A stretch of DNA of 58,161 nt, counting the filler, from Dirinaria sp. TL-2023a (lineage: Eukaryota), in NCBI GenBank assembly GCA_051941275.1. It is 2 parts of 2 records of this genome, joined end to end, with 100 filler letters (N's around TTAATTAATTAA, not from the genome) between each part and the next. Parts side by side here need not be neighbours in the genome. Positions count along the whole stretch, not along the records: positions 1 to 29,120 come from JAVEBF010000119.1; 1 more part is not named here. One strand, written 5' to 3'. Numbering within the stretch: the stretch's first letter is position 1; each line of letters opens with the position of its first letter. This document shows positions 1 to 58,161 of this stretch, piece after piece. The notes beneath the pieces were generated by a model that saw nothing but the letters and a program-made list of their open reading frames with translations, ran no database searches and had not been told where the DNA came from. The translations under genes were made by a program, and so were the position numbers.

Positions 1-697
1 ACCGCGGCGCCCGAGTAATGCGGGTAGGGCGCATGCAAAAGCAGCTGGCAATTCGCCAACCAGAAACTCGAATCCAGGACGTCGAATTCCGCTTCCTGAA
101 ATCCGTTTTCCTTGATATACTCCTGCAAGGTCTTGAGCGTGTCGATGGCCATCTGGTGCGACCACCGGCTACGTGATTGCATCCAGGCGTGACAGCCTAG
201 CCACAGCGTGGTCCAATCGGCTTCCACGCTGAGGTCTTTGGGCCCGATGCTCGCTTTGTGGGTTTCGAGGTATTGGATCTCCCCTTCAATGAGCCGTTGC
301 GCTTGGACTGCTTGCGCGGCAGTGCCGGTGGCGTAGGTTTTGTAAAAGCGGATGCCGGCGTTGGCGTAGCTGTTTATGCGAACTGTGAAGGGTGGCGGAG
401 GCCAAGCTGTGAGGTTTTTGGTTGCCTGTGCGGGAGCGCTTGCGGGCTTTGTAATATTATTTGCAGGTTTAGGGGCTCTGATTGCAGCTGTTAGGTGATA
501 AAGCGACAATTACGAAGGTGAACTCACGCTTGAGCGGTCTGATTCTGATTGTGGGCGGGTTGGCTGAATAGTACGAAGTTTGGGGTCATGTTCTCAGGAA
601 CGGGGATGTCAGCTGGTGAATCGCTGGCTATGGGACTCGGCAAACAGAACGACTGAAGCGAGAGCAAGGAAACCCCGAAAAGAAGTAGGATCTGCAT
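1..697 (-). CDS. Secreted protein of unknown function, runs off window start
   Basis: ATG at 697, signal-peptide-like MQILLLFGVSLLSLQSFCLPSP; intron 527..478 (GTGAGT...CTAAC...CAG); exon 2 open to position 1 (..WSHQMAIDTLKTLQEYIKENGFQEAEFDVLD..). Not in ORF track. Confidence 0.75.
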
Positions 698-1113
698 CTT
701 GACTTATCTCAAGGAGTGACAATGGACTGCAATAGCATGTGGTCCACCCACAGAGGTACAGGCAACCATGATGGCAGAGTGCAGATTTTACCTACTTATA
801 CGGGGTTCACATAGCCGAATATGCGTATGCGGCTGTCGCTCTGACGCGGCACAACAGTAAAGATCACGCCCTGCGATGGGTTTGCATATGCGCAAGATCT
901 CGTTTCGAAAGCTAGATCACCGACTGCGGCTATCTGAGCTCACCAGCGGCGGCATCTGGCCCGCCATTTGCAGCGGTGCCAACTCCTTTATATCAGCCAT
1001 GATTGAACAGAAAAGAAAGCATTGTTTTGATCTCATAAGTAACTGCAGGGTCACATATCTCAAAGTAGAAATTGGCAGTAATAATGCAGTTCCCATAAGT
1101 CAAATAAAGGCAA

Positions 1114-1450
1114 CCACTACCCCCCACACCACCCTACTTTGCTGCCCACACCGCCCTGCCCACTTACTGCTTTCCATCTATCAATGCCTCTCTCAAGAGG
1201 TTTTTTACTAACACCCTCAACCTACTTTAACGGTTTGCCGATTTGACGATGGCACGTTCGTGGTGGATCAGTTCATCGTCATCTCGTGAAATAATCGTTG
1301 CTTGAAACTCGCACTCTGTCAGAGCAAGAAAGATCGATAGACTTAATCTCGAGACATCAAAGAGATCGAATGCATTACCACGCGAGAATGAGTAGCAGTC
1401 AGTGGGGAAGGGTAGTGTACTAGTAGAGTAGGGTGGTGTGGCGGTAGTGG
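1114..1450. repeat. Degenerate ~65-bp inverted repeat (arms 1114-1179 and 1385-1450), possible MITE relic
   Basis: ccactacc-cccc-acaccaccctact...cccacttactgct matches the reverse complement of 1385-1450 (ccactacc-gcc-acaccaccctact...cccactgactgct). Confidence 0.55.
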
Positions 1451-1559
1451 GATCCCAAATAAAATGCGAGAAAACGCAAAAGGATGACAACTAGGACTTT
1501 TAAAGGATTACTCGACCAAAGAGAAGGCGGTTCCTCGAGTAAGCGACAGGTCATCTCTA

Positions 1560-2400
1560 CCCATCTAGCTCAAATCTGGTGCGGTCCTGCAAGATTTCTT
1601 TAGACAGGTACGACAGCTGTAGATGAACCTGTATGAGTACGCATTGATTCAGATTTTTTTTATGATATAGAGACCAGGAAGGGAAGAGGTGGAAGACACC
1701 GCCTGACTTAGCAGGCGAACACTCGTGCCAATTCAATCTAGGTTCTGTCAAGGAAAATTTACTTCGGCCCGTCAAATACCTTATGCAGCTAGTCATAGTT
1801 TGCGTGTAGGTCGATGCAATTCTCAAGTAGCTTAGAAAACCGTCAAGTTGAAACAAAGTGTTTGAATAGCTAGGACTTTACAACGCTTTGCAAAACCTGA
1901 CTCAAACCGAGTCAGAGGACCTCTTGGCGGGAAGTGTAGTACAACTCCGATTTGGGCTATGCAGAGAATAAAGCATTGATACATCGCTCTCGAGTTGCAA
2001 GTTCCAATAGCATAAAACGCTATTAATGAGTTTGGAAGGGTAGATTCACCAACTCAAAGGTCGACGTCAAGTAGATTTTCACGGCCAGCAAATTTTCTTG
2101 AGAGTATGATCTCGAAGTGAGTCACTTCGGTACAACACCGCCGCCGTTACCGAAATCGAAAACGCTTATCAGACCAAGCGTGGAATAAGACATTGCAACG
2201 AAAGGAAGACAAAAAATACTACCTGGAAAGTGAAGATGCTAAACTCACCGCTTACAGATTCAGCGAGGACGATTTCATGTCGCGTAGAGGGATGGCTGCG
2301 ACGATGGAATGCAGTCTGTATGAACGTGTCCAAGCGAAATCAAGTTGGAAGTGAGAGGATCGTAAGCTGGAAAATGATGTGATGATCATCGAATGAAGCG
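1560..2400 (-). pseudogene. Possible decayed fungal LPxEIR/TCRQ-type (F-box-like) gene
   Basis: Minus-strand fragments ILSLPT*FRL and GTCN/ESDVSMLYSLH resemble the LxLPxEIR...TCRQxxxEAxxLLYSxN pattern; GTGAGT donor near 2249; stops and frameshifts. Confidence 0.25.
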
Positions 2401-2787
2401 ATGAATGGACAAGACTAGGGTCTGAGGGGAAAGCGGCACGACCGCCGATCAGTGTTTTTAAAATAGCTAGTAGGTCCAACCTCGTCAAATTTTTCACATG
2501 TACGAAGATCTGGATCATCGCGGGGTTAGTGTTGATGCGATGTCCATGATCGGGGGTTCGTTCCTGAGCACTTCGTTGGACGCCCTATCGGATTATCAAC
2601 GTTTTCGCAGTTGCCGATACGGTGGCTTTACCCCGCAAGGCACTTCGCCTTGCAAGGCTGCATCAGGATGAGGTAAGGTACCTTATCATATTTCCTGTGT
2701 AGGTCCTTCGCCAACTCTCATCAAACCTTACGCTGCAGTGATATCGCCTATTCGTATTCCTAGATTCGCCCTGAGAAACAGGCGAAG

Positions 2788-3905
2788 ATGGTCGCTCCGG
2801 CACCTGCAATCGCTCTACCACACGACATCACTCACCACTCTCTGACCTTGGATTCGAAGCCGGGCGCATCTATTCACTACACCTTCGCGCAAAGCAGAGA
2901 GCCCAACTATTCTCTGTTGATGGTCTTCCTCAATGGCTTGATGACAGACAAGTCTTCATGGCTGCCCACCATGGCCGGCATCATTCGGAAAGACCCATCT
3001 TTCCCACCAATGCTGGCCTATGATCGATACGGGCAGGGTATGACGGTAGACCGAGATCCGCAAGATCGCAAGCGTGAGGAAGGGTACGGTCATGATGCCA
3101 TGGATTGTGCGAGGGACCTCCAGCAGCTCGTGGAGCAGGTCTTCAGGAAACATTATGTCACGCAAGTTTCGAAGCCGAGTTTGATTCTGGTAGCGAACTT
3201 AATCGGATGCGCCATTGCCAGACTGTTTATGCAGGAGTATCCGAAGTGTGTCGCCGGTGCAATTTTCTTGGACTCGATCATGGCGAGCTCGAACTTCGAC
3301 TTTTGGCCCGATCCGGACGCACCTGGCTTTGATCTCAAGGACCTGCCTGAGGATGTGAGTGTCAAGACACTACGAGAGCAGCGGGCCAAGTTCAAGGCGG
3401 TTTTTCGCCCGGATTCGATCAATAAGGAAAGTCTCGACCGACGGAACCTGGCGGAGCTGTTGCCTTATAGTAACAAACCGATGCTGCAGGGCGCAGGAGG
3501 CAGAGCGCCAATGCTGACTGTAGTTGGGCACGATTTTGCAACCTTCGCAGAAGAGAGCTTAAAGGCAAGTCATCGATATCTTCCCCACTCCCACTGACAT
3601 GGGAACAGACGATGGGAACACCGATATCGTTATCGATGAAGTACTCCAACCCCGTGTGGCATAAGTACAACATAGGGTTATCGCAGCTTACCCAGACGAA
3701 GCGTAGCATAGGCCCAATAATCGCTCCGGGATGCGGACATTTTATCCAGCGGGACAATGCGCCTTTCGTCGTCAGTGAAGTCCTGGAATTGTTGGATAGG
3801 ATCCAATTGAGCCATGGGTCACATCACGAGGCAGACCTATTGATCAGTGATGTGCGCCAGCGTACGGAAGCTGAGGATATGAGAAGTCTGGTGCAGATGG
3901 TCTGA
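2788..3905 (+). CDS. Alpha/beta hydrolase family protein (nucleophile elbow reads ANLIG)
   Basis: VFLNGL oxyanion region, YDRYGQG motif, GCGHFIQ His motif; two ORFs joined in frame by GC-AG intron 3565..3608. Confidence 0.85.
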
Positions 3906-3999
3906 GTTGGTAATTTGACGGTGTACCCCTAGAGTGGCCTAGAACTCCTTTACTGTGTTCGGGAAATTCTGTTCGGGACAATTCTGCTCGGAAGTGCTG

Positions 4000-5261
4000 T
4001 CAGGACCGGCGGTAGACTCCTAAGCCCCAAGCGACCCTAAGAAGAGCCAGGCCATACGCCATACCCAGACTATCCCATAGAACATTGAGTTTGCTACCTT
4101 TGACTTCTTTCCAGCCAACCGGAACTTCAGCAACCGGGATGCCGGCGAGCTCGGCCAGCATCAGCATCTCGACATCAAAAATCCAGCCCTCACAGTGCAT
4201 ATACGGGATGATATATGGTAGTGAAGAGCGTGAAAAAAGCTTGAAGCCGCACTGTGTGTCCTTGATCGAGGCTGTGGCAGGCGGTGTTAACAGACGCAGT
4301 AGTAGATGGAACGAATGCATCAGAAAATTGCGTAGAAATGATCGCTGCAGCAGCTGTTAGCACGACAATGACCGCTGTTTGTCCATTGAACCTACTTTGA
4401 CTACAGCCTCGCTGCCTACCAGATGCGCTCTTGATCCAACAGCAACTCCTCTGCCATTGGCATCTTCGATCTCTGCAGATGCACTAACAAGCTTGCCAAG
4501 ATCTTCAAACTTGCTAGCTCCATCGGCGTCAGCGAAGACAGCATATTTGCCCCGTACATGCCTCATGCCATGTGTGACAGCTCCACCTTTTCCTCGATTC
4601 TCTCGCAATGAGACGACGCGTATCAACGTGGAATCCTTGCCCATTCGGCTGGCAAATCGTAAGGCAACCTCAACAGTCTTGTCAGTAGAGCCGTCAGAGA
4701 TAACCAGTATTTCCCATCCCGAGGGTTCCGTCTGGGTTCCCATTACGTGTCCATTAACGCTAGTCCTCCGATTTTTGGCATTCCCGTTGAGCTCCAACAT
4801 GGAGCGTTGCTTGCCGTATTCCTTCTTCAAATACTCCACAGCTTCTGTCAACATGATCTCCAGCCTTTCCTCTTCATTGTACGCGGGGACAACGAGCGAC
4901 ATGTACAATTCCGGCCTTTCAATAGCAATATCGTTACCCAACTTTTCACCTTCTTTTTGTGCGTCTTTCTTCCTTGCGCCGAAACTATCTCGCCAACAGG
5001 GTAGTTGCTGGCCGTCTCGGATTTTCCCATTTATATCTACAAATCGGAAGGTCTTTTCTTGGGGCAAGGGTTCACGAGGGATAGGAGCGAGGACGAAAAG
5101 TAGGACATAGCACTGTACTGCATTAGCGGTGAAAAATTTAGGTAGAATTTGGCAAGTGGTACCATTAACGCGCCGCCAAAGATCGTAGTGATTAGAAAGG
5201 AGAGAACCAAAGGCAAAGGCGCTCGTTGCCCGATTTCGAGCACGCGATGCAGAACGTCCAT
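4000..5261 (-). CDS. ALG5: Dolichyl-phosphate beta-glucosyltransferase (GT2)
   Basis: VVPAYNEEERL, SDGSTD, NRGKGGAV, FADADGA, GSRAHL, DTQCGFKLF, WIFDVE; introns 5162..5113 and 4395..4345; N-terminal TM segment. Confidence 0.95.
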
Positions 5262-5657
5262 ATCGGAAATGAAAGGAAATGCTACCATGTATATTTTGGT
5301 AGCTAAGAAATTGTAATACTCATTTGGAAGGAGTGAAGAGGGTCCTCTCTGCACGGGAAAAGCTGGCCTGGTTTCAGGTAGAGGCGCTGAGCAGCGGTGA
5401 GATGGGGTGATAGTGCAAGGTGGTCTTCAGTCGGCCGAGCTCGAGAATATGTCCCGAAGTTTAGCCGGCCCATACTAATCCTTTGTATCATACAGAGAGG
5501 GTTTCTCTTCACGGCCAAGTATCCAAACTGCTAGCTCTATACTAGTCTCCATGTTACAGAAGAAAGTACCTCTCAATGGCATCGCTTTCTTGATTGACTG
5601 AGGGGGTTGGTCTCTACACCGTACTCGTCCATCGGATATAATCAGGTCTTCCCCGAC

Positions 5658-7600
5658 ATGGATTACTCTTCTCTCCCAAACGATCCCGACCACCCTGTTG
5701 GCTCTTCGCCATGGCAGTCCTCTCCTCAGCCCACGAGCAGACAGTTCACAGCCTCCGAAGTCAGCAGTACACCATCTTCACCCCTCGCAAAGCATTCGCC
5801 TGCTGCAGGAGATTCCCCGCAGATAGACCGAGATGGCAGCGACGAGCAAAGGCCCGTACAGGGTGGTGCAGAATACAGTCAATCGCTAGCAGGCGATACA
5901 TTGGCGGATGGAGAGACAAACGGAAACACGCAGCCTGCCTCCAGCAATGAGCAGGCCCCTTCGCTTATGCAACCACCTCCATCTCAGCAGCAGTCAGGCC
6001 GACAGCCTCAACAAAGGACCGCGCCCAACAGATACCATGGCACAGCGCAACGAAATCAGCAAAGGCAGCCTCTGCCCCAGTACAAGCTGCGAGCCAAGAT
6101 TACGAGCTTGGAACGGACGGGGAGGAAGGACCCTGTCTTGAGATTTGATGTCCATGTAAGTTGAGCGGGGCAAGCAATTTCCATCGATATCTGGGAATTA
6201 TACTAATAGCAATGCAGACGAATCTGCCCAAGTTTCGTACCACACAGTTTCGAGACGTTAGGAGGACGCATTCCGAATTCCTGAAACTGGCGGAACACCT
6301 CATCTCATCCAATCCCGAAGCCTTCGTACCCGCAATCCCGCCGCCGTTGACTTCAGCTGGCGTAGGCACAGACGAGGACGAGACTCGTGTGAAGAATTCG
6401 ATGCAGAGATGGCTCAACGTAGTTTGTGGCAATGATGTGCTAATGCGCGACGATGAGATGATATTCTTCATCGAGAGCGATTCTGGATATAGTCCCGTCA
6501 TGCGTATGAAACAGCCCGCCACCGGTGTTCGAAGGAAGGTCATCAAGCAGTTCGCTCCTCCGCCTGACGATACGCCTGAACTTCACGAAGCACGGCCAAT
6601 TGTCAAGCAATTCTACTTGGCGACGATGGAGACTGGACAGAAAGTGGATCGAGTGGTCAAAGCTCGGCGTGGCATGTCTCCTATTCCCCATACGACATTT
6701 AAGCCTGTACACTAATTCTTAAAAGGGCTTGGTCTCGCTGAATCCGACCTAGGCGTCAAGCTCTCCCAAATGCATGTTCAAGAGACACATCCTGGTCTCG
6801 GGGGCGCCTACCGCAAACTCGGCCGCATCATCCAAACCACCGGCGACTACCACGCTGCGCAAGGGACAGCTGAAGCAACCACCTTCGGCGACCCTCTCAA
6901 CTACCACTCCTCAGATGCATTCATCGTCAAAGAAACCCTCACAAACAGGCACATCCTGCTGCGCGACCTGATATCCGCCCAACAGGCCACACGCAGCAAA
7001 CTCTCCGCCGCCGACAGACTGAAAGCCAGCTCATCGGTACGGCGGGAGAAAGTCGACGAAGCGATCTCCGCCCTCGACGAAGCGCGCAGCCACGAAGACT
7101 ACCTCGTCAAGAAAACGCAGCGGGTGACCGCAAACCTACTGCAGGAAAAACGGCGCTGGTTCACGCGCACGGCGGCCGACCTGCGCACCTCGATCCGCGA
7201 ATACGTGCTGCGCGAGATCGAAGCCGAGCGCCGCACCCTCGCGACCCTGGAATCGGTCCGCCCGGACGTGCGCGCCATCGATGCCTCCGGCGGGCTCTCG
7301 CGACTGGGCAGGGAAGCGCATCCCGTCATCCGCCGCACGAGCATGGCGTCCAGCCAGGGTCCCAGAGGCGATGCCTGGAGCGGCGTCCCGCGACGCCAGG
7401 ATGGCCTCGATCGGAGCGTCAGTGGGTTGACGGGCGTGCCGGAGGAGGAGCACGGCGCGGAGGCTAATAATGGAGGGGAACAACCCGAGGCCAGGAAACG
7501 CGCTGGAAGTAGGGTTAAACGCGGCTCTAGCCAGGAAGAAGACGAGGATCGAGTCGATGCCCGGAATGCGGCGAGTAGATTGGCCACCAGTACATTCTAA
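5658..7600 (+). CDS. VPS17: Retromer sorting nexin (PX-BAR) Vps17
   Basis: LERTGRKDPVLRFDVH|TNLPKFRTTQFRDVRRTHSEF PX domain; BAR region; C-terminal DARNAASRLATSTF; introns 6156..6217 and 6672..6725 (GC donor). Confidence 0.92.
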
Positions 7601-8217
7601 GCAGTTTAGGGAAGGGGTTGGGGGGTTGTATGTACGCTGGTCTGGTTCTTCGTCTCGTTCGAATAAGGTACCAACTTCAACCCCCTTTCGAGCCGGATTA
7701 ACCGAACCGAAACAAAACAAAAAAGTAGTCTTTTCCCCCTTTTTTGGACGCATGAAATGCATTCGTCTCTTTGCATGCATGCATATATACGAGGGAATTA
7801 GGTTGGATCAAATATCGCTGTATTTTGCTACCTTACTTATGAGTCCGCCTATGCGCCGTGCTGAGCAAGGTAAGGAGGATGTTCCAGCACTTGGTAATCC
7901 TGCTCTACTCCTAGCTAAAGTGAACAACAGTGTCCCTCCTTCCCTTCCATACAATTTTTGATGAGACTTCTCTCTCTTTTTCTTTTAAATGGTGGTGAAT
8001 ACACTCGCTATGCAGACAAAGTATTGGACATATTTGCGCCCGATATCGATGCGTGACGTTCGCAGCCGCTTGTACAACTTTTTTTTTTTTTTTTTTTTTT
8101 TTGAAATGCCATGGCAGACAACGAATCTTTTTGCAGAAGAGGGGTAATCTGCCGAAAACACATACTCACCAACCCAGGAGGTCTCTCACCAAACCCGCAC
8201 AAATCTTTCAATTATCT

Positions 8218-9234
8218 TCATTCATGTTCTTCCTCCTCAGCTTCACTCGCACTGCTAGACTCCTCCCCAAACTCGGCCTCCTCGGCCTGAATCTCGCGCG
8301 CGCGGTTCAAAATCATATTCTTGACCACACGGCGATACACGATCCCGGGGCGATTGCAGGCGACATACTCTTCGAGGTTCTCCCAGTCGACCTGGAACAC
8401 GATCTCGTTGGCCAGGCGCTCCAGCTCGAGCGACGAGAGACGGTTCTGGTAGATCTTCACGGGCCCGCGCTCGACCGTGTTAATGACCGCGTAGCGCGGG
8501 TTCTGGCAGTAGCGGCGCTTCTTCGTGGGTGGGGTGCTGTCCGGTGTTGGCATTTTGTTGTTGTTGTCGGTGCCGGCGGGTTTGTTAGTGGAGCGGGGTG
8601 CGAGTGGGGAGCTGGGTTCTGCGGTTGGAGACAGGGGGCGTTTGGTGCCTTTCATGGGAGTCGAGGCTGGTGTCGGTGGGAGGTGGAGCTGTGGGACTTT
8701 GAAGCGTCCGAAGGTTACTGTTGGGGCTCCTTTCGTCGCCGGCGTGGTCGGCATAAGCGTCTTTGACGTGCTGGGGGTCTGCGGGGATAGTGCCTCCGCC
8801 GCGGTAAGATCGATCACTTCAGGCTCTTTCTGCGCACGATGGTTAGTACATATAGATGCTGGGATGGGAGCAACGGTAGATTGTACCTTAATGAACTCGA
8901 GTTTCACTGGGGTACGCGGGGACAGTGCCTCCGCTCCGGTGAGATCGATCACCCCGGGCTCTTGCTGCGCACGATGGTTAGTATATGTACACGTTAGGAT
9001 TGGAGCAACAGTGGTTTGTACCTTGATAAACTCAGACATCACACCAGTCTCATCGCTGAGCATTGTGCTCATGTCTCGGGTGAAAGCTAGAGGGTGGATC
9101 TCTCCAGTCCAGACGGGGCTGGTGACGCTGGGGAAATAGGCTGGGCTCGGAAAGTCGAAGTCGAAGTCGCTCATAAAAGGGGATCTGGGCGGGCCATTCC
9201 TGACAATGGGGCTAGGGAGCCCGCCGAAGAACAT
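8218..9234 (-). CDS. Disordered protein with duplicated 45-aa unit (VIDLT SIM-like) and C-terminal Myb/SANT-like helical domain
   Basis: Intronless 338-aa ORF, Pro/Thr-rich, KKRR NLS-like motif, VDWENLEEYV..NR segment. Confidence 0.7.
   Translation of the reverse strand: MFFGGLPSPIVRNGPPRSPFMSDFDFDFPSPAYFPSVTSPVWTGEIHPLAFTRDMSTMLSDETGVMSEFIKVQTTVAPILTCTYTNHRAQQEPGVIDLTGAEALSPRTPVKLEFIKVQSTVAPIPASICTNHRAQKEPEVIDLTAAEALSPQTPSTSKTLMPTTPATKGAPTVTFGRFKVPQLHLPPTPASTPMKGTKRPLSPTAEPSSPLAPRSTNKPAGTDNNNKMPTPDSTPPTKKRRYCQNPRYAVINTVERGPVKIYQNRLSSLELERLANEIVFQVDWENLEEYVACNRPGIVYRRVVKNMILNRAREIQAEEAEFGEESSSASEAEEEEHE
8770..9033 (-). repeat. In-frame tandem duplication, 135-nt period, 2 copies
   Basis: EFIKVQTTVAPILTCTYTNHRAQQEPGVIDLTGAEALSPRTP vs EFIKVQSTVAPIPASICTNHRAQKEPEVIDLTAAEALSPQTP; copies start at 9033 and 8898. 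Confidence 0.95.
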
Positions 9235-9962
9235 GGTGGTTGTGGTAATGCAATGGTTTCAATTGGAAGATTTTTGGGTTGCTATCTGAAAGTGGGGGTT
9301 TCCGGTTCAGATTGCAATGCGATTGCGAGAGCAAGCGGCTTTGGGAGACTTGCTCTCTAAATGATGTAGTAATAGTGATGTTGGAGTAGCAATGGAGAGC
9401 AAGATTGATGCACGAATATGTGTACAGGATGAGGTGGGGAGAGATGGTGGAAGTGGAATGTGCTGGACAGCGAGGTGGGCTTAGCTACGGTATCGATATT
9501 CACGCGTTCAGGGCTTCTATTGTTCGTGTATTAGCGCGTTTCAGCGCCTGCGCTAGCCTCGCTAAGCCTCCCTGCCTTCCGATATCGGTTTCCAAGGCAT
9601 GTCCTTCGTCACTCTCTTAAAAGCAAAACCAAGATAAAGTAACGTACATATATGATACAGAAGTCTCCGGTTGGTATCCCTATCTAGTCCGCAGCATCCG
9701 TTACATTGAATCAGCTCTCCCACTGGTCCTACGCTGACGTTACTGGCTTCCATTGGCCAGTTCGGAAATACAAGAGGTCCAAGATAAGTTTCGCCGCAGT
9801 ACATGCCCTAACAAGTATTGCGATTTCTGTGGCTCGTACATGAGCGCCGTCCTCGAAATGCCACTGCTGTAGCTTCCTAGTAGAAACATTTCAGTATTGT
9901 ATATGCTTCCACTCGGTTTTGCAATCGCACGTTGTAACGGCCACCAGGATCAAAGACAGATC

Positions 9963-10484
9963 TTAACGCTCCTCAGTTGCCCCTGTTTGGTTTACTTGTG
10001 GCCCCAATGCAACTGATATGGACCTTGGGTTGACGACTACCACCCGGAAGACTCCTTTTGGTCCAATAAGGTCCTCTCCGCCATAGCTAGCCTTCGCTTC
10101 ACCACGTCCACAGTCTTCCAGAATCTGCACAGCCTTTAATCCCAGTACCCGCAGACTAAATACGTCAGAGGCGCTCTCACTGCTCGCGGCGAGTATGACT
10201 TCGCAAGGCGAATTCTCGGCTCGGAAGTTCATCGGGCAGGCGGTGCCACGGACGGTAACAGGGAATTCAGCACGTCGTCTGGTCAGGATCTTCCGAGTCA
10301 CTGGAAGACAGTCATTGAGGGAGACGACTCGAGCACCGCGAGAAAAATCATAGCAGGTCGCTGCCCCAGAATCCGTGAGGATACCATCATGAGCGGGTGA
10401 GGTGATATTAATAGGGAGGATCAAGCTTGAGACTCGACCGAGCGAGGCCAAGAGCGCAGAAAATAGAAGGGCGAGAGGGATCAT
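9963..10484 (-). CDS. Small secreted cysteine-containing protein (effector-like, possibly KP4-like fold)
   Basis: Signal peptide MIPLALLFSALLASLGRVSS, 5 Cys, C-terminal ILEDC...GGEDLIG...FRVVVV, 173 aa, intronless. Confidence 0.8.
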   Translation of the reverse strand: MIPLALLFSALLASLGRVSSLILPINITSPAHDGILTDSGAATCYDFSRGARVVSLNDCLPVTRKILTRRRAEFPVTVRGTACPMNFRAENSPCEVILAASSESASDVFSLRVLGLKAVQILEDCGRGEAKASYGGEDLIGPKGVFRVVVVNPRSISVALGPQVNQTGATEER

Positions 10485-11785
10485 TGCTACGCGTGAGCCA
10501 ATGTTGCTGGATAATCTATACTCTTCTCTACATCTCGATGGCTTGAGCGGGGGAAGTGGGGTTCATATGGGTTCAATTGCGCTTGTAAACGTGGGGTCTG
10601 CGGATATCGGAAACTTATGAAAGTATTCCGCATCCTGCATGAGGGATTTGACAGGGTGGGAGCAAAGAAATGGGATGGTTAGGATGAACGGGAAAGCGGT
10701 CCATCATAAGCGAAAAGGAATGGTAGGAAAGGAATGGTAGGAGTGAAACTTGAGAGAATGGAGAAGTCAAACCCGCACTCTCCCAAGAAGATTCTGTGCT
10801 ATTCACGATCATAGTAGCACTCTTCCCTCAGTCTTGCCCTTGTTCTGGACAATTTGTACAATTCAACAGGATGAGAAGTCATACAGAGAAGTAAGGTAAA
10901 AACCAGTACATGTCGTCATAAATCTTCTAAAAGAGGGTCCGCGCTTAGGGCGTGGATGGCGCTTAATTCGAAAGTCTTTGGCAATCTTGAATGCATGGCC
11001 CAGTCCCATCAGTTTGAACAATCAACTTGGTTTCCAAAGCTTCCTGATACTAGCTACATAATCTATATGAGTGCCAATAGCTATGAACCAACAGCGGCAT
11101 CCCGTAGTATACTATTGTATTCACAAGGAACAGGAAAAGAAACCACTCTCACATTGCCTAGATGCTCCAACAGATTCCAGTCTCTAGGCATGCAAATCCT
11201 TATGGGCATCAGCAGATAATCTGCACGACTTCAAATCGAAATTTGCATTTTCGGTGTACCTGTGTTTAGATCGCGATGAGATAGATGCATGGCCATCTAC
11301 CAGGTCCATCCCAAGCATAAAGAGCTTGAGTAATGTGATAGCCTAAAAAGGGTTTTACAGGGATAACAAAACACATATGAGCCTGTGTGTCCATCAGAGG
11401 TCAAAATGAAGCAGGGAAATAGACAACTTCGGACAAAGATCAAGATTGTGCAGCTGTGCTGGAACAAAGACAATCTGCGCTTTCACTGAGACATTGAGAC
11501 TAAAGGATAGAAGCATGAAAGCATGGGCAGCGCTATTCTACTACATGGTCTCAATCTCCTCTAGATCAAGGATTCAAAAGATTTTTGACCCAGATCGTAT
11601 GATTCCATGAATGGATCAATAGTTTGGTCCGGTGCGCTTTTCTCGGCGTATTTACCGGCTTTTTCTTTTGCTTAAGACCCACGATATTTTCTAACATCAT
11701 TCCTCGCTCAACCTTCTTCCCAACACTTTTTCTTGAATTGCAGAAACATCTGACTTCAAAGCTCAGTCACCTATATTGCCTTGGC

Positions 11786-13691
11786 ATGGATTCAGCCCCA
11801 GAAAACATAATCATTCTATCTGATGATGAGGATGACACTGGCAGCATTTTGTCTGCAAATAAGAAACCTCAGCCCCACAAGCCTCCAATCAAGAAGACCG
11901 CAGCCATCCCTAAGAAGACAGATATGCCTAGCCCTAGTCAGGCTGTGCGGCAGGGAGCCGGCGCTGCGTCCAAACCTGCTGCTATTTCACACGACTACCA
12001 GAAGCACACTGCTCAAGATACTGCTTCAGCCGCAGCCACAATGACCACTACCCAAGGTGGCATCGAAGAAAAGACTCCAGCAATAGCAGCTACTCAAGGG
12101 CAGAAACGCGCAAAGTCTTTTAGTGGGCTGTCGACTAGCACAGAGGCTGTTGGAGTTAGCTCGAGGTCTTCATCCGAGCCATGCGCCAGGAAAGTGACCA
12201 AGCTGAGGCTCACGCAGCCTAAACCACCTAGTAAGACCTTTCCACCTAGACACAAATTTCCTTTCTAACTTTCTAATGATCTTATAGAAATGCCTGAAAA
12301 GTCCACACGTGTCCGAACATATCTCAGAGCACCTACAATCACCGGTAAGGAGATTCTTTGCGGTAGTTTTTGTACCGATCTGATCATGATATAGAGCCGT
12401 GCCAAGCATCCATAGAAGTTCAGGCCGATGTCCAAGAGCCCAAGGTCACTGGTAAGAATAGGAGGGCAGATGGCCTTTTTTACCTGTCTGATATCACATA
12501 GAGTTACCCAGAAAGTCTCCCCATGCTCAAACTGATGGCCGAGCACCAAGACTTGTTGGTACGAATCTCCGTGCAGACAGTTTTTGGCACCTTTCTGATG
12601 ATGTCACAGAGCCGCCGCAAGCACCCACAGAGGCAGCATACTCTCAAGCACCGAAGAGTAATGGTTAGGAAATTCGTGCCGAAAATTCTTTGTACCTCTC
12701 TAATCGTCTCATAGGAGTGACCGAAAACTCAACACCGGCCTCAGCAGTTTTTCGAGCGCCTGTAGCCTACATGGAACCACATAAGAATGCTGCTGCTGCT
12801 GCTACAGCAGAAGCATCCTGTTATATCCAGACCGCAAAAACACCAAGATTACCAGAGACTTCTCCTATTACTCCAAGCGTATTGAATAATAGTGCGAAGG
12901 CTCCGACTGCAGTCCAGTCCACACAACGCATTTTCAACCGCGGTCCTCGGTCAAGCCCGCAGCCCAAACAGTCAAACCTGGGTAACGTCCCGGGAAAGCG
13001 TAAGCCCGTGGGAGATCTCACGAGCAATGCCAAACGCATAAAATTGACAAACCCAGCTCCCGTGACGAAGACTAATAGCGTTTTGTGGTCTGTGCCAGCT
13101 TATGAGCCGGGCAAAGAAACGACGACGACGGATGAGAAAAAGCCACCTGCTGTCTCGAGGTCCCAGCCCTTCTTACCAAAGCCATCCCCCTTCAGCGACT
13201 CTCCAAGCAAAGATCCTAGTACCGGCGCAGCCTCCGACTGCAAAGACAACGCCACCAAAAACCCCTCCACTGCAACCACTCCAGCGAAGCCAGCCAAGAA
13301 ACCCCGCGCCGCGCCCTGGACCTGCGCCCAACTGTCGGACCTCGGCAACACGATCCGGCTCTCGGTGCCGTGGGAGGAGTTCGCGGAGCGCAGCAACAAG
13401 ACGGTATCCGAGTGTCTGCAGCTCTACTCCGTTGTGGTCGGGATGCCGCTCATGGATTTCCAAGACAAGACCCTCAACCGGGCGAAGATGGCCAAGTTCA
13501 GCGAGCGGAAGAAGGCGTACAGCGATATGGAGAAGGAGGCGAGGAAGATCCATAGAGAAGAGGCGAGGCTGGAGAGGAAGGCGGAGAAGGAGCGTGCGAA
13601 GGCGGAGGGCAAACAGAAGGCCAAAGCGGCGCAGGAAGATAGGCCGGATAGTGGGATGGGGTTTCCATTTGGAGCTGGCATGGGAGCGTAA
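11786..13691 (+). CDS. Multi-exon low-complexity protein with N-terminal SIM-like motif, C-terminal Myb/SANT-like domain and coiled coil
   Basis: ATG 11786 (MDSAPENIIILSDDEDD); first intron 12231..12287 plus several short exons; last exon has PWTCAQLSDL...VPWEEFAERSNKTVSECLQLY and an E/K/R-rich helix. Confidence 0.7.
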
Positions 13692-14243
13692 AATGGTACG
13701 CTTGATAATGGATCAAGGATGTGGTTCTCTGAGAATATTGTGTTTGTTGACTCGTTTCCTTGCTCCTTTACCTGAGGCGAGTTATAGCAAAGGATTTCCA
13801 TGGCCCAGAAAGCGAAGAAGCGGAATCGTACATTATATGATACGGAAGATACCGCGTATCCCCAAAATCCGTACGCAGACACATATCCCCCGTACCGCTG
13901 ATACAAAGACTCATACACATCGCATCTCGAGTGAAGAATTAGTGAAACGGTCACTCACTGCCTGGTGCGTCAGAATCTTTAAAATCCTTATCCATAACCA
14001 CGCAATCACTCAATACCTATTCCTCTTTTATGACTCCCCGACTCCGCCACGTGCATGAATCATTTCCAAACCATCCCCCCTCGTTGCCTCTATCACCATG
14101 AACTAATTTAAAGAAAGAAAAGATATCTGCCTCATTTCTCCCCCCTGAAAACATCCAAAAGCACTCACATTCTTTTTCTCGAAATAAATACGCTGCCGCA
14201 GAAAAGCGAGGGAAAAAGGGGAAAAAAAAAAAAATAAGCAAGA

Positions 14244-15566
14244 ATGAGTTCCTTCATCGACGACGTACTCGGCACCCCGCGGCGCCGGACCAAAAGCCAC
14301 GGCCGCTCGCCCCTGTCCACGCCTCCGCTGCAAAGGGCCACGAGCCCGGATATATTCCACAGCGCGCTCGCGGTTCCGACGCGGGCGAGTTTGGCTCAGA
14401 GTTCGAGTTCGAGTTCTGCGACTGCTGCTGCTCCGCAGGGGGAAGTTGGTGGTGGAGGTGGTGCAGTGAAGGAAAAAGAACTAGAGAGTGGTGGAGTGGT
14501 AGAGTTGTCGACGGCGGGAGAGGTACCGGTTGTTGCGGAGGTGGATGGTGCGGGGACGGGGACAGAGGTGCGCGAGAAGGAGGAGGGTTCGATACCGGTT
14601 GCGGAGGTCGAAGGCCAGGGATCTGAGGTGCCGGCGAAAGATGCAGAGACAGAGCCTGATACACTGCATATTATACAGGAGCCTCTGCCGATTGTTCATG
14701 CTACGCCAGCGATATTGATTGGGATCGCGGGCTGTACGTCGTCTGGCAAAAGCGTGCTGAGTCGTGTATTGGAGAGTGTGCTGCCGCCTTCTACGCCGAG
14801 GTTCGTCATCCATCAGAACGACTTCTTTGTGCCGGAACATCTCCTCGTTCCCTCCGGCAGTGATGGGAAACTTGATGCCGATTGCAGGGAGGCGGTTGAT
14901 TTCAAGTCCTTGGCGCGCGTGATGAAGTATGCCAAGAGAGAAGGGGGTTTGCCTCCCGGTTTCCGGACGAGGCAGGATGAAACTTATGACCTGGAGCAAG
15001 TGAGAGGGATGGTGAATGAGGCGACTATCGATGAACTCAAGATCTTGCTTGCGGATTCGGCGGTGCTGGAGGAAGGGCAGCCTGTGGGGATTGTGGATGG
15101 GTTCTTGCTGTATTCCGAGCCGGAGATCAGGGGTTTATTGGATGTGAAACTCTTCCTTAGGACTACGAAGGATAAAGCCGGGATTAGGAGATTTGAGAAA
15201 CTTGAAGGTGTGGGAGGTGGTGCTGGAGAAGACTTCTGGATGACGAGGGAGTATTTCGACACCATGGTTTGGCCGAATTATATCCTGGAACATGCCTCGC
15301 TGTTCAGAGATGGGAACGTTGAGGGAGAGCCGTTGTTCGATTTGTGCGAGGGTCTTGCGATCTCCATGCAGCCTGAGCTTGAAATGAAAGCCGAGGAGAT
15401 TGTGCGATGGGCGGTCAATACCATTGTTGGGAGGCTCCGAGCTTTGAGCTTGGGCCAATCGCGAAGTCTTGATCCTGAAGAGGTCCTGCCGGGAAAATAT
15501 GAGCTGTGCAATTGTGGCGATGGCTGGATCGGACATGTCAGACGATTTCTATGTGAACATGTTTGA
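14244..15566 (+). CDS. Nicotinamide riboside kinase-like P-loop protein (divergent)
   Basis: IGIAGCTSSGKS P-loop, IHQNDFF, IVDGFLLY, LLDVKLFL, YFDTMVWPNY; acidic/disordered N-terminal extension. Confidence 0.85.
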   Translation: MSSFIDDVLGTPRRRTKSHGRSPLSTPPLQRATSPDIFHSALAVPTRASLAQSSSSSSATAAAPQGEVGGGGGAVKEKELESGGVVELSTAGEVPVVAEVDGAGTGTEVREKEEGSIPVAEVEGQGSEVPAKDAETEPDTLHIIQEPLPIVHATPAILIGIAGCTSSGKSVLSRVLESVLPPSTPRFVIHQNDFFVPEHLLVPSGSDGKLDADCREAVDFKSLARVMKYAKREGGLPPGFRTRQDETYDLEQVRGMVNEATIDELKILLADSAVLEEGQPVGIVDGFLLYSEPEIRGLLDVKLFLRTTKDKAGIRRFEKLEGVGGGAGEDFWMTREYFDTMVWPNYILEHASLFRDGNVEGEPLFDLCEGLAISMQPELEMKAEEIVRWAVNTIVGRLRALSLGQSRSLDPEEVLPGKYELCNCGDGWIGHVRRFLCEHV

Positions 15567-15619
15567 AGCTCCTCTCTTTGGTGGTGAACCTCTGGTGGAA
15601 TGCAGCTATAAGTCTGGCT

Positions 15620-17730
15620 TTACCATGTCTCTTGCTTGTATCTCCCTTCTTTTTCTATAGCCTGTAGAAATGCTTCTGCATCTCCCTGGTGCATGTTTCC
15701 ATGGCGTTTGAAGACTTCTGTGAGGGCGATTCTTACGCTCTGAGGCATCTTGCCAGATGATCCGCACACGTATACGATCCCTCCGCCTCCGTGAAGTAAG
15801 CGATAGACAAGTTCAGATTGCTCCTTGATAAGATCCTGGACATAGATCTTGTTGGTCTGATCACGGGAAAAAGCTGGGATAACTTTGAGTGGCATCTTCT
15901 GCTGTAGATGCTCCCATTCGTTGCGGTAAAAGTAGTCGGCATCTTTCTTTCGGCACCCGAAGAACAACACCATCTCCGCTATGACACCTTCCTGATGATC
16001 AACATCATCAACATCATCGCCATCTGTCTGAACCTTCGTCGCCCACTGAAGGCGTTCTAGGATGAGAGATCTTATAGGCGCAATTCCAGTCCCAGGGCCT
16101 ACCATTATAATCGGTCGCTTAGCCTGCGCTTGAGTGATGCCAAGGCTCCCTTTCTGTAGCTTCACGAACAATTCAGAGCCTGGAAGTAATGTGGCCAGAT
16201 AGCGAGTACACACCCCCTGTCTGATTTTCTTGATCACCGTCTTGTACTTCACAATGGCCACCAATAATTCAAACCTAGCGTTGCCTTGGGCATTGCTCTT
16301 GAGCGCGCCACCACTGGCGATGCTGAATTGACGGCCACGAAGCTCGGGTAATACATCCACCACCCTCTGCCAAGGAATCTTGATGGACTCGAATTCTTGC
16401 AAAACTTCTAAAATACTTCGTCTTGGTCTGGTTGTATAGTCGTAAAGTTCATCGATATACTCGGGCTTGGTGAACTCAATCAACCGCTCCTTGTGCATCT
16501 CGTTGCTGGTAAAGTGTGCTACCAACGAAAAAAATGATCGCTTCGGAATGGCATTCAGATCCAGGTATCTCGACAATAGCTTTCGCAAAGTCATTGGCAA
16601 GGCTGAAGAATCAAACGAGATTGGGGGCGGCTGATTCAGGCGTATTTCCGGGTTCGACGATGTGGGAACAAGGTTCAACGGCTTATCGGCGACCGATTCC
16701 CAGTGCATTGCTGTCAAAAGCTGATCTACATCGTCTTTGGGATTATGAGGGTATATGGTCAAGACGTCTCCAGGTTCATAGGCAATTGGTAAGAGGCTCG
16801 AGAAGAATAATGACCTGACATCCTGCCAATGATCGGCCGAGGTGACCCTAGAGTTTTCTTGAAGGATAACTTTCAGCATCCCATCGCCTCCATTGGCACA
16901 TCGAGCTGTCTCGCCATTGGACAAATCGTCAGCGCTCGTTGCGCTATTTGATAGACAAGAATTATTGACGCCAAATGTTTCACGCCCGGCATGGTCTGGT
17001 AAACTTCTGTTGAGATGACTGCCGTCCTTCTCAGCAAGCTCAAGGATCCACTTCGGTTCCAGCAGTGTCTCCTCCGGGATAGGCTCCAAACCGGGCTCCA
17101 AGGGGAATGTTTCCAGAAGAAGACGTCGTAAGTCGGTCGACCAGGGCACAAAAGAGGCATCCAATCTGTGATGTGTTAGCCTTTTATCATTACTGCCGAT
17201 TCATGCCCACTCACCCCTCCTCGTGCTGCTCGTCGGCTTCACCTCGAGGATACAGCTCATTGGCACCCAATTGCACTAATCGTTTATGTATCTTTCGAGC
17301 CGCCCAGTTGTACCTATACAAATCAGCAGGGAAGGATTTGGAACTTATGATATTTACTTAGGATAGGAGCTATCTCCGAGGCCGAAGGTGCTGAATTGAG
17401 TATTCTGCAGCAAGTCCGCAGGCAATTTACGCCGGAGCAGAGATTTCCAAAAGCGCTGGGCATTGACCGGTAAATCACCTTGGCCAGTAGTCGAGATCAG
17501 TATTACGACGATTGTATATTCATTCAGCGCTAACTATGAGAACATCAATACATCAATCTGACACCCTTACGAGCTGCACGCACAGGTTCAACAGCATCTA
17601 GATGAGATACAGAGGCCCAGAAATGCAGCCGCTCAATCATGCAACCTAACTCATGGGCATAGTCCAAAGCATTGCCAGTCTCTGATCCGTAGAGTACTAG
17701 AGCTGATCTCCTTTGTGGCGAACCATCCAT
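15620..17730 (-). CDS. TAH18: NADPH-dependent diflavin oxidoreductase 1 (Tah18/NDOR1)
   Basis: VLYGSETGNA flavodoxin loop, HWQDVR, RQFSIAS, GPGTGIAP, FFGCR, YVCGSSGKMP, C-terminal GRYKQETW; several short 5' exons. Confidence 0.95.
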
Positions 17731-18472
17731 GGGTGGCTGAATGAAGGGTCTGACTTGGAAGAGCCAGGTGGCAACCCCCTTGCCACCACTTTCCAGCCAG
17801 GAGAACTGGATCCGAGTCTGTCCTCAACCAATATCAATCCCGTGTTCTGGCTGATGCGCAATTAATATTCTACACTGAGATAATACAATTGAGGTACGCC
17901 TGTAACTGTTATGATCTGGTTCTGGTATGCGACACTTGTGCATAGTCTGCTTTGTGTATAGAGAGATTCTGTGTATAGAAATTTGGTGTAGGGATACTTA
18001 CTCTCACTTCCGCTCCATCTCAGCGGAGGAATCTACACACATTTGTGAGTCGCGGTCAAGTCGCGGTGAGTTGCATGTGATTCCCAGTCACAGTGTCTTC
18101 ACTTGCGTTGAGTGATGGGAAGGAGCCACTCACTCTATTCACCTCATTCACCGGTTCCAGCACTTGGCCGGATTCGGTTAAGCCTCCTTCACTAGCGTCC
18201 CTCATCCATAAATTTCTGGAGCTGCACCTCCTTCCTCTTACTTCTTCCACTCCCAACAACAAGACACTGTCCACGACAACAACTTTTCTCAAATCTTTCA
18301 AGCACCTCTTCTAGGGCACCTAGCTACCCTTCCACCCCCTCAATCAAGCATTTCCACAAAGGCCTCAATTCCCGCCTTTGCACGAATAAACAATTCGGCA
18401 ACATTTCGGCAGAACCCAATCCAAAGTTCAAGTGCAAGTCTTTGTACAAGACAAATCCCAAGTCTCAACACC

Positions 18473-19729
18473 ATGTCTGCTGCAGTTGATACCGTTGCCG
18501 ACTCTTTGGCCAATACCCACATTGCACCAGTGGCACCTATCGGTGCAAACAATGTCACTGGTGGTGAACCCATCAATGCTGCTGAGAATGAAGCAGTCAT
18601 TGCCAGTGCCGCCGAGGGTCGTCGTCTATATATTGGAAATCTCGCATATGCGACCACTGAGGGGGACCTCAAAGAATTTTTTACGGGCTACTCGATGTAA
18701 GCATTCGGCGAAAACATTTTTTGTCGGCAAGTACAACATTGAATTGGCGACTAACAGCCTTTCAGTGAGTCCACTTCTATCCCACTCAATCCTCGCACCA
18801 CTCGTCCTGTAGGCTATGCCTTTGTCGATCTCTCGACCGCCGATGAAGCTCAGAAGGCTATCGGCGATCTCTCTGGCAAAGAAATTCTAGAGCGTAAGGT
18901 TTCAGTTCAGCTCGCTCGTAAGCCTGAGACCGCCGCCGAGAAAGCAGAGGCTGCTGCTAGTGGAGGCGAGGGTGTCAGCGGTGGGGAAGGAGGACGTCGT
19001 CGGAGCACTGGTCGCGTTCGTGGACGCGGTCGTGGACGTGGGGGCCGTGGTGGTCGTGGTGGCCGTGGTCCAGTAAGACATGATTTCCTGATTACTTGTG
19101 CTGTGACTAACCAGTGACAGCGTCAGAATGCCGCCGACGCCGCTCCGACCGAAGCCCCTGCTCAAGCTGAGCCCCTTGCCGAGAAGACGAACGGAGCCAC
19201 AACTGAACAAGCTGCCGAGACTACTGCCGACTCTAAGTCGCGTACCCCTAGGCAGCCCCGTCAGCGTGGTCCTCCTGAAGACGGCATCCCCTCCAAGAAC
19301 AAGGTCATGGTTGCCAATCTCCCGTATGACCTTAGCGAAGACAAGGTACCCCCGTAGATCCGCCACTGTTGTCGAGTTTCACTGACCCATTCGTAGCTCA
19401 AGGAACTCTTCCAAGCCTACAACCCGTCTGCTGCCAAGATAGCACTGCGTCCCATCCCCCGCTTCATGGTCAAGAAGCTTCAAGCCCGTGGTGAGCCTCG
19501 TAAAGGCCGTGGCTTCGGTTTTGTGTCTCTCGGTTCCGAAGAATTGCAGCAAAAGGCAGTCAGCGAGATGAACGGAAAGGAGGTCGAGGGTCGCGAGATC
19601 GCCGTCAAGGTCGCCATCGATAGCCCTGGCAAGGAGGACATCGATCCCGAGGCAGCCGGTGTTGAGCCTTTGACCGAGAACGGCGTCATCCAGGCCAACG
19701 ACCCTCCCGCTGCCACAGTTGCTGCTTAA
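18473..19729 (+). CDS. Two-RRM, RGG-box RNA-binding protein (Sbp1-like)
   Basis: RLYIGNL RNP2, GYAFVD RNP1, RGRGRGGRGG linker, second RRM (MVANLPY, RGFGFV); three introns. Confidence 0.9.
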
Positions 19730-20651
19730 GTCGCTTTGGGTTTTGTAGTCAGCCGGCTTTTAGGTTGACTTACATACCTGACGAACAATAGGAGATGGAA
19801 CGGCGGATTTTGGTGGCGAGCAAATTTTCATAGGTGGTTATTCGCAGCATTTATGGCAGTCCGGCGTGTGGCGGGATAGAAAGCGTCCTTTTTAAGGTGC
19901 TTGAATCTTGCCCTCTGCAGGGTATGCAAGATACTTTGCATGTATTACCACATTACTACGAATCTTCTATTACCGTGGCAGCTGGCTATGGTTTGGGGGT
20001 GATGACACATGTATTTCTAGCTAGACGGCGGGAGTGGTGATGAAAAGCTTGCTACTTGATCGAGGCACACCTTAATGACAGCCTCTAGAAATTCGGTTCC
20101 CTTTACTATTTGCCCTTTTTTACAATCCGAGATGCAAACTCAAAATGTGTTGTTGCCTTCAAATATCAAAGGTTTTTTTTTTTTATTTTTATCTTTTTCA
20201 TTTTTCTTTTTTGTTTTCTTTTTATCTTCCCTACACTCTTGTCTCCCTCATTGATTTTAAATTATATATAACACGAAGTGCCAGTTGTTGCCCGAAGGTT
20301 TGAGCGATCCACTTGGTAGAAAAGAAACGGCTTAATGCCAATCTTTTCACCCATATCATACCTAGGGTTACCATAGAATATGGTGGTGCTCACCTCAGGG
20401 TCCACCCGAGTGGTGTTTGAACCCTGAAGAAGCCCTACTCCACCTATCTTTGCAAACAGCACCTCACCAAACAAGAGAGATCATGAGCCTAGAGTTTAAC
20501 GATGTCATCGTCGCAAGATTCATAAGAACAGTAAATCTACCCCAACTTCAATTTTGATATGAGATCGAGAGAACGTCTATTATCATACTAGGTCAATCCC
20601 CGAATCAAAATGTTCGGCAGCCCTAGAGGAGTACCGCTTATGATGTGTATT

Positions 20652-21385
20652 CTAAACTGAATGATTCGCATCTCGAACCATTGTTTCAATATATGTTCCT
20701 TCCATCTCAGGAAAGGCTTCCTTGTCAACATAATTGTGCTTATCAATTGTCCGGAATCCATGTTTCTCGTACAATCCGTATTTGACAGCGGTACCACTGC
20801 TTTCAACCATAGCTCTGCAGCCTTTCTCATCGATAATACGGGCAGCCCACTGCAATAACATTGTTGCTGCGCCCTCTCGCTGGCGAGCGGGATCCGTACC
20901 TAAAGCCTGTAGATCTGCGTAGGTCAGACATCGGAATAAGTCTACTCTCTTTTATAGGTGTGCAAGCATGTCAGGTGCTTACAGCAGTAGGGGCCGGGCA
21001 ACTGCAACTCTCTGAAGCCACGCCTTCGGTTGTTCTTCGTATTGAAGAACCACTCCACAAACGGTCGGTACTCGCTATCGACGTGGGGAAAGCGGATCTC
21101 ACTGTCTTTGGCGCCAGTTAATGGGTTTCCATCAAACATGGGCATCGTGGCAAAAGCGCATATCTGTCCCGTGTCATCGTCGACAACTTTTGCAACTTTG
21201 ACATCGGGTCTCGTCCATCCCAGAGATACTTTGAATCGCGCTACGTTCTGTGATCGAGCAGAATCCTCGAGTCCGCCAGGGTAAAGTTCTCTCAGGACGG
21301 GCTCATTGACGAAGGCTTTGTATTGGATCAGAAATAATGGTTCGAAATCCTCGACTTCTATAGTCTCGCTGAGGGAGAAAGACAT
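20652..21385 (-). CDS. GNAT family N-acetyltransferase
   Basis: Intron 20982..20915 joins exons to give YLQALGTDPARQREGAATMLLQW (motif A) and GLYEKHGF (motif B). Confidence 0.9.
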
Positions 21386-22276
21386 GCCGATTTCAATATC
21401 TGCGTCATGTCACAATGCTAGTGCATAGTAACAAAGATCGATGCTTGTGGGAAATACGAAGTTATGGACTCTTCCTGAACAGGTCACGATTAGGTAGGAT
21501 TCATCGGCTGCTCAACAACTTCGGGCAGTGCATGGCGCGAAAAGTCCGATAAAGATCTTTACCAGAGAAGATCAGAGAAGTTTCATATGCGTACATGCAT
21601 TAAGATCCCCCTATGACATAAGTATCTGTACGAGTACAGAGAATGACGCCGTAAGTCCTGGTTAGCGCTGTCAGCTCACCTAGTGTGGATAAGCTGAAGA
21701 CCCCTGCCCTTAAAGGACCCCTGGGACACCCGGACGAGGCAAATTGCTATCTACTTAGGATGCAGCTGTGCTCGCCAAAGCGCACCTGTAGGTGGTCACC
21801 TACACCACCTAGTCTTGGCAGGCATTGCGCAAGCCAGACCTATCGGCATCGTTCTTCATACCTGGAGCCGCCCAAGCTGCCTGCAGCCCACTTCCAGCTC
21901 CACTGCACGATATGCCTTGTTTGTAGGGTCTTCCCAGCTGCATTTTGGTTTCACGAGAAGCTCGGTAAAATAGGGGAAGCTGGCGAAGTACGCATGGGAC
22001 CATCCACCACGGACCACCTGTTTTGGCAATTGCGCCGGTACGAGGCCCTACGACAACTGCTTGCGCTCCGGATCGACAATTATGTGCAAACCGTGCCGTA
22101 TTACCAAAGTCGGCTGGAGTCCGTTTGCAAATCGGTGAAACAACCGAATATCAAGCATTTGATGCTAGAGCAATTAAAAGGCTGGACACCTTCGCGGGAA
22201 AGAGTCTCGGAAATCAACACACATACTCGCTCAGGGCCACATAAACAGAATAAGCAGCATCCAAGTCGAAATTGAA

Positions 22277-22555
22277 ATGCAGTTGAAGCAATACATTCTG
22301 AGCTTGCTCATTCCCAGCATTGTGGCTATGGCTTTACCCGCAACAAGTCAGTATTGTCTTCAAACATCGGTGATGTTGTTAGACTGACTTGAAGCGAACG
22401 TAGATAGTACAACCGCTCCCCAACCCCAAGAGAGCAGACATCTTCCCCCCGGTATAGAGGCTTTCAACGGGATAAGTGCGTATACTGGAGATGTCGATGC
22501 ACTTTGGTACGTAGCAAATCGCGACTTGGAATAAACCACGGCTAATCTCGAAAGA
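22277..22555 (+). CDS. Small secreted peptide (~57-66 aa), candidate RiPP precursor
   Basis: ATG 22277, MQLKQYILSLLIPSIVAMALPAT signal peptide; intron 22347..22403 (GTCAGT...CTGAC...TAG); exon 2 NSTTAPQPQESRHLPPGIEAFNGISAYTGDVDAL; C-terminus depends on a second intron ending 22554. Confidence 0.65.
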
Positions 22556-22955
22556 CATTGATTGATTCCCCTTAGTATTTGGGAAGATAGCTCCGGCAGG
22601 AGGCTTGAATTCGGAGGCTTGGAATCTGAAGGATGTTGGAACGAGATCCGCAAGCAGTTCGAGTGATCACATACCGCATTAGAGAAGGCGTATGGACTGT
22701 ACAATAGCACATTCATTTTCTATCTTTTGAACCATGGCCGTTCTTTAGCCATTTAGTATACTTGTTTAGTTTCATCCACGTGTGGGACAAACATCGATGT
22801 TTTCGAGCGTTCTAGACTTTGTTGCTCTTATTTGTTGGTGCATCTCGGTCCAAATCATAAAGCCTGGGCCACCAGATGCTGGTGCGAGAAGATTTCGAAA
22901 CCATACTTCATAGAAAACGTATTCAGCGCAGATGATGATTTTAGAAGCCATTCAA

Positions 22956-23863
22956 TTAATCTGCGCCCAGCCTCTCCCCCGGGTTGCGTCCGTTAGGACA
23001 GTGCTTAAAGCTCTCGAGCGGAATCCCGTCCTCCAACGTCTCTACCGGTCGATACCGGTAACAAGCAGAGTGTTCCTCCGCCCAGCGCTCCAACTTCTTC
23101 CAGTCCCTGCACATCCTGACCTGACCAAGTCCGGAGGAAGGGACCTTGGGATTTTTCGGAAGGAATCCCGTGTACCGGGGCGTATCGTCCGCATTACACA
23201 TGATATCCTGTCTGATAGCATCCAAACAATGGTTCACGTGCGTGAAATGCATAGTCTGCGGCACCTTGTCGTGCATCTCCGTGAGAGCGGTGCGTATAAT
23301 GATCTGCAGCACTTTAGTGGAAAGATGGAATAGGTTTGAAACTGGTGTTTTAGGAAGCGTACGAGACAGTGCAGGTTATGGTGGCTCTGCAGCAGGTAAA
23401 GGCCCTTGGAGCTGTCCCACGGCCACCGCTGAGCCTCGGGAATGCCTGTCTTGGCCACCATGTCGTCGCTGATGGCGACCAGACCCGCGTCCGGGTTTAT
23501 ACTCTTCCACGCTTCGTCCCAGATACTCCGGTTGTGGCTCGCGAAATCACTGTCGTCGTTAAATGCTACGGGGACGTTGCGCTCGAGGCCAGCTGCAGGA
23601 TTTGAGTCAATTGTGTTCTATGTTGTAAGTACAAGCATCCTACCATAAGCTGTCTTGCTATGGCAAGCCTTGTCGGTGGTGCGCGTGATGTGTAGGATGA
23701 TCCAAAGACCGTTTGCAGAGAGGGACAGAAAGAGAATGAGTAGACAGGTGCCAGCGAGTAAAGAGTGTCGGCCGGTTGTCCGGTAATGATACGCGGCCAG
23801 GGAGTTGCTATCGTCGTCGGATGGATTGTCGTCTGATATAAGTTGATACTCTTTTGAAGACAT
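22956..23863 (-). CDS. UstYa/DUF3328 family oxidase (HXXHC x2)
   Basis: N-terminal TM helix (CLLILFLSLSANGLWIL), AQRWPWDSSKGLYLLQSHHNLHCL, HVNHCLDAIRQDIMCNADDTP, GQVRMCRDW; two introns. Confidence 0.92.
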
Positions 23864-25272
23864 TCTGAATACAGGAGTCTCAATGGAGTTCGAGGTTAAT
23901 TCAAGCAAATTTCGCTATACACGATGGATGGATCTTTTTGCACTTATCACTCTATCTACATAGAGTTGGGAAGATATGGTACGATATTGTGCCTCTTGTG
24001 CATGGTTCAGGGTAGAACGAGTCATCCCATAGCTATTACGGCCCCCTCTGCCTGATTGAAGGAGAGCTAGCACCTTAGACAGGACCCTACCGGGAAATGT
24101 TTCACTACGCAACATAAAACCAAACCTCCATCAAGGCATTGGACAGCCATTCTCCGAAGCAATCATTCTGGACCACAGCCCCATCCCTCTCGTTATGAAT
24201 CGCTCCGATTAGCCCAATGACAGGTTGCGATGCAAGGAAGAGGCAATGTTCATCATTCTGAGCAGAAGCCAAGTAGTTGAATGGGTCAAGGATCGTACCG
24301 AAAGCATACGAGGCAAATGAGAGACACCGCTTAATACAGTATAGCGCCATCGGGGGGGGGGGGCTGCATTAGTCACCACCAGCTGCTCAAGCGAGGTGCA
24401 GTTAAGCTATCCAAACATTAGAACGCCGAGGCAGCTGCACGTATAATCCGGAGCTGGAGACGACCTTGGCTCAAAGACAGCTGAAATCGATGCGTTCCGA
24501 AACACGAGATAGGACCATCTTACGCGGCCATTCCCATTCAAGCGCTCTGGTCCGATGTATATGCCGTATGGACGTCATGTCCGTCTTGGAGCGTGAGCGC
24601 AGCTCGGCCCCCATGTTGACGTATTCAAATTTTGCAGACGTCTCACGTAAGTTCTGCGGCCCTGCTCATCGATGATACATGTGCCCAGAGTTTGCCATGG
24701 ATGGACCTTTCCCGAGCGTCTCGATCCGAAGACTGAACTTGGAAAGTGATACACTGCCTCGCTCAATAATCCATGATGAAACTCTTACTACCACGCAGCC
24801 GAGACTCTAAAGGATACTGAACGATGGTTCTTGGTTTCAGCTTGATCAATTATACTCTACTCGTTTCCCCTCCGGAGCTGTCGTGTCGTTCCACACCGTG
24901 CTCGGCGCGATGGCGTGACTAGTGCTATGGAGCCCTGACAGATCGCTTCCGCTCCACTGTTTACGGTGGAATTGCTCGTTTGACCTACATGAAGATCAGC
25001 GCCGTTGCATCATTGATGATCAGTGGGGTTCCCCCTGTCCGGCCCGTAAAACGCTCTCGATGATTTTCCCGATCAACGTTCTGATGCCCCGGCACTAATG
25101 TGGCCTTGCTCATGATATTGCAAGGCACCGCAAGGATGTCTCCGGATTCCCTCAATGTCTTGCTTTTTACTATGTCGAACTGTCTCCTCTCCCAAATAAA
25201 TCCTTCATCGTACTGATGTTCCTTCAAAGATCGATCATTCTGGAGGTACCTTGATTAATCAAGGTTTTCGAA

Positions 25273-26807
25273 ATGTCGGACCAGACAACCTCTCCATCGG
25301 GACTTATCTCACTAAGCTGTATACTTCCTGTTCTTTGTATGGTAGCTATTGCAGTACGATTGCATTTGCGGAAACGACAGGCAGTACAAGTTCAGATCGA
25401 TGACTGGATCATGTTACCAGCATTGGTGAGCCAGAGCATTACTCAAACCCTCTGAATACGACTGCGACATCGATGGCCTTGGAATAAGCTGACAAATGGA
25501 TTGCTTGAGCTACTTTTCATCGGAATGTGTATATGCGCTATTCTAGGTAGGTCTGATGAGAATGCTGCTTCAAACACTTATGCCTCGTCCCTCAGGTGTT
25601 CACAGACACGTCTGGGGCTATCCCACTCCAATCGCAGAGGAAGAAACAGATCGTGTCGCATTCATCGACGACTCGCAATACGAAAGCCAGGTACTTAAGC
25701 CAACTGCTTTTAGTTCAGAACTCGACTGATAGAGCATAGCTCCTAGAAGCGTTCCAATTCATACAGATCCTTACTTTAGGGGCCATCAAGCTCGGAGCCC
25801 TGTTCTTCTATCGCCGCATCTTCTGCCCCCATGGGAACTATACTTCATTCGGTATTGTAAATACCATAGCTATCGTCACGATAATCTTGTGGACAATGTC
25901 CATGTTCATCATGAATGCGCTGCAATGCGGTAGCCATATCTCGGCGCTTTGGGCGTCCACGGCATCTGTCTATGTTAAATACTGCACGCACACCTTCCCT
26001 TTCGAGGAAGGGTTTTCGGTTTCAAATTTTCTACTTGATTTGTTCATTCTTCTACTGCCCATACCGCGGGTAAGTCTCAGTATAAGCCTGATGAGCTCTG
26101 CACTGATGATTAATAATTAAGCTTTGGTCTTTGAAAATAACTCTCGGCCGCAAATGTGCCGTGACAGGAGTCTTCGGGTTGGCCTTGATGTAAGGAAGCC
26201 GACCCAAGGTTCCGATTTCTTTCGAAACTCCACGGTCTAACCAATCATCAGCGGTTTCGCAGCGAGCACAGTCCGAATGGTTCAATATTTACAGATCATT
26301 GCTAGTGAGCCTTGCTTTCCGCATGTAACAAGCATGTTAATACTGAATCCCCCGATCGCCAGATGGGCCAAGCCTCCACGCCGATGTCCGCGGTAAGCAG
26401 TCCGCTATACCAACCCCTGTGTCACCGCTGCCACTAACTGCTCGCTAGAGGAGGACACCAAGAGCATCTTCTGGTCGAATCTCGAGGCCGGGCTCAGTCT
26501 CCTTGCGGTAAATCTACCATCCCTATGGACCATCATCAGCAGCTCCTCTGCCACGCGATTCCTTGCCAGTCTGCGGAGCCTGGTCACCTTCAGCTCCCAT
26601 GGCTCCCACAGCCGCATTCTGGAGCGCGGCACTGCTCCAGGAGACACAGATGATTCTCGAATCAGGATATCGGATACTGATAAATCTTCAAGTAAAGAGT
26701 GGCACGAAATGCATTATGTCCAGAACTCAGAGCCATGGCCGTCTCCTTCAATGGCTAGCGCTGACTCCACGAAGCCCAGCGTACATCGGCATGACGATAT
26801 TGTGTAG
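25273..26807 (+). CDS. PTH11-like / SAT4-type rhodopsin-domain integral membrane protein
   Basis: VAIAVRL...IDDWIMLPAL, LGAIKLGALFFYRRIF, DLFILLLPIP, FWSNLEAGLSLLAVNLPSL; many short introns; stop at 26805-26807. Confidence 0.88.
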
Positions 26808-27979
26808 CGATAGTAAGGTTATATGAGGGTGAGCCAGTTAGAAGCTACCGCATAAGCACTACATCCCAAAAAGTGGGTTTGGGAAACTCTTTGGGCGCGG
26901 AAGGCTTACTCGGGTTTATATAGGTTTGTACGCTACTTCAAAGTTTACACCATTTTGACTATTCATACACCCCTACATCCTCCTTCAAGGCTCAACCAAC
27001 ATGAGAAAACCCCACACGAGCTAGCGCGAGCAAGGAAAGGTTACTCGGGGAAAGAAGTACAGTGTTGATGGCAAAAGGGGTGACTTCTTCATCTTTTGTC
27101 AGAGCTGCGTAGACATCTATTCAGCATCAATTTCTATATACCAATTGAGTTTTTAATCCATGAGCGCTGATATGACGCTTTTAACTTCTAGCACGACCTC
27201 ATCAGGATTCCCAACTCCCGGAGGATGGTGAGCTGATCAAGTCAGAAGATGACAGAGACATAATGACGATAGATCATGACTAAGGAGGTTTTCTATATCT
27301 GCAATGGTCCAGGTAAACTTACTTACCTTTCCTTTTCAGCGTGCCTTACTCGTTGTTCTTTGCCAGGTACGAGTACCTTAGCAGTCAAAGTCCGCTCTAG
27401 CTCGATCGTGGGTTGGCCATGTCTGTCAAGCCCGAAGGCGCAATTCCCATCGCATACCTTCCAAAGTGACCAAATTGCATCAATTCTGGCTGGCGCGATC
27501 TGGGCCTAGAGTATGTAGGAGACTACACCAAATTTCTACACTCAAAGGCCGCATCTGAAGTCGCCTAGGGGTAGACAACCTACCTTATACCTGAGTATTG
27601 GCATGCATGCCTCTAAGTGACTGTACCTCGGAATAGATCCCCCGTTAGTACGATCTAGAGTGTAGTTTGTATGATCAAGATAGCTTTCATATGCCATAAC
27701 TTCTCTAAGATACTAGAAAACACCAGCAAGGGCAAGGGGTTTGAAGGAGGCTGAGAAAAAGTGCCAAGCCTGTCTGCGCTCTTGGCGTCGCCTCCTTATC
27801 GATAGCGCACAGAAATGGCATTTCTGGACATCGCCCAGTTTACCGACTACTTCGTGCTGTTACTACATGCGTGTGAGTACTCACTTTGTCGCCACTTGTA
27901 CTGAAGAGTTGAAGGATGATGCTCCCTCGGTAGCCCACCGATCAGCCATTTGCCCCGTACTCAGCTCTCAATTGACACA

Positions 27980-28981
27980 ATGTGGGAAGTCGACACCGAG
28001 CAGAAGAGCAAGGTACTACTTTCAAGCCCCCCCTTTCTGTTTCTCTAAGATTTTAATAGTGCCATGGATCTAATGTTTATCTCTTCAGCTTCTAGCTCTC
28101 CAAAAGCTTCCCCCCAACCTTACCTGCGTTGATTGTTCCGCTCCCTCTCCACAGTACGCTTGTCTCCCTTACTCACCCTTACTCTTTCCCTCAGCCCCAC
28201 CGAAAGAACTTTTGGTAGCGCGCACTCCTTATCTCCGCATCGATTGTCTTCGAACGGTAAATCCCCCCACTAAACACTCGACACCTCTAGATGGTCCTCG
28301 CCAAAGTTCGGCACCTTCCACTGCCTCACCTGCGCAGGCCTCCACCGCGCCCTGGGCGTGCACATCTCCTTCATCCGCTCCATCACCATGGACGCCTTCA
28401 AACCAGCCGAGATATCGCGACTGGAGAAAGGCGGCAACGCGGCGTGGAGAGAATTCTGGGTGTCTAAAAACCTGGGCCGGGAATGGGCCGTGCCGCCTTC
28501 GCAGGCTGTATTGGAGGACCGCTACGGTGGGGATGTGGGCGAGGAATATAAAGAGCGGCTGACGTGCTTGGTGGAGGGGAAGGAGTTCACGGGGCTTGCA
28601 CCCAAGCCACAGAGGAAAAAGAATGAGTTCGAGAGTCCTGCGGGAACACGAACGGCGAGTCCTTCCAGCTCGGGGATGGGTACGCAGAGTCAGAAAGCAG
28701 CCAACGAATCCTTTTTCGCGCGCAAAGGATCCGAGAACGCGAGTCGGCCTGAAGGCATCGCTCCGTCCCAGGGGGGAAAGTATGCCGGCTTTGGCAGCGA
28801 GCCGATCGTGGTTGGGGGCGCGGGGAAGAAAGATGAGATGGGTCAGGCCATGCCGGGAGTGGATGAGTTCCAGAAAGATCCCGTCGCCGCGCTGAGGAGC
28901 GGGTTCGGCTGGTTCGCAAGCAGTGTGGGCAAAGGAGCACGGAGCGTCAATGAGGGCTGGGTGCAGCCTACCGCAAAAAAG
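27980..28981 (+). CDS. GCS1: ArfGAP (Gcs1-like), 3' end lost at the gap
   Basis: MWEVD..., CVDC..PSPQWSSPKFG..CLTCAGLHRALGVHISFIRSITMD, GGKYAGFG, FQKDPV; donor at 28982, then sequence break. Confidence 0.9.
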
Positions 28982-29120
28982 GTTGGTTTAGATTTTTCTT
29001 CTTTTTTACACATTGTGATGGTCACGTGATGAGTCGGCGCGGGATGAGAAAACAATGCGGCACCTAGAAGAGAAGAATAGGAAATATATCCTGGGTGGAA
29101 TTGGAGAAGGGAGGAAACTC

Positions 29121-29220
29121 NNNNNNNNNNNNNNNNNNNNNNNNNNNNNNNNNNNNNNNNNNNNTTAATTAATTAANNNNNNNNNNNNNNNNNNNNNNNN
29201 NNNNNNNNNNNNNNNNNNNN
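29121..29220. other. Artificial contig-joining linker (N44-TTAATTAATTAA-N44)
   Basis: Palindromic 12-mer with stop codons in all six frames centred in a 100-nt N block. Confidence 0.95.
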
Positions 29221-30142
29221 TCTCTCATCTCTCACTTATTCACTCATGTTTAAAAGGTATCTTTTACAATTCAAATCTCTATTCTCTACCTCCCATACAG
29301 AATCTCATCAAAAAACAAAAATCGCTAGATTCAAAAATCAAAAAAGAGAGAGAAAAAAGAAACGTGAAATTTAGCTAAATTTTTTGAAAATAGAAATATT
29401 AAATGCCAATGCTAAACGTCAATGATGAAGAACGAAAAAAAGAAAGAAATCGGGTATGATTTAGAGGAGAGGGATGATGAGATTTTCTTTTCGAAGATTT
29501 GTTCCCCCCCCACTCTGTCCTTTTCTTCTATCTTTCCTTCTATTCTTCTTTCCTTCTTTCCTTCATCTTCAACATCATCTGATTCTTTCTCGCTTCTTCC
29601 TTTTGCTTCGAAATTTTTGAATGATATTTCTAGTTTTCTACTTGGGATTTTTTTTTCTTAGATTTTTGAGATAGGACAGAAGGAATTTAGATGAGGAGGA
29701 GAAGGAGGACGAGGAGGAGGAGAGAAAGAAAGTCGAATACAAGATCTAAAAATGGGAAGGGAAGGGAAGATGAGAATGGAGAGAGTGTAAGAAGGGGAAA
29801 GATGTCGGGGCTACTTATACTGGGTAGATAAGATTACCTTAAATTCTGGAGGATTTAAAAGATGGAAGGTGCAATAGAATCTTCCCCTAAAACTCAATGA
29901 GGGAGGGGTTTTCGTATTATTCGAATTGTCCGTCACGTCCAAAATCCAGATATTCACCATCTCAATACTGAGATTCTCCTTTATTTGCAAGCCGGCTGCG
30001 GCATGCTATTTTCCACCCCGATCTGACTCGCTTGTAAGATAAAATATGCTCATGTATCTTCTCTTCTCTCCCTCTTTCGCAATGCAATATGTGAACTACT
30101 ATTACTTCCCTTCCCACCCCTTCTTATACTCTACTCCTGCTA

Positions 30143-32044
30143 CTAAGGATGATAAAACCGTCCCATTGCACTCGCCGGCATTTCAGCCATGCGTTTCTGC
30201 TTGTAGATCGGGCTCGTGCCAGTATAGTTGCCCGTCTGGGTTGTGAAATCGGATGTATCGCTGAAATCGGGGATGCGGCCCAGGAGTTTCTCGACGACGC
30301 GGTAGGCGGCGCCGGGCGCGTAGCCGGGGAGTTCTGTGAGGAAGCATGTTTAGTAGAGTCTTTTTGTGTGGGATGTGATCACGTGGTGGTGGATTGGAGA
30401 AAAAGGGCTAAGTCTTACCGTGACCCGCAAGCTGCACTTGATAGAACGTCAACCCGCGCTCAGAACCCCAATAGCCTACTATGCCCGCGCCGGCCAGCGC
30501 ACCGCCATTGTATTCCGGGTGATATGGTACGTAGAACTCCGTGCCCGGGAATTCCTGCAGTCCTTGCTTGCCGTTCCAAGTCACGTTCTGCAGAGCGGTC
30601 AGGGTTCCGTTGGTGGGGAGAATATAGTCGAGATTGCCAACGCCGATGATGGTGTTGTTCGTCGACTCGATCACGTGCTGCAAGGTCCCGTCCCGCGCGG
30701 GGCCCGGCGAGGTGTCGCTCAAGTTCTGGTTATCGGTGGCTCCGCCGAAAACGTTGACGGGCGTACATTGATACCAGTCCGTGGGCGGCGCATTGATGGC
30801 TTTCTGCACGTCGCTGCGGTTGAAATAGGCTACGAGACCCGGCGGTATGTAGTCTCCTGGGTTGACGCCTCCGGTAACACTGAACGGATGTGGGCAGGTT
30901 TCGGTGACGTGATAGATGTTGAAGCAGGGATTCACTTCAAGAAGCGCGTAGTACACGTCATCGAAGATGTCGCACGTGTAGTTGGGGGAGTCGTAGGGGT
31001 CGGGGAGGACTGGGAAGGGGCCTGGTGGAGGTGGGTATTGAAGGTATTTCTCGAGGTAGGCACTGTACCCGCACGCGTCTTGTTTGGCGTGGATTGCGTC
31101 CAGAAAGGTCTCGTTGAGAAAGAAAAGCTTGGACCAGTAATCGATGAAGGGAACGATGACGGCTTGTTCTTGAAGCGTGTCATCGCCAATGATGGGATCG
31201 TTGATGGCTATACCCGCGAGGTTGTAGTAGACCGGATCATTCGCGTTGATGAACGCATCGGCGATATACGGTACGTAGTATCCAGCATAGCTCTCACCAG
31301 TGATGTAGACCTTTCGATTCTGAACCTGAAATGCGTCGACGAAACTCTTGTAGAAACCTATGAACTCCAGGCCGAGCTGAACTTCGTTCGTGATATTAGG
31401 TACGCCTTGTGTGTAGCCGACACCGACCGGTTGCTCCACCCAAATCATGTTGGTCAAATTGACCCATGTGTAGGGATTTTGAACCGGCGCTTCTGTGCCC
31501 GCCTCCCAGGTGAAAGGGCCATTCTCGGTCAGCAGACCAGAAAGAGAGCTGCAGCCTGGGCCGCCGTTGAGCCTGTAGGGAAAAATTAGGTGAGGCTGTA
31601 GTGTATGGACAAACAGTCATTCATTCTTACCATATCGTTATTTCGTCGGCTGCGGCCGTGTTAGAGGAAGGAAAGAACCAGAAAAAGAGTTCGCGGGTCT
31701 CGTTGGGGGCGGATGAAATCGGAAGAAGCCCAGCGTAGGACTCGCCCACGTCAAATGGGACATCTGGTATACCAGTGCCATTTACGACGAATTCTCCATT
31801 GCAGATCAGCATGGGCTTCCAGGAAGCTCGGAAAAAGCTTTGGTGTCTTACTTTCGGTGTTGGCGTTGAGGTACTGCGACGCTCGCTTCTCCAGCCTTGG
31901 GTTACTGAAAGGCTCCGTAGGCGTCCTTCGCTCAATCACGGGAGCCTTGTTGGCGACCCTCCTGGCCACCTTCTGGGCCGGATTGAGCGCGGATACAGAG
32001 GACGCACATAGCAGCGCGCTAACAAACGTTAGAGAAAACTTCAT
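30143..32044 (-). CDS. Secreted serine carboxypeptidase (S10, CpdS-like)
   Basis: Signal peptide [23 protein letters not shown] pro-site, [22 protein letters not shown] nucleophile, QLAGH|ELPGY; three introns. Confidence 0.93.
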
Positions 32045-35000
32045 CTCGCAGACGGTGATGGAGTAGGATCCGGAAGCTGGCAAAAGTACACAACAAACAA
32101 TGGGAAGTACCAGCCTCTTGTACCTTGAGCTCTGGAGCGGGATGATGCAACAAAGCCTTACGGTGAACCCTGATCTCTGGCCCTGACATGGCAGCTGCAG
32201 GCGGACTATGACTGGAACAAGAAGGTCGTAGAAGCTTTGAGCGGGGAGTCAACGGCCGAGTGCATTTATCAGAGGAACAAACATCCCCATGACGCTGCGA
32301 TATGCCCCGCCTTGGAGGAGCTGCCTGCCTAGTTGGGCTTAGGGCAGTTTCCAGGGGCAAAAGATGGGGATGTCGGCAGCTGTCCAAGAAAATATGGTGT
32401 GCATAGAAGTAAGATGGGTACCTACCTAAGATGAAAGATTTGTACGGTCACAGAAACCCGTGAATTGGAAAGATATCTGATTATCCGAACTTCCACGCGC
32501 AATACACGCCCAAGTGTTTCAAGATGCGCGACTCAGAGCGGAAGAAAGAGAGAGAGACAGAAGCTCCCCATTGAGAAGCCTTCTTGGCTTGCTTGGCAAC
32601 GTCAAAACTTCCATCCCGTCATTCCGTCCCGTCATTCCGCCATAACGTCATGCCGTCATCTCGCGCAGTCGCGCTGGCTCTCAGCCTCGGCAGAGCACGG
32701 AGTACGGAGTACAAAAGGTACTGTACATTCAGCTGAAGCGAATCACTGGAGCGGCTGGAAGTACTCCGGACGGAAACCGGAGCATCTTCCGTCCGCTTGG
32801 CTTTTCACTGCAAGATCTCATCGCCAAGGCTGGCCTTTGGTATCTTAGTGCCTCTGGATGGGGATGTTGCTGTATCGGGCCTCGGCTCTTTGGACTGGTG
32901 CTGATAAGAAGCAGACCCATGATGATCATTTCCCAACGGACGGAGTCCCAGAGGATCTACAGTGGACTTTTCATACTTCCCAGCCTGCGTCTTTGGCCTC
33001 ATACACCCATCCCCAATCCCTTACCATGTGAAAAAGTTCTCCCAAACACATCTCCGTTTACCAAAGCAGTTATAGAGAAGAGCAAGCCTCGGTCTTCAAG
33101 TTCGGGGGGAAGAGACGTGGGATCTAAGATCCCGAATCCATCCACGGAAACGTAGGCACAGCTGTACAGAAGCGAAACATGAACGCCCATCAACCAAGTT
33201 TGTCGAGAACAATGTCCTCGAAATCTGAGAATAGAGGGGATGCTATGGATTCAAACGAGAAAATGTCGCTGCAATTGTTACCATTCGGTGACTGCGAGGT
33301 CATGTTTCGTCGAATACGAATCCCGAGTTGGTTGCTAGCATGCTTCTTTCAAATGTAGGAGGAATCTGTCTACCTTGCCTTCTTCCCTTCCCTTTCTCCC
33401 CTCGTTCCTACCCAAGCTCAACTATCAAGTTCAAAAATCGTGACAATGGAATCCAATTGCACTTCTCATGAAAACCGTATCTCTATCAAGCGTGGTGATC
33501 CTTCCTGGTAAGCGTCGTACTCAATGCATGAGATATTCCCATGCGGGATTCACGTATATTGTAATCAGACGTAGGAAAGACGAGCCTGCGCACGACCAGG
33601 AACATGCTCAAAGAAGCAAAGCAAACGTATTCGTGGCTGAGAGAAATAGCGCAGGAGAGCGACGAAGGATCAGAAAGATATAGAGCCAATGACTGACAAT
33701 ACTCTCGTCAAGGACGACGCCTTCCGCCATAGCAGGGTGGTCCACTTTCGGGGCTGGAGAAAGGAGAGTTTGCGATGCTTTCACGATGAGGTTCTTAATA
33801 TTTGGCAAAACTGCAAGAGATACGGGCGCAGAAGACGGGCATAAACACCAGAGATCCCCCTCGTCCCTTCTGTATGCAGATTAGGAGAAGGCATGCGAGC
33901 ACGTGACGAGAAATGGGAATGGATGATATTAATAGATCTCACTCAAATCCGTGAACGCAGGTTACGTGCATGCAGGTTATAGAACATACAGCGGTAGCGA
34001 TGAAGGGAGTGTCCCAAATCCTGCTGGCTGCCGCGATCAACGCCAAAACTGGGTTGCTAACTTTCTTAAGGTCCGGGTGAGGGCTTGCAAAGGCGAGACG
34101 CGCTCTGGGCGTGAGTAGAAAATTGGCTCGTCCAGGTACTCCGTAGTACTGCGGGCGATCTCCCGAGCAAGCTCCAGGTAATTCGCTAATCGCTACCCAT
34201 CTTAAGGTAAGGTAAGGTAGCCTGAATCTGTGACGCGTTCCCGCTCCGTACAGTACACGGTGGAGGAGGATTTCGCAAACACATCCCTTTCACTTCAAAC
34301 TCTTAGGAGTTCTCCGTAGCACTATCCCGGGGGGACACAGAAATAAGCAATCATGAATCTTTGTAATAATGGTGCAGATGGCGGGTGAAACCAGCCAAGA
34401 GTCCGTCTCGGGTACGCTGTAGCGGTTTTCAGTGTAGGTCGCTTAGACTTTCCAAGCGTCAATGATGAAGTCGGGGCTGGGCTGGGCTTAACGCCCAAGG
34501 TAGGAAGACATGACGCCAGGCAAGACATGCTTATCTTTTTTATTATTAGCCAGCAGATGGTAGGAGTGTTCAACCCACTCGATATGATTTTCATCAGACA
34601 ATTTCAGAACAGGAATTCCCATTTTTCCGAACCGCCAGGAGACCGGCGAGACTGATGATCCTCCGGGTTGCCAGGGGAGCCGCTCCCCGCCAACCACTGC
34701 TCCGAAACGCGTCTTATGCCTGACAGAGCGGTTAGGCTGGTGGCCCCCTAGCCCCCCCTAGCCCCTTGCTTCAGACTCCAATTCTGACGCACTGATGATT
34801 CGCTCAATATGTGGTGGGTGGTTGTCGTATCAACAACCTGCCACCCAAACTGAGCATGTATATAAGTCCGTGTCAGTAGTGTTCCCTCCAGAATTCGAGA
34901 ACACCACCCTCGGGCAATTCCCTCCCAGATCCACCTCTCACTCGACTGATTATCCAGCAACCTTAATTTCCAGTCTTGTTGTATACATACATACCTCAAC

Positions 35001-35076
35001 CCTCCACCGACATAACACTTACCACCTAATTTCCTCTCTACCCACTACCCACATAGTCTATCATGATCGGCTCGAC

Positions 35077-35362
35077 ATGCGCCTAATCATTACCCTCTCC
35101 GCCTTGTTGGTACTCGCGGCAGGCGCTCTGGCGGCGCCGTATCCTACCGAGCAGATACTAAGAGTAAAGTCCCCTCCAACCCCAAAACGCTGGAAGATCG
35201 CGCACTGATTTTTTCTTTGATCAGAGCTCCGGTCCTTGCGATTACAACCTGCACCGATGTGCGCCCGGCGACACGGCATGCTGCCAGGTTGCACGTGCCC
35301 GGATGGAGATGCGTAGTGTGGAAAGCAGCGAAGAGGGGCTTCGACTGTCAGAAATCGCATGA
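35077..35362 (+). CDS. 74-aa secreted cysteine peptide
   Basis: MRLIITLSALLVLAAGALAAPYPTEQILR | intron 35164..35224 | SSGPCDYNLHRCAPGDTACCQVARARMEMRSVESSEEGLRLSEIA*; TATAA at 34861. Confidence 0.7.
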
Positions 35363-35667
35363 GCTGGGATACTGTGTATGGACGGATATAGCTGGCTAGA
35401 TTCGAAGACTGTATCTGGGAACTTGCCGCCTTCTTTTGTCGAGGGGCGCTCATTACGATTGTTCACGATGATTCGTTCGCTCTTTCAGAATGTGCAGGTC
35501 TGCAGTAGCGTATTCAGCATTCGCTTCACGACGTAACGATTAGACGAGAATAGAATAATGTTTAATACCAGCATGTCCGGATCACTTCGGTCCGCAATTT
35601 CGTGGTCGTATTCTGTACTCCGTGACACCGTAGCGATCAAATCCCAAATATGGAGCAACGGCATTGT

Positions 35668-37146
35668 TCAATCGCGAAATGCTTTTCGCGGATCCTGCGT
35701 GAGATAGTCATACATGTCCGGGCTCCTTTCTAGTAGCCTGAGCTCCGTCTCCTTCAGGACGCTCTCTGGTAGGACTTTGTGTGCGCGCTTCTGGCCCCTG
35801 GGCGCACGCCAGACTACCACAGACTGCTTTCGGTTGACATTCTCTTTATCGACAGTAACTTCCCACCCACGTAGAGCCTTCGTGTCATAGTCGCCTCGGT
35901 CTTCGCTGCCCGGCCCACCGAGAAAGGTGCGCGTTCTGACAGAAGGGTGTATATACTCATGGGTGTTTCTGAGCGGTTTTCCCATAGGTTTTCCCGTCCG
36001 ACGATTGATTCTATAATAACCTCCTGGTGTGCGAGTAGCAGTGCCGGCAATGAGATACGCCGCTGTTAGTGAATTATAGATTTTGCCAAACGACCATGGC
36101 CGAGTCTTCTCGTGCTTGGTGCGGTAGTAAGTCTTGTTTTTTCCATATTGTTGGAGTAAGAAGTCAGGGTGAAAGTCAATGAAGGGTTCTAGCTGCGACA
36201 TCATCCACGCCAAGGTTATATTGGCAATTTCCTGGTCCGGATAACCTCCACCGACGTTCGAATGAACCCCTGGGAACCAAACCTGCTTCAGATTGGTAGT
36301 GCAGTTTTTTGATTTCTCCCACAAAGCGGGCGAAAACGCTGCGCGCCGCTCTTCGAGACACAGCGCTTGGAATGCGTTCTCTACAAAGTCATCAATCGTA
36401 GTATCGTAGAATTGGAAAGCTTTCATTCTCGACGACTGAAGCCCCAGTCTCTCTAGCCAAGGGACTCGTGGAATACCCAATGATCCCACAGTCTCCCACA
36501 CTCCAATGGCCTTTACGGAAATTCCCAGAGTCGTCAACCCTCGCGCTTCTAGCTGCTCCACATATGAAGGGTCCTTGAAGGAGGGTTTGTTAGGGAACGG
36601 AGTATTGGGATACTTTGGCTTATAATCGTCATCCTCTCGATGAATATAGTCCTCAAAGATCTCCCCGAAATACGGAAGCCCCGCTTTCGTTAGTAGACCT
36701 AGATCACCAATAAGACCGCCTATGCTTCGGGCGGTAAAGGCACCGCGCGAGAAGCCGAGAAGAAAGATCTCATCTCCGTGCATGAAATTCGTCGACAGGA
36801 AACTATAACCTTCCCGGATATTTTCTTTGATGCCTTCACCAGTGAGGCCGCCAGCAACACGCATGAGAGTGCCGCCTTGGGAGCCGACACCGGATTGGTA
36901 ATAGACGATCTGCGATCTACCCCGGTCGTCCTTGTCGTTGATCGCCCAGCCAATACGTGCGACATTACTCGGATGCTCGAGAACGCCGGACCGAAGATTC
37001 AGCGAATCGAGCCATGTCCCTGTTGGCATTCATGAGCGTGAGCGACTCCACCACTTACGCCGAGGGCTACGCGTACCGTCGCAGGTTACTATCAGCTTTT
37101 TGGAGGGCATGAATGGGGGTTGCGATGGTCGTCTTGCTACAGCCAT
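35668..37146 (-). CDS. DUF2235 (Tle1-like alpha/beta hydrolase) protein
   Basis: KKLIVTCD|GTW, YYQSGVG, GFSRGAFTAR, GVWETVGSLG, QVWFPGVHSNVGGG. Confidence 0.92.
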
Positions 37147-37723
37147 GGTTTGCAGTCGACATTGTGCTCTCTGCGACGTGGATCAATCCCATAGGACGCG
37201 TCCTGTGACGACAAGCAATCCGCAGTCACGCGAAACTTCACAGTCAGGCAGAGAGATCATGCTGACGCACGCAAGGGCTTTTAATTCCTGAAGCCTGTTC
37301 GTCTGAGGGATGAACATGCAATGAAAAGACAGGTGTAGGGAGATCGACAAGGATCAGGCTGTCAGGCAGCGTTTTTACGTGGTTCAATGGGAGCTGATGG
37401 TGTTTTCATCATCAAATTTCAGCCTCATGCAACCAGTCGAATGAGCCTGAAGGGCCCATGCAGCGGCGGCTTGGCTCTTGGCTCTTGGCTCTTGGCGAAT
37501 TACTTGGCGGGCGGGCCGATCGTCACCCGAAAGCCTCTCTTGGCGGGGCGTCCTCAGGCATTTCTACTAATGGAGACCCGATGAAACATAGGAGAAGATA
37601 CTCAAGGAAAAATAGCCACAGACAAGTCATCACTTTACTGTACGTACTCAAGCTCCCGCCACTCCAAAGTCTGGAATCACAACCTCGTAGAAAACTAGAA
37701 GACCTACCCAGTAAGCCGCAAGA

Positions 37724-38884
37724 ATGAGTACGAGAGCAGATACCGGGCCCCCACAAGGCCAGCTCAAATATATGACCCCCTACACCATCGCCTCCGACCC
37801 ACCCGAGCCCAAGCCAATCCCTGATCTCACCCATCCCACCGCGTCTCCTTCCGAACGAGCCTCGGCGCGCTTCTCGCTCGCTGGGAAACACGCTCTCGGT
37901 ATGGCCCCGTTCTTGTCTTCCGATCCCTAGCCTCTCAATCTCTCCACTTCCTTTCTATTCATTTTCGATTATCGTACGAAGAAAACAATTCAGAAACTGA
38001 ACGCCAAGAGTCACCGGCGGCGCGCAAGGCCTGGGTCTCGTATCCGCCCGCGCGCTTCTTGAGCACGGGGTGTCCCATCTTGCCATCTTCGACATAGACG
38101 CACAGCAAGGCGCGCTCGCCGTGGAGCATTACCGGAGCATCAGTAGCCCCGAAATCAAGCCCGTGGTCGTGTTTCGCAAGGTGGATGTTTCGGATGAGGG
38201 CCAAGTCAATGAAGCGGTCGGAGAGATAGCGGCGGAGTTCGGAGGGATCGATATCCTGCTTTGCTTTGCTGGGATCACGGGGAGTCGACTAGCAGTCGAG
38301 TATCCGATCGAGGAGTGGCGCAGGATTTTCAATGTGAATGTGCATGGAAGCTTTTTGACAGCCAGAGCGGTGGCTCGGTTCGCCCCCCGACCCTCTGCCC
38401 TCCCATTCTATTGATTGAACAGAACTATTCTCCTTGTTGACTCAGTGGGCTAGAGATATCATAGCCAGAAAAGCGAGCGGATCGATCGTTTTCACCGCGT
38501 CCATGTCAGGGTACATTGTCAACCAGCCACAACCGCACTCGGCATACGCAATCTCTAAAGCGGGCGTGCACCACCTTGCGCGCTCCATGGCCGGCGAATG
38601 GGTGGGGCATAATATCCGTGTCAACTCCATTTCTCCGGGCATCATGAATACGCGTTTGTCGGGTGGGCCGACGCAGGCTGAGCTCCGGCGGTTGTGGATG
38701 GAGAAGAGCCCTATGGGGATAGGGGACCCGGAAGATTTGACTGGCGCTGTTGTTCTGTTGTGTAGTGATGCCGGCAGATTCATGACCGGCATGGATATTA
38801 AAATCGACGGTAAATGGTGCGACAGGCGAAGTGAAATATTTGAGGCTGACTGGAAGATTATTAGGTGGGTATACGATCTTCTAG
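37724..38884 (+). CDS. Short-chain dehydrogenase/reductase (polyol/arabinitol dehydrogenase-like)
   Basis: TGGAQGLG, CFAGI, ASMSG..VNQPQPHSAYAISK, IRVNSISPG, IDG|GYTIF*; three introns. Confidence 0.9.
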
Positions 38885-39003
38885 CCGCCGCCGATCATGC
38901 AAAGTACAGATTGTTTCCTCAATCATGCTCCTCTTGGAAAGGTCTTACTGCTTCGACCATAGTACATGCAGAGACAGCCCTGTTGATTTCGTAGGCTCTG
39001 ACC

Positions 39004-39853
39004 TTAGAACACATCGGTAACTAGACCTGTAGTAGCATCGCCCATACTGTCAGCGAAATTCTTTTTCTCCCCCTGGGCCTTCCTATATATGATAAAGTGC
39101 CCGATAGCGAATATCACTTTCACAGCGAATTCGGCGATTGAGGTATGCCAAGAGTTCGTCTGTCTCAAATCAGCGCCGTGCGGATGATCCACAGAAACGT
39201 AGCCTCACCTGAAGTGAACAGAGTTTCTGAAAGTCCACTACCCCATTAAAGGCCACCTGAATATCTTTAGCCTTGGTCGAGCAGCTCCATCCCCAAAGAT
39301 CATTGTTATTTCCGTGTAACCCCTTCTCATATCTGTAGAGAACCGAGATGATGGCCCACGCCGATATATGAACCACGTATCTTGCGATCGTAAGTTTCCA
39401 GCTGCGTTCGTACCTACTTCGGCAGCAACAGTAACAGCAGAGGATCACCACTGAAACTGCCAACGTCACCCCTGAGCCCACAAGAAACATGATCGCGGGC
39501 CACAGTTTTGTCCCATGCAGAGGCCAGGGATTGCGTGACACAGTCGGGCCGTTGGCCGAGGTGACGTCGCGATACGTGCCTTTGGTGGTCATGAAGATGA
39601 TGTTGACGTAAAGCATGATGCCGAACATGACGACGGCGAGAGTGCTCGACACGGCTTCAGAGACGGCTGTCACTACACGCAACCATCGTTTAAACTTCTC
39701 GAACTTCCTGTAGAACAACCGAGAGGGTTGTTTTGGTTCGTGAGAGCTCTGAGGCACAATGGTGCTGGGTGCATGGCCTGCTGGATTGAGTGGTTCTTCT
39801 TGAGGCTGTGAAGGGCGATTGTAGCTCGGGTCGGGAGAAGGGAGGTTGTACAT
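39004..39853 (-). CDS. Four-TM MARVEL-like membrane protein (HAM-8-like)
   Basis: Four hydrophobic segments, NPWP...LWP, DLWGWSC, VDFQKLC; CCYCCC cluster; one intron near 39208. Confidence 0.75.
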
Positions 39854-40815
39854 TTCGGTAGTGATGAAGTGTTTCTAGGGAAGGGACCGCTCGCCCTTCC
39901 AGTATGATGCTGCTGCTGCGGCCATCTTGAGAGAGACGTATTTTGAAATGAAGTATCTTTTTTAGAACGCTGCTTGAAAAGGAGGGAAAGAAAAAGCTAA
40001 AGACTTGAAAGGAGGATAAAAGACATAGAATGATAAAGAAGGAAGATGAGAAGTGACCGAGGGTGATCATCGTGATTTTGCAACAGACTACTAACAGCGC
40101 CTTCAACGATCTTAACTCCCACGTGGGAGGCCTGATTCGGACATTTTCCTGCGGCTGAGTCTCAGAGAGCTGACAGCGACCGCTGACTAAAGCTTTTAAA
40201 GTTTGGTGAGTTCCGTTGCTGCATCTATCGTGGCCTAGGCCATGCAAATGTTTAGTGCTGATGGCTAGTGCAGATGGCTAGTGCTGCCATCGTCCGAACT
40301 CGTACTCGACATACTCGAGCCTTGGAATCTCATCTTTGGACCTTTGATGATCGATTGCTCTATTGCATTCAAATAGAGCTTTCGGTCTCTGAAGAGCAAA
40401 GTGGGCGGCGAGGCTTTGAGTACGAAGCAAACTAGGTGGTGACTGGTGGGGATGATTGGGTTTATTGGGACACTAGGAGTCAGTGCCCAGAAGGTGTATA
40501 CAGGTGGGAATCTTTCCTATCGTACTCTGGATCGTGATGATTGCACTTAGCGGCGAATCCAGTGGCCTAAATTTCGCAATTCCTAGTTCTCACTGACTAT
40601 CAACCGAATTAAAAATCATCGTATGGCAGTGTACTGGACCAGAACACTTTCAACAAAAAGAAAACAAGATCAATAAAGATCGCATGCTGTTTTCTTGACG
40701 CAAAAGTAAATGTGGATACCACGCCGTCAGACAATACCGCTCAGCCCACCTAAGGACCAACTAGCAAATACTCCAGGTCGTATTTTTTGGGAGGAAAGGC
40801 ACGTTCATCGCCAAT

Positions 40816-42446
40816 CTACCGATCATGCCGAATGCGGAGGCGCATACGCAACGGAGGCTTCTCCCTAAAGAGGAACACACGCTGCTTCTCGAAATCGAAA
40901 TCGTCGTCTAGCACTGTAAACTCAAAGTGCCACAGAAAACGAGATAGAATCATCTTCATCTCCGCATACGCCAGGTGCTTTCCCAAGCAGTTCCTGGGCC
41001 CCGTGCTAAACGGCTCAAAGACGTCTTTGCGGTCAGACGACACAGACTTCATGTAACTGGGATTGTCTGTGGAGAGCCAGCGCTCTGGCAAGAAGCGTTG
41101 TGGCTGAGTGAAATTGGAGCTTGAGCTGTATGCTGCTTGTTGATACACACTTACAATGGTCTTGCAACAAGAAGTCAATGTCAAGAAACATGCCAATATT
41201 GCGAGGCTTTGACTTACCCCTGCTGGAACGTAGTAGTTGGACACAAACTCCCCAGAAGGTGGCGCTATACGAGAGAGTCCGCCAGAGAAAGGCGGATACA
41301 TACGTAGCGCCTCGTCAAGTACCGCTTGTAGATAAGGGACTCTCCCGACCGCTGCCATCGTGATATCTTCTTCGGAATTAAAATGGATCCCAAGCTCGTC
41401 ATTTAGTTTGGCCAGCACATCAGGATGTTTGGAAAGCAAGTACAATGTACCGGACAAAGCAGTGGTGATCGTTTCGGTACCTGCAGGGAGGATAAGTGCG
41501 GCATTAGACTCCATCTCCCCCTCAGACATTGCTTTTTCATCTTTATTACGCAGAATGTAAGTCCAGAAGTCCGTTTTGGTTGGATCATCACCCAGACTCA
41601 GACGTTGCTGAACCTTCTCGGCGCTCATACGTACATGATCTTTGCCCTTCTTCAATCCGGCGAAGGGCGCAAAAAGCATGAGGAATGGAAATAAAGGTCC
41701 AAAAGCTTGGGCATTGATCACATATGTCACAGATTTAAAGAAGCTCATGAGTAAAGAGACCCACGGATGGTAGTCGCTGTGCTCGACGCATTCGAACTGC
41801 GTATTGAGAGCAAGATCTCCGATGATATCGAAGGTCAGATATTCCAACCACTTGACCATATCAATGTCGGTGTTAGTCTCCGCCCTTCGGTGGAGTTGGT
41901 CTATGTATTGGTCAATGTGACAAGTCAGCAAAGGCTCCTGGTCCCGAAGTGCTTTCTCCGAAAAGGCATGAGACAAGCTGCTACGCTGCCGAGCATGATC
42001 CGCATCTGGGGCAGTCAGAAGATTGTGGACGTCGGGCCGCAGGCGGGCATAGCCGTGTCGTTGGAAACTCCGTGCTGCACTCTGTCCGTATATGTCTTTC
42101 CATGAGCCCGGAGTGATGAATGATAAGGCGTTGGGAGTTATGCGGACCACGCCTCCATAGCGTTCATGAAGATCTCGTACATCGAAAGGCTGACGTCCGT
42201 GAACTCCAGAGATGGCTTGGGGAAGATGGGATATGGCTCGTAGCTTGGGGCCAGGAAAAGTTGCGAGAGGATGAAACGTGACGCGATAAATCGCACGGAG
42301 AGCAATGTACGCTACTAGCTTCTAAAGGTGAGGAACTGTGCCAAATGAGCTCGAATAGAGCGTCTTACCAGTAAGGGAATGAGAGTCGACAGAGTCCAGA
42401 CTCGGTGGCTCCAAGAAGCCTCGAGCAGCGGTGGAATGCAAACCAT
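40816..42446 (-). CDS. Cytochrome P450 (CYP65/Tri11-like group)
   Basis: FHPLATFPGP, VRITPN, AGTET I-helix, EALR, PERW, PFSTGPRNCLG heme motif; introns near 42368 and 41217. Confidence 0.93.
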
Positions 42447-42564
42447 GTTGTAGTCAAGACCAGTATGCTGAAATCCGACAATGCTTGATACTTGACCAAA
42501 AAAGTTTGAGGTCTGTAAGGTAAGGTAGGGTATTGAGTCCTGGCGTCCTGGCTAAGGTATGGTA

Positions 42565-42600
42565 CCTTACCTTACCTTACCTTACCTTACCTTACCTTAC
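42565..42600. repeat. (CCTTA)7 pentanucleotide microsatellite in the P450 promoter
   Basis: Seven perfect copies; inverted TAAGG copies at 42516-42525 and 42553. Confidence 0.95.
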
Positions 42601-42973
42601 ATTGTGGAACCCAATTCAGAAGGAGCCTGCAGGCAGTGCAGGGTTGAGGCCATGGCACAGGAAGTGTTCGAGATTCAGGTAAGTCGTCCGTAGATGTCGG
42701 GCCGGGACGGCGGGGATTGCGTTACATGTAAGGTAAAGTAAGATTACCAAGTCCCATACCTGAAGTCCTGGCCAGCGTCATATATGCCAAGACTCGTCGT
42801 CCAGGTGACTACAAGGAGGCTTTGGAGAGCACAGCCAAACCCTAGGCAACAAATTGGCGAGTCCGGGTGATGAGATTAGGTGGTCCTCCGGGCGACTTTT
42901 CGAGAACACCGGTCAACCTGCAACATCGAAAGACCTACTCTCGTGGATGCAGCGATCGCAGTCATCAAACACA

Positions 42974-44931
42974 TCATCCAGGGTCTTGAGGGCCCCGTTG
43001 ATATCGCCAGTATTTCTTACATTCTTCGGCTTCATACTTGAGGTCTTCCTCCTTCTCATAAGAATGCTGCGACTTGAGATGATCTTTGAAGATGCGGTGG
43101 GCATAGAAGTCCCCAAACGGACACGCTCGTTCTCGGCATTTGAACTGACAGCCTGTGGCATATCGCGCCCACATCTCTTCAGTCCTCGAACGCTTTCTCC
43201 TGCATGCGACCAGCTCCTCCGCGCATGCCTGGAGCTGCTGGATAGTGTCCAACCTGGTGGCCCACTCATTGAAAGAGCGCCTAATGTCCGCCATCGTCTT
43301 TGATCCGCCTTCTTTATTAAGCATCCCCTGTTTTGGCTCCCACTCGTCGAGGTCCGTTTTCAAGCCTCCAGGGTGGTTCAAACGGTAATAGGAAAACGTC
43401 TTTCTTTTTTCATGGTCTTGTTCGATTGCCTGGTGCACGATTTCGGGGTCTGTCATGGTGTTTGCAAAATCCCTGGTCGAGTGCGGTATGGATGAAAAGA
43501 ATGGTTTCTTACCGCCATCTTCCTTTAGCTTCCGTGCCGTACCAACGCTGACTACAATACCAATCGAGTTGGGTCCATAGAGATCTTCAATCTCTCTCTT
43601 TCCTTCCCGGGTGGGATTGTTGGTATGGCTAAACCCTCCATCAGTAAAGGTTATTTTACGCCCAGCTGCATGATGGTAAATTTCTAGCGGTTCGAAATAG
43701 AATTGTGCTGCTGTAGCGGCTCGGGCCACTTGCCATACTTCAAAATCCTGGGCACACTCATAATTTATACCCAGCATTCCTTTCTTTCGCCTAGTCCGTC
43801 TCCTGGCACCATTAGTATTTGCAGAGAAACCAGTCTCCGTTCGCGTTTGGTCACTATTCACTCTACTCTGGCTCATTGTCGTCCCGGGAGTCGGTCCCTG
43901 TGACTGATTAGGCGAATAGGTCAACTCGTGGTCGTATGAGCGAATCAGATATAACGATGATGAGAGATTGTCGTCTCGCTTCATCGTGGTCACGAACCTA
44001 GAATAGTGTCAGCTTCCGAGTTATCGGTATAGCCAATCATTTTGCCCAATAGGTCCACATTAGCTGCCGGCCCCGTGTCAGACTTTCAAAGCATTCCATC
44101 AGACGCACGTTCGCTGATTGACAGACTAGTTCTGGGACGCTTACGTTGTGCACAAGCCTCTGCCTGATGGGAACGTGATTCTGCCGGTCGCACTAGGCCC
44201 TGGCATCTCATTACGCCTCTTGGTGACATCTTTAAAGACTTTCTCCAAGTTGGAAGCTTTATACTTGGTGCGGTCTCCTAAGCCAACGCGGAGGGTGAAT
44301 ATCATGCGAGGTTTTCCAAACACTTGCTGGCCGAGATTTCTATATTCGGCGATGCAATCCGGAACTGTCATACGAAATCGCCCCAACATGATTGCAATGA
44401 GTCTGCACGGGTTTTCAACGATATAACACACGAAAAGAGGGAGAATCTTACGCGCCAGTACTCGAGCCTCCAATCTGATCGAAATAATGGCATGGGAGGT
44501 ATCGGTGAGTAGGTGGGACTTTCCCAATCGGATCCTCCGAGAGACCCAAGCTCTGGATGTGACGTATCTCCTCTTCTGTTAAGGGAATTTGAGAGACATT
44601 GGGAGGTAGATCCTCAGGATCAAAGCTGTGCAGAGCCTCCCCATTGTTCAATTTTTCCTCCTCGACGGCGACAAATTCCATAAGCTTTTCGAGAACCAGG
44701 AGGCTCCAATAACCACGGATTCCGCCTCCATCTACCAATGCAATCATTAGATACAGATCTAGTTCAAGAAATCAACATTATCTGACCTAGGCTGAGGATA
44801 TTGAATTTTTGCCACTCTTCACCACGGCTAGAGTTAAAATTTACCGTATCGGTCCGCACAGGACCAAGAAGGGGAGTGATTTCATCATCCCCCAATGGCT
44901 GCTTCTGAGCATTCACCAAGGGTTCAGACAT
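42974..44931 (-). CDS. Patatin-like phospholipase (iPLA2-like) with C-terminal C2H2 finger
   Basis: ILSL|DGGGIRG, PCHYFDQIGGSSTG, LIAIMLGR, VWQVARAATAA, TDGG..NNP, VSVGT; C-x4-C-x13-H-x4-H near C-terminus. Confidence 0.9.
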
Positions 44932-47645
44932 GGGCGCCGTTTCAAACGAATGCCCCTTCTGAAGGGAAGCGCCGCTGCAATGCAAGTGCGCAGGTCTGCT
45001 AATAAATCCATTATTGCGGGAGGTTCACGCAGAGCCGCAAAGCTCAGAGCGCCTGCAGTCATGTTCGACCGACGCAGCTCAAATGAAGCCTTTGCATGGG
45101 GTTAAAATTAAAAAAAGCAATTTAGTGGCCCGCTGGCCAACCATGTGCAGAGACGCCCCCAACCTCACCACCTCTCTTAGCGAATGATGGTCTGGACCCG
45201 CCACAAGCCTGCAGGCGCCGAGGCTCGGATAGGAAATCATCAGTCCTCAGCTCTACCCGAATTCGACGTCCTGATTATGCAGGCGGAAACTTGGACATCT
45301 CGATCAACCACACTACTCTTGTCTGTTAGTTACCATAAACAAGGCTGTTATGCTCAAGATTTCCCTGGATAGTGCGATAAACCCCTCCTGACCGGTTTGC
45401 AGTCACATCGTAATGTCGCGTGGCATTGCCATCCTGCAGGATACGGCGTACTCGTAGTGTCAGCCTCGTCGGAAGCCCAACAGGCACGGCAACAACACGC
45501 GGCATAGTGAAGGCGGGTGATGTAGCACAGTAGCAGCCAGGGAAGCTAGTGTGGATCAAATGGCTATCTTTACTCTTTAAATATGCCCAGACGGATCGGG
45601 TGAAACGATAAATGACGGAGCTGTAATTGAAGTGCGAATGGTCGGGGCTAAAGCTGTACGCTAGAAACTCCCCGCATGCATGACGCCCGTGACTTGAAAG
45701 TTCGTAAAGCGTCTCACGGACGTAAGAGGGTTTCTCCTGACATTCAGCCGCGACAGCTGGCCTTGTGCAAAGAAGACATATATCTATTCAGGGTAGCCGT
45801 GCAACTTCCTCGCCAAGCGATGTGATCATTGTCCTTTCTACTGCGGCTCTATAGTAGTCCGACTCGCCACGCTATCCAAACCTGCATCTTTTTAATCAAA
45901 ATATCCTACTCTATATGGCAATTAGCCACAAGTCACCCACGAGTGCTATCAATCAATCAGATGATCATTTCTTGAGCGAAAGTCAACTGCTCAAGAATCA
46001 AGAACGAACGAATAGCCTTCCTTTCAGCAGAGCTGTCTTTTATAACCCGAATGAGAAGACCACCCAAGTCCGAAGAGCGAAAAATATCGGTCAGTTTTAC
46101 CTTCTCGACCTTTGACGAGGCTGGGCTTACCAGGGCGCTTTTGATCTTGGATAGACAAGACAAGCTATCAGGAAATCAAAATTCCCGCCAGCAACTGGCT
46201 TGTCACTATTTACGTCGACGCAGAGACAGAGTCGAAGCCCACAACGAAAGCAGCGGAGGATGGAAGGAGCAATATAGTACTCACTCAATTGCACCTTAAT
46301 CGTGTAGGCTTCTGGGGCCAAATCCTGCGCCGTGTTGGATTGTTGTCAACGTGTTATGTTATGAATGCACCGCCATTGAGTGAAGCATCGTCGCAGATGA
46401 ACCTACGCGATGCTTCTTGATGAGGCTGCAGATTTCCGGTGCCTTTTTGGGGCGGTTTTCCCCTTTGTTTCATCTCAAGTTTGACTTCTCCGAGTCACAG
46501 GTTTCGAGTTGGGTCAGCGCTTAATATGGTGCGCTTTTCTTGCTTCTTCGATTCTGTACATTTTCTTGGAGTGCCCTGTTTCTTGCAGGATCCAGTGGAG
46601 GGACATACTAGGGGCTAATCGAGATGTGAGCGTATCTCCTATGTTCAATACTCTTTATTTTGGAAAATATGATATTCACGTTGGGGAGGAAAGATGGAGC
46701 TTTGAGCGAAATTTCTGCTCTAGCTATGGGTTTCCAGGATGGACAGGTCTGTCTTGATTCGGTTTTCCATTCACAACGATGCCAAGGAACATGGCGTGTT
46801 ATTGTTTTTCCTACCAGCATGACTTAGCAAGGCGGAACGAATCGAGATTACGCGAACCGTGACAAGACACGCGCCGCTGTTGTCCTACACTCATTGTTTC
46901 AAGTCTTGAGCTTTCGATGAGCCTTTGGCGATGAGCCGAATCGAGATATTATGCATAACAACAATCAGAGAAAACCTCAAACGCTTACGATTACAAATGA
47001 CTATCGCAGTGAACATTTAGCAACGACAAGAATACGATAAAAAAGTAGGCAACCTCATGATGCGGAATGCAACCTTTCTAATCTTATGTCAGCGACGCAA
47101 GCAATATGAGAGATGGGACTGGCAGAACAAGAACAAGTTGAACTGGACTTTAGGAGTGCTTACGAAATTCAAGCCCGTAGTTCTCATGGGACAATGCGAA
47201 AAATTGATGCGCGTGGATCGAAGAAAAGCGAATCTGCGCCTGCTGCTTCTTCTTATGTCAGAATTCTTCACGACCTCTTTCTTAGCTTCTATTCCGGAGA
47301 ACCAGATCTTCTTTGGATGATTTAAAGCAATAAATCGATTGTCAGATGCACTAAAAACCGAAGTTGCGCACAAACTGTGGTCCGCAGGGCACAGAGCACG
47401 TTTGCGATGTAGATCGCATAAAGGAGCTAATCAAAGTCAAGGGATAAAAGACTTTAACAGTCGCTGATGACTTGACTATCGTCACTGTCTTGCGAATTTA
47501 TGTCCACGTTGATCACGTATCTCTCGTACATTATGGGCTCGGTACCCTTGGGCCTCCCGATCACCCAGCTCAAAGCGCAAGGGTGAAGACAATCGACTTG
47601 ACGCATACGAAGCGACGCCGCAGTGACTTTCAGCAATGATACGAG

Positions 47646-48125
47646 CATGAGAACACGAGGAAAAATCAGGCAACTCCATTACGTGGAAGGCAACCTCCAA
47701 CCTCTCGTCAGCTGTGCACTTAGATACGAGGACCAGAAATGGAAGTGGCAACACAATAACGGCTCCAAAAACGTCTTCAAAAAGTCTAGGACGTCCAACT
47801 GAATGATTCTTGCAGAAGAAGCTCGCTCGATGTCAATCTTCAAAAGACTCATCATTCTTTGGAGATATACAAAGAACTAGCGCAATGGTACTCAGTCACG
47901 AAAAGAGCTCGAGGGTCAAATTAGGCAACCTCATACGCAGCTTCCAACCTTGCATCAGCTGTGCATCCAATACGAGAACCAGAACCAGGAGCAGCAACAC
48001 AAGAGCAGGTTCAATAACGCTTAATCACAAGCCTTATAGGTTTGATTACAAAATAATGGCATTCGCCACCGAATGACGTGGTGGTTTTGCTAAGCAGATG
48101 CCAATCTCCCAAAGACTCATCCAAA
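47646..48125 (+). repeat. Degenerate tandem duplication (~250-270-nt period), probable coiled-coil gene relic
   Basis: aggcaac...ccaacct...cagctgtgca...atacgag.accagaa...gcaacacaa occurs at ~47670 and ~47923; gatg.caatct..caaagactcatc at ~47829 and ~48097. Confidence 0.6.
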
Positions 48126-49823
48126 GCACGTAAAATGACAACGCAGCATAAAAATCAACTCATAAACGCAGTCATAGCCAGCTCACTAAAAGGCTCCAAT
48201 CATCCATTCGGCTCGTTCCTACAAAAGCGGACCGGTGAGTCACAAATCTTTTCGCTCGGACCAATGATCAGCTACCACATCTCTCCTATCATACACCATT
48301 TTCATTTCTACTAGAGTAATAGTTGGCTATGCATTCGCCACTCTCGTAGTCTCAAATTGCTGTGTCCCTCTCTCGCGATAAAGTTCATCATCCGTTCATC
48401 CGAGAGATTGGTCTACCAAGTATTCGCCACCACGGTGGCGACACACTTCTTACCTCCAACTTTAATAAAACAGTCTCCCACATGACTCCCTATATCCAAA
48501 AAAAGAAAGGACATTCATATCCATTCATGAAAAAAAAAAAAAAAAAAAAAAAGTCAGAATCCCCAACCACAGAGACCATAATGGTTTCTCGTGGATTAAT
48601 CATCTCAAATTCCTGAGACAGAACAAAAAACCCCCAGCTTTCAGACCCAAGTTCGGGGGAGCTACAATGCTTATCAGCTAGGAAGCTTTTTACCACAAAG
48701 TTCCCTTCCCTCCATCCACTTTCTTAATATTCCCGTCTTTCTATCCTCACGCGCCTGTAATCCAATCAAATAGGCAAACAAATATCTCGAAACCAATACC
48801 CACACCCCCAGCATCTGACTTCTACCTACCGGGATATGTTCCTTTTTTTAATTATGATTAGCGACAAGCAGAGAGAAAGACGACGACCAGAAACTCGAAA
48901 GAGAATTTCAAGAACGAGTTGTCATAACTCTTGAAAGCCGAACGAGAAAACGCATCTATTCAAAGAAAGAAACTGCAGGGGGGAAATATGATACCTCCGT
49001 CTCGATCATATGAAATAGGATCTAATATAGAAATAGCGATACGAGCAGGAAAAGAAACAATCACTCCTTCCTATAACCATCACAAAGCGACTTAACACGC
49101 AATAGAAAAAAGCTCAAATCATGCCTTGTTAAATTAAAAATTCGAATAAAGTCTCCGAAATGACACCTCCCACCCTAGCGCAATGTCAGAGCTCTTCTAT
49201 TTTGTTTGACTTGAAGCTAAATTGAGCAAGACTCACAAAGTACAGAAAGGATCCACCTCAGCAACGCATCGGCTGGCCGCTCGATAATGGTGAGCTCTAT
49301 CAAGCAGATCGAGTAGGTAGAGCAACATATAGGCAGTGCATCCATCTCCTAAATCCATTCACAAGCCCAAAGAGTAAAGCTTTTATATCAGCCATAGGCG
49401 TTCGTGAGTATCCCTTAATACGGTATCTGGACCAAAAATTCCTCGTTCAAAGCAAATGTACCACTGCCGGCGCTGGTATTAAGTTTATTTCATTTAACCC
49501 CCTCTTCCTCTCCCCGTGACCTCTGAAACTGCAATTATCCAAAATCCCACCTTTCAGGCCTTCCAGCTCCGAAGGCCGTAAGTGCACTACGAACAAACCT
49601 CGATCGGTAGTAACCTGATCTCACCCCCTAACTACTGTGATTTCAAAGATCCTGAAGCGGCGCTGAGGTCTCAAGGATTTTTTTTTCGCGCCAGGCTTTC
49701 TATACTGCATTTCGAAACATCCTCACCTGCACTGCAGGGACCTCGAAGGTTGCGCCTCTTTCTCGTCTTGATTAGCAGGAGCAGGAGCATACGTATCCGT
49801 CCGAGAGAGTGGGTAGGTTGATT

Positions 49824-49849
49824 CGTGCGTGTGTGTGTGTGTGTGTGTG
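49824..49849. repeat. (GT)n microsatellite
   Basis: gtgcgtgtgtgt... run. Confidence 0.9.
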
Positions 49850-51575
49850 TAGGAACGGAGGAGGGATTTTGTGTATACAATTTCTTAGGGATTAAGATCC
49901 CCGTTAGGGTTTAGGTTTTGGGGAATGTCAGCTGTGGGCTTGCTGATGGGTTGTGTTCTGTTTGGATGGTAGTGATGATGCTACGAGGAGGCAGTTATTT
50001 GACTCCGGGTTGAAACAAGGGGGGTGGGGAGGGTGGCGAAAAGTTCCTTATTTTCTTTACCCTAGGTAAAAAATTCTATCTAGATCAGATTTTCTATTCG
50101 CGGCTATGTGGTGCTGAAGAGTTGGGTCTTCTATAACCCCCATTTTCTTTCAAAGAGCTGGCTTGGGATGAGAGGGTAGGATCAGGCTGCGTAGGAGAGG
50201 TTGTAGGTGGGAAAGTTTTCTATAAGGATTATAAAGACTACATACGTTTGCATAAGGCGTAGGAGATCACATAAATGATGGCTGGGTCTTTTTACTTTTT
50301 TCGTTGCTTGAGAGTTAGGAGCGAGTAGGTACTCGTACATAAGTGATAGAGGTATCATTAGGTCGTTCCTTGTCTTGAGGAAGATCTTCATATCTAATTG
50401 TTGAAATCCTTGTTCATGAGTTGAGGAAGGGTTGTTTTATTTATTTCCTCTTCTGCGGAATGTATTGGTATAGCTATTTCAGAGCACTGTTGTGAAGATC
50501 GCTGTTTCCATGTCTTAACGATCATCGTCTGGTTTCTGGTATACATCGTGTTTAACTAAGCGAGTTGCATCTTCACATGTGTTGGGACGTTTTGGCACGA
50601 TGTAGATTTGTGATGGTAGGTTCCCAACTAGATAAAACTTTTGCCGTCTACTTCTCGGTTGCGCTTATGCGGACAAAGTAGAAGAGGGAAAATAGACTTA
50701 ATTTAAAATCCCAAGGGAAGAAAAACCTCGTGACTTAGAAAACCTACGATCAAAATGTAGTAATGTCAGGTCAAAGGACAGCAAGATTCCCTTAGCTTTG
50801 TCACAGCTATCTTGTTTTCAGGCTCTGGCATGGTGTTCGTTTTAGCATCCAACCAAGCAGCCCCTACTGAAAAGACCAAGGCATGACATAGCTTATGAAC
50901 AGATTGATGATGAATCAAATCTACAAACGCAGACCTATTGTCGAAGAAGCATATCGTTCAACTGTATCACTCGTATGATACGAGGATCCCAAGGAGCTAT
51001 GACAAATAGGACCCGATAAGGAATGGATCCAAGAATATGGTGGCCAAGAGACGAGCAGTCCTCATTGCCAGTGTATGGAATAGACCTGACGGGTGATTTA
51101 CAGAGTAAGCTGTGCCTGCTGAAACCTCGTCAGACAGGCAAGGTACTGTCTAATCAGTGCTTCCCACCTGCGTTCTATGTCTTAGACATGTCCAGCTCTA
51201 CATTGTCCCGAGATTTACATAGCAGAATACTCAGCGTGGGGTTTCCGAAGTAGCAACTCATCGTGCCCTGGAGTCAGTCCGTTCCATTCGACGGATAGCT
51301 ACGATGGATGGAGCATTACCTGCTAGTCGTGTGCTAGTCCATTTACAATAATCGCAAAGATGGTGTCGACAACCTGGCTAAGTTCTTTGTCCCAGCATAG
51401 ATTCTGAGTGCCGCTGGCCAAAGATCGATGACTAGAAAGCAATCGATTCTGGTGCATTTTGACGGAAATGGCGCTCTAGGGGGGCGGACTGATTCATTGC
51501 TTGTCGGAGTAAAGTTCAAACTTTGGGTAAAGCTGGGACCTATTCATTGGAGGATGACTTCGTGCTGTCCGTAGA

Positions 51576-53081
51576 TTACACTTTATCCTTTCTTCTTGCC
51601 AACCGAAGGGTTTTAATCCCATGCATCCACGGCCAGAGTGCTTCCGGAACCCTGATCTCGCCAGCCTCTTCGTCCCACCCGTTTTCAAGGATTGCAGCCA
51701 GGACCCGTGGCACAGCAATCGCCGTCCCATTGACCGTATGGGGGTAGTCCATGTCTCCACTCTTCATCTTCACCCGTGTAGCCAAGCGCCTGCTCTGGTA
51801 ATCGGTGCACATACTGGTGCTTGTAACCTCACCCCACCCTTGGTCCTTTTGCTGTCGCGAGGGAAACCATGCTTCAATGTCTCTTTTCCGATAGGCACTA
51901 GCGCCAAGATCTTTTGGTGGCATTTCCATCACGCGGCAGTAGAGGCCAAGAGACGAGAGGATTTGTGTCTGAATCGAGAGCATGGTGTCGAAGAGTGAGG
52001 TAGAGGCGGAGGGTAGAGTCCACCCAAACATTTCGACTTTTGTAAATTCGTGTACGCGGAAGAGACCCTTGGTCTCAACCCCACGGGCACCAGCTTCAGC
52101 GCGGTAGCACCTACTAGGCCCTACGACGCAGAGTGGGAGGTCGGCTTCGGGTATTGTGGTTTTCGCCTTCAAGCCCGCGAACGGAATTTCAGCCGTACCG
52201 GCAAGGCTGAGCTCGGGTTTGGCTGTCGACTGGGCTTTTTCGCCTTGGTGAAGGCTGTAGACTTGTTGTTCGTCGTTCTGATCTCGAGGTCTGAAGCCGC
52301 ATGCCGAAGCAATGTGGCTGTAAACGATGGAAGGTGGAGTGACGACCGAGAACCCATGCTGCATGGCGACATCTATAGAGAATTGAACGAGTGCTTGTTC
52401 GAGCAATGCGGCTTCGTTCTTGAGGTAATACCAGCCCCAGCCAGAGATTGCGCTGGCAGAGGAGAAGTCGAGGAGGTCGTACTCGGTGCCTAAATGGACA
52501 TGATTGCGCCATGTTGGATCCGAGGTGGTGTAGTGTGGTGGAGGGGAGTTGATGTAGGCTGAAACGCGAGGCTCTGAACCCAAGGCCGAGGATTCAGGGC
52601 TGGTGAGGTTTGGTAGCTCGGATGCTAAGGCATTAATTTCGTTCTGAATACGGTCCTCTTCGATCTCGACTTCACTGAGACGTTCCTTCAAGGCGCGCGC
52701 TTCTTCGAGCAACGTCTCTTTCTTCGATGGTTCTCCACTGGCCAAGCTCTCAGGTGCAAGGCCACTAAATGTCTTGCTGTGAGAAAGCTTCGTCCGAACT
52801 GCGTTGCTGCTTTCTCGCAGACCCCGCGTTCTTTGCTGTATCTTTTTCCATTCGTCAAAAAGCGTCAGAATCTTCGACGGGTGGCCTTCCTGGTGATTAT
52901 AATTTCGGAGAACACTATTCCTGCTGTAGGTGTCTGGGTTCTGACGTATGTGTTTGACATTGAGTGTGGCCTTTGGCGCTATTGATGGCAGCTCTGGGCT
53001 GGCGGCGGTCGTAGAAAGCGGACGTCGATGGGGCAGTCGTGGTATTCGGCAGGTCCAGCAGGCCAAATTGGTACGTAGCAT
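51576..53081 (-). CDS. DIA4: Mitochondrial seryl-tRNA synthetase
   Basis: Arg-rich presequence from ATG 53081, coiled-coil arm, LAGTAEIP, CYRAEAGARG, RVHEFTKVEMF, DIEAWFP, HTVNGTAIAVPR. Confidence 0.93.
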   Translation of the reverse strand: MLRTNLACWTCRIPRLPHRRPLSTTAASPELPSIAPKATLNVKHIRQNPDTYSRNSVLRNYNHQEGHPSKILTLFDEWKKIQQRTRGLRESSNAVRTKLSHSKTFSGLAPESLASGEPSKKETLLEEARALKERLSEVEIEEDRIQNEINALASELPNLTSPESSALGSEPRVSAYINSPPPHYTTSDPTWRNHVHLGTEYDLLDFSSASAISGWGWYYLKNEAALLEQALVQFSIDVAMQHGFSVVTPPSIVYSHIASACGFRPRDQNDEQQVYSLHQGEKAQSTAKPELSLAGTAEIPFAGLKAKTTIPEADLPLCVVGPSRCYRAEAGARGVETKGLFRVHEFTKVEMFGWTLPSASTSLFDTMLSIQTQILSSLGLYCRVMEMPPKDLGASAYRKRDIEAWFPSRQQKDQGWGEVTSTSMCTDYQSRRLATRVKMKSGDMDYPHTVNGTAIAVPRVLAAILENGWDEEAGEIRVPEALWPWMHGIKTLRLARRKDKV

Positions 53082-53173
53082 CGCTTGCTGGCTGTAGAAG
53101 CGGCTTGATAGCGGTTTGCTAGCAAGAGTACACCAAACGGTCAAATGGCTTGGCCGCCGGAGAGAACTGCCCT

Positions 53174-53240
53174 CTAACCCTGGTTTTACCCTAGCCTATG
53201 AAGGTACTCTTAGCCCAGGTCCCCTCGTCCCTTAACCCTA
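53174..53240. promoter_or_regulatory. Telobox-like (TAACCCT) motifs in the short divergent SerRS/EAF promoter
   Basis: ctaaccct 53174, ttaccctag ~53186, taacccta 53233 within a ~360-bp head-to-head intergenic region. Confidence 0.45.
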
Positions 53241-53439
53241 TCTACCTCTAGGCCCAACCGGGCCCACCTCACTTCAACCCCACTACTTGAGCTTTCATTC
53301 TTCCATTGTCCACCGCCAGCGGGCATTGCTGGAACCATGAAACGCTCCCATTCCTCGAGAATGAAGGCTTTCTTTGCTCATTAGCGATGTTTTAAAAAAT
53401 AACTTGCTCTAAATCAAATTGTACACTACACTGTAGGAG

Positions 53440-54666
53440 ATGGCTACTACCACCGCTTTACTATCCATAGATCCCACGAAAGGCGCCAAATACCCCATAG
53501 CTTTGTCGGAACGACTTTTGAAAAGTGCTTCCGGTCCAAAAGCGCGTACTACTTCCGTGGAACGTCTGTCTTTCCCTCCAATCGAAGCTTTTGTTTGCTG
53601 ATCAAATCCAGTCAACCACAAGCCCAAGTTATCCGAATCTAAGACCACCTCTACCATCACCTCGTCACTCGCGGACAGCTTCAGTCTAACTATCAAGGAT
53701 GAAGATGATGGGAGCAAATACACCTACTCAGGCAGACAAAGACCCACAGAGGCATGCGTGCTGATCTACGACCCTACTACGCAGAGCATCACTCTCGACA
53801 GGCTAGATTCGGAATTCACATTTAACCTACAATCCACGCCCACCAATGACGATGCGCAAAGCCTCGCTAAGCAATATCCTCATGTCAAGTCGGAGCAGTC
53901 GGAGAATGAGCCTGATGCAGCGGGCGAGGTGCCTGGATCGGAGGGGCAGGATACCGAAGCCGCAGCAGACCCCAACAACCCTTACGACTACAGGCACTTT
54001 CTCCACCAAGCCAAGCGTAGGCGCACATCCTCCCCCGAACCCCGTCCGAATATTGCAGCTTCACCAGCGCAAAGGCCAACGCTAGGTTCCTCTCCTGTCT
54101 CACGACCCTCGTCGCGACCCCCACGACCCGTCGCCAAGCCCCCACGCCCAGCTGTCAAACCCAAGCCGCGGCCTAGGCCCCAGCAGAAGCGACCTCCGTC
54201 GCCGCCACCTCGTGAGGAAGCGGATGCAGACAATGAGGACTCGGATGACGGTGGCTTGACTATCGAGATGGAGCCCGACATGAAACGACGAAACCGCTTC
54301 ATGGGCGCTTTCGACCGCGATATTACTGCGAATGGACCCGTGTCCTTACGATCAGCCGCGAGCTCGATGAGTCCTGCTGCTCGGGATAGGAGGCGAGATG
54401 TAAGCGAAGAGAGCCAAGGAAGCCGTGATGCCGATACAACTCAGGAGCTGAAGCCCCCTTCTCCAAGAAGGAGTCCCCTTGCGAGGACCCCACAGCAGGA
54501 AGCGGAAGACGAGGCCGAGCTGGAAGCGGAATTAGAAATGGCATTGGAAGAGTCTACTAATCACGAAGAAAGTGGTGTAGGGTTGGGTATCTATGACGGT
54601 ATTGCTGATGGAGCAGTTAACGGCGTTGTGCACGATGAGAGCTCGAGCGAGAGCGAGGAGGAATAG
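53440..54666 (+). CDS. ELL-associated factor (EAF N-terminal domain) protein
   Basis: IDPTK..YPIAL, intron 53564..53611, NHKP, YTYSG, CVLIYDP....TLDRLDSEFTFNL, ADPNNPYDYRHFL, GPVSLRSAASS, acidic ESSSESEEE tail. Confidence 0.85.
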
Positions 54667-56000
54667 ACGACGGTGGTGTCTGCTTTGGAATCCGGCTCTA
54701 CGCGCGGGATTATGAAGATTCATCATAAAATCTTGGTGGAAAGCATTTACAATGTATGGGTACAAGGGTCCCTAGAAGGGATCAGTGAGTTTGATTAGGG
54801 GTGTTTTGTAGGAGTAATACCTGATAGACGCGTGTCCGGTAAGGTAAGACTCTTCAGTGAGTTATTCTTGGGTATGATGAGCTGCATCTGTCATCAGCTT
54901 TAAATGAGCACTATCAAATTCCTCTACAGATCTGGGAACTCGGCATATCTTAAGATTTCAATATTCCTTTTCTCAATCTTCCACTTCCACAACTACCAAG
55001 CACTCGACCTTAGGGTTCTCGCTTATCTTATCGTGCCAATATCGGGCTTTCTTGGCATCAAAAGAAACAGAAATCTGCCCTCCGCTCAGTCAGGAGCTCT
55101 CTTGAGATGATCGCTTTTAGCGAGTCGACTGAGTGAGGAGAGGTGACTTGACACCCCACCAGAGTGATCAGCACCTCAGACCGATTGAGCAAGCTCATCC
55201 CTCATCTTTCCACTCACTCGATCCTTCAACATCCGAGCAGCCCAAAAAATGCATGCGCATCCACACGCCCTTCGACATAGCCTGTTTCGTTTGACCTTGA
55301 AACTGAATGCTGTGATGAGTACAATTAATCGCAAGCTCCTCCAACTTCTGTTCGTGTGCGCTACCGTGTGAAATCGAGGGTTCCTCAACTCCACCCAAAG
55401 AAACATTGTCTATCCCGGACTGTGTGAGAGGGAGCAATGAGCACAGGGTAGAAGCAATGATGATGCTACTCGTGGCAAATCTTGACATAAAGGAATGAAG
55501 CCGACGCCTTGTTCGACACCATCTTTGATTGATCAGCGCTTGAGGATGTGACGAGTCAACGAATTGAGCTGTTTGATGTCTCTTTCCATGCGAGCGCAAA
55601 GCAATGATTCTCTTTTCTCGGCGGAATTGGTCGTCTATCAGAGTTCTCGGATAGATCTCAATCCCCAGACCTGAGACTTAATGCAAGACGGCATGAAGAT
55701 CGGGAGTCGATTGCTGCTGTTCAGCTGCTTTGGTTGGGTGGTTGTACTTTGCATGTCGTGCTCAAACGAATGTTTGGTTGTTTAGGTTTGGAAGGACGCA
55801 CCCCATTATGCTTCCTGCTTCCTTTGGGCTTGCATTGCAACTCTCGATCACATCAGCAGCCCGTTCAATAATGTATCTGTTAGAGTCCATATGCCGGTCC
55901 TTTGGTACAGCGATAGAAGGTTAGGATATCGGTTCGCCTTTTGGATCTCAGGCTGTGGCAAATAACAGATTGCACTTCAGTGTGAACCGTCATCAAATTC

Positions 56001-56840
56001 TTACGACTCTACCTTCTTTAAATGCCCAATTTCACCCTCCCATTTCCATTCCCATGCTCTTAAAAAAGTACTTCCGCTGTCATAGTCCTCCAAGCCAGCA
56101 TAGAACGTGGCTCCCATGCCCTTGAGAATCTCGCACCGTTCTTCCATCGTCTTCGCGAGCTTGACTCTTGCCGCATTGATAGGCACAAGATTATCCTCCT
56201 CGATGATGCCCATCCAATTAGTATCGCAATCGCGTACCCAGAATCCGCCATCGGCTCCGTCAACACCTACGGCAGCGGGTTCCCATCCGACCTTCACCCA
56301 CCTCCTCTCCCCAAGCGTTGGCTCCGCTATCCTGCCTTCCTCTACATCCTCAACGAATGACTGGACGCCTGCGGCGAAATGATCAACGACTTGGTATCGC
56401 TTCTCGTTGTCCCACCATTTGGCGCCTAGGAGGAGGAGGCGCTGGCAGAAGGCGTCTTCGTCCTCGTCGCCATCCTCCTCCTCCTGCTCCTCAGCCGGCT
56501 GCGATTCTCTCATATCATTTGCACTACTCGCGCTTCTGGAGTGACGCTGTCCCTTATCGTCACCTCTAGATGCAATGTCAGTGGAGCGTGGCCGCCGTTT
56601 TGAAGGCGGAGTCGTCGTGCTCAAACTAAGGAATGTGAAGTCGACGTGTGTTGCATCACTGAGGATGATGACACCCCCACGCGACGGCCAGCCGAAGACG
56701 GAGACGCTAGTGTCCGTGAACTCAACGCGGCGGGTCGAGTCGGTGGTTGATTTGCGAGGGGCCGCAATTGGTACCTTTCTTTGAAGCGGAACTGCGGCGA
56801 GAGGTGGGCACGCGCATGGTTGAGGGGGGATTAACCCTCC
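56001..56840 (-). CDS. Fungal hypothetical protein, 5' end/start codon not found
   Basis: Frame is open from ~56843 (VFGWPSRGGVIILSDATHVDF...RLLLLGAKWWD...WVKVGW...TMEERCEILKGMGATFY) with no ATG before residue MRESQ. Confidence 0.65.
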   Translation of the reverse strand, partial: GGLIPPQPCACPPLAAVPLQRKVPIAAPRKSTTDSTRRVEFTDTSVSVFGWPSRGGVIILSDATHVDFTFLSLSTTTPPSKRRPRSTDIASRGDDKGQRHSRSASSANDMRESQPAEEQEEEDGDEDEDAFCQRLLLLGAKWWDNEKRYQVVDHFAAGVQSFVEDVEEGRIAEPTLGERRWVKVGWEPAAVGVDGADGGFWVRDCDTNWMGIIEEDNLVPINAARVKLAKTMEERCEILKGMGATFYAGLEDYDSGSTFLRAWEWKWEGEIGHLKKVES

Positions 56841-57010
56841 AGCCTAGCGGCCGATGCAGAGGTGAGTCTATCAGTTCCTTGGATCCTCCTTACCCATCGT
56901 CAGCACGCTTTTCTTTCTCTTGCCCACTCTCACCGCTCCCCCTTTTATTCCACCCCGACGGACGGTCACGATTGAACTTAAAACTGACCTCCTCTCCTTT
57001 TCCCTTCCAG

Positions 57011-57301
57011 CTCACCACCTGGATTCAGGACGGCGCAAACAGCAAGCAATTCGGCCCCTTAAAAATAGACTGTAAGAAACCTGAGGACGAATGGCAAGAC
57101 TTCGACCCCAAAGATACTGGCCTCATGTACTGTCTCAGCATCGAATCGGGTCACGCCTGCGCGCTCGACACAGGCGAATGGAATCTGGATTGGGTGGGGC
57201 TGAAATACGCGAATATTGGGGATATGGCAGTGTCCAGTGACAATAGGTGCTTCGACGCTGAGAACCAAGGAAGGAGCTGCGTCATCAAGCTGGACCCGTA
57301 A
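57011..57301 (+). CDS. Terminal exon of a small Cys-containing protein, 5' exon missing or unclear
   Basis: GTGAGT donor at 56862, CTGAC branch and CAG acceptor at 57010; exon LTTWIQDG...RSCVIKLDP* with 5 Cys. Confidence 0.5.
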   Translation, partial: LTTWIQDGANSKQFGPLKIDCKKPEDEWQDFDPKDTGLMYCLSIESGHACALDTGEWNLDWVGLKYANIGDMAVSSDNRCFDAENQGRSCVIKLDP

Positions 57302-58080
57302 GATGACAGCGCTATTGGAAGGCGAAGGGGGTGATAAGGGGAGAGACAGCAGGTTTGCAAGGAGCACGAATCGTGGGGTTGTAACTCTCTTTTCGACGAA
57401 AGTGCGGCTCTTCTTCGATTAATTCAGGCTTGCTGTCCGAGGCGCTCACCGCAAGCCTCAAATTATATTCCCATGTAGTGATCCCAAGGCCAGCCGACAG
57501 TAGTAGGGCAAGGTTGGTGAACAAACGCAAGTGTAACTCTTAACTCTAATCATTCGTTTACGAAGGCCGTTATCCAGCTGCAGCTGCCATTTGCTCCTAA
57601 TACTTCTGGTTAGTGTCTCCGAAGTGAACGGTGACCACTTATCTCAGGTCAATCATTAGAGATGATTTAGCATGATAGCTTGAATCAAAGCTATTGCTAC
57701 ATATGATTATATCTCAATTTCAAAAGAAAAAGCGCAGCCACGAGTCAGAATCACTTGAAGTTATCTCGAATTATTTACATCAAGTCGCGCGATCTGAGTG
57801 ATCGTCGGGCGACTTTAAGTCCGATGGGGATGAGGCTGGCGCAGATTTTGGACTTCTTGGCAATTTTGATCGGGGCGTCGGTCTCTTTGTCCGCCTGCCC
57901 AACTGCAAAGTAAAATGGAGTCAGCCTGGAACCTCACAAGACCCCAATACGGATACTAATGAGATAGGCAGCTGAGCTACATCTCTTAACCCTCAAAGAA
58001 CCCCGCCATGTCTCGATAACAACAACAACGACGACAACAACAATCATCATCCACCTACTTCTACCTCGTCTGTCGACAGC

Positions 58081-58161
58081 ATGCACGATCCGTTCCCGAT
58101 CCCACCTCCACAGCTCCTAGTGAAGCTCTCCACGCCCCTCGCCGACCTCCTCTCCCTCCCC
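58081..58161 (+). CDS. Possible 5' end of a gene running off the window
   Basis: MHDPFPIPPPQLLVKLSTPLADLLSLP; upstream ATG at 58008 is out of frame with the AAC/GAC repeat run. Confidence 0.3.
   Translation, partial: MHDPFPIPPPQLLVKLSTPLADLLSLP

Follow-up and report, generated by a model that had tools for sequence, protein, structure and literature searches.

A stretch of 58,161 nt of DNA from Dirinaria sp. TL-2023a, all of which was analysed and is further referred to as the window, contains on its plus strand what may be a three-exon gene (22277–22346, 22404–22506 and 22576–22666) for an 87-aa preprotein. It lies between a GNAT acetyltransferase gene and a UstYa/DUF3328 gene. We lean slightly towards a real gene at this locus. 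Our best explanation, which we hold tentatively, is that the gene is unannotated and lineage-restricted and encodes an orphan small secreted protein. Judging from the sequence, transcription would proceed from the 870-bp divergent region common with the GNAT gene, and two short introns would be spliced out. The signal peptide would then lead the product into the ER and be cut off after Ala19 (AMA-LP), and the remaining 68-aa acidic protein, with a predicted pI of about 4.5, would be exported via the secretory pathway.

Exon structure and predicted product

The first-pass annotation of this locus had described an ATG at 22277 with a signal-peptide-like start, a 57-nt intron at 22347–22403 and three possible C-termini; translation reproduced all of these at the same positions. 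Exon 1 (22277–22346, + strand) opens with the start codon at 22277–22279, which is the first ATG of its frame (ORF 22178–22387). Its translation begins MQLKQYILSLLIPSIVAMALPAT, comprises the signal-peptide-like segment MQLKQYILSLLIPSIVAMA followed by LPAT, and ends in phase 1. By eye, and unquantified, there is no ATG within positions 22165–22276 upstream, and a CAATTAAAAGG motif is present about 100 nt 5' of the start. Intron 1 (22347–22403, + strand, 57 nt) is canonical, with a GTCAGT donor, a branch-like GACTGAC and a TAG acceptor, and its removal restores the frame, joining to ...NSTTAPQPQESRHLPPGIEAFNGISAYTGDVDAL. Exon 2 (22404–22506, + strand) translates from 22404 as ...ESRHLPPGIEAFNGISAYTGDVDAL; it supplies N-STTAPQPQESRHLPPGIEAFNGISAYTGDVDAL and then the TG of a split codon, and it holds the segment AYTGDVDAL, proposed in the first-pass annotation as the core of a modified peptide. 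In the preferred model, intron 2 (22507–22575, + strand, 69 nt, in frame) reads GTACGT...GGCTAAT...CCCCTTAG, and exon 3 (22576–22666, + strand) encodes (C)IWEDSSGRRLEFGGLESEGCWNEIRKQFE and ends with the TGA stop at 22664–22666. Both introns have GTNNGT donors, CTRAY branch motifs and YAG acceptors, and the reading frame stays open.

The three C-termini noticed earlier are as follows: the intron 22507–22554 creates a stop codon split into TG and A, giving 57 aa; read-through gives ...ALWYVANRDLE before the TAA stop at 22532–22534, 66 aa in total; and the donor at 22476 combined with the acceptor at 22554 gives ...EAFNGINID, 50 aa. A fourth one, absent from the first-pass annotation, results from the intron 22507–22575 and yields 87 aa ending in ...DVDALCIWEDSSGRRLEFGGLESEGCWNEIRKQFE, and an in-frame CAG acceptor at 22590 (intron 22507–22590) gives 82 aa. 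The acceptor at 22554 is AAG, as against the usual YAG, and the first YAG past the CTAAT branch-like motif is the TAG at 22573–22575. The C-terminus would thus belong to a form of 87, 82, 66 or 57 aa, and the splice consensus, by which alone the choice was made, favours the 87-aa model with the acceptor at 22575 over the other acceptors.

Several features of the nucleotide sequence accompany this structure. An AATAAA at 22529–22534 (+ strand) overlaps the TAA stop of the 66-aa read-through form, and an early poly(A) site here could yield that form without the second intron. Exon 3 carries a 14-nt tandem duplication, GGAGGCTTGAATTC / GGAGGCTTGGAATC, at 22599–22626 (+ strand), which encodes ...RRLEFGGLES.... 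The intron 1 region 22335–22410 (+ strand) folds into a hairpin of −21.5 kcal/mol (z −3.2; 2 of 200 shuffles equal it) in which the inverted repeat 22339–22352 / 22383–22396 brings the 5' splice site, GUCAGU, into pairing with the ACUGAC of the branch region. This hairpin could obstruct or regulate splicing; alternatively, it may be a mere consequence of mutually complementary consensus motifs. RNA-family and tRNA searches found no RNA families and no tRNAs.

The N-terminus preceding LP looks like a signal peptide, in that its n-region bears a Lys, its hydrophobic core is free of charges and it includes the cleavage motif A-x-A; this was called by a crude rule of our own devising that also accepts unconvincing sequences in the window (e.g., at 17927 and 33468). 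In the 87-aa model the predicted mature protein contains a single N-glycosylation sequon, NST at residue 24, and two cysteines, C58 and C78, which could make one disulfide. Its only Tyr is Tyr46, in the context ...GISAYTGD.... The sole dibasic site, RR at 66–67, exists in the 87-aa model only and is downstream of the proposed core; it could be cleaved by kexin. Small secreted proteins as a class have a signal peptide, a length below 300 aa, no further transmembrane segment and no known domain. The candidate, with its signal-peptide-like start, agrees with this description in each respect.

Chance expectation, codon usage and homologue searches

The alternative that bears most directly on the existence of the gene is that there is none, and that chance alone produced the ORF in GNAT–UstYa intergenic or promoter DNA, possibly under UTRs or a non-coding transcript. 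We consider this a substantial possibility, if a minority one. To obtain a null expectation, an order-2 Markov model was used to simulate 400 windows of 58,161 nt, both strands of which were scanned. Intronless ATG ORFs that begin like a signal peptide and run to 57 aa or more occur 3.29 times per simulated window, and five are found in the real one. A bare signal-peptide-like ORF is therefore unremarkable, and this rate of about 3.3 per window favours the absence of a gene. For ORFs of the same class (at least 57 aa, signal-peptide-like) with at least one consensus intron inside the coding sequence, the rate falls to 0.37 per simulated window, with three in the real window. With two such introns it is 0.02 (8 of 400 simulations), with one in the real window, a result that argues against chance, its significance being somewhat overstated because the criteria postdate the candidate and the Markov null is simpler than real intergenic DNA.

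Codon usage was trained on twelve long ORFs of the window, nine of them Pfam-supported and three with partial or no family support. The 87-aa model scores 0.049 per codon, 4.2 bits in total. Held-out coding chunks of the window (n = 46) have a mean of 0.078 with an sd of 0.076, and 26% of them score below the 87-aa model. Of 3095 simulated ORFs of 87 codons without a stop, 4.6% score 0.049 per codon or more. By exon, the scores in the proposed frame are +0.077, +0.036 and +0.088 per codon for exons 1, 2 and 3, respectively. Codon usage mildly favours the + strand frames of the candidate; that all three exons are positive in the proposed frame, and the antisense and alternative frames are not, counts against the absence of a gene. 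The candidate is short and the codon-usage signal is weak, and its total of just 4.2 bits counts in the opposite direction. Since two of the three frames remain open for about 30 codons past 22575, the open exon 3 is weak evidence.

Other reading frames of the region were considered and rejected. The antisense ORFs 22363–22719 and 22382–22666 match no Pfam family, and their codon usage scores −0.124 and −0.003. The donor at 22476 was discarded, since it leads into an exon-3 frame that scores −0.138 per codon; the earlier idea that splicing switches the core is accordingly left unsupported. A 206-aa stop-to-stop ORF (21655–22275, + strand), ending one base before the candidate ATG, belongs to no Pfam family, has a codon score of −0.044 and is unrecognised by ESM Atlas (best score 0.78). 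It is most likely a chance ORF within the promoter region. As an example of long chance ORFs occurring locally, it favours the reading without a gene.

The 48-aa exon-2 ORF had no match in a word search of proteins of 26–84 aa and no usable match in ESM Atlas. An exhaustive phmmer search of 1.84 billion representative proteins gave no credible relative and two matches only, the 641-aa Cys-rich repeat protein P0001 and the 278-aa repetitive ORF P0002, both dismissed on inspection as composition or repeat artefacts. A query reading through from exon 2 to exon 3, with X at the two intron stops, had no match among proteins of 47–151 aa, and the Pfam scan assigned the candidate to no family. Tblastn revealed no paralogues in the window; a marginal match at 38831–38658 (E 0.04) was set aside, being antisense to a gene-sized ORF that was taken by eye for a dehydrogenase.

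Neither exon 2 nor exon 3 has a self-match in public proteins, though these include, as an annotated protein of 265 aa, the exact sequence of the neighbouring UstYa, so that the annotators called no gene at the candidate locus. The supposition that gene finders would miss this ORF thus proved correct, and given the absence of both homologues and self-matches we treat the candidate as unannotated and orphan. The same facts, no annotated protein and no homologue in the sets of 26–84 aa, 1.84 billion and 47–151 aa proteins, are what would be seen if no gene existed. Against that, small orphan genes without RNA-seq support are often missed by annotation pipelines.

The spacing of the locus fits a gene. 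The GNAT gene (20652–21409, identified by Pfam) is divergent from the candidate, with its start at 21409, and 870 bp separate the two. The UstYa gene faces the candidate tail to tail, its stop lying 289 bp from that of the 87-aa model. The candidate therefore occupies the 1.55-kb gap from the GNAT start to the UstYa stop (22956), with an 870-bp divergent promoter region on one side and a 289-bp convergent 3' gap on the other.

The UstYa neighbour and the possibility of a RiPP precursor

The neighbouring gene (22956–23863, − strand; exons 23863–23644, 23592–23363 and 23303–22956) encodes 265 aa and matches Pfam PF11807 with an E-value of 2.9e-27 and 96.4 bits, the curated cut-off being 25. It contains both HXXHC motifs, HNLHC (H145–C149) and HVNHC (H172–C176), and an N-terminal hydrophobic anchor, the stretch LLAGTCLLILFLSLSANGLWIIL. 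The predicted protein thus combines what is expected of the PF11807 family, namely a match above the cut-off, two HXXHC motifs and an N-terminal anchor, and with the Pfam match and both motifs the gene called DUF3328 in the first-pass annotation is a genuine UstYa/DUF3328 gene. Our hand-built model is 100% identical to the annotated 'MAG: hypothetical protein Q9191_001480 [Dirinaria sp. TL-2023a]' (P0003). Both motifs are conserved among 27 relatives (alignment A1), with H145, H148, C149, H172, H175 and C176 invariant or nearly so. The closest relative, with 61% identity, comes from the lichen fungus Teloschistes flavicans (P0004), and relatives at about 50% identity are found in Botrytis, Penicillium, Talaromyces, Aspergillus and Beauveria, which represent several fungal classes. 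The 229-aa annotation of P0004 lacks the block bearing the first HXXHC (A1 columns about 226–287), a block that the other relatives keep; probably this is a mis-spliced annotation rather than a real loss. No relatives of the UstYa profile with a solved structure were found, and tblastn found no second UstYa gene in the window.

The Pfam scans covered 30 selected ORFs throughout the window and 62 more, picked from the 121 ORFs with a start between 9 and 36 kb and a length of 75 aa or more. Around the candidate they identified, among others, an RRM protein, the GNAT protein, a Fung_rhodopsin membrane protein and an ArfGap protein. An S10 carboxypeptidase gene (30411–31935) is 7.5 kb away along the window, and a P450 gene is 18 kb from the candidate; leaving aside GNAT and UstYa, these neighbours look like housekeeping genes. 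A second ORF whose signal-peptide start is convincing is located at 35077–35205 (+ strand), with the start MRLIITLSALLVLAAGALA followed by APYP...; it is 43 aa long unspliced, or 67 aa if one consensus intron is removed. It adjoins a Tle1-like/DUF2235 gene (35668–37029, − strand), and here too a small secreted protein may have gone unannotated. Positions 8774–9033 hold 1.9 copies of a 135-nt repeat unit (82% match, score 366).

Adjacency to UstYa suggests another product, namely a single-core, Kex2-independent, dikaritin-like RiPP precursor. In that case UstYa would cross-link the side chain of Tyr46 in the ER and peptidases would release a cyclic peptide. We regard this as unlikely. Dikaritin and epichloecyclin precursors are described as carrying a signal peptide and cores that are repeated and each flanked by kexin sites, with a DUF3328 gene nearby (PMC6514808, PMC9233826, PMC7329392, PMC10540207, PMC12048977). 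The candidate possesses two of these features, a signal-peptide-like N-terminus according to the crude rule and an adjacent UstYa gene with two HXXHC motifs. The direct adjacency to such a gene speaks for a precursor, as does the compartment that the two products would share, given the predicted signal peptide of the one and the N-terminal hydrophobic anchor of the other. Repeats and kexin sites, in contrast, are lacking, which counts against it: no tandem repeats were detected in 21400–24200, the only direct repeat being the 14-nt duplication in exon 3; the score for aligning one half of the protein with the other is no higher than for shuffles, 721 of 2000 of which reach it; and the candidate has no KR or LXKR site. 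Nor is there a coding tandem repeat or an ORF with regularly spaced KR sites anywhere in the window, so that no classical precursor is available there to serve UstYa instead, a point in favour of the candidate.

Accessory genes are defined by Ding et al., as quoted in PMC12048977, as those for a tyrosinase, methyltransferase, transporter or peptidase. Among the Pfam-scanned ORFs, from which short or heavily spliced genes could escape, no tyrosinase, methyltransferase or transporter gene was found, either in the window or near the candidate, which likewise weighs against a precursor.

The literature on the family points both ways. UstYa/DUF3328 genes are reported to be widespread in lichen-forming fungi (PMC12048977). 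As stated in PMC7329392, the frequency of DUF3328 genes peaks at the position adjoining precursor genes, in favour of this reading; the same source gives only 31.8% of 9399 DUF3328 counts as lying within 15 genes of a repeat precursor, against it. The family is also described as active in NRPS and PKS pathways (PMC12048977), which counts against it too. Two conserved groups of lichen UstY-containing clusters are reported in the same paper to have no identifiable repeat precursor; one explanation offered there is 'a single core peptide', which again favours a precursor such as this one.

The first-pass annotation had compared the AYTG of the candidate to the asperipin-2a core FYYTGY. The tripeptide YTG does occur both in this core and in the epichloecyclin D core INFKIPYTG, and it was counted in favour of a precursor. 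However, when the peptide was shuffled 20000 times, a tripeptide of one of seven published cores turned up in 2006 cases for the 38-aa form and in 2524 for the 68-aa form, so that the likeness is at the chance level of 10–13%. The core had further been placed at the C-terminus. In the 87-aa splice model, which is the best supported, AYTGDVDAL lies inside the protein, ahead of a tail of 30 residues that contains Cys, a further argument against the precursor. The distribution of relatives also disagrees with it: relatives of UstYa at about 50% identity are spread over several fungal classes, and none was detected for the peptide. Complex prediction for UstYa residues 72–265 with the 33-aa exon-2 peptide, run without use of our alignment, gave a score of 0.02 (mark 0.34), which favours neither side.

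Adjacency is thus the one piece of positive evidence for the RiPP-precursor claim, next to a protein with no repeats, no KR site and no relative among 1.84 billion proteins. On present evidence the tail-to-tail pair is a neighbourhood and not a demonstrated enzyme and substrate. That this ORF supplies a stand-alone lichen UstYa with its missing substrate, i.e., a single-copy, kexin-independent, intron-split precursor whose Tyr segment is cross-linked in the secretory pathway, we consider very unlikely. If true, it would be the first example of a non-repeat class of dikaritin-type precursors and would account for the failure of repeat-based mining to find precursors in lichen UstY loci (PMC12048977). 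Since lichen UstY cluster groups exist in which no precursor has been found, a concrete, testable candidate beside UstYa is useful even at these low odds. Should the locus instead encode only an orphan secreted protein, as we prefer to think, then a small spliced signal-peptide gene has escaped annotation in a public genome of a lichen fungus; neither repeat-based RiPP miners nor secretome surveys would see genes of this kind.

Comparison with known systems

The ustiloxin system (UstA, UstYa and UstYb) resembles the candidate locus in the PF11807 neighbour with both HXXHC motifs, and UstA resembles the candidate in the signal peptide and the acidic residues near Tyr. It differs in that UstA is described as carrying 16 copies of YAIG, each between ED and KR (PMC6514808, PMC9233826), and the candidate carries nothing of the sort. 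Tyrosinase, methyltransferase and second UstY genes, which belong to the ustiloxin system, were not found among the scanned ORFs of the window.

Asperipin-2a of Aspergillus flavus is made from the precursor AprA with the DUF3328 oxidase AprY, encoded in a minimal four-gene cluster aprA/aprY/aprT/aprR (PMC6514808). As at the candidate locus, a small secretory protein is encoded beside a single UstYa-family gene, and YTG is common to the core FYYTGY and the candidate. AprA, however, is described as a repetitive precursor that came from a survey of Kex2-processed repeat proteins, and the candidate segment is present in one copy without KR. The asperipin core uses several Tyr residues, whereas the mature part of the candidate has one, which also argues against a precursor of this type. 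Among the Pfam-scanned ORFs, no transporter or reductase gene was found alongside the candidate, unlike in the asperipin cluster.

The epichloecyclin precursor GigA consists, like the candidate, of a signal peptide and then a Tyr-containing core. The core INFKIPYTG and the candidate segment ...FNGISAYTG both end in YTG and, in an alignment made by eye, are identical at 4 of 9 positions. GigA is described as built of 27-mer units with LXKR kexin sites at their boundaries and the core starting right after the cut, and no such site precedes the Tyr segment of the candidate. The gigA cluster is described as including gigC, for a SET-domain methyltransferase, and kexB, neither of which was found near the candidate among the Pfam-scanned ORFs. 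For the single core there is a published precedent in the single-repeat gigA-like genes reported from Aciculosporium take (PMC10540207), which adds to the points in favour of a RiPP precursor.

The closest comparison for the preferred reading is with the orphan small secreted proteins of filamentous fungi, which are candidate effectors. The candidate differs from them in having only two cysteines and a UstYa gene alongside, and its own secretion is predicted. It shares with them the lack of a later transmembrane segment, of a Pfam family and of any homologue found in our searches, as well as a short length (87 aa), a predicted signal peptide and few cysteines.
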